From Eubacteriales bacterium (lineage in GTDB: Bacteria; Bacillota; Clostridia; Oscillospirales; CAG-272), in NCBI GenBank assembly GCA_050309735.1, contig JBNRMS010000072.1:3815-67814 (forward strand): a stretch of 64,000 nt of DNA, given 5' to 3'. The notes beneath the pieces were generated by a model. That model was not told the DNA's origin, did no database searches, and worked only from the letters and a program-made list of their open reading frames with translations. Below, one piece after another: positions 1-64,000 of this stretch. How positions within the stretch are numbered: the stretch's first letter is position 1; every line of letters starts with the position of its first letter. Both the position numbers and the translations under genes were made by a program.

Positions 1-607
1 TAGACGAAGGGTTTCCCTCGATTGTATATACATAAGAGCCGCTGACATATCGGACAAGCCCGACATGGGTGGCTATTGAGCTTGAGGTCGGATTTTTGAA
101 AAAAATCAGGTCTCCGCTCTCGGGTATGTAACCGCTCGCTCTGGTTTTATAAGTAGAATTTTCCTTGAGCCACGCGATAAGCCTTATATTGCTGACCTCT
201 GTTTTAAGAACGCTGACCGGAACTCCGGCCTGCCTTATGCACCAGGTTGCAAAAGCGCAGCACCAGGCATATCCATAACTAACCCCGTTTCCCTCAAAAT
301 TATCAACCTTGCCAAAGAGCCGGTTATATTCAACGAAATTCCTCGATCCCGAGTCGTTCCCTCCCCCCATGTCTCCCTCGTTGTCTCCCTCGTGGTATCC
401 GAGCTGAGAAAGGGCAACGAGCAGGACATCGGTGCGCTGGTCGCCGGTGAGATTCACCGATTGGAGATTGGCATGATACTGGCTAACAAGATATTCGGGG
501 GATGCATTATGTACCGGCTCAAGAGCCGAGGCTGGCAGGATTATGATAAAGCTGAGCGCAATAAATGTCAAAATAAGTAATATCACTGGGGCTATTTTCA
601 GGTTCAT
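1..607 (-). CDS. Secreted CHAP/NlpC-P60-like cell-wall amidase (partial; C-terminus lies beyond the window edge)
   Basis: Not in the ORF track because it runs off the edge. ATG at 607-605 has GGAG about 10 nt upstream. Signal-like N-terminus MNLKIAPVILLILTFIALSF. Cys block GYAWCCAFATWC and later His block THVGLV fit a CHAP-type Cys/His hydrolase. Confidence 0.6.
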   Translation of the reverse strand, partial: MNLKIAPVILLILTFIALSFIIILPASALEPVHNASPEYLVSQYHANLQSVNLTGDQRTDVLLVALSQLGYHEGDNEGDMGGGNDSGSRNFVEYNRLFGKVDNFEGNGVSYGYAWCCAFATWCIRQAGVPVSVLKTEVSNIRLIAWLKENSTYKTRASGYIPESGDLIFFKNPTSSSIATHVGLVRYVSGSYVYTIEGNPSS

Positions 608-746
608 TTTTCCGGTTCTCCATATGTAGTGTTAATCGGGCATATGATTTCCATATATATTGTCAAATTAAGTAACTGTCCAGAACAGATTATACCACAT
701 TGAGCAAGGGTTTGTAAATACCATATCCGAAATTTGAAGCTGCCTA

Positions 747-775
747 TTGAATCCAATCCTTCCATATGTTATAAT
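747..775 (+). promoter_or_regulatory. Sigma-70-type promoter for the 870..3200 gene
   Basis: TTGAAT (747-752), 17-nt spacer, TATAAT (770-775) with TGt extended -10. Confidence 0.45.
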
Positions 776-869
776 GTTTCAGATGAAAACTTTGTCAAAC
801 TGGGAAAACTTAAACTCCGGGCGCTCTTAGCGCTTGCCCGACACCCCCTCTCCGAAAGGAAAAACACAG

Positions 870-3200
870 ATGAAAAAAAAGCTGCGACCCTTAGCGCTCA
901 TCCTTGCGGCGTCAGTTCTAACGGCGGCATTTGTATTCCCCGCCTCGGCGCGCGAGGATGATTATTATACATATCTCACCGACCTCGGATTCCCTGCTGA
1001 CTATGCTGAAAAGCTTGCAGAGCTTCATATCCTCCACCCGAACTGGAGCTTCGAACCGCTGCTCGTCACCGAGCTTAATAGCAAATATAGCTGGAATTAT
1101 GTGATACATATGGAAACAGCCGACGCACCAAATCGCTCGCTGGTCACCCCAAACCCCGATTACGCAGCCTACCGGCACCCAAATAACACCACGCTCTATG
1201 ATTCAGGATGGTATCAGGCCTCAACCGAGGCGGTCGAATATATGATGGATCCCCGCAATTTTCTTAACGAGAAGGATATCTTCCAATTCGAGGAGCTTGG
1301 TTTCAAGGATTCGGTGAGCGTCGCGCAGGTTGAGGCGGCGCTGACAGGAACCTTTATGGCAGGCGCTTATCTTGAAAACGGTAAGACATACGCCGAATAT
1401 TTTTATGAGGTCGGCCTATCTTTGGGCGTCAGCCCCTTGCACCTTGCGGCACGCGCGCGGCAGGAGCAGGGCCTGGTCGGCACCGCCCCGCAGGTCGTCG
1501 GCTCTATAGGAACCCGGCTTTGGTATTATTACAGCAACAATATTCAGTATGAAGGCACAGCATATATAAATTCTCCCTCAAGCGGCCACACAGAGACCTC
1601 ACTTATGAGCTACAACAATCTTTATAATTTTTATAATATCGGTGCCGCGGGTACCGGCCGCTTCGCAATCCTGCTCGGCTCGGCCAAGGAGGCCGAGATC
1701 GGAACGCCGGATATGGCGTCCGAATGGGGGGGCAGCGGCCGATGGGACACTAAGTGGAAGTCGATTTACGGCGGAGCGTATAAACTCCGGGGAACATACA
1801 TAAACAACTATCAAAACACGCATTACCTGCAAAAATGGAATGTCGACAGCCGCTCCAAAACAGCAACCGGCGCCTCGCGAAACTTCTGGGGGCAGTATAT
1901 GCAAAATATCGGCGCCGCTCTCTCCGAGGCGCGCACCACATACGCCACACATGCCGCCGAGGGCAGGCTTGATTTTGCCTTTAACTTTCTGATTCCGGTT
2001 TACTCGGGTATGCCGGCCACCTGCCCCGACCCCGCGGGGGGCTCCTGCCTCGATTACGCAATATCGAATACAAAATACAGCTACACCTCGGGGCTGACCC
2101 TCCCCGCATCTGCTGCGTCGGAGGAAAACAGATACATCACAACATCGACAATCAGTGCGCCGGCCGGGAATAATTTTGTTATCAGCGGATGGTCGGTGCA
2201 TACTTACGGGATTGACGGCTATGAATACAGTATAGACGGCGGTGAGTGGAAATCAATGACGGCAAGCTTCAGCCAGGCTGTCGCCGCCGCTAACCCCGAC
2301 TATGTAAGGTGTGCCTTTGAGGGCTCGATAAATTCCTTCTCGTCCTCTCTTGATATCTCGGCTCTCTCTCCGGGTTCGCACAGAGTCACCCTGCGCGGCA
2401 TTGCCGACTTCGGCTCGGATCAAACACATACCGACGTTAGGTATTATCTCATCTCCCTTATTAATATTTTTGTTGAGGAATCGTCAAGCGTCACAGTAAC
2501 AATTGTGGGCAGCGACAAAAACACCTCTCTGTCACTCAAGAAAAACAGCGTTTATCCCCTACCCTTGCCTCCCGAGACCTCAGATGCAGATACATATTTC
2601 GCGGGATGGTCTGTTCTGTCCGAGAGCGCCCGGCTCTTTCTTCCCGCCGGGGTGGACATAACCCTGCTTGGAAACATAACGCTGACTCCGGTCTACATTG
2701 ATCTGAGAATTCTCGGCGGCGCCGAGCTGAAAATCAGTCAAACCCCCTCGCTGCGCTTCACAGCCGCAATATCATACGACGGCTATAACACCCTTTCCGA
2801 TGCCGCCCGAGCCGCGAATATCACGCTTGGCATTGCAATCTGCAAAAAATCCGAGCTCGGGGCGCTCGCACTCAACCCCGCCACCCTCAAAGCAGAAGGA
2901 AAGCAGTATATCACCGCAACCTCATCTGTCTGGCGCCATTCCGCGCATATGAGCGGCGAATACTACGGATTCGACGGCAGCACACCCGCTATTGATTCGC
3001 TTGACTTCGCAACCGATTACTCGGCATCAGCATATATCCGCATCAAATATTCTGACTCCTCGATTGCCTATATCTGCTCGGCATACACAGCCGAAAATAA
3101 CTCGCGCTCGGCAAAAGCAGTGGCGGCCGCGGCTCTTGAAGACACCTCAAGAGTTTACTCGGCAGAAGAGAGAGAGATACTCGGAAAGATAGCCAAATAG
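870..3200 (+). CDS. Secreted peptidoglycan hydrolase-like protein (glucosaminidase/muramidase-type domain) with long C-terminal beta-rich region
   Basis: ORF track gives 834..3200. ATG at 870 is preferred (AAAGGA upstream) and gives signal peptide MKKKLRPLALILAASVLTAAFVFPASA. Segment YFYEVGLSLGVSPLHLAARARQEQG resembles LytD/FlgJ-type glucosaminidase domains. The function call is by family resemblance only. Confidence 0.6.
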   Translation: MKKKLRPLALILAASVLTAAFVFPASAREDDYYTYLTDLGFPADYAEKLAELHILHPNWSFEPLLVTELNSKYSWNYVIHMETADAPNRSLVTPNPDYAAYRHPNNTTLYDSGWYQASTEAVEYMMDPRNFLNEKDIFQFEELGFKDSVSVAQVEAALTGTFMAGAYLENGKTYAEYFYEVGLSLGVSPLHLAARARQEQGLVGTAPQVVGSIGTRLWYYYSNNIQYEGTAYINSPSSGHTETSLMSYNNLYNFYNIGAAGTGRFAILLGSAKEAEIGTPDMASEWGGSGRWDTKWKSIYGGAYKLRGTYINNYQNTHYLQKWNVDSRSKTATGASRNFWGQYMQNIGAALSEARTTYATHAAEGRLDFAFNFLIPVYSGMPATCPDPAGGSCLDYAISNTKYSYTSGLTLPASAASEENRYITTSTISAPAGNNFVISGWSVHTYGIDGYEYSIDGGEWKSMTASFSQAVAAANPDYVRCAFEGSINSFSSSLDISALSPGSHRVTLRGIADFGSDQTHTDVRYYLISLINIFVEESSSVTVTIVGSDKNTSLSLKKNSVYPLPLPPETSDADTYFAGWSVLSESARLFLPAGVDITLLGNITLTPVYIDLRILGGAELKISQTPSLRFTAAISYDGYNTLSDAARAANITLGIAICKKSELGALALNPATLKAEGKQYITATSSVWRHSAHMSGEYYGFDGSTPAIDSLDFATDYSASAYIRIKYSDSSIAYICSAYTAENNSRSAKAVAAAALEDTSRVYSAEEREILGKIAK

Positions 3201-3207
3201 GACTCCG

Positions 3208-3254
3208 GACAGTGCCGGGCAAAACTTTTATATAAAGTTTTGCCCGGCACTGTC
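3208..3254. terminator. Bidirectional intrinsic terminator hairpin between convergent genes
   Basis: Perfect 21-bp arms (3208-3228 and 3234-3254) with a 5-nt loop, between the stop at 3200 (+) and the stop at 3269 (-). Confidence 0.7.
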
Positions 3255-3268
3255 AAGTATCAAGAAAA

Positions 3269-4654
3269 TTAAAACACAAGCTCCTCCGCCGATATCACCC
3301 TGCGCTTCTTAATCGTTTCCCCGGGGCCAAGACCGTATTCTTCATACTCGGCCTCGCCAGTCTGATTATCATACGGATCGGCTCGCATAAATTCCTTTGG
3401 CGGGTCGAAGGGCTGCTGAAAATCAGTGTTTGCGACAAGGCGGAAGGGATCAAGGTTTCCAAAATAATAGTTCCATATGTCGCGCTCTCCCCGCCGCAGC
3501 GCTCCGCCGCCGAACGACAGGTCGGCATAAAGCCAACCATATGGAGCCACATAAAATTTCGCCCAGTCGTGACTGCCAATCGAGGTCGGCGTCACCCTGC
3601 TGCCCGACTCCCAGACCGCAGGAATGCCAAGGCGCCGGCAGAGTGTTATAAAGGTCAGCGCCATCACGCCGCAGTCGCCCCGCCTGTTCAGTATCGCAAA
3701 CTCGGGAATATTGTCAATGCAGAGATACTCGCGCATATAGGAATATTTTATATTTTTTGTCACCCAGTCGTAAACGCGGCGGGCGAGCAGCAGCGGATTT
3801 TTCTCGCTGCCCGCAATTTCACTTGCAAGCTCTGAGATAAGAGGGGTGAAACGAATATGCGGATAAAGCTCCTCAGTAAAGAACCGGGGCTGCTCGGCGA
3901 GGATGGCGGCCGGATCAGGCTCGACATATACAGCGCGGTTTACATAGCTGAATCTTACGCTATAAACCTCGCCCGCGAGGTGAAGATTCTCAATATACGC
4001 AGTGCATGAAGCACTGTCCGAGATATACACTCCCTTATGCGAGCAGGAGAGCAGCTTTATCTCGTTCGCAGGCTGCGAGCATGAGGGGGCGGGATAAGGC
4101 AGATGAACCCGAATTCTCTCGCCTTCCCGCTCAAAGAGGGGTGCGGGAGCTAATGTTTCTTCAACAGTAAAGCGAAATGCCCGCCCTCCCTGCCTCCTCA
4201 TTATCTCTATATTCTCTTTTGCAAAGCGGTCAAATTCGCTCGCCGGCTCAGCGCCGGGATCGGTAAGACGCTCAAGGTAGTCGGCATGGCAACTAAAAAT
4301 ATTCGCCGCCGCCGAGTTCTGAAAATAAAGCTTGCTAAACCCGCCCCTGTAAATATAGTCGACATGACCCGCGCGAACAATTTCGCAAAGCTCACTCATT
4401 CCAAGAGCGGGATACCTCTCCTGCAACCCTCTGAGCAGGCCGTCAAGGTCGCGGCGATAGTCTTTTGCCATATGCTCGGCAATAACGCGCTCAATAACAA
4501 GACGGGAGCGGAGGGCGTGCGGCAACTCGCCGGCCAAATGCTTGTCTATCTCGCAGATCTCGCCAAACCAGTCTCCTATGTGTTTGCTGTACTTAACACT
4601 GTCGGGCAGCTCGAGTGCGAGATATTTAATATCATCATGATTGAATTTTATCAT
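3269..4654 (-). CDS. Transglutaminase-like cysteine protease domain protein
   Basis: Transglutaminase core Cys/His/Asp blocks: RRGDCGVMALTFITLCRRLGIPAVW, GSHDWAKFYV, WLYADLS. Start moved from 4687 to ATG 4654 (GGGAG SD). Confidence 0.75.
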   Translation of the reverse strand: MIKFNHDDIKYLALELPDSVKYSKHIGDWFGEICEIDKHLAGELPHALRSRLVIERVIAEHMAKDYRRDLDGLLRGLQERYPALGMSELCEIVRAGHVDYIYRGGFSKLYFQNSAAANIFSCHADYLERLTDPGAEPASEFDRFAKENIEIMRRQGGRAFRFTVEETLAPAPLFEREGERIRVHLPYPAPSCSQPANEIKLLSCSHKGVYISDSASCTAYIENLHLAGEVYSVRFSYVNRAVYVEPDPAAILAEQPRFFTEELYPHIRFTPLISELASEIAGSEKNPLLLARRVYDWVTKNIKYSYMREYLCIDNIPEFAILNRRGDCGVMALTFITLCRRLGIPAVWESGSRVTPTSIGSHDWAKFYVAPYGWLYADLSFGGGALRRGERDIWNYYFGNLDPFRLVANTDFQQPFDPPKEFMRADPYDNQTGEAEYEEYGLGPGETIKKRRVISAEELVF

Positions 4655-4901
4655 TTTAACTCCCATATCGCCCGAAGGGCGGCTCAAATAGAATTTTGAA
4701 TTTTTGGCGGGATTGCCCGCAAAAGCGGGGTAGGGTTTTACTTAGCAAAAGCGAGGCTTTGCTCCGGTTTTGGAAAATTCACGCGTGAAAAGACAAATTT
4801 TAATATAATGAGAATAAAATCTTCACGCCACGCTTGCACTATTATATTGCTTAAAGTATAACATATCGCAAAGATTGCCGCAAGTGCGCCGATGAAATTT
4901 A

Positions 4902-4930
4902 TTGACACCCGTCCTGAGCGGTGATATACT
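4902..4930 (+). promoter_or_regulatory. Sigma-70-type promoter for dat
   Basis: TTGACA (4902-4907), 17 nt, TATACT (4925-4930) with TGa extended -10. Confidence 0.5.
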
Positions 4931-4968
4931 GATATCAAAATACATAATGAAAACGAGGCTCTGTAAAA

Positions 4969-5817
4969 ATGGAAAATCTCGGCTATTATAACGGCAGGTA
5001 TGGCCCCATTGAGGAGATGACAATCCCCATGAACGACCGCGTATCTTGGTTTGGCGACGGGGTCTACGACGCGACCTATTCGCGCAACCATATCATCTAC
5101 AATCTCAAGGAACATATCGACCGCTTCTTCTCAAGCGCCGCGCAGCTCGGAATTGTTATTCCGCACAGCCGCGAGGAGCTTGCCGAACTGCTCTGCGAGA
5201 TGGTTCGGAAGGTAAAGGACGGCGAGCAATTTGTCTATTGGCAGGTGACGCGCGGCACGGCTATGCGCTCCCACGCCTTCCCCACCCCGGCCGGGCCGGG
5301 CAATATGTGGATCACCCTCACCCCGAAAAAGGTCAGAGACACATATAAAAAAATAAAGCTTATCACCCGCCCCGACACGCGTTTTCTGCATTGCAATATC
5401 AAGACCCTCAATCTCATCCCCGCCGTCATGGCCTCAGCGGCGGCGGCTACCGCCGGCTGCGACGAGGCGGTATTCCACCGCGAGGGCAGAGTCACCGAGT
5501 GCGCTCACTCGAACGTGCATATATTAAAAGACGGTATCTTTCGCACCGCCCCGACCGACAACCTGATACTTCCCGGAGTGGCGCGGGCAAATCTCATAAA
5601 ATACTGCGGGCAGCTCGGTATACCTGTCGCAAAGACCCCCTTCACTCTCGCCGAGCTTATGTCGGCAGACGAGGTTATTGTCTCAAGCTCGGGGTCTTTC
5701 TGCGTCGCCGCTTCTGAGGTAGACCGAATTCCTGTCGGCGGGAGAGCGCCCGAGCTGCTTAAATCTCTTCAGGACATCGCTCTCAAAGATTTTTTAAACG
5801 CTACCGATTTGCGCTGA
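4969..5817 (+). CDS. dat: D-amino-acid (D-alanine) aminotransferase, class IV
   Basis: 282 aa. Class IV aminotransferase blocks FGDGVYD, RFFSSAAQLGI and RFLHCNIKTLNLIP (catalytic Lys region), collinear with Bacillus Dat. Confidence 0.85.
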   Translation: MENLGYYNGRYGPIEEMTIPMNDRVSWFGDGVYDATYSRNHIIYNLKEHIDRFFSSAAQLGIVIPHSREELAELLCEMVRKVKDGEQFVYWQVTRGTAMRSHAFPTPAGPGNMWITLTPKKVRDTYKKIKLITRPDTRFLHCNIKTLNLIPAVMASAAAATAGCDEAVFHREGRVTECAHSNVHILKDGIFRTAPTDNLILPGVARANLIKYCGQLGIPVAKTPFTLAELMSADEVIVSSSGSFCVAASEVDRIPVGGRAPELLKSLQDIALKDFLNATDLR

Positions 5818-5853
5818 TTCGCTGTTTAAACCAAAGGGCAGCAAAGTACGCTT

Positions 5854-5896
5854 GGGGGAACACTTCATTGCATGAAGTGTTCCCCCCTCTCTTTTG
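5854..5896 (+). terminator. Intrinsic terminator after dat
   Basis: 15-bp stem GGGGGAACACTTCAT / ATGAAGTGTTCCCCC with a 3-nt loop, then CTCTCTTTTG. Confidence 0.7.
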
Positions 5897-5980
5897 CCTA
5901 TTGAAAATTATCATAACAAAGCCATTTCAGTCGCCTCTGAGCGCCGGCGCCCTGTTCGGGCTTTCTGGCTTGCACCAATT

Positions 5981-6844
5981 CTATGCCTTGCCCTCGCCGC
6001 CGCAGATGATAATCCTTGACGCTACAATTTCTTTAACATTCGCCATTGCTGTTTTCCCGTATTTTTTAGGGTCATAGACCTCGTCGTCTCCCGACAAGAC
6101 AGAGCGAACCCCCGCCGTATAGGCCTGCCTCAGCTCTGTTGCGAAATTAACCTTGCATATCCCCTCGGCAATACACTCGCGCACCGCACTCTCAGACAAC
6201 CCCGACGCGCCGTGAAGCACGAGCGGAATCCCAAGGCCGGCGGCACTCAGTCGCCGGCTTATTTCGCGCAGTCTTGCCACGTCAAGAACCGGCGTCCCGC
6301 TGTAGATCCCGTGAGCAGTTCCTATCGCCGCCGCGAGCGAGCTTATGCCTGTTTCGCTTACAAATCGAGCGGCATCCTCGGGATCTGTATAGCCGCCGTC
6401 GCCCCCGTCATAATCGTCCTCTTTGCCGCCAACCCGACCAAGCTCGGCTTCAACCGGAATTCCGGCGGCCGCAGCCCTCTTAACAACCCGGCGGGTTAGC
6501 TCTATGTTCTCTTCAAGGCTGCTGTTAGAGCCGTCAATCATCACAGAGGTGTAGCCCGCCTGTATCGCAGACACCGCGCTCTCAAAGCTGTCACCGTGGT
6601 CATAATGCAGTGCGACCGGAACCCTTGCGTTCTCCGCCAGCTCTTGTGCGAGCGCGCGGAAGACACCGAAACCGGCATATTTAACGGTCGACGGCGTCGT
6701 CTGCAATATTACCGGAGCCCGAAGTTCCTCGGCCGCCGATAATATGGCAATCGCCATCTCCATATTCTCAAAATTAAAAGCTCCGACCGCATATTTCCCC
6801 TCCCGGGCGCGGCCAAGCATTTCTCTTGTTGTAACAAATGGCAT
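5981..6844 (-). CDS. fba: Class II fructose/tagatose-bisphosphate aldolase family protein
   Basis: N-terminus MPFVTTREMLGRAREGKYAVGAFNFENMEM, HYDHG metal site and LVLHGASG block are typical of class II ketose-bisphosphate aldolases. Exact substrate is not resolved. Confidence 0.85.
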   Translation of the reverse strand: MPFVTTREMLGRAREGKYAVGAFNFENMEMAIAILSAAEELRAPVILQTTPSTVKYAGFGVFRALAQELAENARVPVALHYDHGDSFESAVSAIQAGYTSVMIDGSNSSLEENIELTRRVVKRAAAAGIPVEAELGRVGGKEDDYDGGDGGYTDPEDAARFVSETGISSLAAAIGTAHGIYSGTPVLDVARLREISRRLSAAGLGIPLVLHGASGLSESAVRECIAEGICKVNFATELRQAYTAGVRSVLSGDDEVYDPKKYGKTAMANVKEIVASRIIICGGEGKA

Positions 6845-7003
6845 TGTTTGTCCTCCATTTTACTTGATTTTGGATTTTTCATGTACAGTATAGCATATCT
6901 GAGCATTGAAATCAATAAACATTTTCTTTATCAATCCCCGGCGCCTGCATACAATAAAGGGGGGAACTTTTCGAGAAAAGCTCCCCTCTGAGTATCGCTT
7001 GAA

Positions 7004-7987
7004 TTATTGATTTTGCATCAGCTCAAACCATTTGATATTGTCCTCAATCGCTTTTTTGATACTCAGCTTCGGCTGCCAGCCGAGGCTGACTGCCGCCTTG
7101 TCGATTTTCGTATATGCTCCGGCAACATCTCCGGGGCGGGGATCGGTTTCGCTTATGTCAAGCCGCCGACCTATAACCTCCTCGAAATCCGAGACAAATT
7201 CTCTGACCGTAACTCCGCGTCCGCAGCCGAGATTTATTGCAAGAAAGCCGGGCTCGGTGAAAAGCTCATCGAATTTTTCAACCGCCATAACGTGAGCGAC
7301 AGCGATATCCCATACATGAACATAATCGCGGATTCCCGTTCCGTCTCTTGTCGGCCAGTCGGTACCGGTTATGTTAAACCTTCCGTCTCCCTTCCCCGAG
7401 AGTATCAGGCGGGGTAGAAGGAGAGTGGGCGCTTCGTTATACGGGCCTGTTCTCATCATCGGGTCTGCCCCGACCACATTGAAATATCTGAAACTTATCC
7501 CCCTCATGCCATATGCAACCGAGAAACTCTTCATAATCAGCTCGCAGACAGCCTTTGTTTCGGCATACGGGCTCTGAGGATTCAATTGATCTTCTTCGGA
7601 AACCTCGATTTTTGCGGTATCTCCGTAAACCGACGCCGAGGAGCTGAAAACCACCCTGTCGCATCCAAGCTCACAGAGCTTTTTGAGCATGATATTTGTT
7701 TTGCATATGTTTTCATTATAATATTCATATGGCCGCCTCACCGAATCGGGTACCACCGTGAGCGCCGCGCAGTGTACAACATGGCGTATGCTTCCCTGCT
7801 CCTTTATAATTCTTTCGAGCAGCTCGGTGTCGGCTATGTCGCCCTTGTAAAATATCCGGCCTTTTGTGAATTCCTCACGACCCATTGTTAGCGAGTCGAG
7901 TATCACGGGCGTGTGCCCACCGTCGAGCAGAGCCGAGCATATCGTGCTGCCGATGTATCCGGCGCCTCCGGTCACAAGAACTTTCAT
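7004..7987 (-). CDS. galE: UDP-glucose 4-epimerase
   Basis: MKVLVTGGAGYIGS Rossmann motif, SPYAETK (YxxxK), 327 aa, GalE-like throughout. Confidence 0.9.
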   Translation of the reverse strand: MKVLVTGGAGYIGSTICSALLDGGHTPVILDSLTMGREEFTKGRIFYKGDIADTELLERIIKEQGSIRHVVHCAALTVVPDSVRRPYEYYNENICKTNIMLKKLCELGCDRVVFSSSASVYGDTAKIEVSEEDQLNPQSPYAETKAVCELIMKSFSVAYGMRGISFRYFNVVGADPMMRTGPYNEAPTLLLPRLILSGKGDGRFNITGTDWPTRDGTGIRDYVHVWDIAVAHVMAVEKFDELFTEPGFLAINLGCGRGVTVREFVSDFEEVIGRRLDISETDPRPGDVAGAYTKIDKAAVSLGWQPKLSIKKAIEDNIKWFELMQNQ

Positions 7988-8120
7988 AATCTCCTCCGAA
8001 TGATTTATTCTTTAATAACATTCTATCATTCAAGGAGGGTAGCTTCAATGAGATTTTGTTGTAAGAATATTAGTTTTTGTCGCTCTTTTAATATATATTT
8101 AATATTTATATTCGTTTATG

Positions 8121-8149
8121 TTGCATATGGCGGTGAAGCATGGTATTAT
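8121..8149 (+). promoter_or_regulatory. Sigma-70-type promoter for the AraC-family gene
   Basis: TTGCAT (8121-8126), 17 nt, TATTAT (8144-8149) with TGg extended -10. Confidence 0.4.
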
Positions 8150-8180
8150 ATTAGTATAAAACCACTGCCGGGGGATACAC

Positions 8181-9011
8181 ATGTCGTCAAAAATTAAAAT
8201 CTCCTATAAATTCAATAATACAGATGCACTTGCGCTGCGCGTGAATAACGCCGGCAGAGAGGAATGCGAGCCGCTCTATCAATGGGGGCCGGGGATAAGG
8301 TCAAACTATGTTATCCATCATATAATCAAAGGAAAGGGCGCATATGCCGTGGGGGGCGCGAGATATGAGCTTTCGGAGGGTGACAGCTTTATAATCTACC
8401 CCGATACCGAGATAGTCTACCGCGCCGACGAACATGAGCCCTGGGAATACTCGTGGGTCGGTTTTTCGGGGCTTACCGCTGCCGAGCTTGTCTCACATAC
8501 AGACTTCACCCCCGATATGCCAGTGATACATACCCGACTCGGCACCGAAATAGAGAATATCATAGCCCGGATTTATGAGGCACACGGCGAGGGTTATGTT
8601 GAAAATCTTAAAATGACCGGGCATCTCCTTCTGATGTTCGCCCTTTTTGCCGAGCGCTCGGAGCGGCGGCGCGGAACCCGGCCCGACGCCGAGAAATACG
8701 CGCGCGACGCCGAGGAATATATGCTTAACAACTATGCCCTGCCGATTACTGTTGAGGACATAGCCGGTCACATAAATATAAGTCGCAGTCATCTATGGAG
8801 GGTGTTCAAGGAAAAGTATTCGGCAAGCCCGAAGGAGTATCTGAGCGCCTTGAGGATAGACAAAGCCTGCGGTATGCTGACTAAAACCTCCTTGCCGGTG
8901 GGATCGATAGCAAATTCGGTGGGATTTGAGAATCATCTTTATTTTTCATCGGCTTTCAAGAGGCTTAAGGGAGTGTCGCCAAGCGAGTACAGACGGTCGG
9001 GCGGGGTGTGA
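8181..9011 (+). CDS. AraC-family transcriptional regulator (cupin sensor plus HTH)
   Basis: C-terminal double HTH: ITVEDIAGHINISRSHLWRVFKEKY and SIANSVGFENHLYFSSAFKRLKGVSPSEYR. N-terminal cupin-like half. Confidence 0.85.
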   Translation: MSSKIKISYKFNNTDALALRVNNAGREECEPLYQWGPGIRSNYVIHHIIKGKGAYAVGGARYELSEGDSFIIYPDTEIVYRADEHEPWEYSWVGFSGLTAAELVSHTDFTPDMPVIHTRLGTEIENIIARIYEAHGEGYVENLKMTGHLLLMFALFAERSERRRGTRPDAEKYARDAEEYMLNNYALPITVEDIAGHINISRSHLWRVFKEKYSASPKEYLSALRIDKACGMLTKTSLPVGSIANSVGFENHLYFSSAFKRLKGVSPSEYRRSGGV

Positions 9012-9036
9012 GATCGGGGTGATTCGCTCAGAGAGC

Positions 9037-9082
9037 AGAAACACATCGGAGAGCTTTCTCAAAAGCTCCCCGATGTGTTTCT
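9037..9082. terminator. Bidirectional terminator hairpin
   Basis: About 21-bp stem (one mismatch), AGAAACACATCGGAGAGCTTT / AAAGCTCCCCGATGTGTTTCT, between convergent stops at 9011 (+) and 9110 (-). Confidence 0.7.
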
Positions 9083-9109
9083 CTTATTAACCGCCCCTGC
9101 CACCGGCTT

Positions 9110-9811
9110 CTATTTCCCTGTCTGCGTCATGTATGTAAATTCCGCGGAGGTGAGAGAGGTGTTTCCGGTACCTATTGTTACGGCTTTCCAGTTGTCTTTG
9201 CTGCCCTCGTAGATGATTTTTTTGAGATTTTTGCAGCCTTCTGTGGCGTTGTCAGCTATTTTTTTCACCTGGCTTGTCAGCGTTAGCGAGGCGTGAGAAG
9301 AGCCGGCAGGCACGCAGACAAGGGTTGCAGCATCGGCGCTGTAGAGAATGCCGCCCGAATCGCGATAAGAATTATTCCCGTCGGCAACAGAAATATAGGC
9401 CAGCTTTTGGCAACCCGCAAAGGCCCCCGCGCCAATTTCGGATACACCGGCAGGTATCTGCACGGCGGTTATTGTAGTGTTGCCAGCAAATGCCGATGGA
9501 GCAATTTTCACAACCCTCTCGCCGCTGTCCGACATATCCGGAATTATCAGACACATATCAATGCAGCTTCCTATTCCGACAAGCGTGCAGCTTCCATCGC
9601 CGTTGCTGGTAAAGGCAAGTCCTCGGCTCGCAGCCGTCATCGGGTCAAGCGAAACCGGAAGCGCCTCCTCGGTACTCTCGACTGCCACAGTCTCGGTCAA
9701 GTATTCAGTAGTCTCATCGTCGGGTGCTTCTTTCTCGCCGCAGGCTGTCATTGCCGGTATTCCTGCTATTAGTAAAAGAATGAGAATTGCTATTGTAGCG
9801 TATTTTTTCAT
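9110..9811 (-). CDS. Lipoprotein with BspA-type leucine-rich repeats
   Basis: Lipobox IPAMTAC. Repeats of the type VKIAPSAFAGNTTITAVQIPAGVSEIGAGAFAGCQKLAYISV. GGAGGA SD. Confidence 0.75.
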   Translation of the reverse strand: MKKYATIAILILLLIAGIPAMTACGEKEAPDDETTEYLTETVAVESTEEALPVSLDPMTAASRGLAFTSNGDGSCTLVGIGSCIDMCLIIPDMSDSGERVVKIAPSAFAGNTTITAVQIPAGVSEIGAGAFAGCQKLAYISVADGNNSYRDSGGILYSADAATLVCVPAGSSHASLTLTSQVKKIADNATEGCKNLKKIIYEGSKDNWKAVTIGTGNTSLTSAEFTYMTQTGK

Positions 9812-10017
9812 GTCAGATCCTCCGTTTTTAAGCCTTAAATTTTTATTTTATGCTCACTGCTCATGGATTATACCTTTTTATACCATATTTGTCAAGTTAA
9901 ATCGTCCGACACAAGGCGTCCGGTAGCGCCTCTGCCCAACAAAAAAACCACCCCGCTCGCCGCGCAAATGCGTGAGCTGGGTGATTTTTTTTATTATTTT
10001 AGCGTCAAAAATCGGTT

Positions 10018-11832
10018 TCAGCCACCGAAATTATCGTCTCCAAATATCTTCGCGATAAATTTCGCGATGTCGGTATTGTCAACCTTCTTGCCGCTGAAGT
10101 ACTCGGTTCCCTGTCCTATCGAGTAGACCGGAACATCGGCTGCGGTGTGGTCAAGCGATGTGAAGGTATATTCATTTTTCGCCTTGTTAAACACCAGTCC
10201 TCCGCACTCATGGTCGGCTGTGATGACGATTGCTGTATCGGGGTGGCAAATGGTGAAAATGACACAGTAGGCGATAAGGTCATTATACCGGGTTACCGTT
10301 TTCACCACATCTTCCATCAGATTCTTGTGCGCGTACTTGTCTATCCACGCGGCCTCAATCATCGAGAAGAAGCGCGAACCGTCATAAGAAATCGCCCAGA
10401 GCTGGCGCGCTGCCTCGCGAGTCAGTCCGTCTCCTATGTCACCAACAGCAAAATCAACCTCACCGTCGGCAAGCAATTTATCAATCTGAGATTTAATCAT
10501 GGCGGTCGAGCCTCTATCGGGCACGTGCGCGAGGAATCCTCCGGGTGTCGCTCCGGTTATTACGTCGGTTGTGAGTATTGCTGTTCTCGCGCCCTGCGAG
10601 AAGGCAAGCTCGCGGAGATTAGTCAGCCTCTCGCCCCTTGTTCCAACGCCTAGATATTTGTTGTTAGTCTTATACCCAGTTGCCAGCGCCGTAGCAGACG
10701 CCGCGCTGTCGGTAATAGCCTTGTTAGCCGAGCGTGTAACGGCAGTGCCGATATTCGGCAGATCCTTCGCAACAAACTCGCGCAGTCCGGCCGCAAGCGT
10801 TGCCTCGACATGGTTATGCCCCATGCCGTCACCTATCAGAAGGAGCGCGTTTCGGGCTTCCTTGAAGGCAAAGGTCAGCGGCTCGTTCTTTTTGGGAAGA
10901 TTTGTGATATTGATATCCGAGCTGTCCCCCCTCGGAGCGGCATAGTTATTTATAAAATCACTCACACCGCCGCCCACCATGTATGAGTTTCCGGTCATGA
11001 CGACACAACTGCCTGTTTCGGCAAGGATATACTGATCGGCTCCGAGTGCGACCGATGCGGCCGCTTGGCTCTCGGGACGGTTGGTGTTGCCCACAAGTAT
11101 CTCGTACTGCTCGGGCGACTCGGCGTCGGTCACAATGTCAAGCGATATCCCGCCGTAATAATAGAAATAATCTGATAAATTCGCCGCGGCCGAACTTGTG
11201 TAGAAGCCGCAATCATCGGGAATAACTATGCGGTATTCGCTAATTCCGACACCGTTAATAGAAACAATCCCCAGAGGATATTTAAATCGGTTTATATAAT
11301 TGAGATCATCAAGGATGACAAGCGACTTTGTCGAAACATTTAAGTAGTTCTCGATAAAGTATTCAACACCCCGCAGCGTTGCCTCGGGGGCTGCGCTTAA
11401 AATGTATATGCGTTCGTTCTCATAAACTATCGCAAAATCGTTCTCGCGCAGATTTTTCAATATTGACTCTGTTGCGGGTCTGTCGCAGACTCCAACAACT
11501 ATTTCCTTTGCACTCTCGGGAAGTGCATCTCCTTTTTTGTACCAATCGGTATCTATGCCCACGTTTGCATCGGTTGCATTAATCAGTTCGGTTCGCAGCG
11601 TGGTCGCGGCGTTAATCACCTGTTCGTCTGCATTGTCGGGCCGAATTATCACATATTCGGTCACACCGTCAGCGATTATATTCACGGGCGACGCCGGTGC
11701 CGATGTCTCTGTGGGCGCAGTTTCGGTTTGGCTGCCTCCCTCATCTGTTTGCTCGCCGCCGCCCGACAGGCCGCAGGCAACAAGCGGGAGAGTGAGAACC
11801 AGCGCAAGTAGGAGGGCAAATAATCTTTTCAT
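10018..11832 (-). CDS. Alkaline phosphatase lipoprotein with about 330-aa N-terminal extension
   Basis: Lipobox LPLVAC. PhoA-family blocks GDGMGHNH, TDSAASATALATGYKT (active-site Ser) and ADHECGG. The N-terminal domain has no motif I recognise. Confidence 0.85.
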   Translation of the reverse strand: MKRLFALLLALVLTLPLVACGLSGGGEQTDEGGSQTETAPTETSAPASPVNIIADGVTEYVIIRPDNADEQVINAATTLRTELINATDANVGIDTDWYKKGDALPESAKEIVVGVCDRPATESILKNLRENDFAIVYENERIYILSAAPEATLRGVEYFIENYLNVSTKSLVILDDLNYINRFKYPLGIVSINGVGISEYRIVIPDDCGFYTSSAAANLSDYFYYYGGISLDIVTDAESPEQYEILVGNTNRPESQAAASVALGADQYILAETGSCVVMTGNSYMVGGGVSDFINNYAAPRGDSSDINITNLPKKNEPLTFAFKEARNALLLIGDGMGHNHVEATLAAGLREFVAKDLPNIGTAVTRSANKAITDSAASATALATGYKTNNKYLGVGTRGERLTNLRELAFSQGARTAILTTDVITGATPGGFLAHVPDRGSTAMIKSQIDKLLADGEVDFAVGDIGDGLTREAARQLWAISYDGSRFFSMIEAAWIDKYAHKNLMEDVVKTVTRYNDLIAYCVIFTICHPDTAIVITADHECGGLVFNKAKNEYTFTSLDHTAADVPVYSIGQGTEYFSGKKVDNTDIAKFIAKIFGDDNFGG

Positions 11833-12029
11833 AAATTATGACCTTACCTTTCTGAGAGCCGGGAGAATTGTGCCGACCGGGCATCTGCCCCTGCCGCCGT
11901 AAATAACAGTGGCAAGGGCACAAAACTCACCTTTGAAAGATTTATCTTTCAAAACTTATCTCCATGCCGCCTCTGGCGGCTAAAATATATTTTGGATTTA
12001 TCACGCGTCAATCATCGGTGAGGCAATTA

Positions 12030-13478
12030 TTATTTCATGTTCGAAATAACATCCTCAAGCCGCTTTATCATAGATGCCTGCTGTCTTTCAAGTATCGATG
12101 CTATCTCGGTTCTGCCGGCAGCGAAATTGCTGAATATCAGGTTGCTAAAGTCTGTTCCGACTATCTTGATAACATAAGAAATATTGTCGTGAATAAGGGT
12201 CAGCATCTCGGCAGACTCGACATCGGTTGCCGATTTTGCCTTGAGAGCCACCTCATAGTAAGACGGGATCAGCGCCGTATCCGAATAATAAGAGCTTGAA
12301 TAATACGAAAGAGCCTCAAGCAGAATTCCGGTGCGGTCGGTGTCAACAGTGACCGAGGGAATCATAATTCCGTGCGGGTTGGGGCTGACATGGTAATACT
12401 TCTCCTGTGCCTCTGTGTACTTGGCAACCGGAAGTATTCCAAAATTGATGTCTTCAACGCGCGATTTTGATGCCATGTAAAGCGTGTCGACAACAAAGAG
12501 CGATCTGCCTTCGATAAACATTGTTCTTGCATCTTCTGTACTTGCTATAAGATAGCAGTTATCGGCGGTAAAGAGTTCAAGAAGCTTCTGATAGACGCCG
12601 ATAAAGAAATCCTTTTCATTATAGCAGGTGAAATAGGGTATGCCGTCTTGCCCCTGCTTCATAATTTCAGCGTCACATCCTGTGAGCATGGCCTCATAAA
12701 AGGTGGTAGCGTTGTTGGCTATTCCGACCTGGTCGTCGAGCGCGGTATATTTGCCGTCACCGTTGAGATCGTCAACCGCAACAGTCGCCATCTCCTTCAT
12801 CTTCTCAATTGTCCATCGACCGTTGCCGACAAGCTCATAAGGATTCTCAAGCCCTAAGTTGGTTATTAAGTTCTTATTGAAATAAGTAGCGCGGGCATTG
12901 TCAAGTCCGGTGATGAGGAAGTCGCTGAAGGTGTAGTAAAGCCGACCGTCAAAGGAAAGCTTTTCCTCGGCATTTTTGTCCCACCATGGCATATCAAGAT
13001 CAATTGTGTCAACGTCATAGATGTCGATTGAATAGCCGGCGTTAACCATCTGCATTATATTAGAGAGGGTAATAGTGGCAATAGCGTAAACATCCTCGCC
13101 TGAGGCGATGGTATTTTTGATCGGAGTGAGATCGACATTGTGGTCGACTATTTTAATGCCAAACTTATCTTCCATTAACATCGTGCGATGATAAAGGGCG
13201 TCGTTAATCGGTTCGCCGGTTAGCGTGTAGGCATCAATCGCGTTGGTTGTGTATTTTGTTGCTTTTGCAAAGTCGTTTGCAACGTTGAACTCATACCCGT
13301 TATATTTAACGTCGGGCAGATTGGGCTGAAGCTTTGTTTCTTCTCCGGGCAAAGTTTCTTGATTACCGCCGGTTATGCCGGCCGTACCGGTGTCTTTGCC
13401 CTCGCCTGAAGAAGCACAGGCTGCAGTCAACGGAACCAAGACAAGCAGCGCAAGAAAAATACATAGGAACTTTTTCAT
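12030..13478 (-). CDS. Extracellular solute-binding lipoprotein (ABC family-1 type, orphan)
   Basis: Start moved to ATG 13478 (GAGG SD), giving MKKFLCIFLALLVLVPLTAACASS with a lipobox. Size and composition fit a sugar-type SBP. No permease or ATPase gene is adjacent. Confidence 0.7.
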   Translation of the reverse strand: MKKFLCIFLALLVLVPLTAACASSGEGKDTGTAGITGGNQETLPGEETKLQPNLPDVKYNGYEFNVANDFAKATKYTTNAIDAYTLTGEPINDALYHRTMLMEDKFGIKIVDHNVDLTPIKNTIASGEDVYAIATITLSNIMQMVNAGYSIDIYDVDTIDLDMPWWDKNAEEKLSFDGRLYYTFSDFLITGLDNARATYFNKNLITNLGLENPYELVGNGRWTIEKMKEMATVAVDDLNGDGKYTALDDQVGIANNATTFYEAMLTGCDAEIMKQGQDGIPYFTCYNEKDFFIGVYQKLLELFTADNCYLIASTEDARTMFIEGRSLFVVDTLYMASKSRVEDINFGILPVAKYTEAQEKYYHVSPNPHGIMIPSVTVDTDRTGILLEALSYYSSSYYSDTALIPSYYEVALKAKSATDVESAEMLTLIHDNISYVIKIVGTDFSNLIFSNFAAGRTEIASILERQQASMIKRLEDVISNMK

Positions 13479-13600
13479 TTTTTTAACTACCTCGCAATAA
13501 TAATACTTTCCTGTTTCGTATTCTATCATAAATGATTATTCCTGTCAATCGCTTTAACGTATATTTGGAAGTTTCCGCGCAAGATATCAACTCTGTGCAG

Positions 13601-13629
13601 TTGACATGATGGGCGGTTTATGGTATTAT
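13601..13629 (+). promoter_or_regulatory. Sigma-70-type promoter
   Basis: TTGACA (13601-13606), 17 nt, TATTAT (13624-13629) with TGg extended -10. Confidence 0.5.
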
Positions 13630-13752
13630 ATTCGCAGATTAATAATAAAAAGGCAGGAGATCCTGTAAATCAATTCTTTTAATTCCGGATAATGGGTTAT
13701 GGCCGGTGCATCCGACAGAACCCGGCACACTGGGAAGGAATGGTCGCAAACT

Positions 13753-14418
13753 ATGAAAAAAAACATCAGAATCCTCTTTATAGGCAACAGCCACACTTAC
13801 TATAACGCTCTCCCCCGAATCGCTCGCGATCTCTTTGCATCTGCGGGTATAAACGCCACGGTGACAATGCAAACCGAGGGTGGAAAAAACCTGCTCTATC
13901 ACTGCGACCGCAAAGACGTAGTCTTTAACATTATGCACGGGGGCTATGATTATGTGGTGCTTCAGGAAGCCAGCTCAAGCTTTGACCGCGATAATTTTAT
14001 TGAAGGCATAACAAAGATTCGCGAAAATGCGCTCGACCACTCAACAGCACAGCCTGTTTTATATATGGTATGGGCAAGGCTTGACAAGATAGAGCGCCAT
14101 CCCGAAATAAGCCGAGCCTACACCGAGCTGGCGCGCGAGATGGGTGCGCCCCTGGCGCCGGCCGGAGACGTTTGGCACAAATTCCTTCGCAAGAGAAATC
14201 CCCCTGAATTGTTCCGCGAAGACGGCCTTCACGCCACCCCCCTCGGCTCATATCTTGCCGCTTCCTGTATTTTTTACGCTATTTCCGGGCGCTCCCGCCC
14301 GCTGCGCGTAATCGAAGGCGGCGAGCCGCACACCCGTCTTGAGCTTGACCTTGACATCTGCCGCAAAATCCAAAGCGAAGCCTGCCGCGCGACAAAATTG
14401 TGCAATAATATTGAATGA
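13753..14418 (+). CDS. SGNH/GDSL-like hydrolase family protein
   Basis: Start moved to ATG 13753. N-terminus [18 protein letters not shown] carries the SGNH block-I style GNSxT. Stop overlaps the dusB start. Confidence 0.6.
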
Positions 14419-15425
14419 GCTTTAACATAGGCAAACTTGTCCTTGCGCGGGGGATAACCCTTGCGCCGATGGCAGGGGTAACAGATTCAAGCTTTCGCAG
14501 ACTCTGCCGCACACTCGGCGCCGAGTACACAGTCACCGAAATGATTTCGGCGAAGGCACTCTGCTATGAACAATTATGCAAAAAAAACGCGAGCGAAGCG
14601 ACTAAAACCGCCTCGCTCGCCAAAATAACTGACGGCGAGACTCCTTGTGCTGTTCAGATTTTCGGCGCCGAGCCTGAGTTTATGGCAAGGGCGGCTGAGC
14701 TGCTCGAATCGGGCTCCTATCGGGGATACGGCGGCTGGCATAAACCCGCCGCCATTGACATCAATATGGGTTGCCCGGTCAAAAAGGTTGTCTCAAACGG
14801 CGAGGGCAGCGCACTGATGAAATCACCCGAACTTGCCGGAGAGATAATATCTGCCGTCCATCGGGCCACAACCCTCCCTGTGACGGTTAAAATCCGCGCC
14901 GGCTGGGATGCGGACAGCAAAAATGCTCCGCTCATTGCGAAAATCGCCGAGAGGTGCGGCGCCGACGCGATATGCGTCCACGCAAGAACCCGCTCTGAGA
15001 TGTACTCTCCCGGAGCCGACTGGTCTGTGATACGAGAGGTCAAAGAAGCCGTCTCAATTCCGGTTATCGGAAACGGGGATATATACTCGGCAAGAGACGC
15101 CCAGCGTATGCTCGCCGAAACCGGGTGCGACGGTATAGCCGTCGCGCGCGGCGCCCTTGGCAACCCCTGGATTTTCAGTGAAATAATCGCCGCATTTGGC
15201 GGTGCGCCATACACACCCCCCTCCCCAGCCGAGCGCTACTCGCTCGCACTCGCTCACGCCGCTGACATAATCGCCGACAAAGGCGAGAGAATCGGACTCG
15301 CTGAATCCCGCCCGCATCTGGCTTGGTACATCAAGGGCCAAAAGGGCGCTGCAGCAGCACGTTCGGCCATCATGAAGGCAAAAAGCTTTGATGAAGTGAA
15401 GGAAATTATCAAGGGGCTGATTTAG
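14415..15425 (+). CDS. dusB: tRNA-dihydrouridine synthase
   Basis: [22 protein letters not shown] and VKIRAGWD are Dus-family FMN TIM-barrel signatures. Confidence 0.9.
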
Positions 15426-15569
15426 AGGCGCAAAGCCTCGGCAGGTGCCGTATAATCGCCCGTCTTGCGCCCTCTGTTTATAATCTGTTTATAATTTTTT
15501 ATTCCCGGATAAAAAGCGAATTGATAAGGAAATTAATGAATATTAAATTCATATGAAAGGAGCTCCCCC

Positions 15570-16154
15570 ATGCTGCCTGACAACGAAAAACTGGCTGCCC
15601 TTATGAAGCAGGCGTCCAAAGGGAATGAGCCCGCTTTCTCCGAACTTGTCAAGCATTTTGAAAAAACTGTCTACAACATCGCTATGCAGATGCTAAAGAA
15701 CCACGCTGACGCGCTCGACGTCTCGCAGGAATCCTTCGTCAAGCTCTGGCGAACGTCGGGTTCATACCGCGGGGAATGCTCGGTTGCCTCATGGGTGATA
15801 AAAATAACGCGAAACACCGCACTTGACCTCATCCGAAAAAGAACGGCTCATCTAACCGATTCGCTCACAATTGAGGGCGAGGACGGCGGGATATCAGAGC
15901 GCGACATACCCACAAGCGACGAGGACGACCCGGTAATCTCATACGAGCGCAAAGAACGAATCGCAACCGTTCGTGAGGCGATATCGGCGCTCGGAAACGA
16001 GCATCGGGAAATAATACTTTTGCGCGATATTGAGGGATTGAGCTACGCCGAAATATCGGAAGTCCTCGGAATTGAGGTGGGAACTGTCAAAAGCCGTTTG
16101 AACCGCGCCAGAAGTTCTCTCAAAGAAATTTTACTTGAACGGAACATTTTTTGA
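15570..16154 (+). CDS. ECF-type RNA polymerase sigma-70 factor
   Basis: Region 2 (DVSQESFVKLWR) and region 4 HTH (LSYAEISEVLGIEVGTVKSRLNRARSSLK). 194 aa. Confidence 0.9.
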   Translation: MLPDNEKLAALMKQASKGNEPAFSELVKHFEKTVYNIAMQMLKNHADALDVSQESFVKLWRTSGSYRGECSVASWVIKITRNTALDLIRKRTAHLTDSLTIEGEDGGISERDIPTSDEDDPVISYERKERIATVREAISALGNEHREIILLRDIEGLSYAEISEVLGIEVGTVKSRLNRARSSLKEILLERNIF

Positions 16155-16200
16155 ATATGCGCGTCATAATACATAGAAAATCAAAGAAAGGAGCGTCCGC

Positions 16201-17112
16201 ATGGAAATCAAAGACAAAACCTGTTGCGATGAGGTAAGCAGTCTTATAATTGAATATATCGACGGAGAGCTTGACGGTGAAACCGCAAGGCTTGCGGCGC
16301 GCCATATAGAAGAATGCAACGATTGCCGAAAACTTTACAGCGATATGAGGGCAGTCTGTCAGGCAGCCTCCGAGAGCGCTCATGAGGCGCCGGCCGAGCT
16401 TCACTGTCGGGTAATGGCGGCGGTGAGAGCCGAGAGAAGGCGCATGAAAATAAAACGCATATCAACCTACGCTGGCATTGGCGTCGCAGCTATGCTCACA
16501 ATCAGTATTGGATTTGCAACTCTGCTCGGTCACCTCGGATTTCTGAGCAGCCACGATCGCGAGAAAATTGGTGCCACCGGTATGCTTGAAGGCTCAGACG
16601 CTGCCTATCTCTCAAGCTCGGAACACTATATATTCAGCAACAGCGGCTCGGCGTTAAACGACCTGTATCGGTATCGGGCTAATGTTGCCGCCGCTGAGGC
16701 AGAAAACAAGGCAATGCAGTCTTATATAGAGCCAGATTGCAGAGAAGACAGCGCGAGTGAGGTTAAAGAGACCGACCAACAAGTATCAAGCGAGATAAGC
16801 TTAGGAGAAACCACTCCGGCATCTGCCCATGATGCTGCACACCCCCCCGCCTCAAGCCGCCTAATCTGCCTTGCCGGCGAATGGAAGCTTGTCGACAACA
16901 CCGGCGGCGTACTTGTACTCAGCCTTTTGAACGCCACCGATTTTAGCCTCACAAACGCCTCCGGGCACATCACGGCCGGAAATTATGAGGTTTCGGGGGA
17001 AGTTATAACCTTTATATATGACGGCGGCCGCGCCGAATACGCCTTTGGCCTTTCTGAAAATGCGCTTAGTCTCTCACATATCAGAGGCGAGCGGCTGATT
17101 GGCGATAAATGA
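16201..17112 (+). CDS. Anti-sigma factor (zf-HC2 type), single-pass membrane protein
   Basis: H-x3-C-x2-C motif ARHIEECNDCRKLY. TM segment AGIGVAAMLTISIGFATLLG. Sits immediately downstream of the ECF sigma gene. Confidence 0.8.
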   Translation: MEIKDKTCCDEVSSLIIEYIDGELDGETARLAARHIEECNDCRKLYSDMRAVCQAASESAHEAPAELHCRVMAAVRAERRRMKIKRISTYAGIGVAAMLTISIGFATLLGHLGFLSSHDREKIGATGMLEGSDAAYLSSSEHYIFSNSGSALNDLYRYRANVAAAEAENKAMQSYIEPDCREDSASEVKETDQQVSSEISLGETTPASAHDAAHPPASSRLICLAGEWKLVDNTGGVLVLSLLNATDFSLTNASGHITAGNYEVSGEVITFIYDGGRAEYAFGLSENALSLSHIRGERLIGDK

Positions 17113-17762
17113 GGGCGGGCGAAAAACAGACCTGCGATGCCGCGGTAATAACAAACGACGGCGATCTTTTTGAGCTGATAACCCTCCTCCTTGACGAGAT
17201 TGGATATAGCTCAAATAAAACGCCCGAGAGCGCGCCGGCTCAGCCCCGCCTTATGATAATAGACCTTGACTCCTCTCCCCCTCCTCCGCCCGACCAATCG
17301 AGCAGCGCGGCTATTATCGGAGTTACGGCGCAGGAAGATAGACTGACAGAGCAGACAAAAGCAGCTTGCGACGCCATTATCGGCCGCCCCTTCTCTTTCT
17401 CGGAGTTTCGCAGTCTTGTCGGCGAGGTTTGCCGGCAGGTGGGGCGACGGTCGGTAACGACAGTTGCGGGGCCGGGTTCGCTTATACTTGAGCTTGACAG
17501 CGCCACGCGGCGCGTCTCATTCGAAAACTCGAGCACCCATCTGACACCTAATGAATTTCTCTTTCTCTCGCACCTTGCCGCGCACAGAGGAGAAACTGTA
17601 ACGCGGAGCGAACTTACTGCCCTGATAGATACCGGCGGCAAGGGTTCAAGCAACTCAAACATTGCAGACGTCTACATCTGCACACTGCGAGCAAAGCTCG
17701 AAGAAGCCTTTGGCGTAAAACTGATTTACACGGTACGCGGCAGAGGATATATGCTAAAATAA
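17109..17762 (+). CDS. OmpR/PhoB-type winged-helix DNA-binding protein with receiver-like N-terminal half
   Basis: C-terminal trans_reg_C: LTPNEFLFLSHLAAHRGETVTRSEL...YTVRGRGYML. The N-terminal half keeps receiver-like strands (LMIIDLD, IIGVTAQ). It reads ND where a canonical receiver has the DD pair and GRPF where it has KP. ATGA overlap with the anti-sigma stop. Confidence 0.75.
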   Translation: MRAGEKQTCDAAVITNDGDLFELITLLLDEIGYSSNKTPESAPAQPRLMIIDLDSSPPPPPDQSSSAAIIGVTAQEDRLTEQTKAACDAIIGRPFSFSEFRSLVGEVCRQVGRRSVTTVAGPGSLILELDSATRRVSFENSSTHLTPNEFLFLSHLAAHRGETVTRSELTALIDTGGKGSSNSNIADVYICTLRAKLEEAFGVKLIYTVRGRGYMLK

Positions 17763-17803
17763 AACAGAGGGTCGATTGATCATCGCCCTCTGTTTGTTTT
17801 TTT
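17763..17803 (+). terminator. Intrinsic terminator
   Basis: Stem AACAGAGGG..CCCTCTGTT with inner CGAT/ATCG pairs, followed by TGTTTTTTT. Confidence 0.75.
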
Positions 17804-17856
17804 GAGAAGCATATTCAGAGAAGCTTTATAATATGTTACTCAAGCCCCCTCATTCC

Positions 17857-18453
17857 CTACTCCGATCTTTTATAAGGCCGCAGCGTCCTCGGGTCTATCG
17901 CAATACAAAGCAGAGGCACAACAACCACCGCGAGCGCAAGGTTTGGAAGCATATAGCCTCCGTTATAGACAAGCGAATATAGCCAGACATTCATTCCCTC
18001 CTCAGCGTACGAGCCGAAAAGTACGGCGCCCGAGACAAAGCTGCACAAAAAGCGGAGCAGACACGCCGCCGCCGCACCGACAGCATATCCGGCCATCCTG
18101 TAGCGCCCGAAAAGGTTCGAGAAAAGTGGCGCGCTTCCGATAAGAGTGAAAGCGAGCAAATAGTCGAGCAGAGCGCAGAGTACAATAGCAAGAACAGTGC
18201 CCGCCGGGGGAACATAGAAGGGGCCGATTATAAGCTGTGTGAGCGACCACACAAAGGCAGTCAAAAGGCCCATCACAGCTCCCCTTCGGTAAGCGTAAAA
18301 GATTATAGGAACGGCGGCCACCGATATAGTCCCTCCCGCAGGCCATCTCGGTAGGGGAAGCCACGAGCAGATAAAATCAAGGACGACCGCAAAGGCCACC
18401 ATCACCGCACCCTCGACTATTGCAAGAGTTCTTTCTTTTGTTGTTGTTTTCAT
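17857..18453 (-). CDS. thiT: ECF-transporter S component for thiamine
   Basis: Start moved to ATG 18453 (GGAGGA SD). Multi-TM, about 198 aa. Directly preceded by a THI-box riboswitch. Confidence 0.8.
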   Translation of the reverse strand: MKTTTKERTLAIVEGAVMVAFAVVLDFICSWLPLPRWPAGGTISVAAVPIIFYAYRRGAVMGLLTAFVWSLTQLIIGPFYVPPAGTVLAIVLCALLDYLLAFTLIGSAPLFSNLFGRYRMAGYAVGAAAACLLRFLCSFVSGAVLFGSYAEEGMNVWLYSLVYNGGYMLPNLALAVVVVPLLCIAIDPRTLRPYKRSE

Positions 18454-18480
18454 AAAAAATCCTCCATTATAATATAAATC

Positions 18481-18606
18481 GTGCCGCATGAGATTATACT
18501 CGTGCGGCACGAAATAAAATCTCCCTTCGCCGGTATTACCCGTATCAGGTTATGGGGTTCGGACACAATGCCCATCTCAGCCGCCGTCGGCAGCACCCCC
18601 GATTCC
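18481..18606 (-). promoter_or_regulatory. TPP (THI-box) riboswitch with expression-platform hairpin
   Basis: Minus strand 18606->18520 reads CGGGGGUGCUGCC..GGCUGAGAUGGGC..GAACCCCAUAACCUGAUACGGGUAAUACCGGCGAAGGGAG. This matches the conserved THI-box blocks GGGGUGC, CUGAGA, ACCUGAU, GGGUAAUACC and GAAGGGA. A GTGCCGCA.../...TGCGGCAC hairpin at 18481-18510 follows, before the thiT SD. Confidence 0.9.
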
Positions 18607-18627
18607 TAATATTCAGTTTTTTTAAAA

Positions 18628-19938
18628 TCAATAATTATAGTTTGGCGCAACGTCGATTATGGCGATGCTTCCGGCTAATTGCTGGTCAACCACAATTCTG
18701 TCTATATATTCCTCGCACTTCTTGGCAAAAAGCCACTGAGCAACGCTCGTGTTGAAATCCTCAAACCACTCGGCGTTGCCGGTGTCGGCATATCCGCCGG
18801 GGTCAAGCTTGTACTTCATTATGACATGATACCCATAGTCAGACTCGACAATATTTATCTGCCCAACCCGCATCTCGGAAAGAGACGCCACAATATCGTT
18901 TATATAGTCATAGCTGTATTTCGAGCCTGTCTGAAAATAATAGCCGTTCGGGTAGTCAACAAGGCTTTCATCCTCGCCATACTCCTCAATAAGCGCCTCA
19001 AAGGCGAGCGTGTCGCCCTCGGGCGTGAACTCAACTATCTCCTCGGCATTCTTGTATATCTCTCGCAGCTCCTCGGCACTGTACGGGGTTGTCATGAAAT
19101 TCCCGTTCTCATCATAGACTATTGCCGGCTTACCGTTTTTCTCGTCGTAGGCCACAGAACCATCCTCGTGGTAGTATATCACCTTGCCGTTTTTATCGAC
19201 AAGTGCGCGCCCGTCCTCAAACTTGCGTATGCCGGTTGAGCTGTCGTAGAGTATAACATCGTCCTCGCTGTCGGGGTCGTAGTATATAACATTTCCGTCG
19301 TCGTCTGTTCTGTAGACATATTTGTAATTAGCCAGGAAAACCTGCTTGAAGCGCACATAGTTCTCCTGATAATACTCCTCCTTGACCTCGGCCGAAACCT
19401 TTGAGAGATTCGCGCCGTAAAGGTATTCCTGAAGATAATTTATCTTTGCCTCAATGATATAAATCTCGCGGAGCATTTTTTGGTTTATTCCAAACTGCGA
19501 AAGAAGTGCGTTGAAGGCCGAGCGCGAACCGTCTGCATCGTAATCAAGCAACTCGGCAATTCTATCGTCGATCTCCTTTGTGGCTGCCGCCGGCAGCTTG
19601 AGCTTATATTCTTCCTCAAAGAGATAGAGAGCCGCAAGATAGGCCTTCATGCTCTGTAAAATATGCGAAGTCCAAAATTCATTGTTAGTCGTACCGTCTT
19701 GTGAGATGGTGGTGTTCCAAAAATCGTCGTTTTTTGCCTGTGAGCCGTAATAATATGTGGTGCTGAGAATTCCCTTCTGACGCGAGAGGAAAAACTCATA
19801 CATATTAAGCGACATCGACTGCCCGCCAAGCTCCATAACCTTCTTTCCCGCCGAGCAGGAGAGCGCCGCGAGCGCAAGTGTGAGAAGCGCGAGCAGAAGG
19901 GCGAGCACTCTGTGTATCCTTTTTTTCATTAAACCCAT
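18628..19938 (-). CDS. PrsA/SurA-like peptidyl-prolyl isomerase lipoprotein
   Basis: Start set at ATG 19938 (AGGA 8 nt upstream). Lipobox LAALSCSA. Parvulin-type block ESDYGYHVIMKY near the C-terminus. Lies downstream of mfd, as commonly seen in Clostridia. Confidence 0.75.
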   Translation of the reverse strand: MGLMKKRIHRVLALLLALLTLALAALSCSAGKKVMELGGQSMSLNMYEFFLSRQKGILSTTYYYGSQAKNDDFWNTTISQDGTTNNEFWTSHILQSMKAYLAALYLFEEEYKLKLPAAATKEIDDRIAELLDYDADGSRSAFNALLSQFGINQKMLREIYIIEAKINYLQEYLYGANLSKVSAEVKEEYYQENYVRFKQVFLANYKYVYRTDDDGNVIYYDPDSEDDVILYDSSTGIRKFEDGRALVDKNGKVIYYHEDGSVAYDEKNGKPAIVYDENGNFMTTPYSAEELREIYKNAEEIVEFTPEGDTLAFEALIEEYGEDESLVDYPNGYYFQTGSKYSYDYINDIVASLSEMRVGQINIVESDYGYHVIMKYKLDPGGYADTGNAEWFEDFNTSVAQWLFAKKCEEYIDRIVVDQQLAGSIAIIDVAPNYNY

Positions 19939-20027
19939 TAAACAAATCCTTTTTGCCGTCATGATATCTGGCCTGACGGCAATTTTCAATTATAAGCCTA
20001 TTAATAGTTCTTATTATACTACATTTT

Positions 20028-23000
20028 TCAGCCGCCGTCCATAGTTTTTGAATTCTTTATCTCAATATATTTTAAAAATATCGAGCCGAGAAAGGCGAGA
20101 AGATCTGTTTTTCGGTCTGCCCTCACTAAAATATGCTCCTCGGGCGACGAAACGAACCTCAAAGTATTCGGGTATTCGCGCGAGAGCGCAAGCCATATCC
20201 CAAGATCCGGCTCGGTTTGGTAGAGCCTGATGTTGCCTCGGTCCTGAATAACCTTGTTTATCCCGCACGCAATAGCGCGCGAGCGAAGAAGAGCGACCGA
20301 GAGAAGACTCGCAGCGGGTGCCGGCAGGTCTCCGTATCTGTCAACAAGCTCGTCGGTGATGTCGCGCCGGTCGTCCTCGTCTATAATCATGGCTATGCGC
20401 TTGTAAAGCGACATGCGCTGAGCCGTGCTCGGAACATATCCCGAGGGGAGGTAGGCGCTGATGTCAAGGGTGAGCGTGCAGTCGGGCTTAACTTCGGGTA
20501 TCTCTCCCTTTTCTTCGAGAACGGCCTCGTTAAGCAGCTTGATATAGAGGTCGTAGCCGACGGCGTCAAGATGACCGTGCTGCTCTGTTCCGAGCAGGTT
20601 TCCGGCTCCCCGCAACTCAAGGTCGCGCAGCGCGATTCTAAAGCCCGCGCCGAATTCTGCATAATCCCTTATCGCCTCAAGCCTCTTCTCGGCAATTTCG
20701 GTCAGAGCTCGGGCGGGTGGATAGGTGAAATAGGCATATGCCCGGCGCGAGGAGCGCCCAACCCGCCCGCGTATCTGATGAAGCTGCGAGAGGCCGAGCC
20801 GGTGCGCGTTGTCGACAATAAGTGTGTTTGCGTTTGGAACATCGACACCTGTCTCAATTATGGTTGTACAAATAAGAATATCAATCTCTCCGAGCAACAT
20901 CCGCTCCCAGATATTCTCAAGTCTTTCCTTGTCCATTTTGCCGTGGGCGGTGACAATTCGCGCATCGGGCAGCGATTTGCGCAAATTAATCGCAACCACG
21001 TCTATATCCTCGACAATATTATGAAGGTAAAAAACCTGCCCGCCCCGCCTCAGCTCGCGCCGTATCGCCTCGGTGATTATCAATTCATCATGCTCAAGCA
21101 CATAGGTCTGAACCGGCAGACGGTCGCCCGGCGCCTCGTCGAGAACCGAGATGTCGCGTATTCCCCCCATCGCCATATTCAGAGTTCGGGGGATGGGTGT
21201 GGCGGTCAGAGTCAGCACGTCGATATTGCCGGCGAGCTGCTTGATTTTTTCCTTCTGCGCCACTCCGAATCGCTGCTCCTCATCTACAATCAAAAGCCCT
21301 AAGTCTTTGAATTCAACATCCTTTGAGAGCAAGCGATGTGTGCCTATTATAATATCAACGTCTCCTCGCCGCAGCGCCCGCAGGGTAACCTCCTGCTCCT
21401 TTGGCGATCGGAAGCGGGATACCATGTCGATTTTTATCGGGAAGCCGCGCATACGGCTGGTTGCGGTCTGAAAATGCTGGAGGGCAAGGATTGTGGTCGG
21501 CACAAGTATCGCCACCTGCTTGCCTCCCATAACCGCCTTGAAGGCGGCGCGGAAGGCGACCTCGGTCTTGCCGTAGCCAACGTCGCCGCAGAGCAGCCTA
21601 TCCATCGGAACCCGACGGGTCATATCTCCTTTTATGTCCTCGGCGGCGGCAAGCTGCCCATCGGTCTCCTCATATTCAAAAGACGCTTCAAAGTCGCGTT
21701 GAAAATCATCATCAGCGGGAAAAGCAAAGCCCTCTTTCCGCATTCGCTCGGCGTAAAGAGCGATCAGATCCTTAGCAATATCCTTGACAGCCGCGCGCGC
21801 CCTCGACTTTGCCCTTCCCCACTCGGCGCCGCCGAAACGCGAGAGCTTAACCATTCCGTCTTCTGCGGCGCCGATATAGCGCGACACCATATCCATCTTC
21901 TCAACCGGCAGGAAAAGCCGGTCGCTCCCGGCATACTGTATCTTAATATAGTCGCGGCACACACCCCCGACCGTGAGATTCTCGATCCCAAGATAGCGCC
22001 CGATTCCGTATGTTTCATGAACCACAAGATCGCCGACCTCAAGCTCGTTGTAAGACATTATCGCTTGGGTGCCCGAGCGGCGGCGTGTCTTTTTCTTTAT
22101 TCTCATCCCGCCCGCGCTCGCCCCTCGGCTCTCGGCCATAGTCGAAAGCACGGCAATTTTAGGAACGGTCAGCTCGTATCCGCGCGACATCCCCCCCCAG
22201 AGTATCAGGACAGAACCCGCGGGCAGAGTTGAAATTGTAAAGTCACCCTTCCCGCCGCCAAGGCTCATATAAGCCTTATGCCCCCTGTCGGCAAGCAGTT
22301 CGAGTGTATTCTTCGCCGCCGTTTCATTCTCAACCGAGAGGAGCACCTTATAGCCCCCGCGCGTGTAGCCGTCGATATCGTCGGCAAGAAGCTGGAAATT
22401 TCCGGCATAGCTAACTGTGTGCTTTGTGCGGAAACCGAAAAGCCCACCGAACTTTTTCCCCGATGTTCCGTGAGACAGGGAGTCAATATGGATGGTCATG
22501 CTCTGTTCACAGAAGCGGTCGAAGGCGGCGGCCGGTTTAGAATACTCGGCATATCTGCCCGCAATCACGCCCCCCTCGAGCAGCTCGGTGACAGTCTGGT
22601 TCATGAGCCACTCGGCAGACTTTATCCGGTCGGCAACGCCCTGTGTTCCCCGCAAAAAAAGAGGAGCGAGGGGCGGAAAATAATCGAGCAGACATTTTTT
22701 CTCGGGATATATCAGCGTGATATATTTGTCGAGAAACCCGGCCTCACCCAACGCGTCGAGCGCCGCCAGCTCGCCCGCCAGCTCGGCCTTTGCCTTCTCA
22801 CCCCCAGCTTTTTTCAGCTGCGACGACACCGCGCGTCTTACCGCCTCGGCTGCTTCATCGTCGACCAACACCTCTCTTGCCGGGGTGATAAGCACACCCG
22901 CAATCCCCTCTGTGAAACGTTGGCTCTCGGGGTCGAAGATTCCCATGCGATCAATCTCGTCACCGAAAAGCTCGATTCTGACCGGAAGCGATCCGTCACG

Positions 23001-23603
23001 GCTGCCATCTCCGAGGTCATAGAGAGCTAAGGGGGGATATATGTCGACAATCCCTCCCCGCACCGCAAACTGCCCGGCGACCTCAGCCATGTCAGCGCGC
23101 ACATATCCGGCAGACGTGAGCGAGCGCGAGAGGCGCTCGGTGTCGATATTGTCGTCTGCGTAAAGGGCTATCTCAGCATTTTTTAAGCGCTCGGCAGGTA
23201 TTGTGTAGCCGAGCGCGGCGTCGGGCGTGGTTATTATGGCGTCGTAGCGGCCGGCGAGCAGACCAGAGAGCACTTTAAGCCTCTCATGCTCAAATTCATG
23301 AGAGGCGGTTACATTATGCAGCGTAAGGTCGCGCGCCGGGAAAAATGCGGCCGACAGACCCGCGCCCTTTAATGCGGTAAGAGTTCGCGCGCACTCCTTT
23401 TCCTCGGAGCAGATTATCAGCACACAACCCCAGCCCTCGGATTTTATGTCAGCGACAAGCGAAACGGTGAGTGCGTCTGCCGCCCCGTCTGAGAGCCCCG
23501 CGGCCATTACCGGCAGCGGATTTGCCCTTCTCAGCGTTTTTATGGTATGAAAAAGGTGTCCGTACTCGCTGTCAGCACGGATACAGTCGGTGAGAATATT
23601 CAT
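20028..23603 (-). CDS. mfd: Transcription-repair coupling factor
   Basis: 1191 aa. Walker A GDVGYGKTEVA, DEEQRFGV, helicase C-terminal blocks (QLHQIRGRVGRS), UvrB-homology N-terminus. Confidence 0.95.
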   Translation of the reverse strand: MNILTDCIRADSEYGHLFHTIKTLRRANPLPVMAAGLSDGAADALTVSLVADIKSEGWGCVLIICSEEKECARTLTALKGAGLSAAFFPARDLTLHNVTASHEFEHERLKVLSGLLAGRYDAIITTPDAALGYTIPAERLKNAEIALYADDNIDTERLSRSLTSAGYVRADMAEVAGQFAVRGGIVDIYPPLALYDLGDGSRDGSLPVRIELFGDEIDRMGIFDPESQRFTEGIAGVLITPAREVLVDDEAAEAVRRAVSSQLKKAGGEKAKAELAGELAALDALGEAGFLDKYITLIYPEKKCLLDYFPPLAPLFLRGTQGVADRIKSAEWLMNQTVTELLEGGVIAGRYAEYSKPAAAFDRFCEQSMTIHIDSLSHGTSGKKFGGLFGFRTKHTVSYAGNFQLLADDIDGYTRGGYKVLLSVENETAAKNTLELLADRGHKAYMSLGGGKGDFTISTLPAGSVLILWGGMSRGYELTVPKIAVLSTMAESRGASAGGMRIKKKTRRRSGTQAIMSYNELEVGDLVVHETYGIGRYLGIENLTVGGVCRDYIKIQYAGSDRLFLPVEKMDMVSRYIGAAEDGMVKLSRFGGAEWGRAKSRARAAVKDIAKDLIALYAERMRKEGFAFPADDDFQRDFEASFEYEETDGQLAAAEDIKGDMTRRVPMDRLLCGDVGYGKTEVAFRAAFKAVMGGKQVAILVPTTILALQHFQTATSRMRGFPIKIDMVSRFRSPKEQEVTLRALRRGDVDIIIGTHRLLSKDVEFKDLGLLIVDEEQRFGVAQKEKIKQLAGNIDVLTLTATPIPRTLNMAMGGIRDISVLDEAPGDRLPVQTYVLEHDELIITEAIRRELRRGGQVFYLHNIVEDIDVVAINLRKSLPDARIVTAHGKMDKERLENIWERMLLGEIDILICTTIIETGVDVPNANTLIVDNAHRLGLSQLHQIRGRVGRSSRRAYAYFTYPPARALTEIAEKRLEAIRDYAEFGAGFRIALRDLELRGAGNLLGTEQHGHLDAVGYDLYIKLLNEAVLEEKGEIPEVKPDCTLTLDISAYLPSGYVPSTAQRMSLYKRIAMIIDEDDRRDITDELVDRYGDLPAPAASLLSVALLRSRAIACGINKVIQDRGNIRLYQTEPDLGIWLALSREYPNTLRFVSSPEEHILVRADRKTDLLAFLGSIFLKYIEIKNSKTMDGG

Positions 23604-23666
23604 TATACATTAAACCTTTTGATAGAATTCGGGCAATGTCGCCCCCTATGCTTGGGCAGAAGGATT

Positions 23667-24302
23667 TCACTTGGCGCCATTGCAGATCCGCATAGCCCCC
23701 TCAATGTCGCCCGAGATAATCTTCTCAACTCCGCACAGGACCGAGTCAAAAGAAGCGAAAATCACTTCCTGCTCTCGCTTATTAAACTCGGAGAGAACCC
23801 AGTCAGACAGGTCATATTCGGGGTGGGGCGGGCTGCCCACCCCGATTCTGACACGCGGAAAAGCGTCGGTTCCAAGCTGAGATATTATGCTCGCCAGTCC
23901 CTTTTGGCCACCGGCGCTCCCCTCTCGGCGCACCCGCAACCGCCCGACATCAAGATTTATATCGTCTGAGATGACGATGATATTCTCGGGGGGAATTTTA
24001 TAGAAGTCGGCGCACTCGCGAACCGCCTCCCCCGAGTTGTTCATATAGGTCTGCGGGGCAAGAAGTATGGTGCGCCGACCGGCAAGCTCGGCCATGCCTG
24101 TCAGGGCGCGGAATTTCAGGCGGTCGACCTTTGCGTTTTGCTTTTGCGCAATGTAGCTCAATGCCATAAAACCCGCATTGTGGCGGGTGAGGGTGTATTT
24201 TGCGCCCGGGTTACCGAGGCCGACTATCATGTGCGTCGGCGGAGCGCTTGGTGTCGGCTCCCTTGAGGCGATTTTTTTGAAAAGTTCGAAGATATCAGGC
24301 AT
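23667..24302 (-). CDS. pth: Peptidyl-tRNA hydrolase
   Basis: MIVGLGNPGAKYTLTRHNAGF, the canonical Pth N-terminal block. It has a 24-aa N-terminal extension if ATG 24302 is used; the true start could be the internal Met. Confidence 0.9.
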   Translation of the reverse strand: MPDIFELFKKIASREPTPSAPPTHMIVGLGNPGAKYTLTRHNAGFMALSYIAQKQNAKVDRLKFRALTGMAELAGRRTILLAPQTYMNNSGEAVRECADFYKIPPENIIVISDDINLDVGRLRVRREGSAGGQKGLASIISQLGTDAFPRVRIGVGSPPHPEYDLSDWVLSEFNKREQEVIFASFDSVLCGVEKIISGDIEGAMRICNGAK

Positions 24303-24862
24303 AAAAATTCCCGCCGCTCGCGCGGCTCTCTATTTATTGATTAAAGATTATTATACATCATTTTCCATGGGATGTCAAATATTTTTTGTGCGTAAACAAA
24401 TAATGAACGCATTGTTAACAATGGATTATATTGTGGGGGCTTCCAATATTTTATGGTACAATTAAACCATAATGATGAGGAGGTGCAGTCCGATGATAAA
24501 TATTTAATTTTGGAGAACCTTTTCTACAATGTGAGCTTGTCGTTTTTGTTCGGGTAAAACACAAATGAAAACAAACACACACATGATTAAAGAAAGGAAT
24601 TAGATATGAAAAAATTATTGCTGGTTTATTAGCATCCCTGTTAACAATATCGTAATTTTCAACGATATTCACATTTAATGCTTCAGCTGAAGATTCAACC
24701 TATGAAGCAGATACCGCACGCTACTCAAAAAATGATGTTTCGATTTATCTCGACGGAGAACAGCCCGATCAAGTAACCCACGGAGATGAAATCAAATATT
24801 CTTACATTGTAGTTTCAGACATTGACGCTGATTACTATATCATCAATTATGAAATTAATAAT

Positions 24863-26554
24863 GTGAAGAAAATAAGTGCGCCTGACCGCATCTCATCTGC
24901 TGACGGTAAAGTAACAGTAAAAATTTCAGTGTCCGGCATTGGGGAAGCAAGCTTTTCGGTGGCGGTTACAGCCATAAAAGACGGCAAGGAGATATACACA
25001 AGCACGCAGAGTTTAGTATATTTCTACTCATGTGAAAAGTACGATTTTATAAACTATTACACATCAGGCGAAGCCAAAGATATGTATTATCGCTATATGA
25101 TAGCCGAAAAGCTTGTTGATGAGCGTGATGTGAAATGGTCTTATGAAGTATTTGTTGATGAAAAGTCTTATTACGAGTACGGTTCTGAATCTATTTACGA
25201 GACCAAATCATTACTGAACATTACCGTCCAAGGATACGTCAAATGGACGGATAATTATGGCAATCTTAAGCCTTGTAAGAATGTAGAAGTCAGAATATAT
25301 GACACAGGGACATTTTCAAATTATTTGATTCGAACCGTTTACACCGATGCCAGCGGATTCTATTCAGCAACTTTTCCAAATGATATGACTCCCGAAGAAA
25401 ATGGTTATGACATATATGTGCACGCATATGCAAGAAACACCTCAGTCAATGTAGTTAACTCAAGCGGTATTACATATTTTACTTCTACTCCAACCGATTA
25501 CGATGTGCCAAGCAGTCCCATTCCTCTTGTTAAGAATATATCCATTCCTAACACCGGTGCAAATTCTGAACTATCATATCATGTTCATCAGGCTGCTAAT
25601 ATGGCGGCAGAATTCATGAATTTATTAGAAGGCTCATTTCTTCCGAGCGTCAATGTACAATATCCGTCGCCTAAAAGCCAGTATAGCAATAATGTAATAT
25701 ACCTGAATCAAATTGATTATATGTATTGGGATGTAATACAGCATGAATACGGACATCATGTTCAGCGTTATTATAATATAACGGACAGCCCCGGCGGAGA
25801 TCATCATTATTCATATAATCTGGCTGACTCATATGGAAAATCAAACGGAATCAAGCTTGCCTGGGGTGAAGGCTGGGCAACTTACTTTCCGATATGGGTT
25901 CAGGACGCAATGGGAGCGTCCTCACTTGGAATTCCATATGTCGGCGATACGGGTTATAAATCATCTACGGATACGGTAAACGTGGAAGCAAGAACGGCAT
26001 ATGGATATGGAAATCTAAAATATGGGGAAGCAAATGAACTGTGTGTTGCCGCAATACTGCTTGATATAGCGGACGGAAACAACGAAACATATGATCAAGT
26101 ATATTTTGGGTATCAAACCGTATGGGATATCGTTAAAAACAATAATTGTTACACATTATCGCAGTTTATTTACAATTTGTATAATGTTACAAACAACGAT
26201 CAAAAATTAAGAATCGGACGAATACTTGAGGAGCATGGCGTTGCCGCCATGCCAACGACACCGGTAGGCTCAACATTAAATTCGTCCAACAGAACATTTA
26301 CATGGAGCGCAGGGGGCGGAAGTTCAGTATACCCAAATAATTCATTCAAAATATCTTTTTATAATTCCTCATTCACCAAGATATATGAGACATACGCAAT
26401 TACCAACACAAGTTATACCTTGACATTAACGGAATTATCAACTATACTAAATGGCACATCAGGTTCTACCATATACTGGTGCGTTATAGCAACTCAGTCA
26501 TCAACCCCATCGACAGGACCATATATATCATATTACAGAACAATTTACAAATAA
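24863..26554 (+). CDS. Gluzincin-type (HEXXH...E) zinc metallopeptidase-like protein; 5' end appears disrupted (possible pseudogene)
   Basis: HEYGHH at WDVIQHEYGHHVQ and a downstream Glu block AWGEGWATYF. Carboxypeptidase-regulatory-like beta domain (VEVRIYDTGT...TDASGFYSATF). The reading frame stays open upstream to 24656. An SD-preceded ATG at 24606 is out of frame; see findings. Confidence 0.6.
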   Translation: MKKISAPDRISSADGKVTVKISVSGIGEASFSVAVTAIKDGKEIYTSTQSLVYFYSCEKYDFINYYTSGEAKDMYYRYMIAEKLVDERDVKWSYEVFVDEKSYYEYGSESIYETKSLLNITVQGYVKWTDNYGNLKPCKNVEVRIYDTGTFSNYLIRTVYTDASGFYSATFPNDMTPEENGYDIYVHAYARNTSVNVVNSSGITYFTSTPTDYDVPSSPIPLVKNISIPNTGANSELSYHVHQAANMAAEFMNLLEGSFLPSVNVQYPSPKSQYSNNVIYLNQIDYMYWDVIQHEYGHHVQRYYNITDSPGGDHHYSYNLADSYGKSNGIKLAWGEGWATYFPIWVQDAMGASSLGIPYVGDTGYKSSTDTVNVEARTAYGYGNLKYGEANELCVAAILLDIADGNNETYDQVYFGYQTVWDIVKNNNCYTLSQFIYNLYNVTNNDQKLRIGRILEEHGVAAMPTTPVGSTLNSSNRTFTWSAGGGSSVYPNNSFKISFYNSSFTKIYETYAITNTSYTLTLTELSTILNGTSGSTIYWCVIATQSSTPSTGPYISYYRTIYK

Positions 26555-26576
26555 ATCATAGGGAGCATACATAAAT

Positions 26577-27239
26577 ATGAGAATGATTAGGGCAATCAGT
26601 TTAGTAATATTTCTTTTTGTTTTGCTGACCTCATGCAGTTCAAAACCCGCCGGAAATCAAGAGAGCGAGACAAAAGATGAAATTCAAACAGAGGATTCAT
26701 GGGTGCCGAGTATTTCGTATTTATCATTATTAACTGTAGATTATGCTCCGGGCAAATGGTATAATGTCAATTCGGATGAAATATTATTAAACGTTGCGTT
26801 CGGCACGAAGAAACCTCCGAGTATAACGCAAGAGGAGGATTACGCGCTGCTTGATGTCTATGAGCTTCCGGAAAATTTTGATTTTGATTACGAAAATCTA
26901 TCCCCAAAAGACCCGGGAGACGAATTGAATTTAATCCATTCATTCCGGATTGATTCGTACCGCGATTATCCCGATCCCTCGTCTCAATACAATTCAGACA
27001 AGGGGGAATGGGAACACATGCTCCCGCTCGACGTCGGCCTGTCCTTTTTCGGGAGCGAGCTTGACGAAAATTATGGCAGGCTCATAATTACCCTGCGCGT
27101 TTTCACCCGCGAGGACGAATTAATTATAAACTATAATTCTTTTGAAACCATTTATTTTATTAAGGAAAATGATTATATAACCTTCCTGCACCCCGACGAA
27201 TATATAAAATATAAAATTAATATTTACGGACGCGGGTGA
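26577..27239 (+). CDS. Lipoprotein of unknown function
   Basis: MRMIRAISLVIFLFVLLTSC lipobox. Low-GC codon usage like the upstream gene. No motif recognised. Confidence 0.65.
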   Translation: MRMIRAISLVIFLFVLLTSCSSKPAGNQESETKDEIQTEDSWVPSISYLSLLTVDYAPGKWYNVNSDEILLNVAFGTKKPPSITQEEDYALLDVYELPENFDFDYENLSPKDPGDELNLIHSFRIDSYRDYPDPSSQYNSDKGEWEHMLPLDVGLSFFGSELDENYGRLIITLRVFTREDELIINYNSFETIYFIKENDYITFLHPDEYIKYKINIYGRG

Positions 27240-27277
27240 AACGACTACGCGGTCCGCCGGCGAAAAATCAACTTTTC

Positions 27278-27322
27278 CCGCGCCCCCCGACCACACATAT
27301 GCCGGGGGCGCGGCACTTTTTT
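27278..27322 (+). terminator. Intrinsic terminator
   Basis: 10-bp GC stem CCGCGCCCCC / GGGGGCGCGG, then CACTTTTTTA. Confidence 0.75.
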
Positions 27323-27521
27323 ATGTGTTTTCAACCGTTTTGAATCTTTCTCTCACCAAAGGCGAAAAAACCATGGACTTTTTTCAAAAACTTGAAAATA
27401 CATGTAGTATTTTTTTCAAAAGTATGTTATAATGAGTGTTGAGCCTTATCGGTCAATCGCTCGTTGCCGGTAAACTCCTGATTTGTTAAAAACATTTATT
27501 ATACACGGAGGATTCAAACAG

Positions 27522-30152
27522 ATGTCAAAGAAGTACTGCTATCTTTTTACCGAGGGTAACGCGAAAATGCGTGAGATTCTCGGCGGAAAGGGCGCCAACC
27601 TCGCCGAGATGACAAACATCGGTCTCCCGGTTCCCCAGGGCTTCATAATTTCAACCGAGGCCTGCACAAAGTATTACGAGGACGGCAAAAAAATCAGCCC
27701 CGAAATTAAAGCCGAAATCATGGATTACGTTGTTAAGATGGAAGAAATAACCGGCAAAAAGTTTGGCGACAAGGAAAACCCCCTGCTCGTTTCAATTCGT
27801 TCGGGCTCGCGCGCTTCAATGCCGGGCATGATGGACACAATCCTTAACCTCGGGCTTAACGACGAGGTTGTCGAGGTAATGGCTGCTAAGTCGGGCAACC
27901 CCCGCTGGGCGTATGACTGCTACCGTCGCTTTATTCAGATGTATTCCGACGTCGTTATGGAGGTCGGCAAGAAGTACTTCGAGCAGCTCATCGACAAGAT
28001 GAAAGAAGAAAAGGGCGCACACGACGACGCAGAGCTCACCGCAGACGATCTTCATGAGCTTGCTGTTCAGTTCAAGGCCGAATATAAGTCAAAGCTCGGC
28101 ACCGATTTCCCCTCGGATCCGAAAGAGCAGCTCTTCGGCGCGATCGAAGCGGTTTTCCGCAGCTGGGACAACCCCCGCGCGAATATCTACCGCCGCGATC
28201 ACGATATCCCCTACTCGTGGGGCACCGCAGTCAACGTTCAGATGATGGCCTTTGGCAACATGGGCGATACCTCGGGAACCGGCGTTGCCTTCACGCGCGA
28301 CCCCGCCACAGGCGAGAAAAAGCTTATGGGCGAGTTCCTTATGAACGCTCAGGGGGAGGACGTCGTAGCCGGCATCCGCACTCCTATGAATATCGAAAAA
28401 ATGCAGGATATCCTTCCCGAGGTTTTTGCTCAGTTTAAAGAAAACTGCAAAATCCTTGAAAACCACTACCGCGATATGCAGGACATGGAGTTTACCATTG
28501 AAGATAAGAAACTCTATATGCTCCAGACCAGAAGCGGCAAGCGCACCGCCAAGGCGGCGCTTAAAATTGCCTGCGACCTTGTCGACGAGGGTATGATTAC
28601 AGAGCAGCAGGCGCTTATGATGATCGACCCGCGCAACCTTGACACACTTCTGCACCCGCAGTTTGATGAGAAAGCCATTAAAAACACCGCCCCAATAGGC
28701 AGGGGCCTTGGCGCCTCGCCCGGCGCTGCCTCCGGACAGGTAGTATTTACCGCTGAGGAAGCGAAAAAGTGGAACGACGCCGGCAAGAAGGTTATCCTTG
28801 TCCGCCTTGAAACCTCACCCGAGGATATTCAGGGAATGAAGGCTGCCGAAGGTATTCTCACCGCCCGCGGCGGAATGACCTCACACGCAGCCGTTGTGGC
28901 ACGCGGAATGGGCAAGTGCTGCGTTTCGGGCTGCCAGGAAATAATCATGAATGAGGCCGAAAAGTGCTTCTCGCTCGGAGGCCGTGACTATAAGGAAGGC
29001 GATATAATCTCGCTTGACGGCACGACCGGTAATATCTACGGAGAAGCTATTCCGACGGTCGACGCGACTATTGTAGGTGAATTCAGCCGCATAATGTCGC
29101 TTGCCGATAAATACCGCCGCCTCTCGGTTCGCACCAATGCCGACACACCGAGCGACGCCATAAAGGCTCGCGAGCTGGGCGCCGAGGGAATCGGCCTTTG
29201 CCGCACCGAGCACATGTTCTTTGAGGCAGACCGTATTGCGGCCTTCCGCGAGATGATTTGCGCGGACAACGTGGCGGCGCGAGAAGCGGCGCTCGATAAG
29301 ATTCTGCCCTATCAGCAGAGCGACTTTGAGGCGCTTTACGAAGCACTTGAGGGCCGCTCGGTCTGCATCAGATTCCTTGACCCGCCCCTGCATGAGTTCC
29401 TTCCGACAGAGGAGAACGACATCGCCAATCTTGCTAAGAGCCTTGGCAAGAGCGTTGCCGATATTAAAGCAATAATCGCGTCGCTCCACGAGTTCAACCC
29501 GATGATGGGTCACCGCGGCTGCCGCCTAGCAGTCACCTACCCTGAAATTGCAAAAATGCAGACTCGTGCCGTCATTCGCGCTGCTATCAGCGTGGCCACA
29601 AAGCATCCCGATTGGAATATCGTGCCTGAAATCATGATTCCGCTGGTCGGAGAGGTTAAGGAATTCAAGTTTGTTAAAGATGTCGTTGTCGAAACGGCCG
29701 ATGCCGAAATTGCCGCTGCCGGAGCCAGCCTCAAATATAAGATTGGCACCATGATCGAAATTCCGCGCGCAACGCTGACCGCCGACGAGATCGCCAAGGA
29801 AGCCGATTTCTTCTCGTTCGGAACTAACGACCTGACCCAGATGACCTTCGGATTCTCGCGCGACGACGCCGGGAAATTCCTTGACGCATACTACGACACA
29901 AAGATATTCGAGAGCGATCCCTTCGCCCGCCTCGACCAGAAGGGCGTTGGCAAGCTGGTTAAGCTGGCAGTCGATCTCGGCCGTCCGGCCAATCCCGAGC
30001 TTCACGTGGGTATCTGCGGCGAGCACGGAGGCGACCCGTCGTCTGTCGAGTTCTGCCACAACATCGGGCTTGACTATGTGTCCTGCTCACCCTTCAGAGT
30101 TCCGATTGCCCGCCTTGCGGCGGCTCAGGCGGCGCTGAAGAATAAGGCTTGA
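27522..30152 (+). CDS. ppdK: Pyruvate, phosphate dikinase
   Basis: Start moved to ATG 27522 (GGAGGA SD). GGKGANLAEM, phospho-His loop GGMTSHAAVVARGMG, PEP-utilising C-terminal block CRTEHMF. Confidence 0.95.
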   Translation: MSKKYCYLFTEGNAKMREILGGKGANLAEMTNIGLPVPQGFIISTEACTKYYEDGKKISPEIKAEIMDYVVKMEEITGKKFGDKENPLLVSIRSGSRASMPGMMDTILNLGLNDEVVEVMAAKSGNPRWAYDCYRRFIQMYSDVVMEVGKKYFEQLIDKMKEEKGAHDDAELTADDLHELAVQFKAEYKSKLGTDFPSDPKEQLFGAIEAVFRSWDNPRANIYRRDHDIPYSWGTAVNVQMMAFGNMGDTSGTGVAFTRDPATGEKKLMGEFLMNAQGEDVVAGIRTPMNIEKMQDILPEVFAQFKENCKILENHYRDMQDMEFTIEDKKLYMLQTRSGKRTAKAALKIACDLVDEGMITEQQALMMIDPRNLDTLLHPQFDEKAIKNTAPIGRGLGASPGAASGQVVFTAEEAKKWNDAGKKVILVRLETSPEDIQGMKAAEGILTARGGMTSHAAVVARGMGKCCVSGCQEIIMNEAEKCFSLGGRDYKEGDIISLDGTTGNIYGEAIPTVDATIVGEFSRIMSLADKYRRLSVRTNADTPSDAIKARELGAEGIGLCRTEHMFFEADRIAAFREMICADNVAAREAALDKILPYQQSDFEALYEALEGRSVCIRFLDPPLHEFLPTEENDIANLAKSLGKSVADIKAIIASLHEFNPMMGHRGCRLAVTYPEIAKMQTRAVIRAAISVATKHPDWNIVPEIMIPLVGEVKEFKFVKDVVVETADAEIAAAGASLKYKIGTMIEIPRATLTADEIAKEADFFSFGTNDLTQMTFGFSRDDAGKFLDAYYDTKIFESDPFARLDQKGVGKLVKLAVDLGRPANPELHVGICGEHGGDPSSVEFCHNIGLDYVSCSPFRVPIARLAAAQAALKNKA

Positions 30153-30280
30153 GAGAATATATTGCTTAAAGTTCAACAAAAGTGAGCTTTGTGCCTTTGC
30201 CCTCGCTCTTGAGGGCAAAGGCAGCAAACACCAAGGCGGCACAATTTTCCTCTCGCATAGATAGTATAAAAACATATAAC

Positions 30281-30326
30281 CGCCGGTGGAGCTTTATAAA
30301 GCTCCACCGGCGTGTCTGTTTGTTTT
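30281..30326 (+). terminator. Intrinsic terminator after ppdK
   Basis: 15-bp perfect stem (30281-30295 / 30298-30312) followed by TGTCTGTTTGTTTT. A second hairpin without a T-run lies at 30192-30223. Confidence 0.75.
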
Positions 30327-30424
30327 ACAAAATATAATGCAAGCTCCTTTTTTAGTTAGCGTTTGATTATCGCCCTGCCTAAAAACAAGTTATCGATAGC
30401 TAACTTCGCTTGTTGTACAAAAAA

Positions 30425-30449
30425 GCACAGCCGCTTAAATCGGCTGTGC
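30425..30449. terminator. Hairpin terminator (bidirectional context)
   Basis: 9-bp stem GCACAGCCG / CGGCTGTGC flanked by AAAA and CTTT. Lies just downstream of the minus-strand ORF fragment ending at 30457. Confidence 0.5.
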
Positions 30450-30456
30450 CTTTATA

Positions 30457-30809
30457 TCAGTCTATATATTTAAATTCGAGAGGAATTCCATGCCGGTCAA
30501 GTATCTGTACGTCGCGCAGCAATACTATTTCTGATAAATTGCCGCCGCTGTTGCTGACACCATGAGCAAATGCTCGAAACACAAAGCCCGATTCGTCGAT
30601 AAGCTCGGCATAAAGGCTCAAGCTATCGCCGTCGTTTATGGTAAACGACCTGTTAAGACTTATCGCAAACCCGTAGTCATGATAGCTGTGCTGTGGAGCC
30701 GCTGATTGGTGAGTCTTCCCAATGCCGCATGAACAGAGTTTTCGGACTCTGTTTTATCGGCATGGGATTCAAGCTCACCGTCATGCGGCTCTATTTTTGT
30801 CTCGTCCAT
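30457..30809 (-). pseudogene. Frameshifted hypothetical gene (element cargo remnant)
   Basis: ATG at 30809 opens a 50-codon frame (MDETKIEPHDGELESH...) that stops near 30657. An overlapping second frame is open from about 30745 to the TGA at 30459-30457 (…YHDYGFAISLNRSFTINDGDSLSLYAELIDESGFVFRAF…EFKYID) but has no start codon. Joined, they would give about 117 aa. Confidence 0.3.
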
Positions 30810-30842
30810 CCGCTGCTCCGCGCCAGCGGAAAGGACAAGACA

Positions 30843-31244
30843 ATGAAAACCCCTATCGAATTTGACTACGATCTCTGGACTACGGAGGAAGGCAAGTGCA
30901 TGGTGCGCGTGAAGCTCACTGGCGAAGTATGCGAGGTCAGCAGAGAAACCATGAGAGTTCTACGCAACGAGGAAAAGAAGCTCAGACGCTCTAAGACCGG
31001 AGTACCTATTGCCGGTTGCAAGGATGAGGATGAGACGGCAACTCTTCTTTCGCTTGATTTTGTCAGTGTGCAGGATGCAGAAGAGATGAGTCCTGCTTGG
31101 CTGGAAGACCCGAACGATTTGGAAGAAACAGTTCTCACTTCCGTTATGGAGCAGGAATTCCGTTTCCGTTTCTTCTTTGAAGGGGCGGCTCGGAGCGATC
31201 CTCGGAGGGGTGAGAGTCCCATGATACTGCTTTACCGGTGGTAG
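30843..31244 (+). CDS. Small conjugative-element-associated protein (sigma-70 region-4-like family), probably C-terminally truncated
   Basis: Start at ATG 30843 (AAGGA SD). MKTPIEFDYDLWTTEEGKCMVRVKLTGEVCEVSRETMRVLRNEEKKLRR resembles, from memory, small ORFs found beside xis/int in Firmicutes conjugative transposons. The tail FRFRFFFEGAARS... looks out of frame and has no HTH. Confidence 0.5.
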   Translation: MKTPIEFDYDLWTTEEGKCMVRVKLTGEVCEVSRETMRVLRNEEKKLRRSKTGVPIAGCKDEDETATLLSLDFVSVQDAEEMSPAWLEDPNDLEETVLTSVMEQEFRFRFFFEGAARSDPRRGESPMILLYRW

Positions 31245-31318
31245 TCCGCAGCATTCCCTATTCAGCAGGGGCGCGAGCTGCAAATATGCTGGAACACAAT
31301 TTATCATCAAAAACTATG

Positions 31319-31357
31319 GGCAGCAGTTGTCAACCGACTGCTGCCTATCCTTTTGCT
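31319..31357 (+). terminator. Intrinsic terminator
   Basis: 9-bp stem GGCAGCAGT / ACTGCTGCC, then TATCCTTTTGCTG. Confidence 0.55.
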
Positions 31358-31392
31358 GATAAAGCAAAAACAAATAAACGGAGGTGAGACGG

Positions 31393-31632
31393 GTGAATAC
31401 CGCATCAACCATTTCTCAGCGCGATGCCTATAAGCTCATGCTAAAAGACTATCCCGATGTGATGAGCATTGAGCAGATGTGTGAAATACTCAGCATCAGC
31501 ACAAAGACCGGCTATCGTATTCTGCGCGAAGGCAAAATCCTTAGCCTCAAGGTCGGCAGAGCCTATCGTATTCCGAAGGCTCATCTTTTCACTTATCTCT
31601 GCATCGGCTGCGGAGAAACAGTGAACGCATAA
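31393..31632 (+). CDS. Excisionase-family / MerR-like HTH DNA-binding protein
   Basis: GTG 31393 with GGAGG 8 nt upstream. MSIEQMCEILSISTKTGYRILREGKILSLKVGRAYRIPKAHLFTYL is the excisionase-type HTH_17 pattern. Lies immediately upstream of int. Confidence 0.75.
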   Translation: MNTASTISQRDAYKLMLKDYPDVMSIEQMCEILSISTKTGYRILREGKILSLKVGRAYRIPKAHLFTYLCIGCGETVNA

Positions 31633-31756
31633 GATTTGGACTCAAAAAGTTTACAAAAAAGTGCGTCAGTAGGTCCTCCAATTCGAACCCGGTTCTGGTA
31701 TAATAGGATCCCGGTATAAGGTAGGTGTTACTGCTACGCAAGAAGGAGGATAATAA

Positions 31757-32917
31757 ATGGTAGCAGGACATCTCCGCGAAAAAAAAGGATATTATTACGC
31801 CGTGTTGAACTACACCGATTCTCTCGGAAAAAGAAAGACCAAGTGGATTTCTACCGGACTTACTGTTAAGGGAAACAAAAAACGCGCCGAAGCCATCCTG
31901 ATGGATGCGCGACGCAATTTCAATCCCGAAGAGCCGAAGGTCATGAACGGGGACATCCTGTTCGCGGACTACATGGAACAATGGCTCGACATTATCAAAA
32001 GCTCGGTTGCAGTCCCGACATTTGCTTCTTACTCGACCACGGTCAAAAGGGTCGTCGCACCGTACTTCCGTGAAAAGGAGATCACTCTCAAGAATCTGAC
32101 CGCAAAGGATATTCAGGAGTTCTATATGAAGGAGCTCCAGCGCGTCAGTGCTTCCTCGGTCATCCATTATCATGCCAACATTCATAAGGCTCTCAAGTAT
32201 GCCGTGAAGATTGACCTGATTGATGTAAACCCGGCAGATAAGGTTGAACGTCCGAAGAAGGATCGCTATGTCGGCAGCTTTTATGATGCCGATGAGGTCA
32301 ACGCTCTCTTCGAAGCAGCTAAAGGAACGAAACTTGAGCTTCCGATTCTGTTCGGCGCATTCTACGGTCTGCGACGGAGTGAAGCAATCGGTCTGAAATG
32401 GGATGCTATTGACTTTGAGCAGAACACGATCACCATCCGTCACACAGTTACTTCTTGTGACCTGGACGGCAAGCGCGTTCTGGTCGCATCCGACACCACC
32501 AAGACCAAATCGAGTATGAGGACGCTCCCGCTTGTTCCTTTCATGAGAGAAAGACTTCTCGCCCTAAAAGAAGAACAGCAGGAAAACCGTCGTTTGTGCG
32601 GACGCAGCTATATCAAGGACTACATCGGTTATGTTTGCGTAAACGAGATTGGTGATCTGATTAAACCTCACTATGTTACTGAGAGTTTTCCGAAGCTGCT
32701 CAAGGCAAACGGGCTGAGACACATCAGGTATCACGACTTGAGACATAGCTGTGCCTCGTTACTTCTGGCAAACGGTGTTCCCATGAAGCAGATTCAGGAA
32801 TGGCTTGGTCACAGCGACTTCTCAACCACGGCAAACATTTACGCACATCTGGATTATAGCTCGAAGCTGACTTCGGCTGACGCGATGCTCAATGGTTTGG
32901 GACTTGCTCCGAACTAA
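31757..32917 (+). CDS. Tyrosine site-specific integrase
   Basis: AGGAGGA SD. Catalytic blocks RRSEAIGLKW (Arg), HDLRHSCASLLL (HxxR) and LGHSDFSTTANIYAHL (His...Tyr). Appears intact. Confidence 0.9.
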   Translation: MVAGHLREKKGYYYAVLNYTDSLGKRKTKWISTGLTVKGNKKRAEAILMDARRNFNPEEPKVMNGDILFADYMEQWLDIIKSSVAVPTFASYSTTVKRVVAPYFREKEITLKNLTAKDIQEFYMKELQRVSASSVIHYHANIHKALKYAVKIDLIDVNPADKVERPKKDRYVGSFYDADEVNALFEAAKGTKLELPILFGAFYGLRRSEAIGLKWDAIDFEQNTITIRHTVTSCDLDGKRVLVASDTTKTKSSMRTLPLVPFMRERLLALKEEQQENRRLCGRSYIKDYIGYVCVNEIGDLIKPHYVTESFPKLLKANGLRHIRYHDLRHSCASLLLANGVPMKQIQEWLGHSDFSTTANIYAHLDYSSKLTSADAMLNGLGLAPN

Positions 32918-32955
32918 AAAAGAAAAGCCAGCAGCCGGGAAAACCGGCTACTGGC
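32916..32955 (-). terminator. Intrinsic terminator of tRNA-Ser (overlaps the int stop region)
   Basis: On the minus strand, a 12-bp stem (one mismatch) GCCAGTAGCCGG / CCGGCTGCTGGC is followed by TTTTCTTTTTT. Confidence 0.7.
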
Positions 32956-32963
32956 GGACATTC

Positions 32964-33052
32964 TGGCGGAGACGGTGGGATTCGAACCCACGGACCCTTG
33001 CGGATCAAACGATTTCGAGTCGTTCTCGTTATGACCACTTCGATACGTCTCC
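32964..33052 (-). tRNA. tRNA-Ser (anticodon CGA), CCA-encoded, long variable arm
   Basis: Minus strand: GGAGACG-TA-TCGAAGTGGTCATAACGA-G-AACGA CTCGAAA TCGTT-TGATCCGCAAGGGTC-CGTGGGTTCGAATCCCACC-GTCTCC-G-CCA. It shows a 7-bp acceptor stem, a 5-bp anticodon stem, a CGA anticodon, a class II variable arm and a GGTTCGAATCC T-loop. Confidence 0.92.
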
Positions 33053-33188
33053 GTATTTATCTCAACATCAGCACCTCAGAAAACGGGGAGAACTGATGGG
33101 GAGAACAAAGAAAAATATTCAGTTAAAGATACCCGAAAAACCCCGTAAAATCAAGGGTTTCCGGTCAGGGAGCTACCGGATAGCAACC

Positions 33189-33232
33189 ACGATTTCGAGT
33201 CAGGGCCGTTATAACCACTTCGATATCTCTCC
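33189..33232 (-). repeat. Partial copy of the tRNA-Ser 5' half (acceptor 5' strand through anticodon loop), copy B
   Basis: 36/44 identical to 33009-33052. Similarity stops at the 3' side of the anticodon loop. No T-arm or acceptor 3' strand follows. Confidence 0.8.
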
Positions 33233-33394
33233 ATGTATTTTCAACCGGAAATCCGGTTTGAAAACTATTAAATTGTGTTCGGGAAAATTGCGGGAAAACT
33301 GCGAGATGAGGTTTGAATTTGCTGCACCGGAAAGTACAAAATGTGCCGATAAATCAAAGCTTTTCAAGCCCGAAGCCATCAGCCGACCGACTTT

Positions 33395-33435
33395 GTTTCG
33401 AGTCAGCCCCGTTATGACCACTTCGATATCTCTCC
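33395..33435 (-). repeat. Partial copy of the tRNA-Ser 5' half, copy C
   Basis: 37/40 identical to copy B and 34/40 to the real tRNA. Same truncation point in the anticodon loop. Confidence 0.8.
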
Positions 33436-33478
33436 GTAGAAAATATATATAAACACGCGCCGATATCGGGCGCGTGTT
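33436..33478 (-). terminator. Intrinsic terminator after ribF
   Basis: GC-rich stem AACACGCGCC..GGGCGCGTGTT around the GATATC loop. On the minus strand it is followed by TATATATATTTTCTAC. Confidence 0.6.
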
Positions 33479-33526
33479 ACATTATATCATATAAATCTTT
33501 TGAATGCAATAGCAAAATCAATTTTT

Positions 33527-34468
33527 TTAACATAAAGGAAGCTGTCGGCCGGAGAAATAATGAAGCGCAGCGGCAACGTCACCCTTTATCGCCTCTGTCA
33601 GTCGCTCTTTGTTTTCAAATTTAATGTCCGGGCGCAGATATTTATGGAAATAGACTGTTAGCTCCTGCCCGTAAAGGTCTCCCGAAAAATTAATTATATG
33701 CGTTTCGCAGCTAAGACTGCCCCCCTCCATAAAGGTCGGACGTCGGCCTATGTCAGACACCGCCGGCAGAACCCTGCCGCCAACCCGACAGGAGGCTATA
33801 TACACTCCCTGAGCCGGAATAAGCCCCCCCTCGGGAAACTTCTGATTCGCGGTTGCAAATCCGATTTCCCTTCCCAGCGTATGGCCGTGTATTATTGGTG
33901 CGGTTAAAGAGAAGGGCCTGCCGAGCATCCCGGCGGCCAGCTCTATGTCGCCTCGGGCTACGGCGCGCCGGATAGCCGTTGAGCTCACAGCAAGCCCGCA
34001 ATACTCAACCTGCTCAACAACCGAAACCCGCCCCTCCAGCGCCCGGCCAAGAGTGTCGGAGTCTCCGGTGCCGCCTGCGCCGAACCTGAAATTATAACCG
34101 CATACCGCATACATACAATTACATTTCTCAAAAAGGACTTCTTTTATAAAGCGCTCGGGCGTCATGTTCATTACCTGTGTAAAGTCGGCGACATACACGC
34201 AATCTATCCCGGCAGCTTCAAAAAGGCTCATTTTTTCCTCAAAGCTCACAATGCGGGAGGGAGGCTCATCAAGGAGCAGTTCGCTCGGCGGCGGAGAAAA
34301 GGTGAGAACCCCGCACATAATATTATTGCGCCCGGCCGCCCTCCTTATCTCAAGTGCTCTTCTGAGCAGTGCCGCGTGGCCGATATGAACCCCGTCGAAA
34401 TTGCCAAGGCAGAGCACCGATGGCGGCGCCTGCTTTTTGCTCGATAAATCTATTCTGATTATTTCCAC
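33527..34468 (-). CDS. ribF: Bifunctional riboflavin kinase / FMN adenylyltransferase
   Basis: GNFDGVHIGHAAL (nucleotidyltransferase HxGH) and a C-terminal riboflavin kinase domain. The GTG start abuts the upstream stop. Confidence 0.9.
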   Translation of the reverse strand: MEIIRIDLSSKKQAPPSVLCLGNFDGVHIGHAALLRRALEIRRAAGRNNIMCGVLTFSPPPSELLLDEPPSRIVSFEEKMSLFEAAGIDCVYVADFTQVMNMTPERFIKEVLFEKCNCMYAVCGYNFRFGAGGTGDSDTLGRALEGRVSVVEQVEYCGLAVSSTAIRRAVARGDIELAAGMLGRPFSLTAPIIHGHTLGREIGFATANQKFPEGGLIPAQGVYIASCRVGGRVLPAVSDIGRRPTFMEGGSLSCETHIINFSGDLYGQELTVYFHKYLRPDIKFENKERLTEAIKGDVAAALHYFSGRQLPLC

Positions 34469-34729
34469 TTATTCGTCAATCCCCAAATAATTTTTTACAA
34501 GCTCATTGAGCAGCTTGTCGCGGTCGACCCGGCGGATAAGCCCCCGCGCGTTATTATAATTTGTGATATATGTCGGATCTTCAGAAAGGATATAGCCGAC
34601 AAGCTGATTTATCGGATTATACCCCTTTTCTTCAAGAGCCTCGTAGACCCTACATATTATCTCGCGCATAGTCAGCTCTCGCTCGGGCTGACCCATGCCG
34701 GATGAATTACCTTTGTTATTTAATACCAT
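34469..34729 (-). CDS. ireB: IreB-family regulatory phosphoprotein (UPF0297)
   Basis: [49 protein letters not shown] is the UPF0297/IreB signature. 86 aa. Confidence 0.8.
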
Positions 34730-34859
34730 AATCCGCTCCTTATGAGTTTGTGATAAGAAAGGGTATTGTCATAATTATAACCCAAAAGCGATTTTATTTC
34801 AAGCATCTTGAAAAAATATTTCCATATTTTGTCGGATTGCATAGAATCACACGCATCGA

Positions 34860-36680
34860 CTATTGCGGGTCATACGGCAATATCAGCGTCACCGTTGTGC
34901 TTCCGGCTACTATTGTTTGTTTGACATTGAGTAAATTGATAAGATAATAGTTAGCCTCCCTGTCGCCTCCGGGAGTACCGTTCCAGAGCATTTTTTTCGC
35001 CTGTGCTGCGACGCCATCGGGCCAAAGGACAACCGCGGGGTTTACAAGCTTGTAAAATTCAATTGTGCCGTTTCGGGCGCGGTAGCGGTTTTCGTTCCAG
35101 CCGTGGTGAGGAACGGTCATCATATCGCTCGCAAGATAATCGCCAAATCGGGCGCACATCTCGTCAACGCTGACCTTTGAGACGTCGCCGGTGACCATCA
35201 CACTCTCTGCGCTCTCGCCCGAGGCAATAAACCGCACTACTATCGACTGAATATTGCCGTCGGCCTGTTTGAGGTCGGCATCGCTCCGCTCAAGACCGAT
35301 GACGCCGGGCAGAAAGTCGGACATACAGTTGAGGATTTCCATATCGGCTCCCGCAAAACGAAAGACCTGCCCTGTCAGGCATTTATATATATCCGCATCG
35401 GGATATACTTCCTTAATTGTGTTCCGCACCTTCGCGCAGCTTGTCGAGCCGTCGCTCATGTATTGAGTTTGCTCGAATGTGTCGCAGAAATTAAAAATAA
35501 AACTCTCGATTTTAATCTTGCTTGACCTGCCGTGTAATGCAGCAAACTTAACAAGGGCGCCGTAATGGTCGCCGTGCGCGTGCGTAATAACCCACGCGCG
35601 GACGACGATACGCGAGGGGTCAGGCGCAAGCTCGGCCATCTTAAGGTATATTCTGTTTGCGTCATCGTTGTTGTTTCGCCCGCCGTCGATTATAACAAAG
35701 CTGCCGTCCTCAAGCTGCATCATGCAGCCGAGTCCGCCCGCCCCTCCGCTCGCCTCAAGCCCGAAAAGGGTGAAGCTTAGTTGGTTTGTTTTTGTGTATA
35801 TCGGCTCCCAATTTGGCGGGAGAAGGGCTTCTGTGGCGGCGATTATGCGTGTTGTACCCGAATAGGGAACATAATATGCATAAACCATGCTCTCGCCCCG
35901 GGTGTATGTAACAAAGACATTGTCGCCCATCCTGTTTTCGCTGTAAAACTTATACCCCGCTGCGACGATGTCGTTTTGGTATTTGACAAACATCGCCTCA
36001 TCGGTCTGGGACAGGGTTATTTGAGTATATCGGTCGGCGCAGTCGCTTATCGCGTCGAGCGTCCCGCCCGGATAGGCGGGAAGGTCGGCAAGGGGGGCGA
36101 GCATCGGGTGCTTGCATCTTTTAATAAGACGAAATCCCGCGGGTATTGTCAGCCGTCCGTCTTTTGCGCTGTCTTTAGCAAAGGACAAAAAATCGCGCAC
36201 GGCATATGGCAGCGCGGCGTCTGCCCAGGCGGATATAACCAATTTGTTTCCGACCGCCCCGATGGCATATTCATCGTATGAAAGCTCGGAGAGAAGGGCG
36301 TGAACCTCCGGGTAGTCAACCCCTCCCATGAGCAGCTCGGGTGCATCGGGATCGTACTCATGCCCGCGGTATTGCTCGTCGGTTGTAAGAGTCGGAGTGC
36401 CGCCCGAGAGAGAGGACAGGCCTATGTGCAGCTCTCTAAATTGGTTTGTCTCGGTCAGCGTGCTATTTTCGGGGCGCACTAAAGTGAGGTTGATTTTGCC
36501 GTCGGAGAAGAGCGTGAGGTCAATCTCGCTAAGACTTGAACCGTTATCATGCGCCGCGGTTGTGTCAGCTTGGCTGCTTATCGCGTCCTTTGCGTCTTCT
36601 TGGCACCCTGTGAGGACCTCTGCTGATAGCAGAACAAGCACAAGCAGTATCAGTAATGCTATTAAGCGTCGTCTCATCAT
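34860..36680 (-). CDS. MBL-fold metallo-hydrolase lipoprotein with large N-terminal domain
   Basis: Start set at ATG 36680 (ATGA overlap with the upstream ABC stop). Signal and lipobox LLSAEVLTGC. HxHxDH motif WVITHAHGDHYGAL. Confidence 0.75.
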   Translation of the reverse strand: MMRRRLIALLILLVLVLLSAEVLTGCQEDAKDAISSQADTTAAHDNGSSLSEIDLTLFSDGKINLTLVRPENSTLTETNQFRELHIGLSSLSGGTPTLTTDEQYRGHEYDPDAPELLMGGVDYPEVHALLSELSYDEYAIGAVGNKLVISAWADAALPYAVRDFLSFAKDSAKDGRLTIPAGFRLIKRCKHPMLAPLADLPAYPGGTLDAISDCADRYTQITLSQTDEAMFVKYQNDIVAAGYKFYSENRMGDNVFVTYTRGESMVYAYYVPYSGTTRIIAATEALLPPNWEPIYTKTNQLSFTLFGLEASGGAGGLGCMMQLEDGSFVIIDGGRNNNDDANRIYLKMAELAPDPSRIVVRAWVITHAHGDHYGALVKFAALHGRSSKIKIESFIFNFCDTFEQTQYMSDGSTSCAKVRNTIKEVYPDADIYKCLTGQVFRFAGADMEILNCMSDFLPGVIGLERSDADLKQADGNIQSIVVRFIASGESAESVMVTGDVSKVSVDEMCARFGDYLASDMMTVPHHGWNENRYRARNGTIEFYKLVNPAVVLWPDGVAAQAKKMLWNGTPGGDREANYYLINLLNVKQTIVAGSTTVTLILPYDPQ

Positions 36681-38389
36681 CTTGCCAGCGCGCCCTTCCA
36701 AAGAGTGGCGTACACCCCTTCCATATTTAATAGCTCCTCGTGATTTCCGCGCTCGACTATCCCCTCGTCTGTAATAACAAGAATTTCATCGGCTCGGCGG
36801 ATTGTTGAGAGTCGGTGAGCGACCACTATTGTAGTGCGCCCGCGCGAGAGCTCCTCAATGCTTTTTTGTATCATTATTTCTGTGGCATTGTCAAGAGCCG
36901 AGGTCGCCTCGTCAAGTATGAGAATGGGCGGATTCTTGAGGAAAACCCGCGCTATCGAAACGCGCTGCTTCTGCCCGCCCGAGAGCTTGATTCCCCGCTC
37001 ACCGACCACTGTATCGTATCCCTCGGGGAGCGACTTGATAAAGTCATCTATATTTGCCATTCTTGCCGCCTCCTCAACCTCCCGGCGGGTGGCGTCGGGG
37101 CGACCGTAGGCTATATTATCATATATGGTTGAGTTAAAGAGAAAGACGTCCTGTGCGACTATCCCGATATTTTTTCTCAGCGAGGTGCGGGTGAGGTCGC
37201 GTATGTCGCGGCCGTCAACCTTCACAGCTCCCGAGCTAATCTCATAAAAGCGGGGAACAAGGTGGCAGATTGTGGTCTTGCCGCCGCCCGAGGGGCCGAC
37301 CAAGGCAAGCGTCTTCCCCGCCCCGACCGAGAAGCTGATATCGCGCAGCACTTGATTTCCGTCGTCATAAGCAAAGCTCACATTTTCAAACTCAATATCC
37401 CCCCTCACCTCGCCTGCATCGACGGCGTCGGGAGCCTCGTCCTCGGGCTTTGCGTCCATAATCTCGCAGAAGCGCATAAATCCGGTCATGCCGTTTTGAT
37501 ACTGCTCCACAAAGTCAATTATCCGCCGAACGGGATTGAGGAATATATTGATGTAAAGCACAAATGCAGTAAAATCTCCTATATCGATTTTGCCATAGAA
37601 GAAAAACAGTCCGCCCGCGACATACATAATAGCCTGCAATATGTCGCTGATAAATGTGGTTCCCGAGTGAAACTCAGCCATCGCGCGGTAAGCCCTCTGC
37701 CGAGCTTTAACGAAAAGCCCGTTTCCCTCCTCAAAGCGCCGGCTCTCATGCGATTCGTTCGTATATGCGCGCGAGACGCGAATGCCCGAGATGCTGTTTT
37801 CGAGCGCTGAGTTTATCTCGCCGGTCTGAACGCGGGTCTCGGTGAAGGCATCGCGCATTTTCTTGCGCTTCAGGCTCGCAAAGAGCACCATCAAGGGAAG
37901 AGCTGCGAAAACTATCAGGGTCAGCGGCAAATAAATAGTCGACATTATTATAAATGAGCCAACCAGCATAACGCCCGAAATAAAGAGATTCTCAGGGCCG
38001 TGGTGCGCCAACTCCGAGACGTCCATCAGGTCATTTATAATCCTTGACATTATAGTTCCGGTCTTGTTGTTATCAAAATAAGTAAGAGGCAGGGTCTGCA
38101 AACGACCGAAAACATCGCGCCGCATGTCCGACTGCATACGAACACCCATAATATGCCCGTAATAGGACACAAAATAGTTAAGAAACATTTTTACAAGGTA
38201 GAGCCCGAAAAGCACCGCCGCCCATGCGAGCAGCTTTTGCAGCATACCCTGGGGGATATAGACATTTATCATCGCCCGGGTTATCATCGGGTAAAAGAGG
38301 TCGCATCCGGCAAGCAGCAGCGCTGCTATCATGTCGGCGATAAAAACGCCGAGAACGGGCTTGTAGTAACGTGCAAATCGTTTGATCAT
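36677..38389 (-). CDS. ABC exporter, fused permease/ATPase (MsbA/MDR type)
   Basis: Six-TM N-terminal half. Walker A GPSGGGKTT, signature LSGGQKQR, Walker B ILILDEATSALD. Confidence 0.9.
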   Translation of the reverse strand: MIKRFARYYKPVLGVFIADMIAALLLAGCDLFYPMITRAMINVYIPQGMLQKLLAWAAVLFGLYLVKMFLNYFVSYYGHIMGVRMQSDMRRDVFGRLQTLPLTYFDNNKTGTIMSRIINDLMDVSELAHHGPENLFISGVMLVGSFIIMSTIYLPLTLIVFAALPLMVLFASLKRKKMRDAFTETRVQTGEINSALENSISGIRVSRAYTNESHESRRFEEGNGLFVKARQRAYRAMAEFHSGTTFISDILQAIMYVAGGLFFFYGKIDIGDFTAFVLYINIFLNPVRRIIDFVEQYQNGMTGFMRFCEIMDAKPEDEAPDAVDAGEVRGDIEFENVSFAYDDGNQVLRDISFSVGAGKTLALVGPSGGGKTTICHLVPRFYEISSGAVKVDGRDIRDLTRTSLRKNIGIVAQDVFLFNSTIYDNIAYGRPDATRREVEEAARMANIDDFIKSLPEGYDTVVGERGIKLSGGQKQRVSIARVFLKNPPILILDEATSALDNATEIMIQKSIEELSRGRTTIVVAHRLSTIRRADEILVITDEGIVERGNHEELLNMEGVYATLWKGALAR

Positions 38390-38461
38390 AGTGAAGCCTT
38401 ATATTTTCCTTTTAATATTAAATAAATTATAACCTTTTATCAAACACTGACAAAAAACTCG

Positions 38462-38497
38462 TCTCAGAAGAAATTGACGACACATTCAAGTCGTCAA
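38462..38497 (-). terminator. Intrinsic terminator/attenuator inside the ABC-operon leader
   Basis: On the minus strand: TTGACGAC-TTGAATGT-GTCGTCAA (38497->38474), then TTTCTTCTGAGAC. Lies about 85 nt upstream of the start codon at 38389 and downstream of the tandem motif. Confidence 0.55.
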
Positions 38498-38590
38498 GTA
38501 GTGCTATCCCTCACACAAGCGATATGTGTTTATTATTTTTTCTCAGGCGCTATAAGGGCGCGGGCAGGGGATGTTTTTAAGACAGCGATA

Positions 38591-38766
38591 TCATAGTCGC
38601 AAGTGAATATCTCCCGTGTGAGACCTCGCCGTTGCGACATCGCAGGTTTCTTTGAAACCTGCCGGCGTGTATATTATATCATAGTCGCAAGTGAATATCT
38701 CCCATGCGCCACCTCGCCGTTGCGACATCGCAGGTTTCTTTGAAACCTGCCGGCGTGTATATTATA
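38591..38766 (-). ncRNA. Tandem pair (2 x 88 bp) of an unclassified conserved structured element (candidate leader RNA / sRNA)
   Basis: Units are 38766->38679 and 38678->38591, differing only in an 8-10 nt internal patch. Each unit has CACGCCGGCAG, a 9-bp hairpin GCAGGTTTC-AAA-GAAACCTGC, and the inverted repeat GTCGCAA...TTGCGAC. A third copy lies at 49399-49477. Confidence 0.55.
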
Positions 38767-38789
38767 CCATAGTTAGAGGGGTTTGTCTA
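38761..38789 (-). promoter_or_regulatory. Promoter driving the tandem element and ABC operon
   Basis: Minus strand: TAGACA (38789-38784), 17 nt, TGgTATAAT (-10 at 38766-38761). The same ATAGACAAA -35 context occurs at the 49.37-kb copy. Confidence 0.55.
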
Positions 38790-39177
38790 TGTTGCACCGT
38801 GCTTTTTTATTTGGCACAATCGACTTTCTGCTACCATTGATATTATTTCTTCGCGCTGATACGAGTGTAATTTAAAATGATTAATGGTATGCAGCTCAGC
38901 ACGAGAGCGCACTCACGCCCACCCGTCACAAACATATTATAATCCCGGTTACAAAGGCCGCAAAGCTTGCCATAAGCGCAACCTTTTTATGCAGTCCCTC
39001 GCGTGCCCGAAGCAGGCAAATTGTTAATCCAAATCCTTGTATTGTCAAGCGGCAAGTCTTGAAAACACATGCGGGCGGGGGGCGGGTGCGGTCAAGCCCT
39101 TTCTCTGGTTTGGTAATAATGCACAATTTTTGTGTCGCTTTTTATTGAATATTCGCCTTGTGTTCGTTCTTTTGCTG

Positions 39178-39206
39178 TTGACTTATTCTTTTATTTATTA
39201 TACAAT
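39178..39206 (+). promoter_or_regulatory. Sigma-70-type promoter for the ABC/DUF1854 pair
   Basis: TTGACT (39178-39183), 17 nt, TACAAT (39201-39206). Confidence 0.5.
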
Positions 39207-39262
39207 AAGGTGGCTGCTGTGTCGCGGAGTTTTTCGCAATTATGACACGGCACGGAGGATGT

Positions 39263-41572
39263 ATGGACCTGTTTATAAATCGGCAGCTTCGCCCGGAGCA
39301 GCTTGCCGAGCTTAGATCTCACGCACCTGACGACGACCCTATTCTCTTTGCAATTGTAGGTGATTTATCCGAGAGCGCGCATTATAATCATAATGTCCTT
39401 GCCTTTACCTCAAAAACATTTTTTACATATGATTTTGACAATGGTAAGCTCGGTCGGATTTTCAATATATCCGATGTCAGCGAGATTTTCAACAAACGCA
39501 TGTATGGCAATGCTGTCATGCGTACCAAGATTAATGGCGGTGAAGTCATAGATGTCTACCGTTTCACTTTTGCTGTGGCGGGTCTATGTGATGCCGCCGT
39601 TTACTATGTCAACTCAATTCGCGGCGGAACCGACCTTAAGGAAGCGCTGGCAGGAATTGAGGCGACATATGAAAAGCAACTGTCTACCTGCCCTAAGTGC
39701 GGCCGCACTCTCTCCGCGCCCGGGGTAAATTGTATAAGCTGCGAGAGCAAGGGAAAAATCGTCTCAAGGCTCACCAAATATATGAAGCCCGAGGCGCATA
39801 TACTTATTTTCTCGGTTATCCTCTCGGTAATCACAACAGCCCTTGCCCTCATCCCCCCATTCCTCAACCGCACACTTGTCGATGACATACTTGTCGCCGG
39901 CAACAGAGCCAACACAACAATATATCTGTTCGGCCATTTTGAGATGAATGTCCAGCGCAGCCTTATGATAATAGGCGTTATGCTGGCGCTGAATTATGTT
40001 CTGCGATACGGCCTTGGGGCGGTTCGCGGGTATTTTTTGCGTAAGTCAGGCGACAGAATTGTTAAATCGCTGCGCGACGATGTTTACAGACACGCACAGT
40101 ACCTCCCTATGCGCTTCTATGACAAAACCTCGACCGGCTCTGTCATCAACCGTATCGCGGGCGACAGCTCAACCCTGCAATCCTTCATGCTCCGCATAAC
40201 GCAGGAGGTGGTCGTTCAATTTTTCAAGCTGATAGGCATTATAATAATAATGCTCGTGATGAACTGGCGCCTTGCCATCTATTCGCTAATCCCCGTGCCC
40301 TTCGTCGCTATCGGCGCGCGTATCTTCTCGAAGAAAATCGCGCCCTTCTACCGTCGAATCTGGCGCCGCTGGTCCGCGGTTTCGGGAGTGCTGACAGATA
40401 CCATCCCCGGCATCCGGGTTATCAAATCCTTCACAAATGAAAAAAATTCGACCAGGTTCTTCGAGGAGAAGAATCAGGAGTGGTGCGAAACAGACATCAA
40501 AGCCGGCAAGATACTCAATATTTATCCGGCGGTCGTAAACTTCTTTGTCAGCTCGGGCTCAATTGTAATCTGGATGCTCGGCGGGCTTGCCGTTATCGGG
40601 GCGACAAATGTGTCGGGAAACCTCACTGTCGGACTTCTCATGTCCTTCATCTCATACGCCTCGATGTTCTATGAGCCTGTTAACTTCTTTGCAAATCTCA
40701 ACGATTCATACCAACACGCCCTCTCCTCGGCCGAACGAATATTCGACATACTTGACGCCGAACCCGAGCACGACTTCGGCAAGGGCAATACCCTCCCCGA
40801 GGTCAAAGGCGCCATTGAGTTCCGCGATGTCTCCTTCTCGTTTGACCGCACCAAGAAGGTGCTTAAAAATATAAATCTTAAGATAGAACCGGGCGATATT
40901 GTCGGTATTGTCGGCACCACCGGCTCGGGAAAATCAACCCTTGTTAACCTGTTTTTGAGGTACTACGACCACTACGACGGGAAAATATTGCTTGACAACA
41001 CCGATATCCGCAAGATTGATATGGAATTTTTCCGTTCGAGCATAGGTTATGTCCAGCAGGAACCGATGATGTTCCACGACACAATCTTCAATAATATTGC
41101 ATATGGCGACGAGAAATACAGCGTTGAGGACGTGATAGCCGCCGCCGATATCGCAAACGCGCACGAATTTATAATTCGCCAGCCCGACGGTTATGACTCG
41201 GTGCTCGGCGAGCGTGGAGTCGGGCTCTCGGGCGGCGAGAGACAGCGGCTTTCAATCGCCCGCGCGGTTCTAAAAAATCCGAGCATACTCGTCTTTGACG
41301 AGGTGACAGCCTCGGTCGACTCCGAAACAGAACACCTTATTCAGGACGCTATCGAGCGCCTTATCAGCGGGCGCACCACCATCATGATAGCCCACCGCCT
41401 CTCAACTCTTAGCAAGGCTAACAAGATTGTCGTTGTCGACAACGGCGCGATAATAGAATTCGGCTCGCCCGAGGAGCTGATGGCGCAAAAGGGAAAATAC
41501 TACCGCCTTGTAGAAATTCAGACTATGTCTGAGAAGATCAAGGAGGAGAAGGCGAAGGAGAACTTTGAATGA
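39263..41572 (+). CDS. ABC exporter (fused permease/ATPase) with N-terminal cytoplasmic domain and zinc ribbon
   Basis: Start moved to ATG 39263 (GGAGG SD). About 130-aa N-terminal soluble domain, then the CPKCGRTLSAPGVNCISC ribbon, six TM, Walker A GTTGSGKST, LSGGERQR, ILVFDEVTASVD. Confidence 0.85.
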   Translation: MDLFINRQLRPEQLAELRSHAPDDDPILFAIVGDLSESAHYNHNVLAFTSKTFFTYDFDNGKLGRIFNISDVSEIFNKRMYGNAVMRTKINGGEVIDVYRFTFAVAGLCDAAVYYVNSIRGGTDLKEALAGIEATYEKQLSTCPKCGRTLSAPGVNCISCESKGKIVSRLTKYMKPEAHILIFSVILSVITTALALIPPFLNRTLVDDILVAGNRANTTIYLFGHFEMNVQRSLMIIGVMLALNYVLRYGLGAVRGYFLRKSGDRIVKSLRDDVYRHAQYLPMRFYDKTSTGSVINRIAGDSSTLQSFMLRITQEVVVQFFKLIGIIIIMLVMNWRLAIYSLIPVPFVAIGARIFSKKIAPFYRRIWRRWSAVSGVLTDTIPGIRVIKSFTNEKNSTRFFEEKNQEWCETDIKAGKILNIYPAVVNFFVSSGSIVIWMLGGLAVIGATNVSGNLTVGLLMSFISYASMFYEPVNFFANLNDSYQHALSSAERIFDILDAEPEHDFGKGNTLPEVKGAIEFRDVSFSFDRTKKVLKNINLKIEPGDIVGIVGTTGSGKSTLVNLFLRYYDHYDGKILLDNTDIRKIDMEFFRSSIGYVQQEPMMFHDTIFNNIAYGDEKYSVEDVIAAADIANAHEFIIRQPDGYDSVLGERGVGLSGGERQRLSIARAVLKNPSILVFDEVTASVDSETEHLIQDAIERLISGRTTIMIAHRLSTLSKANKIVVVDNGAIIEFGSPEELMAQKGKYYRLVEIQTMSEKIKEEKAKENFE

Positions 41573-42063
41573 CAAAGAGAATCTATGTTGATAAGTCAAC
41601 CGGCCGGATTGAGCGCACTGATCTCTATCTTGTAAAGCTCATACTAAACGATGGAAGCGTTATTGAAAACCTTGAGCCCCGCCGCCTGTTCCCCCTGAGC
41701 AACACAGATCGCTATGTAACCCTTCTCAACAGCCAGGAGAAGGAGGTAGCCCTCATCCGAGACATTGAAGATCTTGATGCCGTGTCTCGTCAGGCTCTTG
41801 AGGATTGCTTCCGCGAATACTATATGATTCCAAAAATATCGCAGATTATCGACGTCAGGGATAAGCAGGGCAACCTCAGCTTCACGGTGATGACCGACAG
41901 AGGAGAAATAAAATTCCGCATTCGCAACCGACATAGTGATATAAAAAGCTCAAGCAGAACAAAGCGCGTTATAATCCGCGACTCGAATGACAACAGATAC
42001 GAAATAACTAATTTTACCACGCTCGACAGCAAAAGCAGAAGACTGCTCTTCAGCTATGTTTAA
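41569..42063 (+). CDS. DUF1854-like protein (ABC-transporter-associated, function unknown)
   Basis: 4-nt overlap with the ABC stop. LEPRRLFPLSNTDRYVTLLN..EKEVALIRDIEDLD...YMIPKISQIIDV...FTVMTDRGEIKF matches my recollection of the DUF1854 pattern. Confidence 0.6.
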   Translation: MTKRIYVDKSTGRIERTDLYLVKLILNDGSVIENLEPRRLFPLSNTDRYVTLLNSQEKEVALIRDIEDLDAVSRQALEDCFREYYMIPKISQIIDVRDKQGNLSFTVMTDRGEIKFRIRNRHSDIKSSSRTKRVIIRDSNDNRYEITNFTTLDSKSRRLLFSYV

Positions 42064-42087
42064 TAGATCTGATATGCTGAGCGATGA

Positions 42088-42118
42088 CGAAAAGCCGCTG
42101 CCAGAGCAGCGGCTTTTT
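42088..42118 (+). terminator. Intrinsic terminator
   Basis: AAAGCCGCTGC-CAGA-GCAGCGGCTTT followed by TT. Confidence 0.75.
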
Positions 42119-42130
42119 CCGTTCCATCCC

Positions 42131-42159
42131 TTGACAATATTCCCATATTGATGTAAAAT
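42131..42159 (+). promoter_or_regulatory. Sigma-70-type promoter
   Basis: TTGACA (42131-42136), 17 nt, TAAAAT (42154-42159). Confidence 0.5.
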
Positions 42160-42216
42160 TAAAGCATCAATGAAGCCGCGGATAACTGCGGCTCTCAGAA
42201 AGGGATGGTTTATGCA

Positions 42217-43206
42217 ATGAAAAAGATCTTTATCGGCATCCTTGCGGCACTCCTTGTCACGGTGTTTATCTCAAGCTCTGCTCCGGCGTCGGCCTCCCCC
42301 TCCCCCGATTACTACACGCCCGCCAAAGAAGGCGATTTGCTTCACGAACTGAATTTCAGCGGCGACAACTACTGGAAACCAACCGCCTACATAGGCAACT
42401 TCGGCTATACTCCTCTTAGCGCAAGCTCTGCCGAAATTATCGGCCACAACAACTCCGCGCAGAACTGGTATGGCGGCGAGCTTGAGGGTCTGCCGATTGA
42501 CAACGCCGGCTACACTATCACAATGACCATTATACGAAACGAAAAGGCCTGCTTCGGACTTTATGTCGACGGGAAATACGGATGCTACGGCTATGCCGAG
42601 CAACTCCACCTGATGGACGGACCCTCGGCGCTTACCTCAGCCGACGCTCATCCCTATGTTAAACTCGGCAGCCTGGGCTATGATTTCCCAAATGTCGCGG
42701 CAGACGGCTCGGCTCTGAATGACGGTTCGCTTCAGGAATACGCCATGGAGATTGACGGATTTACATACAACCTTCGCTTCTATGTCAAGGATACAAGCGG
42801 TGAATGGCGGCTTGTAGACCAGTCCTACGACGGCGAGATACTTGTGTTTACAACCTACAACCTCGGTCTTTACTTCTACAGCTATTACACGCAGAAGGCC
42901 ACAATAGGAGACCTTAAGATTTACAAGGGTTATACCGTTTCCGGCGAGCCGCTTCAATCAGCTGACGAGGTAACCACCAAGGCACCTGTAACCACCGCCA
43001 AAGTTACCACCAAAGCACCCGGCACGACCAAAGTTCCCGACGAGGTAGGGGATGGCTTAACTACTACGCCTGACACGACCGGCAAACCGGCAGACACCTC
43101 GGGCACCGACAAAAAGCCGGGATGTGCCTCACTGACGTCGAGCGGCGTGGCAGTGTTTGTTATGACGGTCGGGGCGGCCCAACTTATCAGACGAAAAAAG
43201 AGATAG
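42217..43206 (+). CDS. Secreted protein with Thr/Pro/Lys-rich stalk and C-terminal membrane anchor
   Basis: Start at ATG 42217. Signal MKKIFIGILAALLVTVFISSSAPASA. Stalk TTKAPVTTAKVTTKAPGTTKVP. C-terminal hydrophobic segment plus RRKKR. Confidence 0.7.
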   Translation: MKKIFIGILAALLVTVFISSSAPASASPSPDYYTPAKEGDLLHELNFSGDNYWKPTAYIGNFGYTPLSASSAEIIGHNNSAQNWYGGELEGLPIDNAGYTITMTIIRNEKACFGLYVDGKYGCYGYAEQLHLMDGPSALTSADAHPYVKLGSLGYDFPNVAADGSALNDGSLQEYAMEIDGFTYNLRFYVKDTSGEWRLVDQSYDGEILVFTTYNLGLYFYSYYTQKATIGDLKIYKGYTVSGEPLQSADEVTTKAPVTTAKVTTKAPGTTKVPDEVGDGLTTTPDTTGKPADTSGTDKKPGCASLTSSGVAVFVMTVGAAQLIRRKKR

Positions 43207-43239
43207 ATGCAGCATAAATAAAAAATGATGAATAAACAG

Positions 43240-43273
43240 CCCGGCGCCGCTATATAGCGGCGCCGGGTCTTTG
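43240..43273 (+). terminator. Intrinsic terminator
   Basis: 11-bp stem CCCGGCGCCGC / GCGGCGCCGGG, then TCTTTGGG. Confidence 0.65.
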
Positions 43274-43505
43274 GGTAATAGCTCGCGCGAAGGATATAAG
43301 GGATATTTCAAGGGAAAACTTATTAAAAGAAGCATTTCCTGAGGATACCTCCTTCAAGAAATTTTAAACTGTTGGATTTTTCTTAAAGCGATAAGCATAT
43401 AAGAAAAAAACTCATAAAATAAAAATTGTTTAAAAAACAATGCCGCGCGATAAATTTTCGGCCGGCTATTGAATAAGAATAGATTGTGTGTTATAATTAT
43501 TTAAG

Positions 43506-44654
43506 ATGATTTTATCATCGACGCAGATAGCTGCGCTCGATGTTTATTTACCGATACCGTGGAGGAATATATTGAACACCGCAATAAAGCTGCGCTCAGG
43601 CGCGGCCATCAATGAAATCCGCAAGAAAGACGCTGAATCGCGCGGATACCTAACCCGGGGGGTTCTCCGTCAGCTTCATCTAATGCCCGGCGGCGATCCT
43701 GTCGCCTTTTGCTCTAATAAAGACGGCAGCATAATTTATTATTACGACCCCGCAACAGTGAAAGAAGCTCCACCCGAGCTTTGGTATTTCCCCGACGCCA
43801 AGGTCGAGAAGATTACGCTTGAGAGCGGTAATGAAATAGTCAGAATGAGCGCGAAATACGCTGCCACATTTGGATTCTACTCAAAGGAGCGGCTCTCCCA
43901 GATGCACTATGATGTCATCGAGGAGCCGGTTGCCTATACGCGCAAAAACGACAAAAGCATAGTTTATTTATATGATAAAAAGACGGCGATTCGCCGTCCG
44001 CTAATGTGCTCTAAATGCGGGGATTTCGTAAGATTCCGCAAAAAGCTTTGCGAGGGCTGCTATAACGAGGAAATGGCAATCCGCCGCGCCGAGGGCGAGC
44101 TGCACCGGCAAGCCGAATATAATATGGAGCGCGAGCGCGTTCTCTTTTTCGACCTTGAACTGACCGGGTTTTACGACCGCGACGAGATAATCTCAATCTC
44201 AATTGTCAACGGAAAGGGCGAGATTGTGCTCGACACACTTGTAAGACCGGTTCGCACAAAGAAATGGAAAAAAACCGAGAAGATACACGGGATAACCCCT
44301 GAAATGACTGCCGACGCACCCACCCTTGAGGAGTTAACCCCGCGCGTCAAACAAATATTTGAGGACGCCGACGTTCTTGTCGCATACGGCGTTTCAACCG
44401 ATTACAGCCACATTAAGCATATATATTCCACCGAGGAAGAGCGCGAGGCGCTGCGACTTAAGGTTCGCTGCTGCGCTAACGAGTTTGTCAGATACGCGCA
44501 TGAGTGCCGCCCCGATATCGGACACGCGAGCCTTATTGACGCTATGAAATGCTTCGGAATCGAGTGGGAGGGCGCGGCGCATACGTCCATTGCGGATACA
44601 TACGCCTGCCAAAAGGTTTGGGACAAGTTGTTTCCGAATTATTATAGGGCCTGA
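43506..44654 (+). CDS. DEDDh 3'-5' exonuclease (DnaQ-like) with N-terminal extension and Cys4 ribbon
   Basis: Exo motifs FFDLELTG, AYGVSTDYSHI and HTSIADTYAC. CSKCGDFVRFRKKLCEGC ribbon. An alternative start is TTG 43572 with GGAGG 6 nt upstream. ATG 43506 has no SD but sits 9 nt after a TGTTATAAT -10. Confidence 0.75.
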   Translation: MILSSTQIAALDVYLPIPWRNILNTAIKLRSGAAINEIRKKDAESRGYLTRGVLRQLHLMPGGDPVAFCSNKDGSIIYYYDPATVKEAPPELWYFPDAKVEKITLESGNEIVRMSAKYAATFGFYSKERLSQMHYDVIEEPVAYTRKNDKSIVYLYDKKTAIRRPLMCSKCGDFVRFRKKLCEGCYNEEMAIRRAEGELHRQAEYNMERERVLFFDLELTGFYDRDEIISISIVNGKGEIVLDTLVRPVRTKKWKKTEKIHGITPEMTADAPTLEELTPRVKQIFEDADVLVAYGVSTDYSHIKHIYSTEEEREALRLKVRCCANEFVRYAHECRPDIGHASLIDAMKCFGIEWEGAAHTSIADTYACQKVWDKLFPNYYRA

Positions 44655-44689
44655 TGTACTCTGAATGTACTCTGAAAGGATGTGTTTAT

Positions 44690-44992
44690 ATGGATCTGTT
44701 CGGACTTGATAAAACAAGCAAGCACCCCGAGGGGCTTGAACTCTTGACAACGGTTTTTGACAACGTGGAACTTGCGGTGGTTCGCAGCATACTTGAGGGC
44801 GCCGGAATCCCCTATCTTATAAAGGAAAGGGGCTCGGGCAGCTCGGTCAAAATAATCACCGGGCTCTCTATTTTCGGAACAGATATTTTCGTCCGAAGCG
44901 AGGAATTTGAGACGGCAACAGACCTGATAACCCCCATTGACCAGGGAGAGGATGCCCCCGATGAGGAGGCCGAGCAAGAGGGCGAAATTTGA
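44690..44992 (+). CDS. Small DUF2007-like (putative signal-transducing) protein
   Basis: Start at ATG 44690 (AAAGGA SD). LLTTVFDNVELAVVRSILEGAGIPYLIKERG pattern, acidic tail. Confidence 0.55.
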   Translation: MDLFGLDKTSKHPEGLELLTTVFDNVELAVVRSILEGAGIPYLIKERGSGSSVKIITGLSIFGTDIFVRSEEFETATDLITPIDQGEDAPDEEAEQEGEI

Positions 44993-45089
44993 AGGATAAG
45001 TCTTTCAAGGGCAAACTCATAAATTTAATGAAGAATAAGGAGCGGGGAAAAGCTTTTTTGGAAAAAGTTTTTCCCCATATATATGTATT

Positions 45090-46268
45090 ATGAAAGAAAT
45101 TATACTCTGCAAATATGGTGAGATAGTCCTCAAGGGCGCAAACCGCGGCTATTTTGAAGGGCTGCTCTCACAGGAAATCAAAAAACGCGCCGCAGCATAC
45201 GGGAATTTCGATGTCTACCGCGCCCAGAGCACGATATACATCGACCCGAAAGACGATGAGGCCGATATCGACGGGGTGTATGAGGCGGCGAGGCGTGTTT
45301 TCGGTGTTATCGCCGTTGCCCGCGCGGCTATCTCAGAGAAAAATATTGAGAGCATAAGCGAGACGGCAAGAAGCTATATCCCGCGCTTTCTTGTCGGGAA
45401 GAAGAGTTTCAAGGTTGAGGCAAAGCGCTCGGACAAGAGCTTCCCTCTTGATTCTATGGAGATAGCGCGCGAGATTGGCGGGCAAATCCTCTCGATCTGT
45501 CCCGATATAAGAGTGGATGTTCACACACCCGAGATAGTTGTCAAGGTCGAGGTGCGTGAATACGGCGCTTATGTCCATGCGGGGCAGGCTCCGGGCGCCG
45601 GAGGTATGCCTGTCGGAAGCAACGGAGCGGGTCTGCTTCTGCTCTCGGGCGGGATTGATTCACCTGTGGCCGGCTGGATGCTGGCAAAGCGAGGGGTGCG
45701 GCTTGAGGCGCTGCACTTTGAGTCCTTTCCCTATACAAGCGAGCGTGCCAAGCAAAAGGTTATTGACCTCGCCTCAATTGTCGCCTCCTGGGCGGGCGAT
45801 ATAAATCTGCATATCGTCTCGCTCACCCGCGTTCAGGAGGAAATCAAGCGAGCTTGCCGCGAGGATTATTTCACTCTGCTCCTGCGCCGCTATATGATGA
45901 CGATAGCAGACAGGGTAGCAAAAGAGAGGGGCTGCGGAGCGCTTATCACCGGAGAGAGCGTTGGGCAGGTTGCCAGCCAGACTATGCAGGCCATCGCTGT
46001 TACCGACGCCGCCGCGACAATCCCGGTTTTCCGCCCGTGTATCGGGCTTGATAAAGAGGAAATAATCACCCTCTCGCGCAGAATCGGCACATACGATACC
46101 TCAATTCAACCCTATGAGGACTGCTGCACCGTCTTCACCCCCCGCCACCCAAAAACCCGCCCCGAAATGGAGAAGGTGCTCGCCGAGGAGCAAAAACTTG
46201 ACTTTGAGGCGCTTGTTGCCGGCGCGATGTCAACGCTTAACACGGTGAAGATCGAGGCGGAGTACTAA
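45090..46268 (+). CDS. thiI: tRNA 4-thiouridine(8) synthase
   Basis: N-terminus MKEIILCKYGEIVLKGANRGYFE, THUMP region, PP-loop LLSGGIDSPVA. Confidence 0.92.
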   Translation: MKEIILCKYGEIVLKGANRGYFEGLLSQEIKKRAAAYGNFDVYRAQSTIYIDPKDDEADIDGVYEAARRVFGVIAVARAAISEKNIESISETARSYIPRFLVGKKSFKVEAKRSDKSFPLDSMEIAREIGGQILSICPDIRVDVHTPEIVVKVEVREYGAYVHAGQAPGAGGMPVGSNGAGLLLLSGGIDSPVAGWMLAKRGVRLEALHFESFPYTSERAKQKVIDLASIVASWAGDINLHIVSLTRVQEEIKRACREDYFTLLLRRYMMTIADRVAKERGCGALITGESVGQVASQTMQAIAVTDAAATIPVFRPCIGLDKEEIITLSRRIGTYDTSIQPYEDCCTVFTPRHPKTRPEMEKVLAEEQKLDFEALVAGAMSTLNTVKIEAEY

Positions 46269-46291
46269 TATTCTTTGATTTTTCTTATCGC

Positions 46292-46720
46292 TTATAAATA
46301 ATATATGACGGAGGCAGGTCGAATGAACAGACAAGATAACCCCGCGAAAATCAAGACAGGAAAGCCGGATATGCGCGATATTCTCTCCTCGCTCAGCCGA
46401 TACGCGGTGACGCCGCTCTCGCTGATAAACACCTTGCCGGAACGGTTTATATAGCGGTTCTTATGGCGCACGTCCTTATGTATTCGGGCGGCGGACTTGA
46501 AATATTCCCCGGGGGAAGATATGAGGTTGTAAATCTTTTCACGCCCGGAAGACTTGTGACACATTGAATCTTCTTCCCGATAATCCTCTGCCTTGCCGCG
46601 ACTGTTTATTGCTATTGCACCTATATCCGCCGCGGAAAATTCGGCTCTTTGGGAGCGTCGGCGCTTCTTATTGCGGCGGCCTGCCTGCTTCTTCAATTTA
46701 TACCCTTTTATTATGACCAT
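46292..46720 (-). CDS. Hypothetical basic protein with C-terminal hydrophobic tail (doubtful; mutually exclusive with 46649..46942)
   Basis: ORF track only. GC3-rich codons in the middle, but no SD at 46720. Confidence 0.3.
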   Translation of the reverse strand: MVIIKGYKLKKQAGRRNKKRRRSQRAEFSAADIGAIAINSRGKAEDYREEDSMCHKSSGREKIYNLISSPGEYFKSAARIHKDVRHKNRYINRSGKVFISESGVTAYRLSEERISRISGFPVLIFAGLSCLFIRPASVIYYL

Positions 46721-46942
46721 GGTGGTTTTTCGATGTGGGAGTCTATTTTCACAAAACCATTTGTTAAGCGGGGGCTCTTACCCTCGGCTATATACTGGAG
46801 GTATTTGTCTTTTGTGAAGCTATACCCATTTGTGCTTAGTTTTGTTCTAACTGGCGTGGCGGCGCTGTTAAACGGTCTTTCGCTCAGAGATAGCGGCAGC
46901 AAACGTCAAGAAGACAGAGTGCATGCGAAAAAAATCGAATAA
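46649..46942 (+). CDS. Hypothetical small membrane protein (doubtful; mutually exclusive with 46292..46720)
   Basis: Two hydrophobic segments. The stop is followed 19 nt later by a plus-strand terminator. TTG start without a clear SD; an internal ATG with a GGTGG SD is possible. Confidence 0.3.
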   Translation: MGASALLIAAACLLLQFIPFYYDHGGFSMWESIFTKPFVKRGLLPSAIYWRYLSFVKLYPFVLSFVLTGVAALLNGLSLRDSGSKRQEDRVHAKKIE

Positions 46943-46960
46943 AATTAACTCACGCCGACA

Positions 46961-46999
46961 GGCGCCCCGCGAAGTTTTTCGGTGCGGGGCGCTTATTGT
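46961..46999 (+). terminator. Intrinsic terminator
   Basis: Stem GCGCCCCGC / GCGGGGCGC with a 13-nt loop, then TTATTGTATTT. Confidence 0.55.
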
Positions 47000-47000
47000 A

Positions 47001-47028
47001 TTTGACATTTTTATTTTTAGGAGTATAA
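47001..47028 (+). promoter_or_regulatory. Sigma-70-type promoter for the PRT gene
   Basis: TTGACA (47001-47006), 16 nt, TATAAT (47023-47028). Confidence 0.55.
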
Positions 47029-47087
47029 TAATTAATGTAAGCTTTCCGAGATTTGAGACTCGATTCAAACGGAGGATACATAAAAAC

Positions 47088-47642
47088 GTGAAAAGCTATG
47101 ATATTAAAATCGCGGGACTTGAGCGCTCGCTGCCAATCTGTCCCTTGAATGAGGATATATCTATCGCCGGATTCGTCATCTTCGGAGACCCCGAGCTGAC
47201 AACAGCCGCGGCGCGCGAGCTGCTCGCCCGCGCCCCCGAATACGATTATCTAATTACAGCCGAGGCAAAAGGGATACCGCTTGTCCATGAAATGGCCAGG
47301 CTTGCCGGAAACCAAAAATATCTTCTGGCAAGAAAGGCACCAAAGCTCTATATGACCGGTGTGACAAAGGTGACCGTTCACTCGATTACAACAGAAAGAG
47401 AGCAGACCCTTTATCTTGACACTGCCGACGCTAAGCTGATGCAGGGCAAAAGAATCCTTATTGTTGATGATGTTATCTCAACCGGCGAGTCTGTCCGGGC
47501 TATTGAGGAGCTTGTAAATGAGGCCGGGGGAATTGTCTGCGGCCGCATGGCGATACTCGCCGAGGGCGACGCGCGGGGGCGCAAAGATATTATATATCTT
47601 GAGGAGCTGCCGCTGTTCACGAGCGATGGAACAATAATATAA
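47088..47642 (+). CDS. Phosphoribosyltransferase family protein (adenine/purine PRT-like)
   Basis: GTG 47088 with GGAGGA 11 nt upstream. PRPP loop ILIVDDVISTGES. Type I PRT fold pattern. Confidence 0.8.
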   Translation: MKSYDIKIAGLERSLPICPLNEDISIAGFVIFGDPELTTAAARELLARAPEYDYLITAEAKGIPLVHEMARLAGNQKYLLARKAPKLYMTGVTKVTVHSITTEREQTLYLDTADAKLMQGKRILIVDDVISTGESVRAIEELVNEAGGIVCGRMAILAEGDARGRKDIIYLEELPLFTSDGTII

Positions 47643-47803
47643 AAAGCTTTTTATATCATATTTTATTATTTCACTTTTTATAAGGCTTTTGAGGATTCTT
47701 AAGGGACTTTTCCCTCAAAAAAGCCCCTTAAGCGGAATGTAGGGCAACGCCCCACGCGTTTCCTCTATAATCAGATTATTATGGGCAAACTCTGCCTTCC
47801 CCG

Positions 47804-48421
47804 CTAAAAGAAAAGCAACAACGCGAGAATCAGAAGAATATCGTTGTCGCTCTCGCTCTGCGAAAGGAGCAGAATAAGACCTATTATAAGAAGTTCTTCA
47901 AAACCAAAGTTTCCATCATCGCGGTGCCCGCCAATGCCGGGCGGCATGATGGAGGAAAATAGGCTTTTGAGAGGATTATTTTTTGTCGGTTCTTTGGGCG
48001 GGTGAGGAGACGTGGACTGTGCGGGGTCGACAGGCTCGGCCTTGTGAGACGGGGCGTGACCGGCACGGTCATCCTGTCGCGGGAGGGGACAGTATTCTGC
48101 CGGCCCATCATCGCCTGCCGCCCCTGCACTCTCAAAGTTGTTGCCATGGTGACTGCCCGACAAGCCCTCGCGATATTGCACGGGGGGCAGTGTCCTCCCA
48201 CCCTCATGCCTTCCTTCTTTTATAAAACCCGGACGAATCTGATGCCCCGGAATCGGATCTTTTATTATTTTCGGCGGCTCGGCCTCGGCAAGAGTGCCGG
48301 GGCGCTGCTTTGTTTCAGACGGCGCCTTTGGCTCGCCGCCGAGGAAAACTGTGCCGCCGTAATTTTCCGGCGGTTTTATGCGCCCGGATTGGTTTTTTGA
48401 ATTTTGATCTCTTATATACAT
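47804..48421 (-). CDS. Pro/Gly-rich low-complexity protein with C-terminal hydrophobic tail
   Basis: Start at ATG 48421. No catalytic motif. Tail LLIIGLILLLSQSESDNDILLILALLLFF. Confidence 0.55.
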   Translation of the reverse strand: MYIRDQNSKNQSGRIKPPENYGGTVFLGGEPKAPSETKQRPGTLAEAEPPKIIKDPIPGHQIRPGFIKEGRHEGGRTLPPVQYREGLSGSHHGNNFESAGAAGDDGPAEYCPLPRQDDRAGHAPSHKAEPVDPAQSTSPHPPKEPTKNNPLKSLFSSIMPPGIGGHRDDGNFGFEELLIIGLILLLSQSESDNDILLILALLLFF

Positions 48422-48452
48422 TAACCTACCAACCCCTTTCACAAGCTGTTTG

Positions 48453-48977
48453 TCAATTTATCGTTTTAAATATGTTGCCTAATTTTTCAAGCCTTATTAA
48501 GTAGTCGATCGCCTCGCGGCGCCGGCCGTTCAGATAGGGCTTAAGGGCAAGAATCAGGGCGTTCCGCTTGTCTATGCCATGCTTGTGGTGATGATGCCCG
48601 CCCGATATCAATACACCGGCAGCAAGATCGCCGCCCTCAGGCTTTGGTGACTTATTTTGTGGTTTGAAGGCCGAAAGTATGTCAGGCAGCATTGACATAA
48701 GCTCCTTATTAGCCAGCAGCGAGGAGATTTTTGATGAAACATCGGACATGTCTGCCTGATTTCCGGGATTTTCATCACTTGCCCCGCCACCGAAATTGTC
48801 TGAGGCGGGCGGGCTGCCCTCGGACACCTCTGTTGACGCGTCTGCGCTGCCCGCCCCCTCCCCCGATAGCTTCAAACCCGACAGAAGGCTTGCAGCCTTT
48901 GAGATCAGCTCGGGGTTTTTGAGCAGTTGTTCAATGAGATCACCCGCGCCGCCCTTGTTCTCATCTAAATCCGACAT
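48453..48977 (-). CDS. Hypothetical acidic/low-complexity protein
   Basis: ORF track. HHHH run and C-terminal block RNALILALKPYLNGRRREAIDYLIRLEKLGNIF. No family recognised. Confidence 0.6.
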   Translation of the reverse strand: MSDLDENKGGAGDLIEQLLKNPELISKAASLLSGLKLSGEGAGSADASTEVSEGSPPASDNFGGGASDENPGNQADMSDVSSKISSLLANKELMSMLPDILSAFKPQNKSPKPEGGDLAAGVLISGGHHHHKHGIDKRNALILALKPYLNGRRREAIDYLIRLEKLGNIFKTIN

Positions 48978-48978
48978 T

Positions 48979-49206
48979 TTATTTTTCTCCCTTTTTCGAG
49001 CGGCGCGAGAGCTGTTCGGTAGCTCGGGCTATATCCTCGTCTGTTGCGTTTGAGAGCGCACGGCGAATCGAGGCTATATCGTTTCCGCTTATGTTGAAAG
49101 CCGACAGGTCGAGCCCGGCCTCGACGGCAAGTTTATTGATTACGAATTTTAGCTGCGCGTCACTCATCCCGAGCAGGCGTTCAAGCGAATTTCTATCAAG
49201 CTGCAT
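48979..49206 (-). CDS. Hypothetical 75-aa protein
   Basis: ORF track. Its stop lies 1 nt before the next start (48977), suggesting an operon with the two genes below. Confidence 0.55.
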   Translation of the reverse strand: MQLDRNSLERLLGMSDAQLKFVINKLAVEAGLDLSAFNISGNDIASIRRALSNATDEDIARATEQLSRRSKKGEK

Positions 49207-49367
49207 ATTTATTCCTCCAAAAATAGATAGTTTCCGGCAGGGTGCCGGATAGAGTTGCTGTCACCGACAGTATATGAAAAACAATTCAAGCTTGACAAAA
49301 CTTTGCCGCAATGTAAGAATAATAATCTCCCCCGAGCGCAGCCTGCGCTAAAGTTGGCGGCGCGATA

Positions 49368-49396
49368 TAGACAAAAGAGCGATTATATGATATACT
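49368..49396 (+). promoter_or_regulatory. Promoter of the third motif copy / lipid-kinase gene
   Basis: TAGACA (49368-49373), 17 nt, TGaTATACT (-10 at 49391-49396). Same architecture as at 38761-38789. Confidence 0.5.
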
Positions 49397-49398
49397 AT

Positions 49399-49477
49399 GC
49401 ACGCCGGCAGCTTTTGAAAAAAGCTGCGATGTCGCAACGGCGAGAGAGCGCATGGGAGATATTCACTTGCGACTATG
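49399..49477 (+). ncRNA. Third copy of the unclassified structured element
   Basis: GCACGCCGGCAG-GCAGCTTTT/GAA/AAAAGCTGC hairpin-GATGTCGCAACGGCGAG..GCGCATGGGAGATATTCACTTGCGACTATG. Near-identical to the 38.6-kb units except for compensatory changes in the hairpin. Confidence 0.55.
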
Positions 49478-49547
49478 TGTGCCGCCAAAGAGCGGGGCAG
49501 GAATTTTAAAATTTATTGGCGCCGCCCTGTGCGGCGTGAGGACTTAA

Positions 49548-50531
49548 ATGAAGCACTATTTTTTGCTGAATCCCGCGGCGGGCAAGGGAAAAAGTTGCGG
49601 CCGGCTTGAGGCCGATATTAAAGCCCTCTTTGGCGAGCGAGGGCTCGGGGTTGTGATTTATTACACCGCCGGGGTTGGAGACGCCGAGAGATATGTCGGG
49701 CAGATTTGCGACAAGGAGGTCGGCGAATGCCGTTTTTATGCCTGCGGCGGCGACGGAACGCTTGGCGAAGTGATAAACGGCGCCGTAGGCTTTTCTCATG
49801 CGTCAGTCGGGGTTATTCCGATTGGAACGGGAAACGACTTTGTCCGCAACTTTACGCACTCGGATAATTTTCTGAGCCTTGAGGCTCAATTAGAGGGAAG
49901 CACTGTTGCCCTTGACCTCATAAAATATAACGGTCGCTATTCGGCCGTTACCCTCAACGCCGGATTTGATGCCGAGGTTGTTAAAATCGTGGCTCGAATC
50001 AAGCGAAACCCCGCCGTTCCGGGCAAGCTTGCCTATGTCCTCGGCGCGCTCTGGCAGCTTATCCGAAAGCCGGGGGTGAAAATCAAGGTTTCTATCGACG
50101 GCGCGCCCGCCGAAGAGCGCAATCTCCTCCTTACCTGCATCGGAAACAGCGCATATTGCGGCGGCGGCTTCAATTCGGGCCCCTGCGCCAGCCCTGCCGA
50201 CGGGCTTATAGACGTCTGTTTCATCAAAAACGTCTCAAGACTCAAGTTTTTATCGCTGCTCGGCTCATATAAAAACGGGAAATATCTCTCGCGCAAGGGT
50301 ATAGACAAAATCGTTGAATACATAAAATGCGAAAAGCTCGATATCTCCTTCCCCGAGCCAAGAGTTGTGAGTGTAGACGGCGAGTTGCGCGAGCTTGACA
50401 TGCTCACGCTCGAATTGGCGCCCGGAGCGCTGCGCTTCTGCCTGCCTGCCGGTTGCGAGGTCATCACGCCTTCCGATATTCCCGCCTGCGCCAAAGTGAA
50501 GACTCGCGCCAGCGGGGCAACGGTTGGATAG
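49548..50531 (+). CDS. Diacylglycerol-kinase-family lipid kinase (YegS/BmrU/DagK type)
   Basis: FYACGGDGTLGEVING, the DAGK catalytic-domain signature. 327 aa. Confidence 0.85.
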   Translation: MKHYFLLNPAAGKGKSCGRLEADIKALFGERGLGVVIYYTAGVGDAERYVGQICDKEVGECRFYACGGDGTLGEVINGAVGFSHASVGVIPIGTGNDFVRNFTHSDNFLSLEAQLEGSTVALDLIKYNGRYSAVTLNAGFDAEVVKIVARIKRNPAVPGKLAYVLGALWQLIRKPGVKIKVSIDGAPAEERNLLLTCIGNSAYCGGGFNSGPCASPADGLIDVCFIKNVSRLKFLSLLGSYKNGKYLSRKGIDKIVEYIKCEKLDISFPEPRVVSVDGELRELDMLTLELAPGALRFCLPAGCEVITPSDIPACAKVKTRASGATVG

Positions 50532-50559
50532 CACCCCAAAAGAACGAACAATAAAAAAA

Positions 50560-50628
50560 GGGGGGCTACCCCCATAAAAATCGGGGGGAACCTCCCATAA
50601 AAGTCGGGGGAACCTCCCATAAAAGAAG
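50560..50628. repeat. Three tandem 23-bp G5/C5 mini-hairpin repeats between convergent genes
   Basis: GGGGGGCTACCCCCATAAAAATC / GGGGGGAACCTCCCATAAAAGTC / GGGGGAACCTCCCATAAAAGAA. Read on the minus strand, the first unit is GGGGGTAGCCCCCC plus T7, a plausible spoVG terminator. Confidence 0.7.
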
Positions 50629-50650
50629 TTCCCCACACCCGTGTATTTCT

Positions 50651-50986
50651 TTAGCCTGCGGGCGACGCATCGGGAAGATCGCCGCTCTCGACCTCCGCTC
50701 CGGCTTCTGCCTCTGCCTCCTCGGCGGCTGCCTGAAGCTCATTTTGATACGCCTCTATTACGGCCAGCTCGAGAGTGGCCCGAAACTGAGCGTTTATCGG
50801 ATGTACTATGTCTCGATAGGTATCATCTGGATTTTTGCGGCTGGGCATAACTATAAAGAATTTATCACGGGCGTTGATAACCTTTATGTCATGGACAGCA
50901 AGTTGACCGTCAAAGGTCACCGACACTATGGCCTTCATCGGGCCATCGTCGAATAGCTTTCTTACTTTAATATCCGTGATTTGCAT
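50651..50986 (-). CDS. spoVG: Septation protein SpoVG
   Basis: MQITDIKVRKLFDDGPMKAIVSVTFDGQLAVHDIKVI...FIVMPSRK is near-canonical SpoVG. Confidence 0.95.
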   Translation of the reverse strand: MQITDIKVRKLFDDGPMKAIVSVTFDGQLAVHDIKVINARDKFFIVMPSRKNPDDTYRDIVHPINAQFRATLELAVIEAYQNELQAAAEEAEAEAGAEVESGDLPDASPAG

Positions 50987-51261
50987 TGCTTACCTCCTGC
51001 CGAATTTACGGCTTATGATTTTACTTCCGCGAGATGTCCCGCTAAGGTTTATCTGCCGCGTCCGCCGCGGGATTCGGAGCGCGACCAAACATTGTATAAG
51101 TAACCAATCTACGATTAATAGTATAGAATGCCATTGTGATGGTTATTCAATGATTAGAGAATTTTTATGTGAAAATTTCGCCCCGGGCATTATTTGCGGG
51201 GCGGATAGTATCAAGCGGCGCATAAAATCCGGCGCCGCGTGTCGAAAGGAATAAATGTTAT

Positions 51262-52683
51262 ATGCTTACCGAGAACACACACTTCGGTTCCGCCAAAATC
51301 GGCGAATGGATGAAAAGCTGCCGCGCCGTTTTTTTTATCGGGATTGGAGGAATAAATATGTCCTCCCTCGCACATTTGACCCACCTTGCGGGATACCGCA
51401 CCGGAGGATCAGATAGGGCCGAAAGCAAACTAACCCGCCGCCTTGAGAGCGAGGGGATAGATGTGAAGTACACACACGACGCCGAGAACATAAAGGGATA
51501 TGATGTAGCGGTCTATACCGTTGCAATATCAAAAGATAACCCCGAATACAGAGCGGCGCAGGAGGCGGGCATCCCGCTTATCTCAAGAGCCGACTATATG
51601 GGATATCTTATGACCGGATACAAAAACCGCGTCGGCATTGCGGGAATGCACGGCAAGAGCAGTTGCACCTCGATGTGCGCCCAGATTTTCATCGGCGCCG
51701 GAGCAGACCCCACAGTACTCTCGGGAGCTGAGCTTCCCAGTATGAGGGGAGCCTTCCGGGTAGGCGGCAAGGAGCATTTTTTATTCGAGGCTGACGAGTA
51801 CAGGGATTCCTTCCTAAATTTTGAACCCACCATCGCAGTTGTACTCAATATCGAACCCGAACACCTTGATTATTTCTCTGGCATAGGACAGATTAAGGAT
51901 TCCTTCGTTTCCTTCGTCCATATTGCCTCGCCCGGTGGCTATATGGTCGCCAATGCAGACGACCCAAATGTGCTCGAAGTGGCCGAGCGTTCACAAATGG
52001 GAGACCGGGTGATAACCTTCGGAATACGCAATCCCGCCGCAACCTTCAAAGCGATAAATATCGCGGGCGAGGGGGGATGCTATGGCTTTGATATAGTAAA
52101 GTCCGATGAATTTTTCTGCCATGTTAATCTCTCAGCTCCGGGAATGCACAATGTTATGAATGCGCTCGCCGCGGCGGCTGCATCCTATCTTTGCGGAATT
52201 CCTGCCCCGAGAATCGAGAAAGGACTTGAGGAATTTCAAGGAGCGAGGAGAAGGCTCGAATTTGTAGGGGAAATAGGCGGAGCTTCGGTTTACAGCGACT
52301 ATGCGCACCACCCGACCGAAATCCGAACAACCCTTGAGGCGCTCTCTGATATGGGAGACGGTGAGGTGGTCTGCGTCTTTCAGCCCCACACATACAGCCG
52401 GCTCTCAGCCTTCTTTGAAGGCTTCGCCGAATCCTTCGACCTCGCCGCACGGGTGGTTGTTGCCGAAGTTTATTCTGCGCGCGGGCAAGAGGACTCTCTC
52501 GTCAACTCGAAAAAGCTAGCTATTTCAATAGGCGAAAAGGCCGAATATATCGACTCCTTTGATAAAATCGCCGAATTTGTCACCCAGCATACTTACCCCG
52601 GCGACAGACTTGTGATTATGGGAGCTGGCGACATAGAAAAGCTCATTCCCCTGCTCGGAATTGAAAAGCCCGGGCAGAATTAA
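51262..52683 (+). CDS. murC: UDP-N-acetylmuramate--L-alanine ligase
   Basis: FFIGIGGINMSSLA, GMHGKSSCTSM P-loop, Mur ligase middle and C-terminal domains. An alternative start is ATG 51310. Confidence 0.92.
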   Translation: MLTENTHFGSAKIGEWMKSCRAVFFIGIGGINMSSLAHLTHLAGYRTGGSDRAESKLTRRLESEGIDVKYTHDAENIKGYDVAVYTVAISKDNPEYRAAQEAGIPLISRADYMGYLMTGYKNRVGIAGMHGKSSCTSMCAQIFIGAGADPTVLSGAELPSMRGAFRVGGKEHFLFEADEYRDSFLNFEPTIAVVLNIEPEHLDYFSGIGQIKDSFVSFVHIASPGGYMVANADDPNVLEVAERSQMGDRVITFGIRNPAATFKAINIAGEGGCYGFDIVKSDEFFCHVNLSAPGMHNVMNALAAAAASYLCGIPAPRIEKGLEEFQGARRRLEFVGEIGGASVYSDYAHHPTEIRTTLEALSDMGDGEVVCVFQPHTYSRLSAFFEGFAESFDLAARVVVAEVYSARGQEDSLVNSKKLAISIGEKAEYIDSFDKIAEFVTQHTYPGDRLVIMGAGDIEKLIPLLGIEKPGQN

Positions 52684-52776
52684 TGAAAAATCCAAAAAGC
52701 ACTTTACTTTATTGTAAAAAGATATTAGAATAGGATTATGAAAATATAAGATTTACACATAGGAGAGGAGCGTATC

Positions 52777-53070
52777 ATGAAAAGCAAAATAAGAGACGAG
52801 AAGCTTGATTATCTGTTCCGCGGAATACTCACACTTGAAAACCTTGAGGAGTGCTACAACTTTTTTGAGGATCTCTGCACCGTTTCGGAGCTTCAGGAAA
52901 TGTCGCGCCGGATGCACGCGGCAAAAATGCTAAACGATAATTATATATATTCCGAGATAGCCGAACAGACCGGACTCAGCACGGCAACGATAAGCCGCGT
53001 CAACCGCTGCCTTAAGTATGGGAGCGACGGATATGTCAGCGTTCTCGGAAAGCTTGACAAGCGCAGATGA
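52777..53070 (+). CDS. yerC: YerC/YecD-family TrpR-like protein
   Basis: LENLEECYNFFEDLCTVSELQEMSRRMHAAKML...GLSTATISRVNRCLKYGSDGY. Confidence 0.8.
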   Translation: MKSKIRDEKLDYLFRGILTLENLEECYNFFEDLCTVSELQEMSRRMHAAKMLNDNYIYSEIAEQTGLSTATISRVNRCLKYGSDGYVSVLGKLDKRR

Positions 53071-53873
53071 GTGCGAGGGCAACAGGCATCTCCTCATACG
53101 GCCCGCTGGCGCGGGTTTATGATCGCTTGAATTCGGATATTAATTATGCGGCATGGGCTGATTTTATAGAATCTTGTTTTGCGAGATTTGCCGGGCAAAA
53201 ACCCGAAATTGTTCTTGACCTTTGCTGCGGCACCGGGAAAATGACCTTTGAGCTTGCCGCACGAGGATACGATATGATAGGCGTCGATAATAGCGCCGAC
53301 ATGCTCTGCGAGGCAGTCAAAAGAAGGGTTAGCGCTGAAAATCCGCTTTTTATAATGCAGGATATGCGGGATTTTGAGCTATACGGCAGTGTGGGCGCGG
53401 TAATCTCCTGCCTTGATAGCATAAATTATCTTGTAGACGACGGCGACCTTGAGCGCTGCTTTCTTAACATCGCTAATTATCTTGACCCGGGCGGAGTGTT
53501 TATCTTTGATATCAACACTCCGTATAAATTCGAGCGTATTTATTCGGATAATGCCTATATACTTGAAGATGAGGGCGGGCGGATTTTCTGCGGCTGGCAG
53601 AATTATTATGATGATAAAAGCCGAATATGCGACTTTTATCTAACGATTTTTGAGGAAATCCCCGACGGGAAAAGCTATTCGCGCTCGGACGAGCACCAGC
53701 GCCAGAGATGTTACACGCTCGCCCAGGTGCTCGATGCGCTTGCCGCCGCCCGTCTTGAGTTTTGCTCTGCCTTTGGAGATTTTCTTTTTGGCGAGGCGGG
53801 CGAGGAGTGCGAGAGATGGTTTTTGGTTGCGAGGAAAGAGGCAGTGTCGGCAAGTAATAAAAACGGGAGCTGA
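53067..53873 (+). CDS. Class I SAM-dependent methyltransferase
   Basis: Motif I VLDLCCGTGKMT, then GYDMIGVDNSADML. 4-nt overlap with yerC. Confidence 0.8.
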   Translation: MSARATGISSYGPLARVYDRLNSDINYAAWADFIESCFARFAGQKPEIVLDLCCGTGKMTFELAARGYDMIGVDNSADMLCEAVKRRVSAENPLFIMQDMRDFELYGSVGAVISCLDSINYLVDDGDLERCFLNIANYLDPGGVFIFDINTPYKFERIYSDNAYILEDEGGRIFCGWQNYYDDKSRICDFYLTIFEEIPDGKSYSRSDEHQRQRCYTLAQVLDALAAARLEFCSAFGDFLFGEAGEECERWFLVARKEAVSASNKNGS

Positions 53874-53882
53874 GAATGAAGA

Positions 53883-54803
53883 ATGAACTATATAGGTGAG
53901 AATTTCAGGCGCATTCGCGAGCAGCAAGGAATGTCGATTGAGAAGGTGGCAAGAATGCTCGACGTAAAAGTCGAGCTGATAGAGAGGTGGGAGGCGGGAA
54001 AAGAGATTCCCGATGCCGACAACTTAGCGCTTGCCGCGCGGCTTTTCGGGATCTCTGAAAATGAACTAAGAGGAAAAACTGACGAGGGCGGCGGGTCTGG
54101 CAGTGATAATTCATCTGCGAGCACACAAGAGCCGTCGGACAAAACTACCCGATTCGATACCGCAGAAGACATGGGAGCCCCCGGCAAAGGAGCGTCAGAT
54201 GGCGCACAGTCCTCCTTCAATGCTCGAGCATCATCAAGTGGTCGCAGGCAAAACTTCAATGAAACACCGCTTCTCCGCTATTTGGCGGCTGATGAAAAGC
54301 TGCTTTGGTCGGGTCAGCCGACAGACGAGCACATCAGCGTCTTCGGCGGCTTTCAATCTGTGTTCGGACTTTTCTTTGTCGGGTTTGCCGTGTTTTGGAT
54401 GGTGATGGTAACAAGAATTGCCGCATTTATGAGCATTTTTGCCCTGCCTTTTATTATGATAGGTATGTATATTGTCGCTGGGAAGTCTATCATTCTTAAC
54501 AATAATAAGAAGAATATATATTATGCCGTCACAAATCAGAGGGTCATGATGATGATATCGGGCCGGTATAACCGCTTTCGCGATATCAGATACAGCCGAA
54601 TAAGCGAGGTCAAGCTTGTGCTGAGCCGCAGGCAGACAGGCTGCGGAACCATTATTTTCACCTCGCCGAATCTAATCCCCGAATATCCATACGGCAGATA
54701 CTGGGACAGAAGGTCGAACAACAACAGCCTGCTCGACTCTTTTATCGACATCGCCGATGCAGAACGCGTATATAATCTAATAAACAAATCAAGGGCCCTC
54801 TGA
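53883..54803 (+). CDS. XRE-family HTH membrane protein with C-terminal PH-like (YdbS/bPH-type) region
   Basis: N-terminal HTH IGENFRRIREQQGMSIEKVARMLDVKVELIERWEAGKEIP, a low-complexity linker, two TM segments, and a C-terminal region whose PH-like assignment is a tentative impression from the sequence, not a motif match. Confidence 0.7.
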   Translation: MNYIGENFRRIREQQGMSIEKVARMLDVKVELIERWEAGKEIPDADNLALAARLFGISENELRGKTDEGGGSGSDNSSASTQEPSDKTTRFDTAEDMGAPGKGASDGAQSSFNARASSSGRRQNFNETPLLRYLAADEKLLWSGQPTDEHISVFGGFQSVFGLFFVGFAVFWMVMVTRIAAFMSIFALPFIMIGMYIVAGKSIILNNNKKNIYYAVTNQRVMMMISGRYNRFRDIRYSRISEVKLVLSRRQTGCGTIIFTSPNLIPEYPYGRYWDRRSNNNSLLDSFIDIADAERVYNLINKSRAL

Positions 54804-54883
54804 TTTAGTAAATCTTTTTTATAAAAAATAAGAGTACGCCGGGTTAACTTCACGAAAAGTTAACCCGGCGTGTTTATTATTTA

Positions 54884-56728
54884 TCAGCTTCCCTTGCTGA
54901 CCTCAATCAGAATAACTTCATCAGTCTTAATATATTCATTGTTCTTTGAGGATGAGACTACATTCCCTTTCGGCTCGGCTGAATCTACATAGGTTATCTC
55001 GTATGTGACCGACGCGCCCATTTTTGTGTATTCATAGAATATCGCGGGCAAATCGGCCTCGCTCCTGCCTATAAGATTTTCCATATAGGGCCGGCCGGCC
55101 GAATAAACAATCGTCACACTGTTATCGGCCGATGTGATAAGCGAGCCTGCGCGAGCTGACTGCGAGATAAGGCTGCCATACGGAACGCTGTCGCTATAAC
55201 GTGTAATAATTGTCAGATCAATGTCGGGATTGAGCATATATGCGTTCTCTCTCAGAACCTTTGAATAGTCGGGAACCTCGATAAATTTAATCGGGTCGCT
55301 CGGCGGGACAGGTGCGGTTCCAAGACCGTTGCTAACCTTCAGTTCAATATGCGTCTTGAGCTCTACCGCCTCAAGATTATGCGTGGCACCAATAATTGTT
55401 CCCTTTGGCTCGATTGCATTAACATAGAGAATTGAGTATGAAAGCGAGGCGCCCTTGCGGTTGATTTCATAGAAATACTCTGGGAGCGAGGATTCTCTCA
55501 TGCCGATAAAATCGGTGAGATATGGCTTTCCTATCGAGTAGATAAGAGTTATCTCGTTGCTCGACTTATTAACAATCGTTCCGGCCGGCAGCGACTGCGA
55601 AACAAGCCCGCCGTACGGCACTGTCATGCTATATAAAAGCTTGACTATAACATTGAACTCCGCAGCATGCGACATGGCGTCCTCTTTATAGACATTCACA
55701 AAGCTCGGCACAACAAGTCCCGGGCCTTCCGAGATAACAAACTCGATTGTCGAGCCGGGCTCAAGCTGGGTGTTTTCGGGAACGCTCTGGGAGATTACCC
55801 GGTCTGCCCCGATGCTTTCGTGCATAACCACGGTATAGACCGCCTTCATGCCGTTATTGGTACACCAGGAATCGACCTCGCTCCTGAGCAAACCGACAAA
55901 GTTTTTAACAGTGCGGGTGTTGTATGAATCGAGCGGTCCTCTTGACACATAAACTACCAGAGAGTCGCCCCGCTTGAAGTTCTGCTCGTCCACCGTAACG
56001 CTTGAGAAAAGATAGCGCGTAACATCACCCTTTGCAACATCGCTGCTGTATTCCTCATATATATTAACATTCGGCAGCTTGTTGTCCTCCATCCATGCGC
56101 GAATGGAAGAGGCCTTCATGCTCATCAGATCGGGAATGCTTATGCGCTCGCTCGGATCGGCACCAAGACTGTATGTCACCTCGATTGTGCTTTTCGGGGA
56201 GAGCTTTGTTCCGCCCGGTTCTGATTGGCTTATTACATAATTGGCTCCGATCTCCATGCTGTATATCGGGTTTTCGGTCAGATAAAGATTGTTGTCGATG
56301 CACCACTTTCTCATCTCTGCAATAGTTTTTCCGGTGAATTCGGGGAGGGTTATCATTGTGAAATAGCGGAAGGCTACAACGCCGGCGGCGATTAGCAGGG
56401 CTATGACGAGCAGGGTTGCCACAAGGCGCAAAAAGCGCTTTGTGCCATAGTTGCGATCGATTTCGACATCGTGCTCCGTGTTGCGAAGTCCGCCCCGCGG
56501 CTCATGAGACTCATGTGCCTCTGCCCGCGCGGGCTGGTATGAAGGGGCGGTATTCGCCGGTGCGGCTGCGCGCGCAGGGGTTTCTGTTTTTGGCCGAGCG
56601 TTATTGGGTTTCTCGGGCTTCGGACTCTCGGCCGTTTTTTCAGGCTCGCTCTTATCGACCTCAACCTTTGGAGTTGAGAGAGAGCCGGCGGCGGCCTGCT
56701 GATTTAGTTTATCAAGAAAGCTCGACAT
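54884..56728 (-). CDS. Membrane-anchored multi-PASTA-domain protein (no kinase or PBP domain)
   Basis: Disordered N-terminus, one TM (LVATLLVIALLIAAGVVAF), then about 7 PASTA-like repeats (e.g. LPEFTGKTIAEMRKWCIDNNL...VISQSEPGGTKLSPKSTIEVTYS). The start overlaps the upstream ATPase gene by 17 nt. Confidence 0.75.
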   Translation of the reverse strand: MSSFLDKLNQQAAAGSLSTPKVEVDKSEPEKTAESPKPEKPNNARPKTETPARAAAPANTAPSYQPARAEAHESHEPRGGLRNTEHDVEIDRNYGTKRFLRLVATLLVIALLIAAGVVAFRYFTMITLPEFTGKTIAEMRKWCIDNNLYLTENPIYSMEIGANYVISQSEPGGTKLSPKSTIEVTYSLGADPSERISIPDLMSMKASSIRAWMEDNKLPNVNIYEEYSSDVAKGDVTRYLFSSVTVDEQNFKRGDSLVVYVSRGPLDSYNTRTVKNFVGLLRSEVDSWCTNNGMKAVYTVVMHESIGADRVISQSVPENTQLEPGSTIEFVISEGPGLVVPSFVNVYKEDAMSHAAEFNVIVKLLYSMTVPYGGLVSQSLPAGTIVNKSSNEITLIYSIGKPYLTDFIGMRESSLPEYFYEINRKGASLSYSILYVNAIEPKGTIIGATHNLEAVELKTHIELKVSNGLGTAPVPPSDPIKFIEVPDYSKVLRENAYMLNPDIDLTIITRYSDSVPYGSLISQSARAGSLITSADNSVTIVYSAGRPYMENLIGRSEADLPAIFYEYTKMGASVTYEITYVDSAEPKGNVVSSSKNNEYIKTDEVILIEVSKGS

Positions 56729-57413
56729 TATTTAAAAACACTCCTTTTTTAAGACGTATAATACTATCCGACTTTGACGCTACATCGTGCGAATGGGTCA
56801 CAACGATGATACATTTATTGAAATCATGTGCAAGAGACTTGAAAATCTCGACTATTTCGGCTTCCTTCTCCTCGTCAAGGTTGCCGGTCGGCTCGTCTGC
56901 AAGTATCAGCTCAACGTCGGTAGCAACTGCGCGCGCGATGGCAACTCTCTGCTGCTCACCGCCCGAGAGCTTATTAACAGTGCGGTCTGCCTTTGCTCTG
57001 TCAAGCCCCACATATTGAAGCAGGTTATAGGCTGTGGCCTTCTCGTCTTTGGGAAGCTTGTTCTGGGTAATACTCATGGCAACGAGTATGTTCTCAACCG
57101 CCGTCATATACGGAATCAGGTTATAGCTCTGAAAAACCATGCCTATCTTATTTCGCCGATAGTTTTCAAAACCTATGCGGTTTATATTAACCCCCTCAAA
57201 GAGAACCTCCCCGGTTTTAGGGGTGTCGAGCGCCGCAATCATGGCAAGGAAGGTAGTCTTTCCGCTGCCCGACTCGCCAAGAATCGTGTAGAATTTTCCG
57301 CGCTCAAAGTCGTATGTTGCGTCGCGGAGGATATAGCGGCGGGTGTCGCCGTCCTGGTAGAAATAGCTCAGGTTCCGGACAGATAAAATATTAGTCATCT
57401 CGCCTCTCCTCAC
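56712..57413 (-). CDS. ABC transporter ATP-binding protein (MacB/LolD/FtsE type)
   Basis: GESGSGKTT, LSGGEQQRVAIARA, LILADEPTGNLD. Confidence 0.9.
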   Translation of the reverse strand: MRRGEMTNILSVRNLSYFYQDGDTRRYILRDATYDFERGKFYTILGESGSGKTTFLAMIAALDTPKTGEVLFEGVNINRIGFENYRRNKIGMVFQSYNLIPYMTAVENILVAMSITQNKLPKDEKATAYNLLQYVGLDRAKADRTVNKLSGGEQQRVAIARAVATDVELILADEPTGNLDEEKEAEIVEIFKSLAHDFNKCIIVVTHSHDVASKSDSIIRLKKGVFLNNVELS

Positions 57414-58933
57414 ATCAGAATCTTTTTGGGTTTAAGCTGAAGGGTGTATATAATCGGTATCAGTGTCGAAATAAGAACGCTGCCGATACTCACCACATAT
57501 ATGAAAACCACTGTCTTAGCATCAAGGCTGACGTGATACTGTTCCATAACATCGTCTGCCGATATGCCCGAATCTTCTTCATAATAGCCGCCAATCGAAA
57601 TCGACTTGTAAATGCCTATATAATCGTCATCTGCCTTATTCTTTTCTTCTTCGGCAAGCTGATTTTCAAGCATTGTCGTTGACATATTCTCAGCGAGCAT
57701 ATTGCCCGAGAATATCGAAAGCGAAACAGCCAAAATCGCCACCAGCAGAACCTCGGAAACAATCTGTGCGGCAACCACGCCCTTGCGCGCTCCCAGCGCC
57801 AGATAGATTCCCATCTCGTGCCGCCTGTCACGCAGGAAAAGTGTTACAAGCAGGCTGATTATAAGAACCGTAGCCACAACCGCCACCCACATCACTATGT
57901 CGGCAATCCAGAGAACATTTGCCATGGGTGTGCGGATGCTGTCAAATGAGGCGGCGTTGTTTGTGAAGATAAGCCCCTTTGTCAGGTACTGTTCGTTCTG
58001 CGATTCGAATATTTCTGCGTAGTCGGGGTGTTTCAAAATAAAGCTGGCCGTTGTGCTCGAATATATATAATTCTCCACTCCCTCAGCGGCAGACTCTGCT
58101 TTGATATCGTCTGTCATCGCATTTATCGCATTGTTATTTGTAAAGAAGGCGTTGAGGTATTGGCTGTCGTATTCGACAAGATTCCCCTGCCAGTCTACAT
58201 ACTTCATCGGCCTTGCCGTAAAGGTTCCGATAATTTTGAACTCATACTCAAGCACCTTGAGAACTGTTCGCTCAACCGGCATCGGCATTATATCTATACC
58301 ATCATAGTCTGATTTAGCGGCCTCCCTGTACACTATTATCCCGGAATCATCATACATAGTGTATAGCAGCTTGACTGTTGAACCTACGTTAAGCCCGTTG
58401 TATTTGGCAAACTCCTCAGAGACGAGCATAACCCGCTCGCCATTCTTTATCTCTTCTTCTGTGTAAACCCTGCCGTCGGTGAGCGTTATGTCGCCGTTTT
58501 CTATGTATTGCAGCGCAGTGCTCTGACCGCCTATTACCTGAAACCATGAGTTATATTCCTCCCCGCCTGTGTACACCGGCTCGGGGTTTTCAGAATAATA
58601 ATAACCCACGCCCTTCGCTTCAAACGAAGTATTAAGCGAATAGTCATACGACCGCACGTGCTCAGACATGCCGATAGTATCGACCATCTCTACTGTTATC
58701 TCGGGTTCTATATACTCTCCTGTCACCTCGTCATAAGCATCTCTGTAATCGATTTCAATCTTAACCTCGGTACTCATCTGCGAGAGCATAGCTTCCTCGG
58801 TATTTGCCAGTGCGCTCTTAACCGAAACCGAGCCGGCGATGACATTGCTAAGCACAAATATAAGCACAAGCAGAATTGCCGATTTTCCCGGCCTGCGGAA
58901 TATGCTGGTCAGTGCTCTTTTAAAGAAATTCAC
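57410..58933 (-). CDS. FtsX/MacB-type ABC permease with large extracytoplasmic domain
   Basis: N-terminal TM, about 300-aa external domain, C-terminal three-TM FtsX-like bundle. 4-nt overlap with the ATPase gene. Confidence 0.8.
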   Translation of the reverse strand: MNFFKRALTSIFRRPGKSAILLVLIFVLSNVIAGSVSVKSALANTEEAMLSQMSTEVKIEIDYRDAYDEVTGEYIEPEITVEMVDTIGMSEHVRSYDYSLNTSFEAKGVGYYYSENPEPVYTGGEEYNSWFQVIGGQSTALQYIENGDITLTDGRVYTEEEIKNGERVMLVSEEFAKYNGLNVGSTVKLLYTMYDDSGIIVYREAAKSDYDGIDIMPMPVERTVLKVLEYEFKIIGTFTARPMKYVDWQGNLVEYDSQYLNAFFTNNNAINAMTDDIKAESAAEGVENYIYSSTTASFILKHPDYAEIFESQNEQYLTKGLIFTNNAASFDSIRTPMANVLWIADIVMWVAVVATVLIISLLVTLFLRDRRHEMGIYLALGARKGVVAAQIVSEVLLVAILAVSLSIFSGNMLAENMSTTMLENQLAEEEKNKADDDYIGIYKSISIGGYYEEDSGISADDVMEQYHVSLDAKTVVFIYVVSIGSVLISTLIPIIYTLQLKPKKILM

Positions 58934-59107
58934 AAAAATCCCTCCCGTTATAAAACGATATTATTTTTTAAGCTACTATGATATGGACGAAGCTATCCCC
59001 AAAAAGTTCCTCTATCACTGCATTTTTTTGCAATATAGGGCAGGCGCCGCCCTTGTGGCCTATTCAGTGCCCCCTCGCCAAGCGCACCTTTTCGGGTGCC
59101 ACCATAT

Positions 59108-59135
59108 ATTATACACCGTTTACATAATATGTCAA
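59108..59135 (-). promoter_or_regulatory. Sigma-70-type promoter for the FtsX/ABC/PASTA operon
   Basis: Minus strand: TTGACA (59135-59130), 16 nt, TATAAT (59113-59108). About 170-nt leader. Confidence 0.5.
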
Positions 59136-59191
59136 CACCAATCGGTAAAAAACAGGAGAGACGCGCGCGAACACGCTATCTCTCCCAAGTA

Positions 59192-59533
59192 TCATCTGTA
59201 ATAAACATAATGGACAACAATAGTCCGCTCGGCGCCTTCTCGCTCAAGGTCAGGAGCGGTTATCACCGCGCCGTCGTTTGAGAGCAGTTCCCATGCCTGC
59301 ATTTGGTCGATTTTGCAGCGCATAACCACATTCCCCGAAGCAAAAACAACCAATTCATCGCCGCGAATCAACATTCCGCCGTCCTTGCCCACGACCTCCT
59401 CAATATCGTCGCCGCTCCGCTCGGTAACATACCTTATCCGGTGCCCCGCGATTCTCTCGGCCATATCGCGCCGATAGCGCGGACTTGCCGGGTTTTTACT
59501 TTTTGTCCAGTGCTTCCAGACTTTTTTAAACAT
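59192..59533 (-). CDS. Hypothetical 113-aa protein
   Basis: GGAGAA SD 7 nt upstream of the ATG. No motif confidently recognised. Confidence 0.6.
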   Translation of the reverse strand: MFKKVWKHWTKSKNPASPRYRRDMAERIAGHRIRYVTERSGDDIEEVVGKDGGMLIRGDELVVFASGNVVMRCKIDQMQAWELLSNDGAVITAPDLEREGAERTIVVHYVYYR

Positions 59534-59686
59534 TATGTATTCTCCTTTTCGGAATGATTCAATCTCATTCGGGCGGATATATATCCGCCCTTCCCGAACA
59601 TGAGCAGAAAGATTTTATATTCCTTACCCGAGCTAAAGGATCACAAAGCGCCGCAAATTCATAGCAAATGAGGAGCAGTGACATAT

Positions 59687-61615
59687 CTATTTCAAAATCA
59701 CCGCTCCCATCGAAGCGATTGTGATTTGGCTAAGATATTTCTTCCCGGTCAAAAGGTCTGTCATCGGGCCTGGCAGGCGGCGTCTTATCGGCGTCTGCCC
59801 GCTGTTAGCGGCGATTAGCACCCGCTCACCGTCACGCCTGCGCTCATAGAGGATATAGGAGCGGGCGAAATCAAGAATTTTAAAATCTCCACCGGCAAAG
59901 ACGCGCTCGCGCGAGCGTATTTCTCCGAGCAGGCGGTAATGGGCGAGCAATTCAGGGTCTTGCCTGCCCCAGGGATAGGGCATACGGCAGAAGGGGTCGC
60001 GGCCGCCTTCTGCTCCCGCCTCGTCGCCATAGTAAAGCGATGGGATACCATATGCTGTATATTGAATTACCGACGCCAACTTTAGCCGCTCGAGGGCCGC
60101 GGCACGTTGGCTCTTATCGAGCCTGAAGGCGGCAAGGGCGCGATTTGACATTGTATCGGTTCCTGCATCGGCAAGAACAGTGAGTATCCGCTCGGTGTCA
60201 TGCGTTCCGACAATGTTCATTAAAAGATCAGATGCCCGGCGCGGGTAGGACGAATAAATGTCTGTAAGAATATTATACAGCATATTGCCGTCTCTGTAAA
60301 GGACAAAATTAACAATAGCTTCTCTGAGCGGGTAGTTCATCACGCTGTCAAGTTGCCGGCCGCGCAGATATTTGCGCCTGTGTCCATATGCCACCTTATC
60401 GGCGGCATTCTCCCAAACCTCACCGATTATCACGGGTTCTTGAGCAGCGCCCTCTCCCGCCGCCCTCACGCTCTCGCGAAATTCTTCAAGAAAGGCGTCG
60501 GACAGCTCGTCTGCCACGTCGAGCCGCCACCCGGCTATCCCCCGCCTTATATACTCTGCGCCCACCCCTCCCGGGCCTGCGAAAAATTCGCGGCAGGCGG
60601 CGCACTGATGATTAAGCTTGGGTAGGATTTTAATATTCCACCAGCATTCATATGAATCGGGGAAGTCTGTGAAACTGTACCAATTAAAATAGGGCGACTT
60701 CTTTGATTGATAGGCTCCGAGGGCGGGATATGAACCGTATTTGTTGAAATACAGACTGTCGTCTCCGGTGTGGTTGAAAACGCCGTCAAGAATTACAGAA
60801 ATCCCCCGCTCTGCCGCCACTGCGATAAGTGTGTCAAGCGCCGCGTCGCCGCCGAATAGACTGTCAACCTTCAGATAGTCGCCGGTATCGTATTTATGGT
60901 TTGAATAGGACTCGAAAATCGGGCTGAGATATATCACTCCGACCGAAAGCGAGGCGAGATAGTCAATCTTCTCAACAACCCCCCACAAATTCCCCCCGAA
61001 AAAAACATTGTTCTCAAGGTGGTCGCCCGGCCGCTCAACATATTGCGGTATGCCGCCCTCCCAATTTTCATCAAGAAGGCTTCCCTCCCGAATCGACACC
61101 TCACCCGCCCCTCTCCTGAAGCGATCAACAAATATATGGTATATAATTTTATTTCCAAAAATACGCGACGGCTTAAAATCCTCCCGGAAAAGGAGCAGGC
61201 GAAAAGGGGCATCCCCCTCTTTTGCGAGGGTGAAGTCAACATTATTAGTTGCTCGTGTAAAGAGCCTGTTTTTTCCGCGGAAAAAGACAAGTTCGTAATA
61301 GAAAAGCCCCTCACCCTCTTCCCCGGCGAGCGCCCGCAGATTGAGCGATGCGGTGTAAAGATCGTCGCCGCGCAGCGAGCTTGTAAAGACAAACAGGATA
61401 TTGCTGGCCGCTCCGCCGTCGCGCCAAATGCGCAACTGCACCCGCGTGACTCCCTGCCGTCGCGCGAGAGCAACACGAAACTCAAGCACACCCGAGGCAG
61501 CAAACGCCCCCAGATGCGAGACGTCGCGCCGGCCGGCGCAGTTATCCTCATACAATATCTTTGCTATTGACGTCAAAGCCCCCGCCGCCACCTCACACGA
61601 TAACTTTATCAGCAT
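59687..61615 (-). CDS. GH13 alpha-amylase-family glycosidase (neopullulanase/cyclomaltodextrinase-like)
   Basis: GH13 regions I-IV: DGVFNHT, GWRLDVADE, IIGEVWE, VGTHDTER. Start moved to ATG 61615 (GAGGG SD), because the 61675 GTG lies inside glgP. Confidence 0.85.
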   Translation of the reverse strand: MLIKLSCEVAAGALTSIAKILYEDNCAGRRDVSHLGAFAASGVLEFRVALARRQGVTRVQLRIWRDGGAASNILFVFTSSLRGDDLYTASLNLRALAGEEGEGLFYYELVFFRGKNRLFTRATNNVDFTLAKEGDAPFRLLLFREDFKPSRIFGNKIIYHIFVDRFRRGAGEVSIREGSLLDENWEGGIPQYVERPGDHLENNVFFGGNLWGVVEKIDYLASLSVGVIYLSPIFESYSNHKYDTGDYLKVDSLFGGDAALDTLIAVAAERGISVILDGVFNHTGDDSLYFNKYGSYPALGAYQSKKSPYFNWYSFTDFPDSYECWWNIKILPKLNHQCAACREFFAGPGGVGAEYIRRGIAGWRLDVADELSDAFLEEFRESVRAAGEGAAQEPVIIGEVWENAADKVAYGHRRKYLRGRQLDSVMNYPLREAIVNFVLYRDGNMLYNILTDIYSSYPRRASDLLMNIVGTHDTERILTVLADAGTDTMSNRALAAFRLDKSQRAAALERLKLASVIQYTAYGIPSLYYGDEAGAEGGRDPFCRMPYPWGRQDPELLAHYRLLGEIRSRERVFAGGDFKILDFARSYILYERRRDGERVLIAANSGQTPIRRRLPGPMTDLLTGKKYLSQITIASMGAVILK

Positions 61616-64000
61616 GAGCGCCCTCACTCCTTCGGGAAACCACCTCAAGCCCCCAGATGTTATCGGCGTATTCACGTATGCTCCGGTCTGCCGAGAAATA
61701 TCCCGAGGAGGCGATGTTTATAAGCGACATACGATTCCACTTCTTTCTGTCCGAATAGGCCGCCATCATCTGCTCGTGAGCTAAGCGATAGGACTCAAAA
61801 TCGGCAAGACACATATAAGGATCCGAGATTCCGTGTCCCGAGATGAGATAGGATGTTATATCGGCAAACGACTCTCCGGCAAAGCCTTTTTTAAAGGAAT
61901 TCACGATTTTAGCAAGCCTCTCATTGGACGAATAATAATCTATCGCATTGTACCCGCGCAGCCACAGCTCGTCGACCTCGCGGCTGGACAGGCCAAAAAT
62001 ATACATATTTTCACTCCCCGCCGCCTTTTCCATCTCAACATTTGCACCGTCAAGCGTTCCTATTGTGATAGCTCCGTTCATCATCAGCTTCATGCAGCCC
62101 GTTCCGCTCGCCTCCTTGCCGGCAAGCGAAATCTGCTCGCTGACCTCGGCAGCCGGAATCATAATCTCTGATTGACTGACATTGTAATTCTCAAGAAAAA
62201 CCACCCGCAACCTCTCCCTGACAGCCGGATCTGCCTCGATGGCTTTGCCGATAAAATATATCAGCTTGATTATCTGGCGCGCCATATGATATCCCGGCGC
62301 CGCCTTGCCCCCGAAAATGAATGTTTTCGGAGGCACGTCAAGACCGGGGTTTTCCTTAAGGTCAATATAAAGCCCAACAATATTAAGCGCATTGAGAAGC
62401 TGGCGCTTATACTCGTGCAGGCGCTTTATCTGCATGTCATAAACCGAGCTCGTATCAATCGCCACTCGGGTTTTATCAAAATAATATTTTGCAAATCTCT
62501 CCTTGTTTTTCTGTTTTATCTCAGAGAGCCGCTCAAGCACACCGGCGTCGTCTGAAAATTTGAGAAATTCGGAAAGCTGCGAGGCATCCTCGCGGTAGCC
62601 GTCTCCTATGCACTCGTCAAGGAGAGTGGAAAGGTCGGGATTTGCCATGCAGAGCCAGCGGCGATGGGCGATACCGTTAGTTACATTGGTAAATTTATCG
62701 GGATATATCTGATAAAAATCTCGGAAGGTAGACTCCCGGAGTATCTCGGAGTGAAGCTTTGAAACACCGTTTACCCGCCGGGAAGCAACAACCGATAGAT
62801 TCGCCATCCTCACCTGCCCGTGGCCGATAATGCTCATGTCTGAAATTCGCTTCCAACTGCCGGGCGATATGCTCCATACCTCGCGGCAGAACCTCTCGTT
62901 AATTTCTTTGATTATCGAATGAATTCGGGGAAGTTTCAGGTGAAAGAGAGGCTCATTCCAGCATTCAAGCGCCTCGGGCATAACGGTGTGATTTGTGTAG
63001 GTGACAATTCGAGTTACAAAATCCCATGCCCTCTCCCAATCAAAATAATATTCATCAATCAGAACACGCATAAGCTCGGGGATTACAAGAGCGGGGTGAG
63101 TGTCGTTTATGTGGATTGCCACATATCGGGGGAGGTTGTCGAGTGATTTGTGAATTGCCATATGATCGCGGATTATGCTCTGCACAGATGCCGACGAGAG
63201 AAAATATTGCTGTGAGAGGCGCAATAATTTTCCCTCGGTGTGATTGTCGGAGGGGTAGAGAACCTTTGAGATTATCTCGGCGTTGTTGCTCTCCTCAAGG
63301 GCACGGGTGTACTGTCCTTGTGTGAAAAGCCCCATGTTGAAATTGTGTGTGTCGCGCGCCCGCCAGAGCCGCAGGGGCGAGACGGCCTCGCTCGACGCAC
63401 CTGAAATCATCATGTCGTATGCCACCGCCTCAATCTCGTCGCAATCCTCATAGGTCACGACAAGCCGGCCTTCACTCATAGTCTCTATAACACGCCCGCC
63501 AAGCCGGACGCGAAAAACCCGGTCGGTGCGCGGAATGAGCCAAACCTCACCTCCCGGCAACCATATGTCGGGAAGTTCAATCTGCATACCGTCTATAATC
63601 TTCTGCCTGAAAAGACCGTAATCATAGCAGAGCGAAAAACCGGTCGCAGGATAGTCGAGCGAGGAGAGTGTGTCCATGAAACAAGCGGCAAGCCGACCAA
63701 GACCCCCGCTGCCAAGCCCGGCATCGGGCTCGCATTCATAGATTTGGTCGATATCAAAACCAAGCTCGGCCACCGCAGCTCGATATTGCTCGGCAAGACC
63801 CAAATTATGAAGATTAATCTTCAGCGAGCGGCCGAGCAGAAACTCCATGCACATATAATAAACCCGCCGTCCTCCCTGCTCCCTTGCGGTTTTTTTATAT
63901 TCACCGCGCTTCATGCTCAAAATATCCTTGACTGTGAGCGCGGCGGCTTTAAAAACCTGTTCGCTCGCGGCATCGGCCGGAGTTGTTCCGAAGTGGCGCA
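61593..64000 (-). CDS. glgP: Glycogen/alpha-glucan phosphorylase (5' end beyond the window)
   Basis: PLP-Lys block EASGTGCMKLMMNGAITIGTLDGANVE and YYMCMEFLLGRSL. The frame stays open upstream of the TTG at 63920 to the window edge (…EQVFKAAALTVKDIL), so the N-terminus is outside the window. Confidence 0.92.
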   Translation of the reverse strand, partial: RHFGTTPADAASEQVFKAAALTVKDILSMKRGEYKKTAREQGGRRVYYMCMEFLLGRSLKINLHNLGLAEQYRAAVAELGFDIDQIYECEPDAGLGSGGLGRLAACFMDTLSSLDYPATGFSLCYDYGLFRQKIIDGMQIELPDIWLPGGEVWLIPRTDRVFRVRLGGRVIETMSEGRLVVTYEDCDEIEAVAYDMMISGASSEAVSPLRLWRARDTHNFNMGLFTQGQYTRALEESNNAEIISKVLYPSDNHTEGKLLRLSQQYFLSSASVQSIIRDHMAIHKSLDNLPRYVAIHINDTHPALVIPELMRVLIDEYYFDWERAWDFVTRIVTYTNHTVMPEALECWNEPLFHLKLPRIHSIIKEINERFCREVWSISPGSWKRISDMSIIGHGQVRMANLSVVASRRVNGVSKLHSEILRESTFRDFYQIYPDKFTNVTNGIAHRRWLCMANPDLSTLLDECIGDGYREDASQLSEFLKFSDDAGVLERLSEIKQKNKERFAKYYFDKTRVAIDTSSVYDMQIKRLHEYKRQLLNALNIVGLYIDLKENPGLDVPPKTFIFGGKAAPGYHMARQIIKLIYFIGKAIEADPAVRERLRVVFLENYNVSQSEIMIPAAEVSEQISLAGKEASGTGCMKLMMNGAITIGTLDGANVEMEKAAGSENMYIFGLSSREVDELWLRGYNAIDYYSSNERLAKIVNSFKKGFAGESFADITSYLISGHGISDPYMCLADFESYRLAHEQMMAAYSDRKKWNRMSLINIASSGYFSADRSIREYADNIWGLEVVSRRSEGAHADKVIV

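Follow-up and report, generated by a model that had tools for sequence, protein, structure and literature searches.

Introduction

The 5′ stabilizers of Firmicutes, such as the STAB-SD of B. thuringiensis cry3A and the aprE, ermC and hbs leaders, are promoter-proximal elements in which protection from RNase J1 is afforded by a STAB-SD together with the 30S subunit or the ribosome (PMC4113751, PMC5737220). They are short and generic, and combine a stable 5′ stem-loop with an SD-like sequence that lies well away from the main start codon. A second solution is that of the putL and putR RNAs of HK022, which are about 70–75 nt long, consist of two stems and lie, in two related copies per genome and with a -10-like sequence near them, directly behind promoters (PMC9378689). 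Tandem riboswitches (e.g. for glycine) carry two similar structured units in series, with a terminator beyond them. In type III toxin–antitoxin (ToxI-like) loci, finally, the promoter is followed by tandem repeats of about 34–45 nt, a terminator and the gene of a ToxN/AbiQ-type toxin.

The element described here occurs three times in a 64,000-nucleotide stretch of a Clostridia chromosome (in the following, the window), namely twice in tandem in the leader of an operon that begins with an ABC exporter gene, and once in front of a lipid-kinase gene. Like the stabilizers it is promoter-proximal, combines a stable 5′ stem-loop with an SD-like sequence remote from the main start codon, and would act regardless of the sequence downstream; unlike them, it keeps about 50 nt base for base, recurs at two genes and has in GGGAG a weaker SD than GAAAGGAGG. 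It shares with the put RNAs its length of about 70 nt, two stems, a place directly behind promoters, two related copies per genome and a -10-like sequence nearby, but it resides in a Clostridia chromosome, has no sequence homology to them and, at two of its three loci, no terminator nearby. The order of promoter, direct repeats, intrinsic terminator and gene at the ABC locus is also that of ToxI arrays, although the units here are 88 nt long, a single copy precedes the lipid kinase, and the gene downstream encodes a 570-aa MsbA-like ABC exporter rather than an endoribonuclease, on which ground a type III system was rejected. With tandem riboswitches, the same locus has in common two similar structured units in series and a terminator beyond, and it is on this likeness that an earlier sequence-only reading of the window had settled.

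Anatomy of the tandem locus

Two 88-bp units, here called A and B, follow each other head to tail on the minus strand of the window, downstream of the promoter P1 (table 1), which the sequence-only reading had called a good one and which indeed scores 11 of 12 matches and has the TG extension. Tandem Repeats Finder returns the array with a period of 88 bp, 2.1 copies, 94% matches and a score of 337, and in a repeat search the two 88-nt copies are 95% identical. They differ at exactly four positions, all of them inside 7 nt of a short patch which, as had been proposed, is all that sets the units apart. Each unit is made of the hairpin GCAGGTTTC-AAA-GAAACCTGC, then GATGTCGCAACGGCGAG, the variable patch and GGGAGATATTCACTTGCGACTATGA, and also contains the inverted repeat GTCGCAA/TTGCGAC and the pair CGCCG/CGGCG. 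The perfect 9-bp hairpin is located in both units, with 0 matches expected in shuffled sequence, and the same holds for the GATGTCGCAACGGCGAG and GGGAGATATTCACTTGCGACTATGA strings. The earlier description of the unit stands as far as its pieces are concerned, but not in the boundary between the patch and GGGAGA, where one shared G had been counted twice.

Table 1. Features of the two element-bearing loci (window coordinates).
Feature	Position	Strand	Description
Promoter P1	38761..38789	-	TAGACA, 17-nt spacer, TGgTATAAT (extended -10)
Repeat found by Tandem Repeats Finder	38588..38773		
Units A and B together	38591..38766	-	
Unit A, 88 bp	38679..38766	-	covariance model 110 bits; starts with -10 TATAAT and variable 5′ segment ATACACGCCG
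Unit A, hairpin	38730..38750	-	perfect 9 bp
Unit A, core	38713..38729	-	GATGTCGCAACGGCGAG
Unit A, patch	38704..38712	-	
Unit A, 3′ part	38679..38703	-	GGGAGATATTCACTTGCGACTATGA
Unit A, TTG-initiated ORF	38681..38692	-	TTG CGA CTA TGA
Unit B, 88 bp	38591..38678	-	covariance model 107.7 bits; patch GTCTCACAC
Unit B, extended -10	38673..38681	-	TGATATAAT
Unit B, hairpin	38642..38662	-	perfect 9 bp
Unit B, TTG-initiated ORF	38593..38604	-	TTG CGA CTA TGA
Intrinsic-terminator-like hairpin	38474..38497	-	TTGACGAC-N8-GTCGTCAA, then TTTCTTCT
Promoter P3	38426..38453	-	TTGTCA-16-TATAAT, between terminator and ABC start codon
ABC gene	36677..38389	-	570-aa MsbA-like ABC exporter, transmembrane domain fused to ATPase domain
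Copy C promoter	49368..49396	+	TAGACA, 17-nt spacer, TGaTATACT
Copy C	49397..49478	+	covariance model 106.6 bits
Copy C, hairpin	49407..49427	+	GCAGCTTTT-GAA-AAAAGCTGC
Short ORF, 26 codons	49467..49547	+	opens at the element's TTG, 8 nt past GGGAG
Lipid-kinase gene	49548..50531	+	YegS/BmrU/DAGK-family; downstream of copy C

The unit had further been presented as a module that follows a promoter. This is correct for its structured part, whereas the 88-bp unit itself takes in the -10 box (CTATGATATAAT), and the promoter element has therefore been duplicated along with the structured part. Unit B thus has an extended -10 of its own, the TGA of which is supplied by the end of unit A. The tandem pair would be the product of a recent unequal crossover, in which the -10 region (CTATGgTATAAT) recombined with the similar sequence at the element's end (CTATGATAT), and any extra unit gained in this way would bring with it another extended -10 and possibly another transcription start with the element 5′-terminal.

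The terminator that had been placed between the units and the ABC gene was found, 93 nt past unit B and about 80 nt ahead of the ABC start codon (38389). What the earlier layout of this leader had left out is the second promoter, P3, which lies beyond the terminator.

Open reading frames of 35–49 aa cross the units on both strands, but they lack an SD, a period of 88 bp does not preserve the frame and every difference from copy to copy is non-synonymous, so that protein-coding units were rejected; a chimeric six-frame translation of the unit had no match among 5.8 billion predicted proteins. A CRISPR-like array, a T-box and arrays of TRAP, PyrR or CsrA binding sites were discarded in the light of either the anatomy or the identity of the downstream gene.

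The third copy and the genes downstream

Three copies had been counted in the window by the sequence-only reading, and a covariance model of the copies, run on the window with filters off, recovers these three and no more, as does nhmmer --max. Copy C, the third one, has the same core and the same 3′ part as units A and B, with AGAGCGCAT for its patch. Within the 64-kb window, TAGACAAA-N12-TGNTANNNT as a promoter pattern has two sites only, and both are linked to the element. A module that recurs in sense at two loci unlinked to each other, each time immediately after a sigma-A-type promoter, is therefore what the window contains, in agreement with the earlier proposal of a recurring promoter-plus-structured-element module.

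Copy C is found 70 nt ahead of the lipid-kinase gene, in a leader without a terminator detected by the scan. In every full copy, GGGAG is followed, after 8 nt, by UUG, and sits 70–300 nt upstream of the main start codons. The corresponding TTG opens in units A and B only a 3-codon ORF, and the MRL* product of this mini-ORF found no support as a stalling peptide of the macrolide type; in copy C, it opens a candidate ORF of 26 codons, the TAA stop of which abuts the lipid-kinase ATG.

At the other locus, the ABC gene is followed by the gene of a 613-aa protein, which shows weak MBL/ComEC-like similarity, and then by ireB and ribF. The link to membrane lipids common to both downstream genes is suggestive of a small regulon, two genes being all that this hint is drawn from.

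Distribution of the element

The known copies are six, five of them distinct in sequence, and belong to two closely related genomes. All six are in sense orientation, with their first base a few nt past a -10 box. The second genome (GCA_964367925.1, hereafter L027) was found via the proteins that neighbour the window locus; its ABC protein is 96% identical and the gene order is the same. In the same place, and behind the same promoter, L027 carries two full units and a last, truncated one, after which come a P3-like promoter (TTGCCG-17-TATAAT) and no terminator. The lipid-kinase locus thus has one copy, the window ABC locus 2.1 and L027 2.8, the full TAGACA-17-TGnTATAAT promoter being present at the two window loci and once in L027, while the terminator-like hairpin is particular to the window ABC locus, being absent at L027 and copy C.

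This last point bears on a reading in which the element is not part of the mRNA at all. The succession of promoter, units, terminator and separate ABC promoter at the window locus would be compatible with one or two independent, trans-acting small RNAs of about 210–300 nt, running from P1 (perhaps from the internal -10) to the terminator and leaving the ABC gene to P3, and tandem small RNA paralogues are known in other Firmicutes. At L027 and copy C, however, transcription would enter the gene, no terminator following the element there, and none separates unit A from unit B, which makes such small RNAs improbable.

Outside the two genomes, a scan of GTDB, taken as one genome per species (185,579 species), with a pattern that matches all three window copies gave no real copy and one chance match, in a Chloroflexi MAG; the scans demanded about 22 exact bases, and the form of the pattern that fits the element is CTGCGATGNNNNNNCGGCGAGN{8,12}GGGAG. 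Of two valid patterns run on IMG/VR, one gave chance matches only and the other none, and a blastn search of plasmid and phage records gave no match. That the sequence-only reading could match the sequence to no riboswitch or sRNA family is borne out by Rfam 15, in which the tandem region matches no family at the gathering threshold, while at E up to 10 the tandem locus, copy C and the L027 locus yield noise far below thresholds. By its sequence, the element thus falls outside every described RNA family (Rfam 15), its broad kind being that of a putative structured 5′ leader element.

Short plain leaders without the element precede the ABC gene in its orthologues at 80%, 75% and 71% identity, and no diverged copies were detected in distant orthologues over about 97 kb of related loci (nhmmer --max; covariance model, filters off). 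The promoters reach further than the element does. P1 is present in L027 and also in L028, the 80% ABC orthologue, which keeps a TAGACAAA...TGATATACT promoter, and the lipid-kinase orthologues, at 65–69% identity, keep TATAGACAAAA...TATGTGATAAAAT in front of unrelated leaders from which the element is absent. Since both promoters are kept in relatives that lack the element, both are ancestral, P1 to the ABC gene and the copy C promoter to the lipid-kinase gene, where it is the native one, and the element joined them later, downstream of the -10 box, within a single narrow lineage. Unrelated hairpins with 3-nt loops open three of the five orthologous leaders (L049, L046 and L028), and a leader-initial 5′ stem-loop seems to be a general trait of these orthologous leaders.

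A polymorphic copy number, restriction to one lineage and spread between two loci could also be the marks of a repeat, selfish or neutral, that has no function in itself, be it MITE/REP-like or a simple VNTR. This is unlikely on several grounds. Inspection reveals no terminal inverted repeats, and the hexamer ACTATG, which flanks copy C as a target-site duplication would, defines boundaries that fail at the ABC locus. The 64 kb of the window hold two loci only, which have the same orientation and the same position with respect to the -10 box, and the 3′ block of the element is far more conserved than neutral sites. MITE/REP behaviour, which the sequence-only reading had envisaged as the finding that would overturn its proposal, is not what emerges from the 64 kb and about 97 kb of related loci, where promoter-linked sense copies are the only ones and where neither copies in both orientations nor a consistent target-site duplication were found.

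Selection and RNA structure

The comparison of the window with L027 provides a measure of selection. The neutral background is given by the flanking intergenic DNA (74% identical) and by the 4-fold degenerate sites of the ABC gene (78%, n=268) and of ribF and ireB (75–82%), the two genomes being about 22% divergent at neutral sites. Against this background, the 3′ 55 nt of unit A and of the first unit of L027 are identical at 52 of 55 positions (94.5%; binomial P about 8e-4), and without the 4-nt patch a single position out of 51 differs (P about 5e-5, with a partition chosen post hoc). By comparison, seven of the first 10 transcribed bases, as counted from the predicted start, differ. These figures argue that the element is under selection and functional.

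The hairpin obeys a different rule. Five differences distinguish its window form from that of L027, and four of them make up two double-sided changes (G-C to C-G and C-G to U-A), which retain the perfect 9-bp stem, pairing being 100% in all copies; the stem recognized by the sequence-only reading is thus backed by compensatory changes. Both alleles exist inside the window, one in units A and B and the other, which is that of L027, in copy C. Covariation is confined to this one stem: GTCGCAA/TTGCGAC is invariant across copies, CGCCG/CGGCG is weakened in L027 by two U-G wobbles plus mismatches, and RNAalifold favours another, three-hairpin fold that is made of equally invariant bases. As five sequences from two genomes are all that is compared, the covariation amounts essentially to one evolutionary event, and template switching can restore perfect palindromes by a route free of selection.

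Folding energies and z-scores are similar for the sense and the antisense strand. The sole clue to the strand is a hint from two C-to-U changes in L027, which keep U-G pairs with CGGCG that are possible in the sense RNA only. It may then be asked whether the element works as DNA, i.e. as an operator in which the palindrome and the conserved block bind a repressor or an activator past the promoter, tandem copies multiplying the sites. Conservation that is visible equally on both strands, folding z-scores that are alike and the place of the perfect 21-bp palindrome, at about +10 to +30, a typical operator position, would agree with it. The mirrored changes between the two palindrome alleles, on the other hand, fit a stem and not the half-site preference of one protein, no regulator gene adjoins either locus, and the 4-nt patch is free to vary, as are the 10 bases transcribed first; an operator carries little probability for us.

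A sensor with an adjoining read-out?

The conserved core, the compensatory changes in the hairpin and the location in a 5′ leader are also features of a riboswitch-like or protein-responsive leader, in which the units would be the sensors, the downstream structures the read-out and the ligand, both downstream genes being lipid-related, possibly a membrane-lipid-related one. The candidates for the read-out would be the terminator of the window ABC locus and a hairpin ahead of the SD of the lipid-kinase gene. The sequence permits alternative pairings that exclude each other, GTCGCAA/TTGCGAC being set against UCGC/GCGA plus CGCA/UGCG, and in copy C a CGGCGUG beside the SD offers a pairing partner to the 5′ CACGCCG. 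The patch of unit B, UCUCACAC, has an 8-bp complementarity with GUGUGAGG just upstream of the terminator; this complementarity is unique to unit B, lies off the terminator stem and is unused in the minimum-free-energy fold.

We nevertheless regard a leader of this type as unlikely. The searches described above gave nothing meaningful in Rfam, not even with E raised to 10, and no copy among the 185,579 species genomes, and the orthologous leaders (65–80% protein identity) are without the element. The three loci share no expression platform, the terminator standing off the element and missing in L027 and at copy C, and downstream contexts that vary, together with a tandem number that is polymorphic, make a sensor in need of an adjoining platform fit poorly. 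Neither a taxon-wide aptamer with several covarying stems, nor an overlapping conserved platform, nor a conserved tandem state is seen. Tandem riboswitches are spread widely in phylogeny, match Rfam and have a conserved expression platform; here, the units are 95% identical, the duplication includes a -10 box and the number of units varies between close relatives, which is unlike cooperative tandem aptamers. The tandem riboswitch or attenuator architecture assigned by the sequence-only reading is thus better described as a polymorphic duplication that carries a -10 box, with a terminator at one of three loci and sister leaders that lack the element.

A proposed action from the 5′ end of the transcript

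The reading that we favour, with a probability of about 0.38, is that of a young, lineage-restricted, cis-acting 5′ leader RNA that probably acts from the 5′ end of the transcript, in the way of the Firmicute 5′ stabilizers. The anatomy, the promoters, the selection, the covariation of the hairpin, the variable number of copies and the lack of the element in sister lineages are shown by the data, and from them we infer transcription, the strand of action and the stabilizing mechanism. In particular, the downstream sequence differs at all three loci, which points to an action from the transcript 5′ end that does without an adjacent expression platform.

In the proposed mechanism, the sigma-A promoter directly in front would transcribe the element in sense, the RNA beginning within a few bases of it. 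The transcript would expose, first, a 5′-proximal stem-loop of 9 bp, the shape of which is kept and not the sequence, and then the sequence-conserved block of about 50 nt, within which an accessible SD-like GGGAG would stand 8 nt ahead of UUG. The 5′ stem-loop, along with a bound 30S subunit or a ribosome on the mini-ORF, would block the entry of RNase J1 or RNase Y, and a higher output of the operon of the MsbA-like lipid exporter and of the DAGK-type lipid kinase would follow. The hairpin is about 10 nt past the predicted start and, as in known stabilizers, the GGGAG does not serve the main start codon.

Some observations count against stabilization, or at least call for more than it offers. 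Conservation of about 50 nt base for base is left unexplained by it and suggests a specific partner (a protein, a ligand, RNA polymerase or the ribosome), for which reason our confidence is kept modest. At the window ABC locus, the ABC gene would be made independent of the element by the terminator and P3, and the element would then make a separate RNA of about 210–300 nt. Furthermore, SD-like runs and short ORFs are commonly produced by chance.

With RNA polymerase as the partner, the element could be a put-like RNA, i.e. a nascent two-stem RNA of about 75 nt that binds the elongation complex and leads to read-through, for instance of the terminator that stands between element and gene at the window ABC locus. 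An action independent of the downstream sequence would suit the variable contexts, and the anatomy is comparable (PMC9378689). The likeness is nonetheless one of anatomy and not of sequence, and a terminator is nearby at one of the three loci. Moreover, the known put-like RNAs belong to lambdoid phages that infect enterobacteria, whereas nothing phage-like is present here and the phage, plasmid and viral collections returned no matches, all of which makes read-through by such an RNA very improbable.

A bolder version would see in the element a newborn class of regulatory RNA, namely a promoter-attached, sequence-specific leader that recruits a lipid-state ligand, an RNA-binding protein or, as put does, RNA polymerase, that is spreading behind look-alike -10 boxes and whose dosage is tuned by tandem duplication. 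This we consider quite unlikely.

Concluding remarks

Present evidence does not make the element a new riboswitch class, and its hosts, being uncultured MAGs, lend themselves to indirect experiments. What is new is a private, narrowly distributed, selected leader element, which by analogy would be most like the Firmicute 5′ stabilizers in its action, and which recalls the put RNAs by its anatomy.

If action from the transcript 5′ end is the correct reading, the element would illustrate, on a small scale, how expression modules arise and spread in bacteria, in that a promoter-proximal structured leader would have passed as a copy from one membrane-lipid gene to another and would have been multiplied in tandem. 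That purifying selection is measurable on an element only one genus deep would be relevant to the evolution of 5′ UTRs and to the design of synthetic leaders for Clostridia.

Sequence next to the repeat locus

In a close relative (L027, GCA_964367925.1), azlC and azlD sit between the two divergent ABC genes (positions 4384-5440), whereas in the window only the 3′ end of azlD is retained (~38926-39240), and therefore a deletion of about 1 kb adjoins the pair of 88-bp units. On the other side, the C-rich stretch that follows the array is kept in both genomes (~5843-5870 in L027), the surrounding sequence not being conserved; after copy C, the third copy of the element, upstream of the lipid-kinase gene, comes a string that resembles its reverse complement (GCGGGGCAGG).

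Features elsewhere in the window

Beyond ribF, the minus strand reads TATGATATAAT-GTA-ACACGCGCC-cgatatc-GGCGCGTGT, then a T-rich run, the terminator-like hairpin lying immediately 3′ of a -10 box; the 88-bp unit opens with a similar -10 box and similar initial transcribed bases (TATGATATAAT-ATA-CACGCCGG). At the nearby tRNA locus, the complete gene is the sole ARAGORN call, the truncated copies, 77-86% identical to its 5′ half across 43 nt, not being called.

Features of the window
Feature	Position	Strand	Remark
TPP riboswitch	18505-18610	-	74.5 bits, above Rfam gathering threshold
pemK RNA motif	31137-31224	+	44.5 bits, above Rfam gathering threshold
tRNA-Ser(CGA) gene	32964-33052	-	complete
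Two truncated tRNA-Ser(CGA) 5′-half copies	33193-33235, 33396-33438	-	upstream of complete gene
Terminator-like 9-bp hairpin	~33450-33490	-	directly 3′ of ribF
C-rich stretch, TTAAAAA-CA-CCCCTGCCCGCGCCCTT	38551-38577	-	directly 3′ of repeat array
Gene for 75-aa protein	48979-49206	-	divergent
Palindrome CTGTCACCGACAG, then TATATGA	~49255-49278	+	upstream of divergent 75-aa gene
Tandem repeat, period 22-23 nt, GGGGGAACCTCCCATAAAAGTC, ~3.3 copies	50551-50625		between lipid-kinase stop codon and spoVG

In relatives, the place of this tandem repeat is taken by a Metallophos_2 gene, which is absent from the window. The 75-aa and 174-aa proteins gave no matches in Pfam or NCBIfam. The palindrome with its TATATGA is kept in relatives L046-L049 and looks like an operator.

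Follow-up and report, generated by a model that had tools for sequence, protein, structure and literature searches.

An 88-bp repeat behind extended -10 boxes occupies the leader of a lipid-kinase gene in a Eubacteriales bacterium

The leader of a lipid-kinase gene (dagK) in a Eubacteriales bacterium contains a segment, positions 49391-49478 of the 64,000-nucleotide stretch of DNA analyzed here (the window), that is probably one unit of a near-species-restricted 88-bp repeat, multiplied behind the extended -10 boxes (TATGR-TATAAT) of pre-existing sigma-A promoters. Our best reading is that the repeat is a self-amplifying promoter/5′-leader module, and we have dropped its interpretation as a lipid-specific RNA switch. 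The family is a new addition to the promoter-bearing dispersed repeats. Where a sequence-only reading of the window had counted the dagK element as a third copy, the source genome (1.86 Mb) holds approximately 100 units at 75 loci, such that about 3% of its transcription units, essential genes and tRNAs included, bear the 88-nt module fused at the -10 box.

The features at dagK, together with the related units elsewhere in the window, are as follows.

49368-49396, plus strand: resident sigma-A promoter of the lipid-kinase gene (consensus scan, 10/12 matches with TG)
49391-49478, plus strand: 88-nt repeat unit, columns 1-88 (covariance-model score 103.9 bits)
49407-49427, plus strand: 9-bp hairpin GCAGCTTTT-GAA-AAAAGCTGC (from the sequence; folds in every unit tested)
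49431-49473, plus strand: second helix, GTCGCAA (49431-49437) paired with TTGCGAC (49467-49473)
49479-49547, plus strand: rest of the lipid-kinase leader, with the Shine-Dalgarno sequence GAGGA at 49538-49542
49548-50531, plus strand: lipid-kinase gene, 327 aa, DAGK_cat plus YegS_C (YegS/BmrU/DgkB type; Pfam PF00781, 3.3e-21; PF19279, 7.1e-23)
38766-38679 and 38678-38591, minus strand: two tandem units of the same repeat behind the promoter of an ABC exporter/MBL-fold operon

The dagK promoter consists of a -35 box TAGACA (49368-49373), a 17-nt spacer, an extended -10 TG (49388-49389) and a -10 box TATACT (49391-49396), and this last hexamer doubles as columns 1-6 of the unit. Judged from the -10 box, transcription would start at about 49401-49403; the 9-bp hairpin, whose stem runs from 49407, begins approximately 5-7 nt 3′ of this predicted start. 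The second helix encloses a variable segment and a near-invariant purine block, GGGAGATATTCAC (49454-49466). The locus carries a single unit, which ends at CTATG-T and does not regenerate a -10 box (3′-junction class '0'). In the remaining leader, 49479-49547, we recognized no terminator, the promoter scan called no sigma-70-type promoter, and no alignment with the corresponding leaders of congeners was possible. The fold of the dagK leader as a whole is unexceptional (z = -1.86). Orthologues of the kinase were found in 10 of 10 congeners.

The sequence-only reading had placed the element on the plus strand, co-oriented with the lipid-kinase gene and preceded by the same promoter layout as the copies near 38.6 kb. 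These claims hold: the unit at 49391-49478 aligns without gaps to the two units at 38591-38766 (86-88% identity), and the consensus scan calls TAGACA-17-TG-TATACT at dagK and TAGACA-17-TGgTATAAT at 38789-38761 on the minus strand, where it serves the ABC exporter/MBL-fold operon. In pairwise comparison, 49386-49477 on the plus strand is complementary to 38680-38771 (88%) and to 38592-38683 (86%). The flanking blocks said to be essentially identical, CACGCCGGCAG, GATGTCGCAACGGCGAG and GCGCATGGGAGATATTCACTTGCGACTATG, are all present; the last is exact against the promoter-proximal unit, the distal unit having CTCACACGGGAG there. The hairpin in both copies of the 38.6-kb region is GCAGGTTTC-AAA-GAAACCTGC, so that two pairs differ from the dagK copy with both sides changed. 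The fully compensated differences that had drawn attention to the element are thus confirmed in the sequence.

Searches of the source genome returned 62 matches by BLAST, 108 by iterated nhmmer and, with the covariance model that had been proposed as a check, 132 at E <= 1, the last figure including partial and hairpin-only matches. The copies are 80-95% identical over 88 nt. Some stand alone and others form head-to-tail arrays of two to four units, the period being exactly 88 nt; 5′ fragments and ~40-nt deletion forms also occur. Tandem neighbors are mutual closest relatives in 19 of 26 cases. A complete C:G to G:C swap separates 4 of 12 adjacent unit pairs, which simple local duplication does not explain.

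The two boundaries of the unit behave differently. On the 5′ side, the upstream similarity of first units ends at TATGR (T in 42, A in 45, T in 49, G in 50 and R in 51 of 58 first units), and farther upstream the sequence is unique to each locus. At least four of six matches to TTGACA at a spacing of 16-18 nt precede 57% of first units, compared with 21% of all genomic TATAAT sites. The 3′ boundary is ragged: 13 loci stop at CTATG, 15 within the next -10 box and 16 just past it, the remaining loci run 11-82 nt into a further unit, and the 3′ flanks are unrelated between loci. TATGR(TATAAT) is seen at both unit ends. Given that it is identical at all loci and that its 3′ copy ranges from absent to complete, the pattern fits shared homology as well as it fits target-site duplication. 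The ragged 3′ ends match no classical transposon.

We next considered how far the repeat extends beyond this genome. BLAST found it in none of 40 relatives, the covariance model gave no credible match in 120 genomes of the family (97 genera), a genome contig collection returned chance pattern matches only, and collections of viral contigs, plasmids and phages contained no match, so that we rejected a phage or plasmid origin. The nearest congener has one copy, diverged and partial. A covariance-model match on contig C1 of congener G007 (28.9 bits) was set aside; it sits between two genes in antisense and probably represents a terminator hairpin of the ordinary kind. Rfam 15, run at the gathering threshold over the whole window, recognized only TPP, tRNA and pemK, all elsewhere, and offered no family for the unit; a permissive scan of 49250-49600 gave noise only (E >= 1.4).

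Congeners retain the same -35 and extended -10 boxes at dagK, polA, gyrB and the ABC operon, and the unit is absent from all four. At dagK, the promoter ATAGACAAA-N-TGATAAAAT is kept in congeners without the repeat, and in congeners G004 and G003 the ABC operon has the promoter ATGGACAAAA / ATAGACAAAA ... TGnTATACT and, immediately behind it, a short leader. The shared ATAGACAAA at -35 does not belong to the element, being ancestral at both promoters in species lacking it, and the idea of a conserved leader fails on the orthologous dagK, ABC, polA and gyrB leaders of these congeners. That the promoters persist without the unit points to an insertion specific to this lineage, placed immediately behind an extended -10 box that was already resident. 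No close sister genome with exact empty sites was found: DagK gave a best identity of 69% both in a metagenome scan and in protein searches, and a HAD hydrolase adjoining an array gave 44%. Even the closest relatives available are distant, with DagK identities of 66-69%, and exact pre-insertion sequences therefore cannot be reconstructed.

The hairpin stem is well maintained across the family. In 49 aligned units, 97% of cells in the stem are paired and two pairs covary, namely 21:33 (C:G in 26 units, G:C in 21) and 25:29 (C:G in 28, U:A in 18). This family-wide dimorphism indicates that the stem is constrained, and other copies keep the stem rather than varying it without compensation. To that extent, the earlier claim of a hairpin preserved by compensated changes is supported. 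Covariation does not serve as proof of an RNA here, since the compensation amounts to two dimorphic pairs common to the whole family and hence to few events. Compensatory changes in short perfect palindromes of repeat families are weak evidence for functional RNA. The second helix is paired in 98% of cells yet almost invariant, with compensated changes only in unit C37_441 and in the G007 copy. At columns 11-13, one-sided changes keep G-U pairing with columns 40-42 in 22 cases and break it in three; in the two main helices, the count of G-U pairs against A-C mismatches (13 vs 8) is not decisive.

Constraint is also uneven along the primary sequence. Between adjacent tandem units, GTCGCAA (columns 41-47) never differs and GGGAGAAATTCAC (columns 64-76) differs once, compared with 0.09-0.25 differences per column elsewhere. 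The near-invariant blocks GATGTCGCAA, GGGAGAAATTCAC and TTGCGACTATG imply that some protein or RNA recognizes the sequence specifically, a partner that our best explanation does not name. Three further candidate features were rejected: an inner hairpin (columns 50-52/59-61) is only 78% paired; a different partner for TTGCGAC, columns 55-62, appeared in single-sequence folds, but by column counts the variability of columns 55-60 would frequently disrupt this helix; and a conserved mini-ORF, MGEIHLRL, has its ATG in 69% of units and its TGA stop in 45%.

The element had been linked to envelope and lipid functions on the basis of the two loci in the window. Genome-wide, a co-oriented ORF (100 aa or longer) starts within 300 nt downstream at 57 of 67 loci (approximately 85%), at a median distance of 54 nt, so that the element is not found mostly away from 5′ regions. 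The orientation of the unit follows the gene at 45 loci and does not at 14. GC skew assigned 32 loci to the inferred leading strand and 27 to the lagging strand, in an approximate test given the weak skew of a draft genome. The housekeeping genes downstream are unrelated (gyrB, polA, glyA, metK, hup, trpS, proS, murF, dxs and rimM), and two tRNA genes (tRNA-Trp and tRNA-Gln) are also among them. We therefore rejected a lipid/envelope regulon, and the envelope- or lipid-linked leader proposed earlier falls with it. Several copies precede genes for LysR-type and, as judged by eye, AraC-type regulators; at loci C35:63358 and C21:168, co-oriented LysR and membrane-protein genes lie downstream.

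Several other explanations of the unit have to be weighed. A cis-regulatory leader RNA (riboswitch or protein-binding) would have a trans factor or ligand recognize both helices together with the invariant GGGAGAAAUUCAC loop, thereby co-regulating all genes that carry the unit. The sense orientation and 5′-proximal position at approximately 85% of loci would agree with this, as would the hairpin covariation, the excess of retained over broken G-U pairs at columns 11-13, the strong local constraint on blocks between adjacent units and the two isolated compensated changes in the second helix. However, the unit lacks what marks a riboswitch family, namely a match to an Rfam model, conservation across taxa (it is essentially single-species) and a coupled expression platform, with neither a sense-strand terminator after the unit nor a conserved Shine-Dalgarno pairing. 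The orthologous leaders of congeners function without it, the genes served share no function and include tRNAs, the G-U to A-C balance in the main helices does not decide the matter, the units come as arrays of 1-4, as 5′ fragments and as ~40-nt deletion forms, and a copy identity of 80-95% is not what old structured RNAs show. We consider a leader RNA of this kind unlikely. A terminator function was likewise rejected, as only weak pattern matches on the antisense strand were seen. A DNA operator array, in which a global protein binds GTCGCAA/TTGCGAC and the palindrome and acts on the adjoining -10 box, appears highly improbable. The invariant inverted heptamers and the perfect palindrome do lie immediately 3′ of the -10 box, and the copies before LysR-type and (by eye) AraC-type genes would suit such a system, but the heptamers stand 29 nt apart with variable sequence in between, the palindrome tolerates G:C to C:G swaps that would alter a base-specific operator, no candidate regulator is at hand and the genes served are unrelated.

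There are two further alternatives. The unit could be a REP/REPIN-like or IS200/IS605-derived non-autonomous element whose hairpin is recognized by a Y1 (HUH) transposase that moves single-stranded DNA. The genome does encode an intact RAYT-like Y1 gene (C29:5935-6432, with HxH and Y motifs; Pfam PF01797, 26 bits), plus one fragment, and 8 of 10 congeners lack such a gene; a conserved hairpin lies near one end of the unit, and exact head-to-tail arrays would follow if the 3′ end of the element recreated its target. Against this stand the context of the Y1 gene, which has no flanking repeat or hairpin and lies on a contig without a copy, and congener G010, which has at least eight Y1 gene copies and no repeat. 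The units, moreover, are direct tandem repeats rather than inverted REP pairs, their two helices are dissimilar, their 3′ ends are ragged, and their orientation is independent of the replication strand, unlike that of IS200/IS605 elements, although the strand test is approximate. We rejected IS200/IS605-like mobilization on grounds of orientation and Y1 gene context, and we regard the broader Y1 explanation as improbable. It is also rather doubtful that the repeat is functionless DNA, maintained by slippage, unequal crossing-over and gene conversion, with a hairpin perfected by quasi-palindrome correction and not by selection. Template switching can give rise to perfect hairpins and preserve them, with changes that look compensatory (PMC8794818), and could mimic the compensation seen here, only two stem pairs covary and both are shared dimorphisms, arrays grow locally, copy number and 3′ extent vary freely, and congeners manage without the element. 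An origin of this kind would nevertheless leave unaccounted for the strongly uneven conservation along the unit, adjacent units included, its near-exclusive sense placement at bona fide promoters and its persistence before essential genes.

Returning to the promoter-anchored repeat, we propose that at dagK the unit was inserted between an intact ancestral promoter (TAGACA-17-TGaTATACT) and the old leader. Barring an undetected downstream promoter, it would form the first ~75 nt of a 5′ UTR of ~145 nt, with a predicted 9-bp stem-loop a few nucleotides from the 5′ end and a second helix, GUCGCAA/UUGCGAC, that would display the conserved purine tract GGGAGAWAUU. We infer that the unit senses no ligand and defines no lipid/envelope regulon; it would act as a generic promoter/leader module, neutral or mRNA-stabilizing at dagK. 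The stem constraint could serve propagation or the RNA, and hairpin-templated correction during replication could also yield compensated differences. The unit would be tolerated because a TGnTATAAT promoter is kept or rebuilt. Junction sequences suggest that it spreads by short-homology recombination or template switching at TATGRTATAAT, followed by local duplication into arrays; no mobilizing enzyme or intermediate was identified. Tentatively, the repeat may be a selfish promoter cassette with the extended -10 box itself as its attachment site, integrating through the short homology TATGRTATAAT at resident TGnTATAAT promoters and growing into arrays later, with its blocks and hairpin bound by a host or element factor (the lineage-restricted Y1 transposase being a candidate) or acting as an RNA 5′ stabilizer. 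If true, such a cassette would be of a kind previously undescribed, and because it would always leave a working promoter, its presence before gyrB, polA and aminoacyl-tRNA synthetase genes would be explained.

These results remove a false riboswitch/regulon lead, as the covarying hairpin before two lipid-related genes is a genome-wide repeat. They also provide a clean natural case of promoter and leader reuse, in which sister species use the same promoters without the module. If the module alters transcription or mRNA stability, the repeat could retune many housekeeping genes at once, and if it targets -10 boxes, it would represent a new insertion strategy.

Among known systems, the REP2 repeats of Neisseria bear promoters and carry a ribosome-binding site. 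Correia elements (Siddique et al., 2011; PMC3024310) are also promoter-bearing Neisseria repeats. They have terminal inverted repeats and a TA target duplication. The present family resembles both in being a small, abundant, species-restricted intergenic hairpin repeat that supplies promoter elements and, by prediction, is co-transcribed into 5′ UTRs. By contrast, the 88-nt unit has neither the terminal inverted repeats and TA duplication of Correia elements nor the ribosome-binding site of REP2. To our knowledge, neither of these has been reported as anchored at a resident -10 box or arrayed head-to-tail with one promoter per unit. Terminal inverted repeats of the MITE type are likewise absent, as the ends TATAATATAC... 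and ...GCGACTATGA are not mutual inverted copies; the sole inverted heptamers lie inside the unit (columns 41-47 and 77-83). The BOX elements of Streptococcus pneumoniae have the modular structure boxA-boxB(n)-boxC and affect the expression of neighboring genes. Like BOX, the repeat is a Firmicute intergenic sequence with a tandemly reiterated module and a stable predicted secondary structure, but it reiterates a single unit type, with no BOX-like modules seen, its relation to promoters is defined and its orientation is strongly biased.

REP/REPIN-RAYT systems (Bertels and Rainey, 2011) comprise short hairpin repeats that are lineage-restricted and number tens to hundreds of copies. Our family matches them in these respects and in the single-copy intact Y1 transposase gene of the genome, and differs in having no inverted doublets, an unflanked Y1 gene, an orientation that follows genes, and a longer, promoter-bearing unit. 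A different parallel is offered by the 5′ stem-loops of aprE and ermC and the STAB-SD polypurine tract of cry3A, which are established 5′ mRNA stabilizers in Firmicutes, each belonging to a single gene and having a measured effect on half-life (PMC3997798). The unit likewise combines a predicted stem-loop near the 5′ end with a conserved purine tract of the leader that resembles a Shine-Dalgarno sequence, GGGAGAAA, and by analogy it may stabilize mRNA. Unlike those stabilizers, it is a genome-wide module that also precedes tRNA genes, and its effect is only inferred.

The closest comparison is with putative mobile promoters (PMPs), which a commentary on them describes as promoter sequences reused before unrelated genes (Matus-Garcia, Nijveen and van Passel, 2012; PMC3575422). 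According to that commentary, PMPs are non-coding sequences that share 80% identity or more across 50 nt or more and precede non-paralogous genes of a single genome, the families are mostly pairs, and the screen covered -150 to -50, mostly excluding the -10 box (PMC3575422). The present units, which share 80-95% identity along 88 nt and precede unrelated genes at 75 loci, fall within this definition, and like PMPs they correspond to no mobile element or RNA family described so far. In contrast to PMPs, the family numbers approximately 100 units, its similarity starts at the extended -10 box and is predicted to enter the transcript, and its members form exact 88-nt arrays.

Although the sequence-only reading took the leader of the lipid kinase gene dagK for the third copy of a structured element, this leader carries one member of a large repeat family. 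BLAST detected 62 matches to the 88-nt unit in the window's own genome (G000; 1.86 Mb, 82 contigs), iterated nhmmer detected 108 matches at 75 loci, and a covariance model derived from 49 units returned 132 matches at E ≤ 1, partial and hairpin-only ones included, with E-values that are rough owing to quick calibration. The units occur singly or as 2-4 head-to-tail copies with a period of exactly 88 nt, and 5′ fragments (columns 1-39, 1-52 and 1-65) and deletion forms of about 40 nt are also present. The consensus is TATAAT ATAC ACATTG GCAGSTTTY-GAA-RAAASCTGC GATGTCGCAAC GGCGAGGTAGCGCAT GGGAGAAATTCAC TTGCGAC TATGR. The dagK stretch 49386-49477 (+) is complementary to 38680-38771 (88%) and 38592-38683 (86%), the site of two tandem units in front of an ABC exporter/MBL-fold operon, and the three copies align without gaps.

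Features of the dagK promoter and the 88-nt units (window coordinates unless a G000 contig is named)
49368-49373, +: dagK promoter -35 box, TAGACA, then a 17-nt spacer
49388-49389, +: dagK promoter TG
49391-49396, +: dagK promoter -10 box, TATACT
5′ of the hairpin, +: ATGCACGCCG, dagK copy
49407-49427, +: hairpin GCAGCTTTT-GAA-AAAAGCTGC, dagK copy
3′ of this hairpin, +: GATGTCGCAAC, then a variable stretch
49454-49466, +: GGGAGATATTCAC, dagK copy
49467-49473, +: TTGCGAC, dagK copy, with CTATG ending at 49477
38766-38679 and 38678-38591, -: exact units behind TAGACA-17-TGgTATAAT
49423-49438 (-), 38632-38645 (+) and 38720-38733 (+): antisense terminator-like patterns
C18:~1165-1205, C21:~17520-17560, C68:~84620-84675 and C71:~1310-1365: ~40-nt deletion variants

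In the ~40-nt variants, the hairpin's 3′ arm is joined straight to TTGCGACTATG (GGCAGGTTTCCGAGAAACTTGCGACTATG), consistent with a deletion between CTGCGA and TTGCGA repeats. The antisense strand of each unit bears a weak terminator-like pattern (TTGCGACATCGCAG, then a T-rich run, equal to the hairpin arm), which may be a mere by-product of the sequence. A 31-codon upstream ORF (49452-49547, +) starts within the dagK unit and its TAA abuts the dagK start codon (TAAATG). It exists because CTATGA reads CTATGT in this copy; its short form is not conserved family-wide, with the ATG in 69% of units and the stop in 45%. A second, GC-rich repeat (…CCGCCCCCGGCCGGG…CCGGGGTCGGGGTGAGGYAAGTGCAGAAACGG) lies immediately 5′ of two 88-nt units, upstream of C56:28909 and C8:11679.

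Comparison with congeners shows that the unit was added onto promoters already in place. Synteny around dagK is kept in these genomes, including the divergent small gene upstream, and their dagK intergenic regions contain the same promoter followed by unrelated 80-130-nt leaders without the unit.

Promoters at unit-bearing loci of G000 and at their counterparts in congeners
dagK, congener G007 and closest metagenomic relative: ATAGACAAA-N-TGATAAAAT
dagK, congeners G003 and G004 and one metagenomic contig: ATGGACAA-N-TGATAAAAT
polA, congeners: TTGACA-17-TGgTATACT, then a 35-50-nt leader
polA, G000: the congeners' promoter, then the unit, then a leader of comparable length
gyrB: same promoter without the unit in congeners, unit present in G000
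ABC/MBL operon, congeners: ATGGACAAAA...TGGTATACT (G004) or ATAGACAAAA...TGATATACT (G003), then a short leader
ABC/MBL operon, G000: the congeners' promoter, then two tandem units

Since congeners lacking the unit carry the same promoters, the ATAGACAAA -35 box, previously counted as part of the element, was ancestrally present at both promoters and does not depend on the repeat. The G000 genome has 124 TTGACA extended -10 promoters; ATRGACAAA with TGnTAnnnT at promoter spacing occurs at only three sites.

ATRGACAAA-type promoters in G000
49367-49396, +: dagK
38761-38790, -: ABC/MBL operon
C48:11086: ECF-type sigma-factor gene (identified by eye)

At dagK and the ABC operon, this box is conserved in congeners without the repeat, and it may mark a regulon of few, envelope-related genes or else a special type of -35 box or operator, independent of the repeat. 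The leader of the ECF sigma-factor gene contains, near C48:11200, a GC-rich palindrome related to that GC-rich repeat.

We next consider the unit boundaries. In 58 first units, upstream similarity ends five bases 5′ of the -10 hexamer, with unique sequence beyond; these five bases are T (42/58), A (45/58), T (49/58), G (50/58) and R (51/58). Within this unique sequence, a match of at least 4/6 to TTGACA at 16-18 nt accompanies 57% of first units, compared with 21% of TATAAT sites genome-wide. This makes TATGR-TATAAT the left end, and the same sequence is formed where a unit's own end (…GCGAC-TATGR) meets the start of the next. The right end is ragged: 13 loci, dagK included, end at CTATG, 15 end within a regenerated -10 box, 16 end just 3′ of one, and the remainder carry 11-82 nt of a further unit. 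This pattern is a poor fit to a fixed-end transposon. Judged from these junctions, the pattern fits integration and resolution inside the shared TATGRTATAAT motif, with local duplication thereafter; in 19 of 26 cases, tandem neighbours are mutual nearest relatives.

The two hairpin pairs reported as changed on both sides between the dagK copy and the other two (GCAGGTTTC-AAA-GAAACCTGC) are indeed so changed, and the corresponding pairs, 21:33 and 25:29, alone stand out in mutual information across the family. Among 49 units, 21:33 is C:G in 26 and G:C in 21, 25:29 is C:G in 28 and U:A in 18, and stem cells are 97% paired, well above slid controls. Helix 2 (GTCGCAA/TTGCGAC) is 98% paired and almost invariant, with compensated changes only in C37_441 (U:A to C:G, 42:82) and a G007 copy (A:U to G:C, 47:77). 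Adjacent tandem units are identical in columns 41-47 and differ once in 64-76, versus 0.09-0.25 differences per column elsewhere, so these blocks are constrained in place. RNAalifold added a pairing of columns 11-13 with 40-42, in which all 22 one-sided changes retain G-U pairs, a hint of selection acting on the sense-strand RNA, although the 5′ side alone varies. In the two main helices, the excess of G-U pairs (13) over A-C mismatches (8) is not decisive. A complete C:G to G:C swap separates 4 of 12 adjacent unit pairs, a sign that subfamilies recombined or that correction was templated by the hairpin (PMC8794818). Hairpin covariation therefore reflects few events and does not separate an RNA from a DNA hairpin.

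Outside G000 the unit is nearly absent. Rfam 15 holds no matching family, BLAST found no match in 40 relatives, the covariance model found no credible match in 120 same-family genomes (97 genera), a pattern search of one genome per species in 185,579 species gave chance matches only, and viral contigs, plasmids and phages gave none. With laxer filters, one credible diverged copy was detected in the nearest congener, G007 (L103:1520-1575, on G007:C15), with 76% identity, counted by hand on the alignment, to columns 39-88 plus TATA. It comprises the unit's 3′ half (ATGTCGCAG...CCTGCGCTATGATATA) and belongs to the leader of a gene orthologous to window ORF 39263-41572, a large ABC-transporter gene that diverges from the locus of the tandem repeats. 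In G000, the corresponding leader (39208-39262) is ~60 nt shorter and retains only TGTCGC...GCAATTATGA; the G007 sequence is either an old copy that G000 has since lost or a possible progenitor of the unit's 3′ half. A second G007 match, antisense between two genes, resembles an ordinary terminator and was rejected. Given the credible copy, the family is older than, or crosses, the G000/G007 split, and expanded only in G000. DagK identity to the closest relatives is no higher than 66-69%.

By crude ORF calls, which missed some genes, the unit points the same way as the following gene at 55 of 72 loci; in a direct test, 57 of 67 loci had an ORF of 100 aa or more in the same orientation, beginning no further than 300 nt downstream (median distance 54 nt). 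Unit orientation tracks the gene (45 versus 14), not the GC-skew strand (32 versus 27). The genes served are unrelated to each other (gyrB, polA, glyA, metK, hup, trpS, proS, murF, dxs and rimM and, by eye, AraC-type and LysR-type regulators, HAD hydrolases, a sulfatase, a rhamnosidase, cdaA, dpaA and others), and tRNA-Gln and tRNA-Trp are preceded by units at 18 and 32 nt, respectively. With such a gene set, tRNAs included, the family defines no envelope or lipid regulon and has no mRNA-specific role. Elsewhere, the window contains a TPP riboswitch (18505-18610, -; 74.5 bits), a pemK RNA motif with a 35-nt insert (31137-31224, +; 44.5 bits) and a long-arm tRNA (32967-33052) whose 5′ portion is repeated 180 and 203 nt away (family D2; 32967-33438).

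We regard the unit as most likely a dispersed promoter/leader repeat; that it is a cassette targeting -10 boxes is a possible reading of fairly low probability. That it is a regulatory leader RNA or riboswitch is improbable, being contradicted by its distribution, gene set, arrays and missing expression platform. Equally doubtful is a REP/RAYT- or IS200/IS605-like element: G000 does possess a single intact RAYT-like Y1 transposase gene (C29:5935-6432; L088:1303-1803; 166 aa, HxH and Y motifs), missing from 8 of 10 congeners, plus a fragment (C35:59138-59296), but the gene is not flanked by the repeat, congener G010 has at least eight Y1 copies without the repeat, and unit orientation is independent of the replication strand. 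A functionless repeat whose hairpin is maintained by template switching is likewise unlikely, if slightly less so, and an array of DNA operators very unlikely.

At dagK, the ancestral promoter is intact with the unit immediately behind it and, since this copy ends at CTATG, no second -10 box. Between the unit and the Shine-Dalgarno sequence (GAGGA, 49538-49542), a scan called no terminator and no sigma-70-type promoter. Transcription would start at about 49401-49403, giving an mRNA that begins with a short tail and the 9-bp stem-loop, followed by helix 2 presenting GGGAGAUAUU; the whole unit has a predicted fold of about -25 kcal/mol. In Firmicutes, the two classical kinds of 5′ stabiliser are stem-loops near the 5′ end and purine tracts that resemble Shine-Dalgarno sequences (PMC3997798), so the effect is most likely neutral to stabilising rather than switching. 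At most other loci the regenerated TGnTATAAT could fire too, yielding the native leader, which would explain why insertions before essential genes are tolerated.

Operationally, the 88-nt family qualifies as putative mobile promoters (PMC3575422). It would work like the promoter-bearing repeats of Neisseria, Correia elements and REP2, and its reiteration resembles that of BOX. It differs in its lack of terminal inverted repeats, in its lack of modules and in its fusion at the extended -10 box; if it is indeed a cassette targeting -10 boxes, it would represent a variant form among promoter-bearing repeats.
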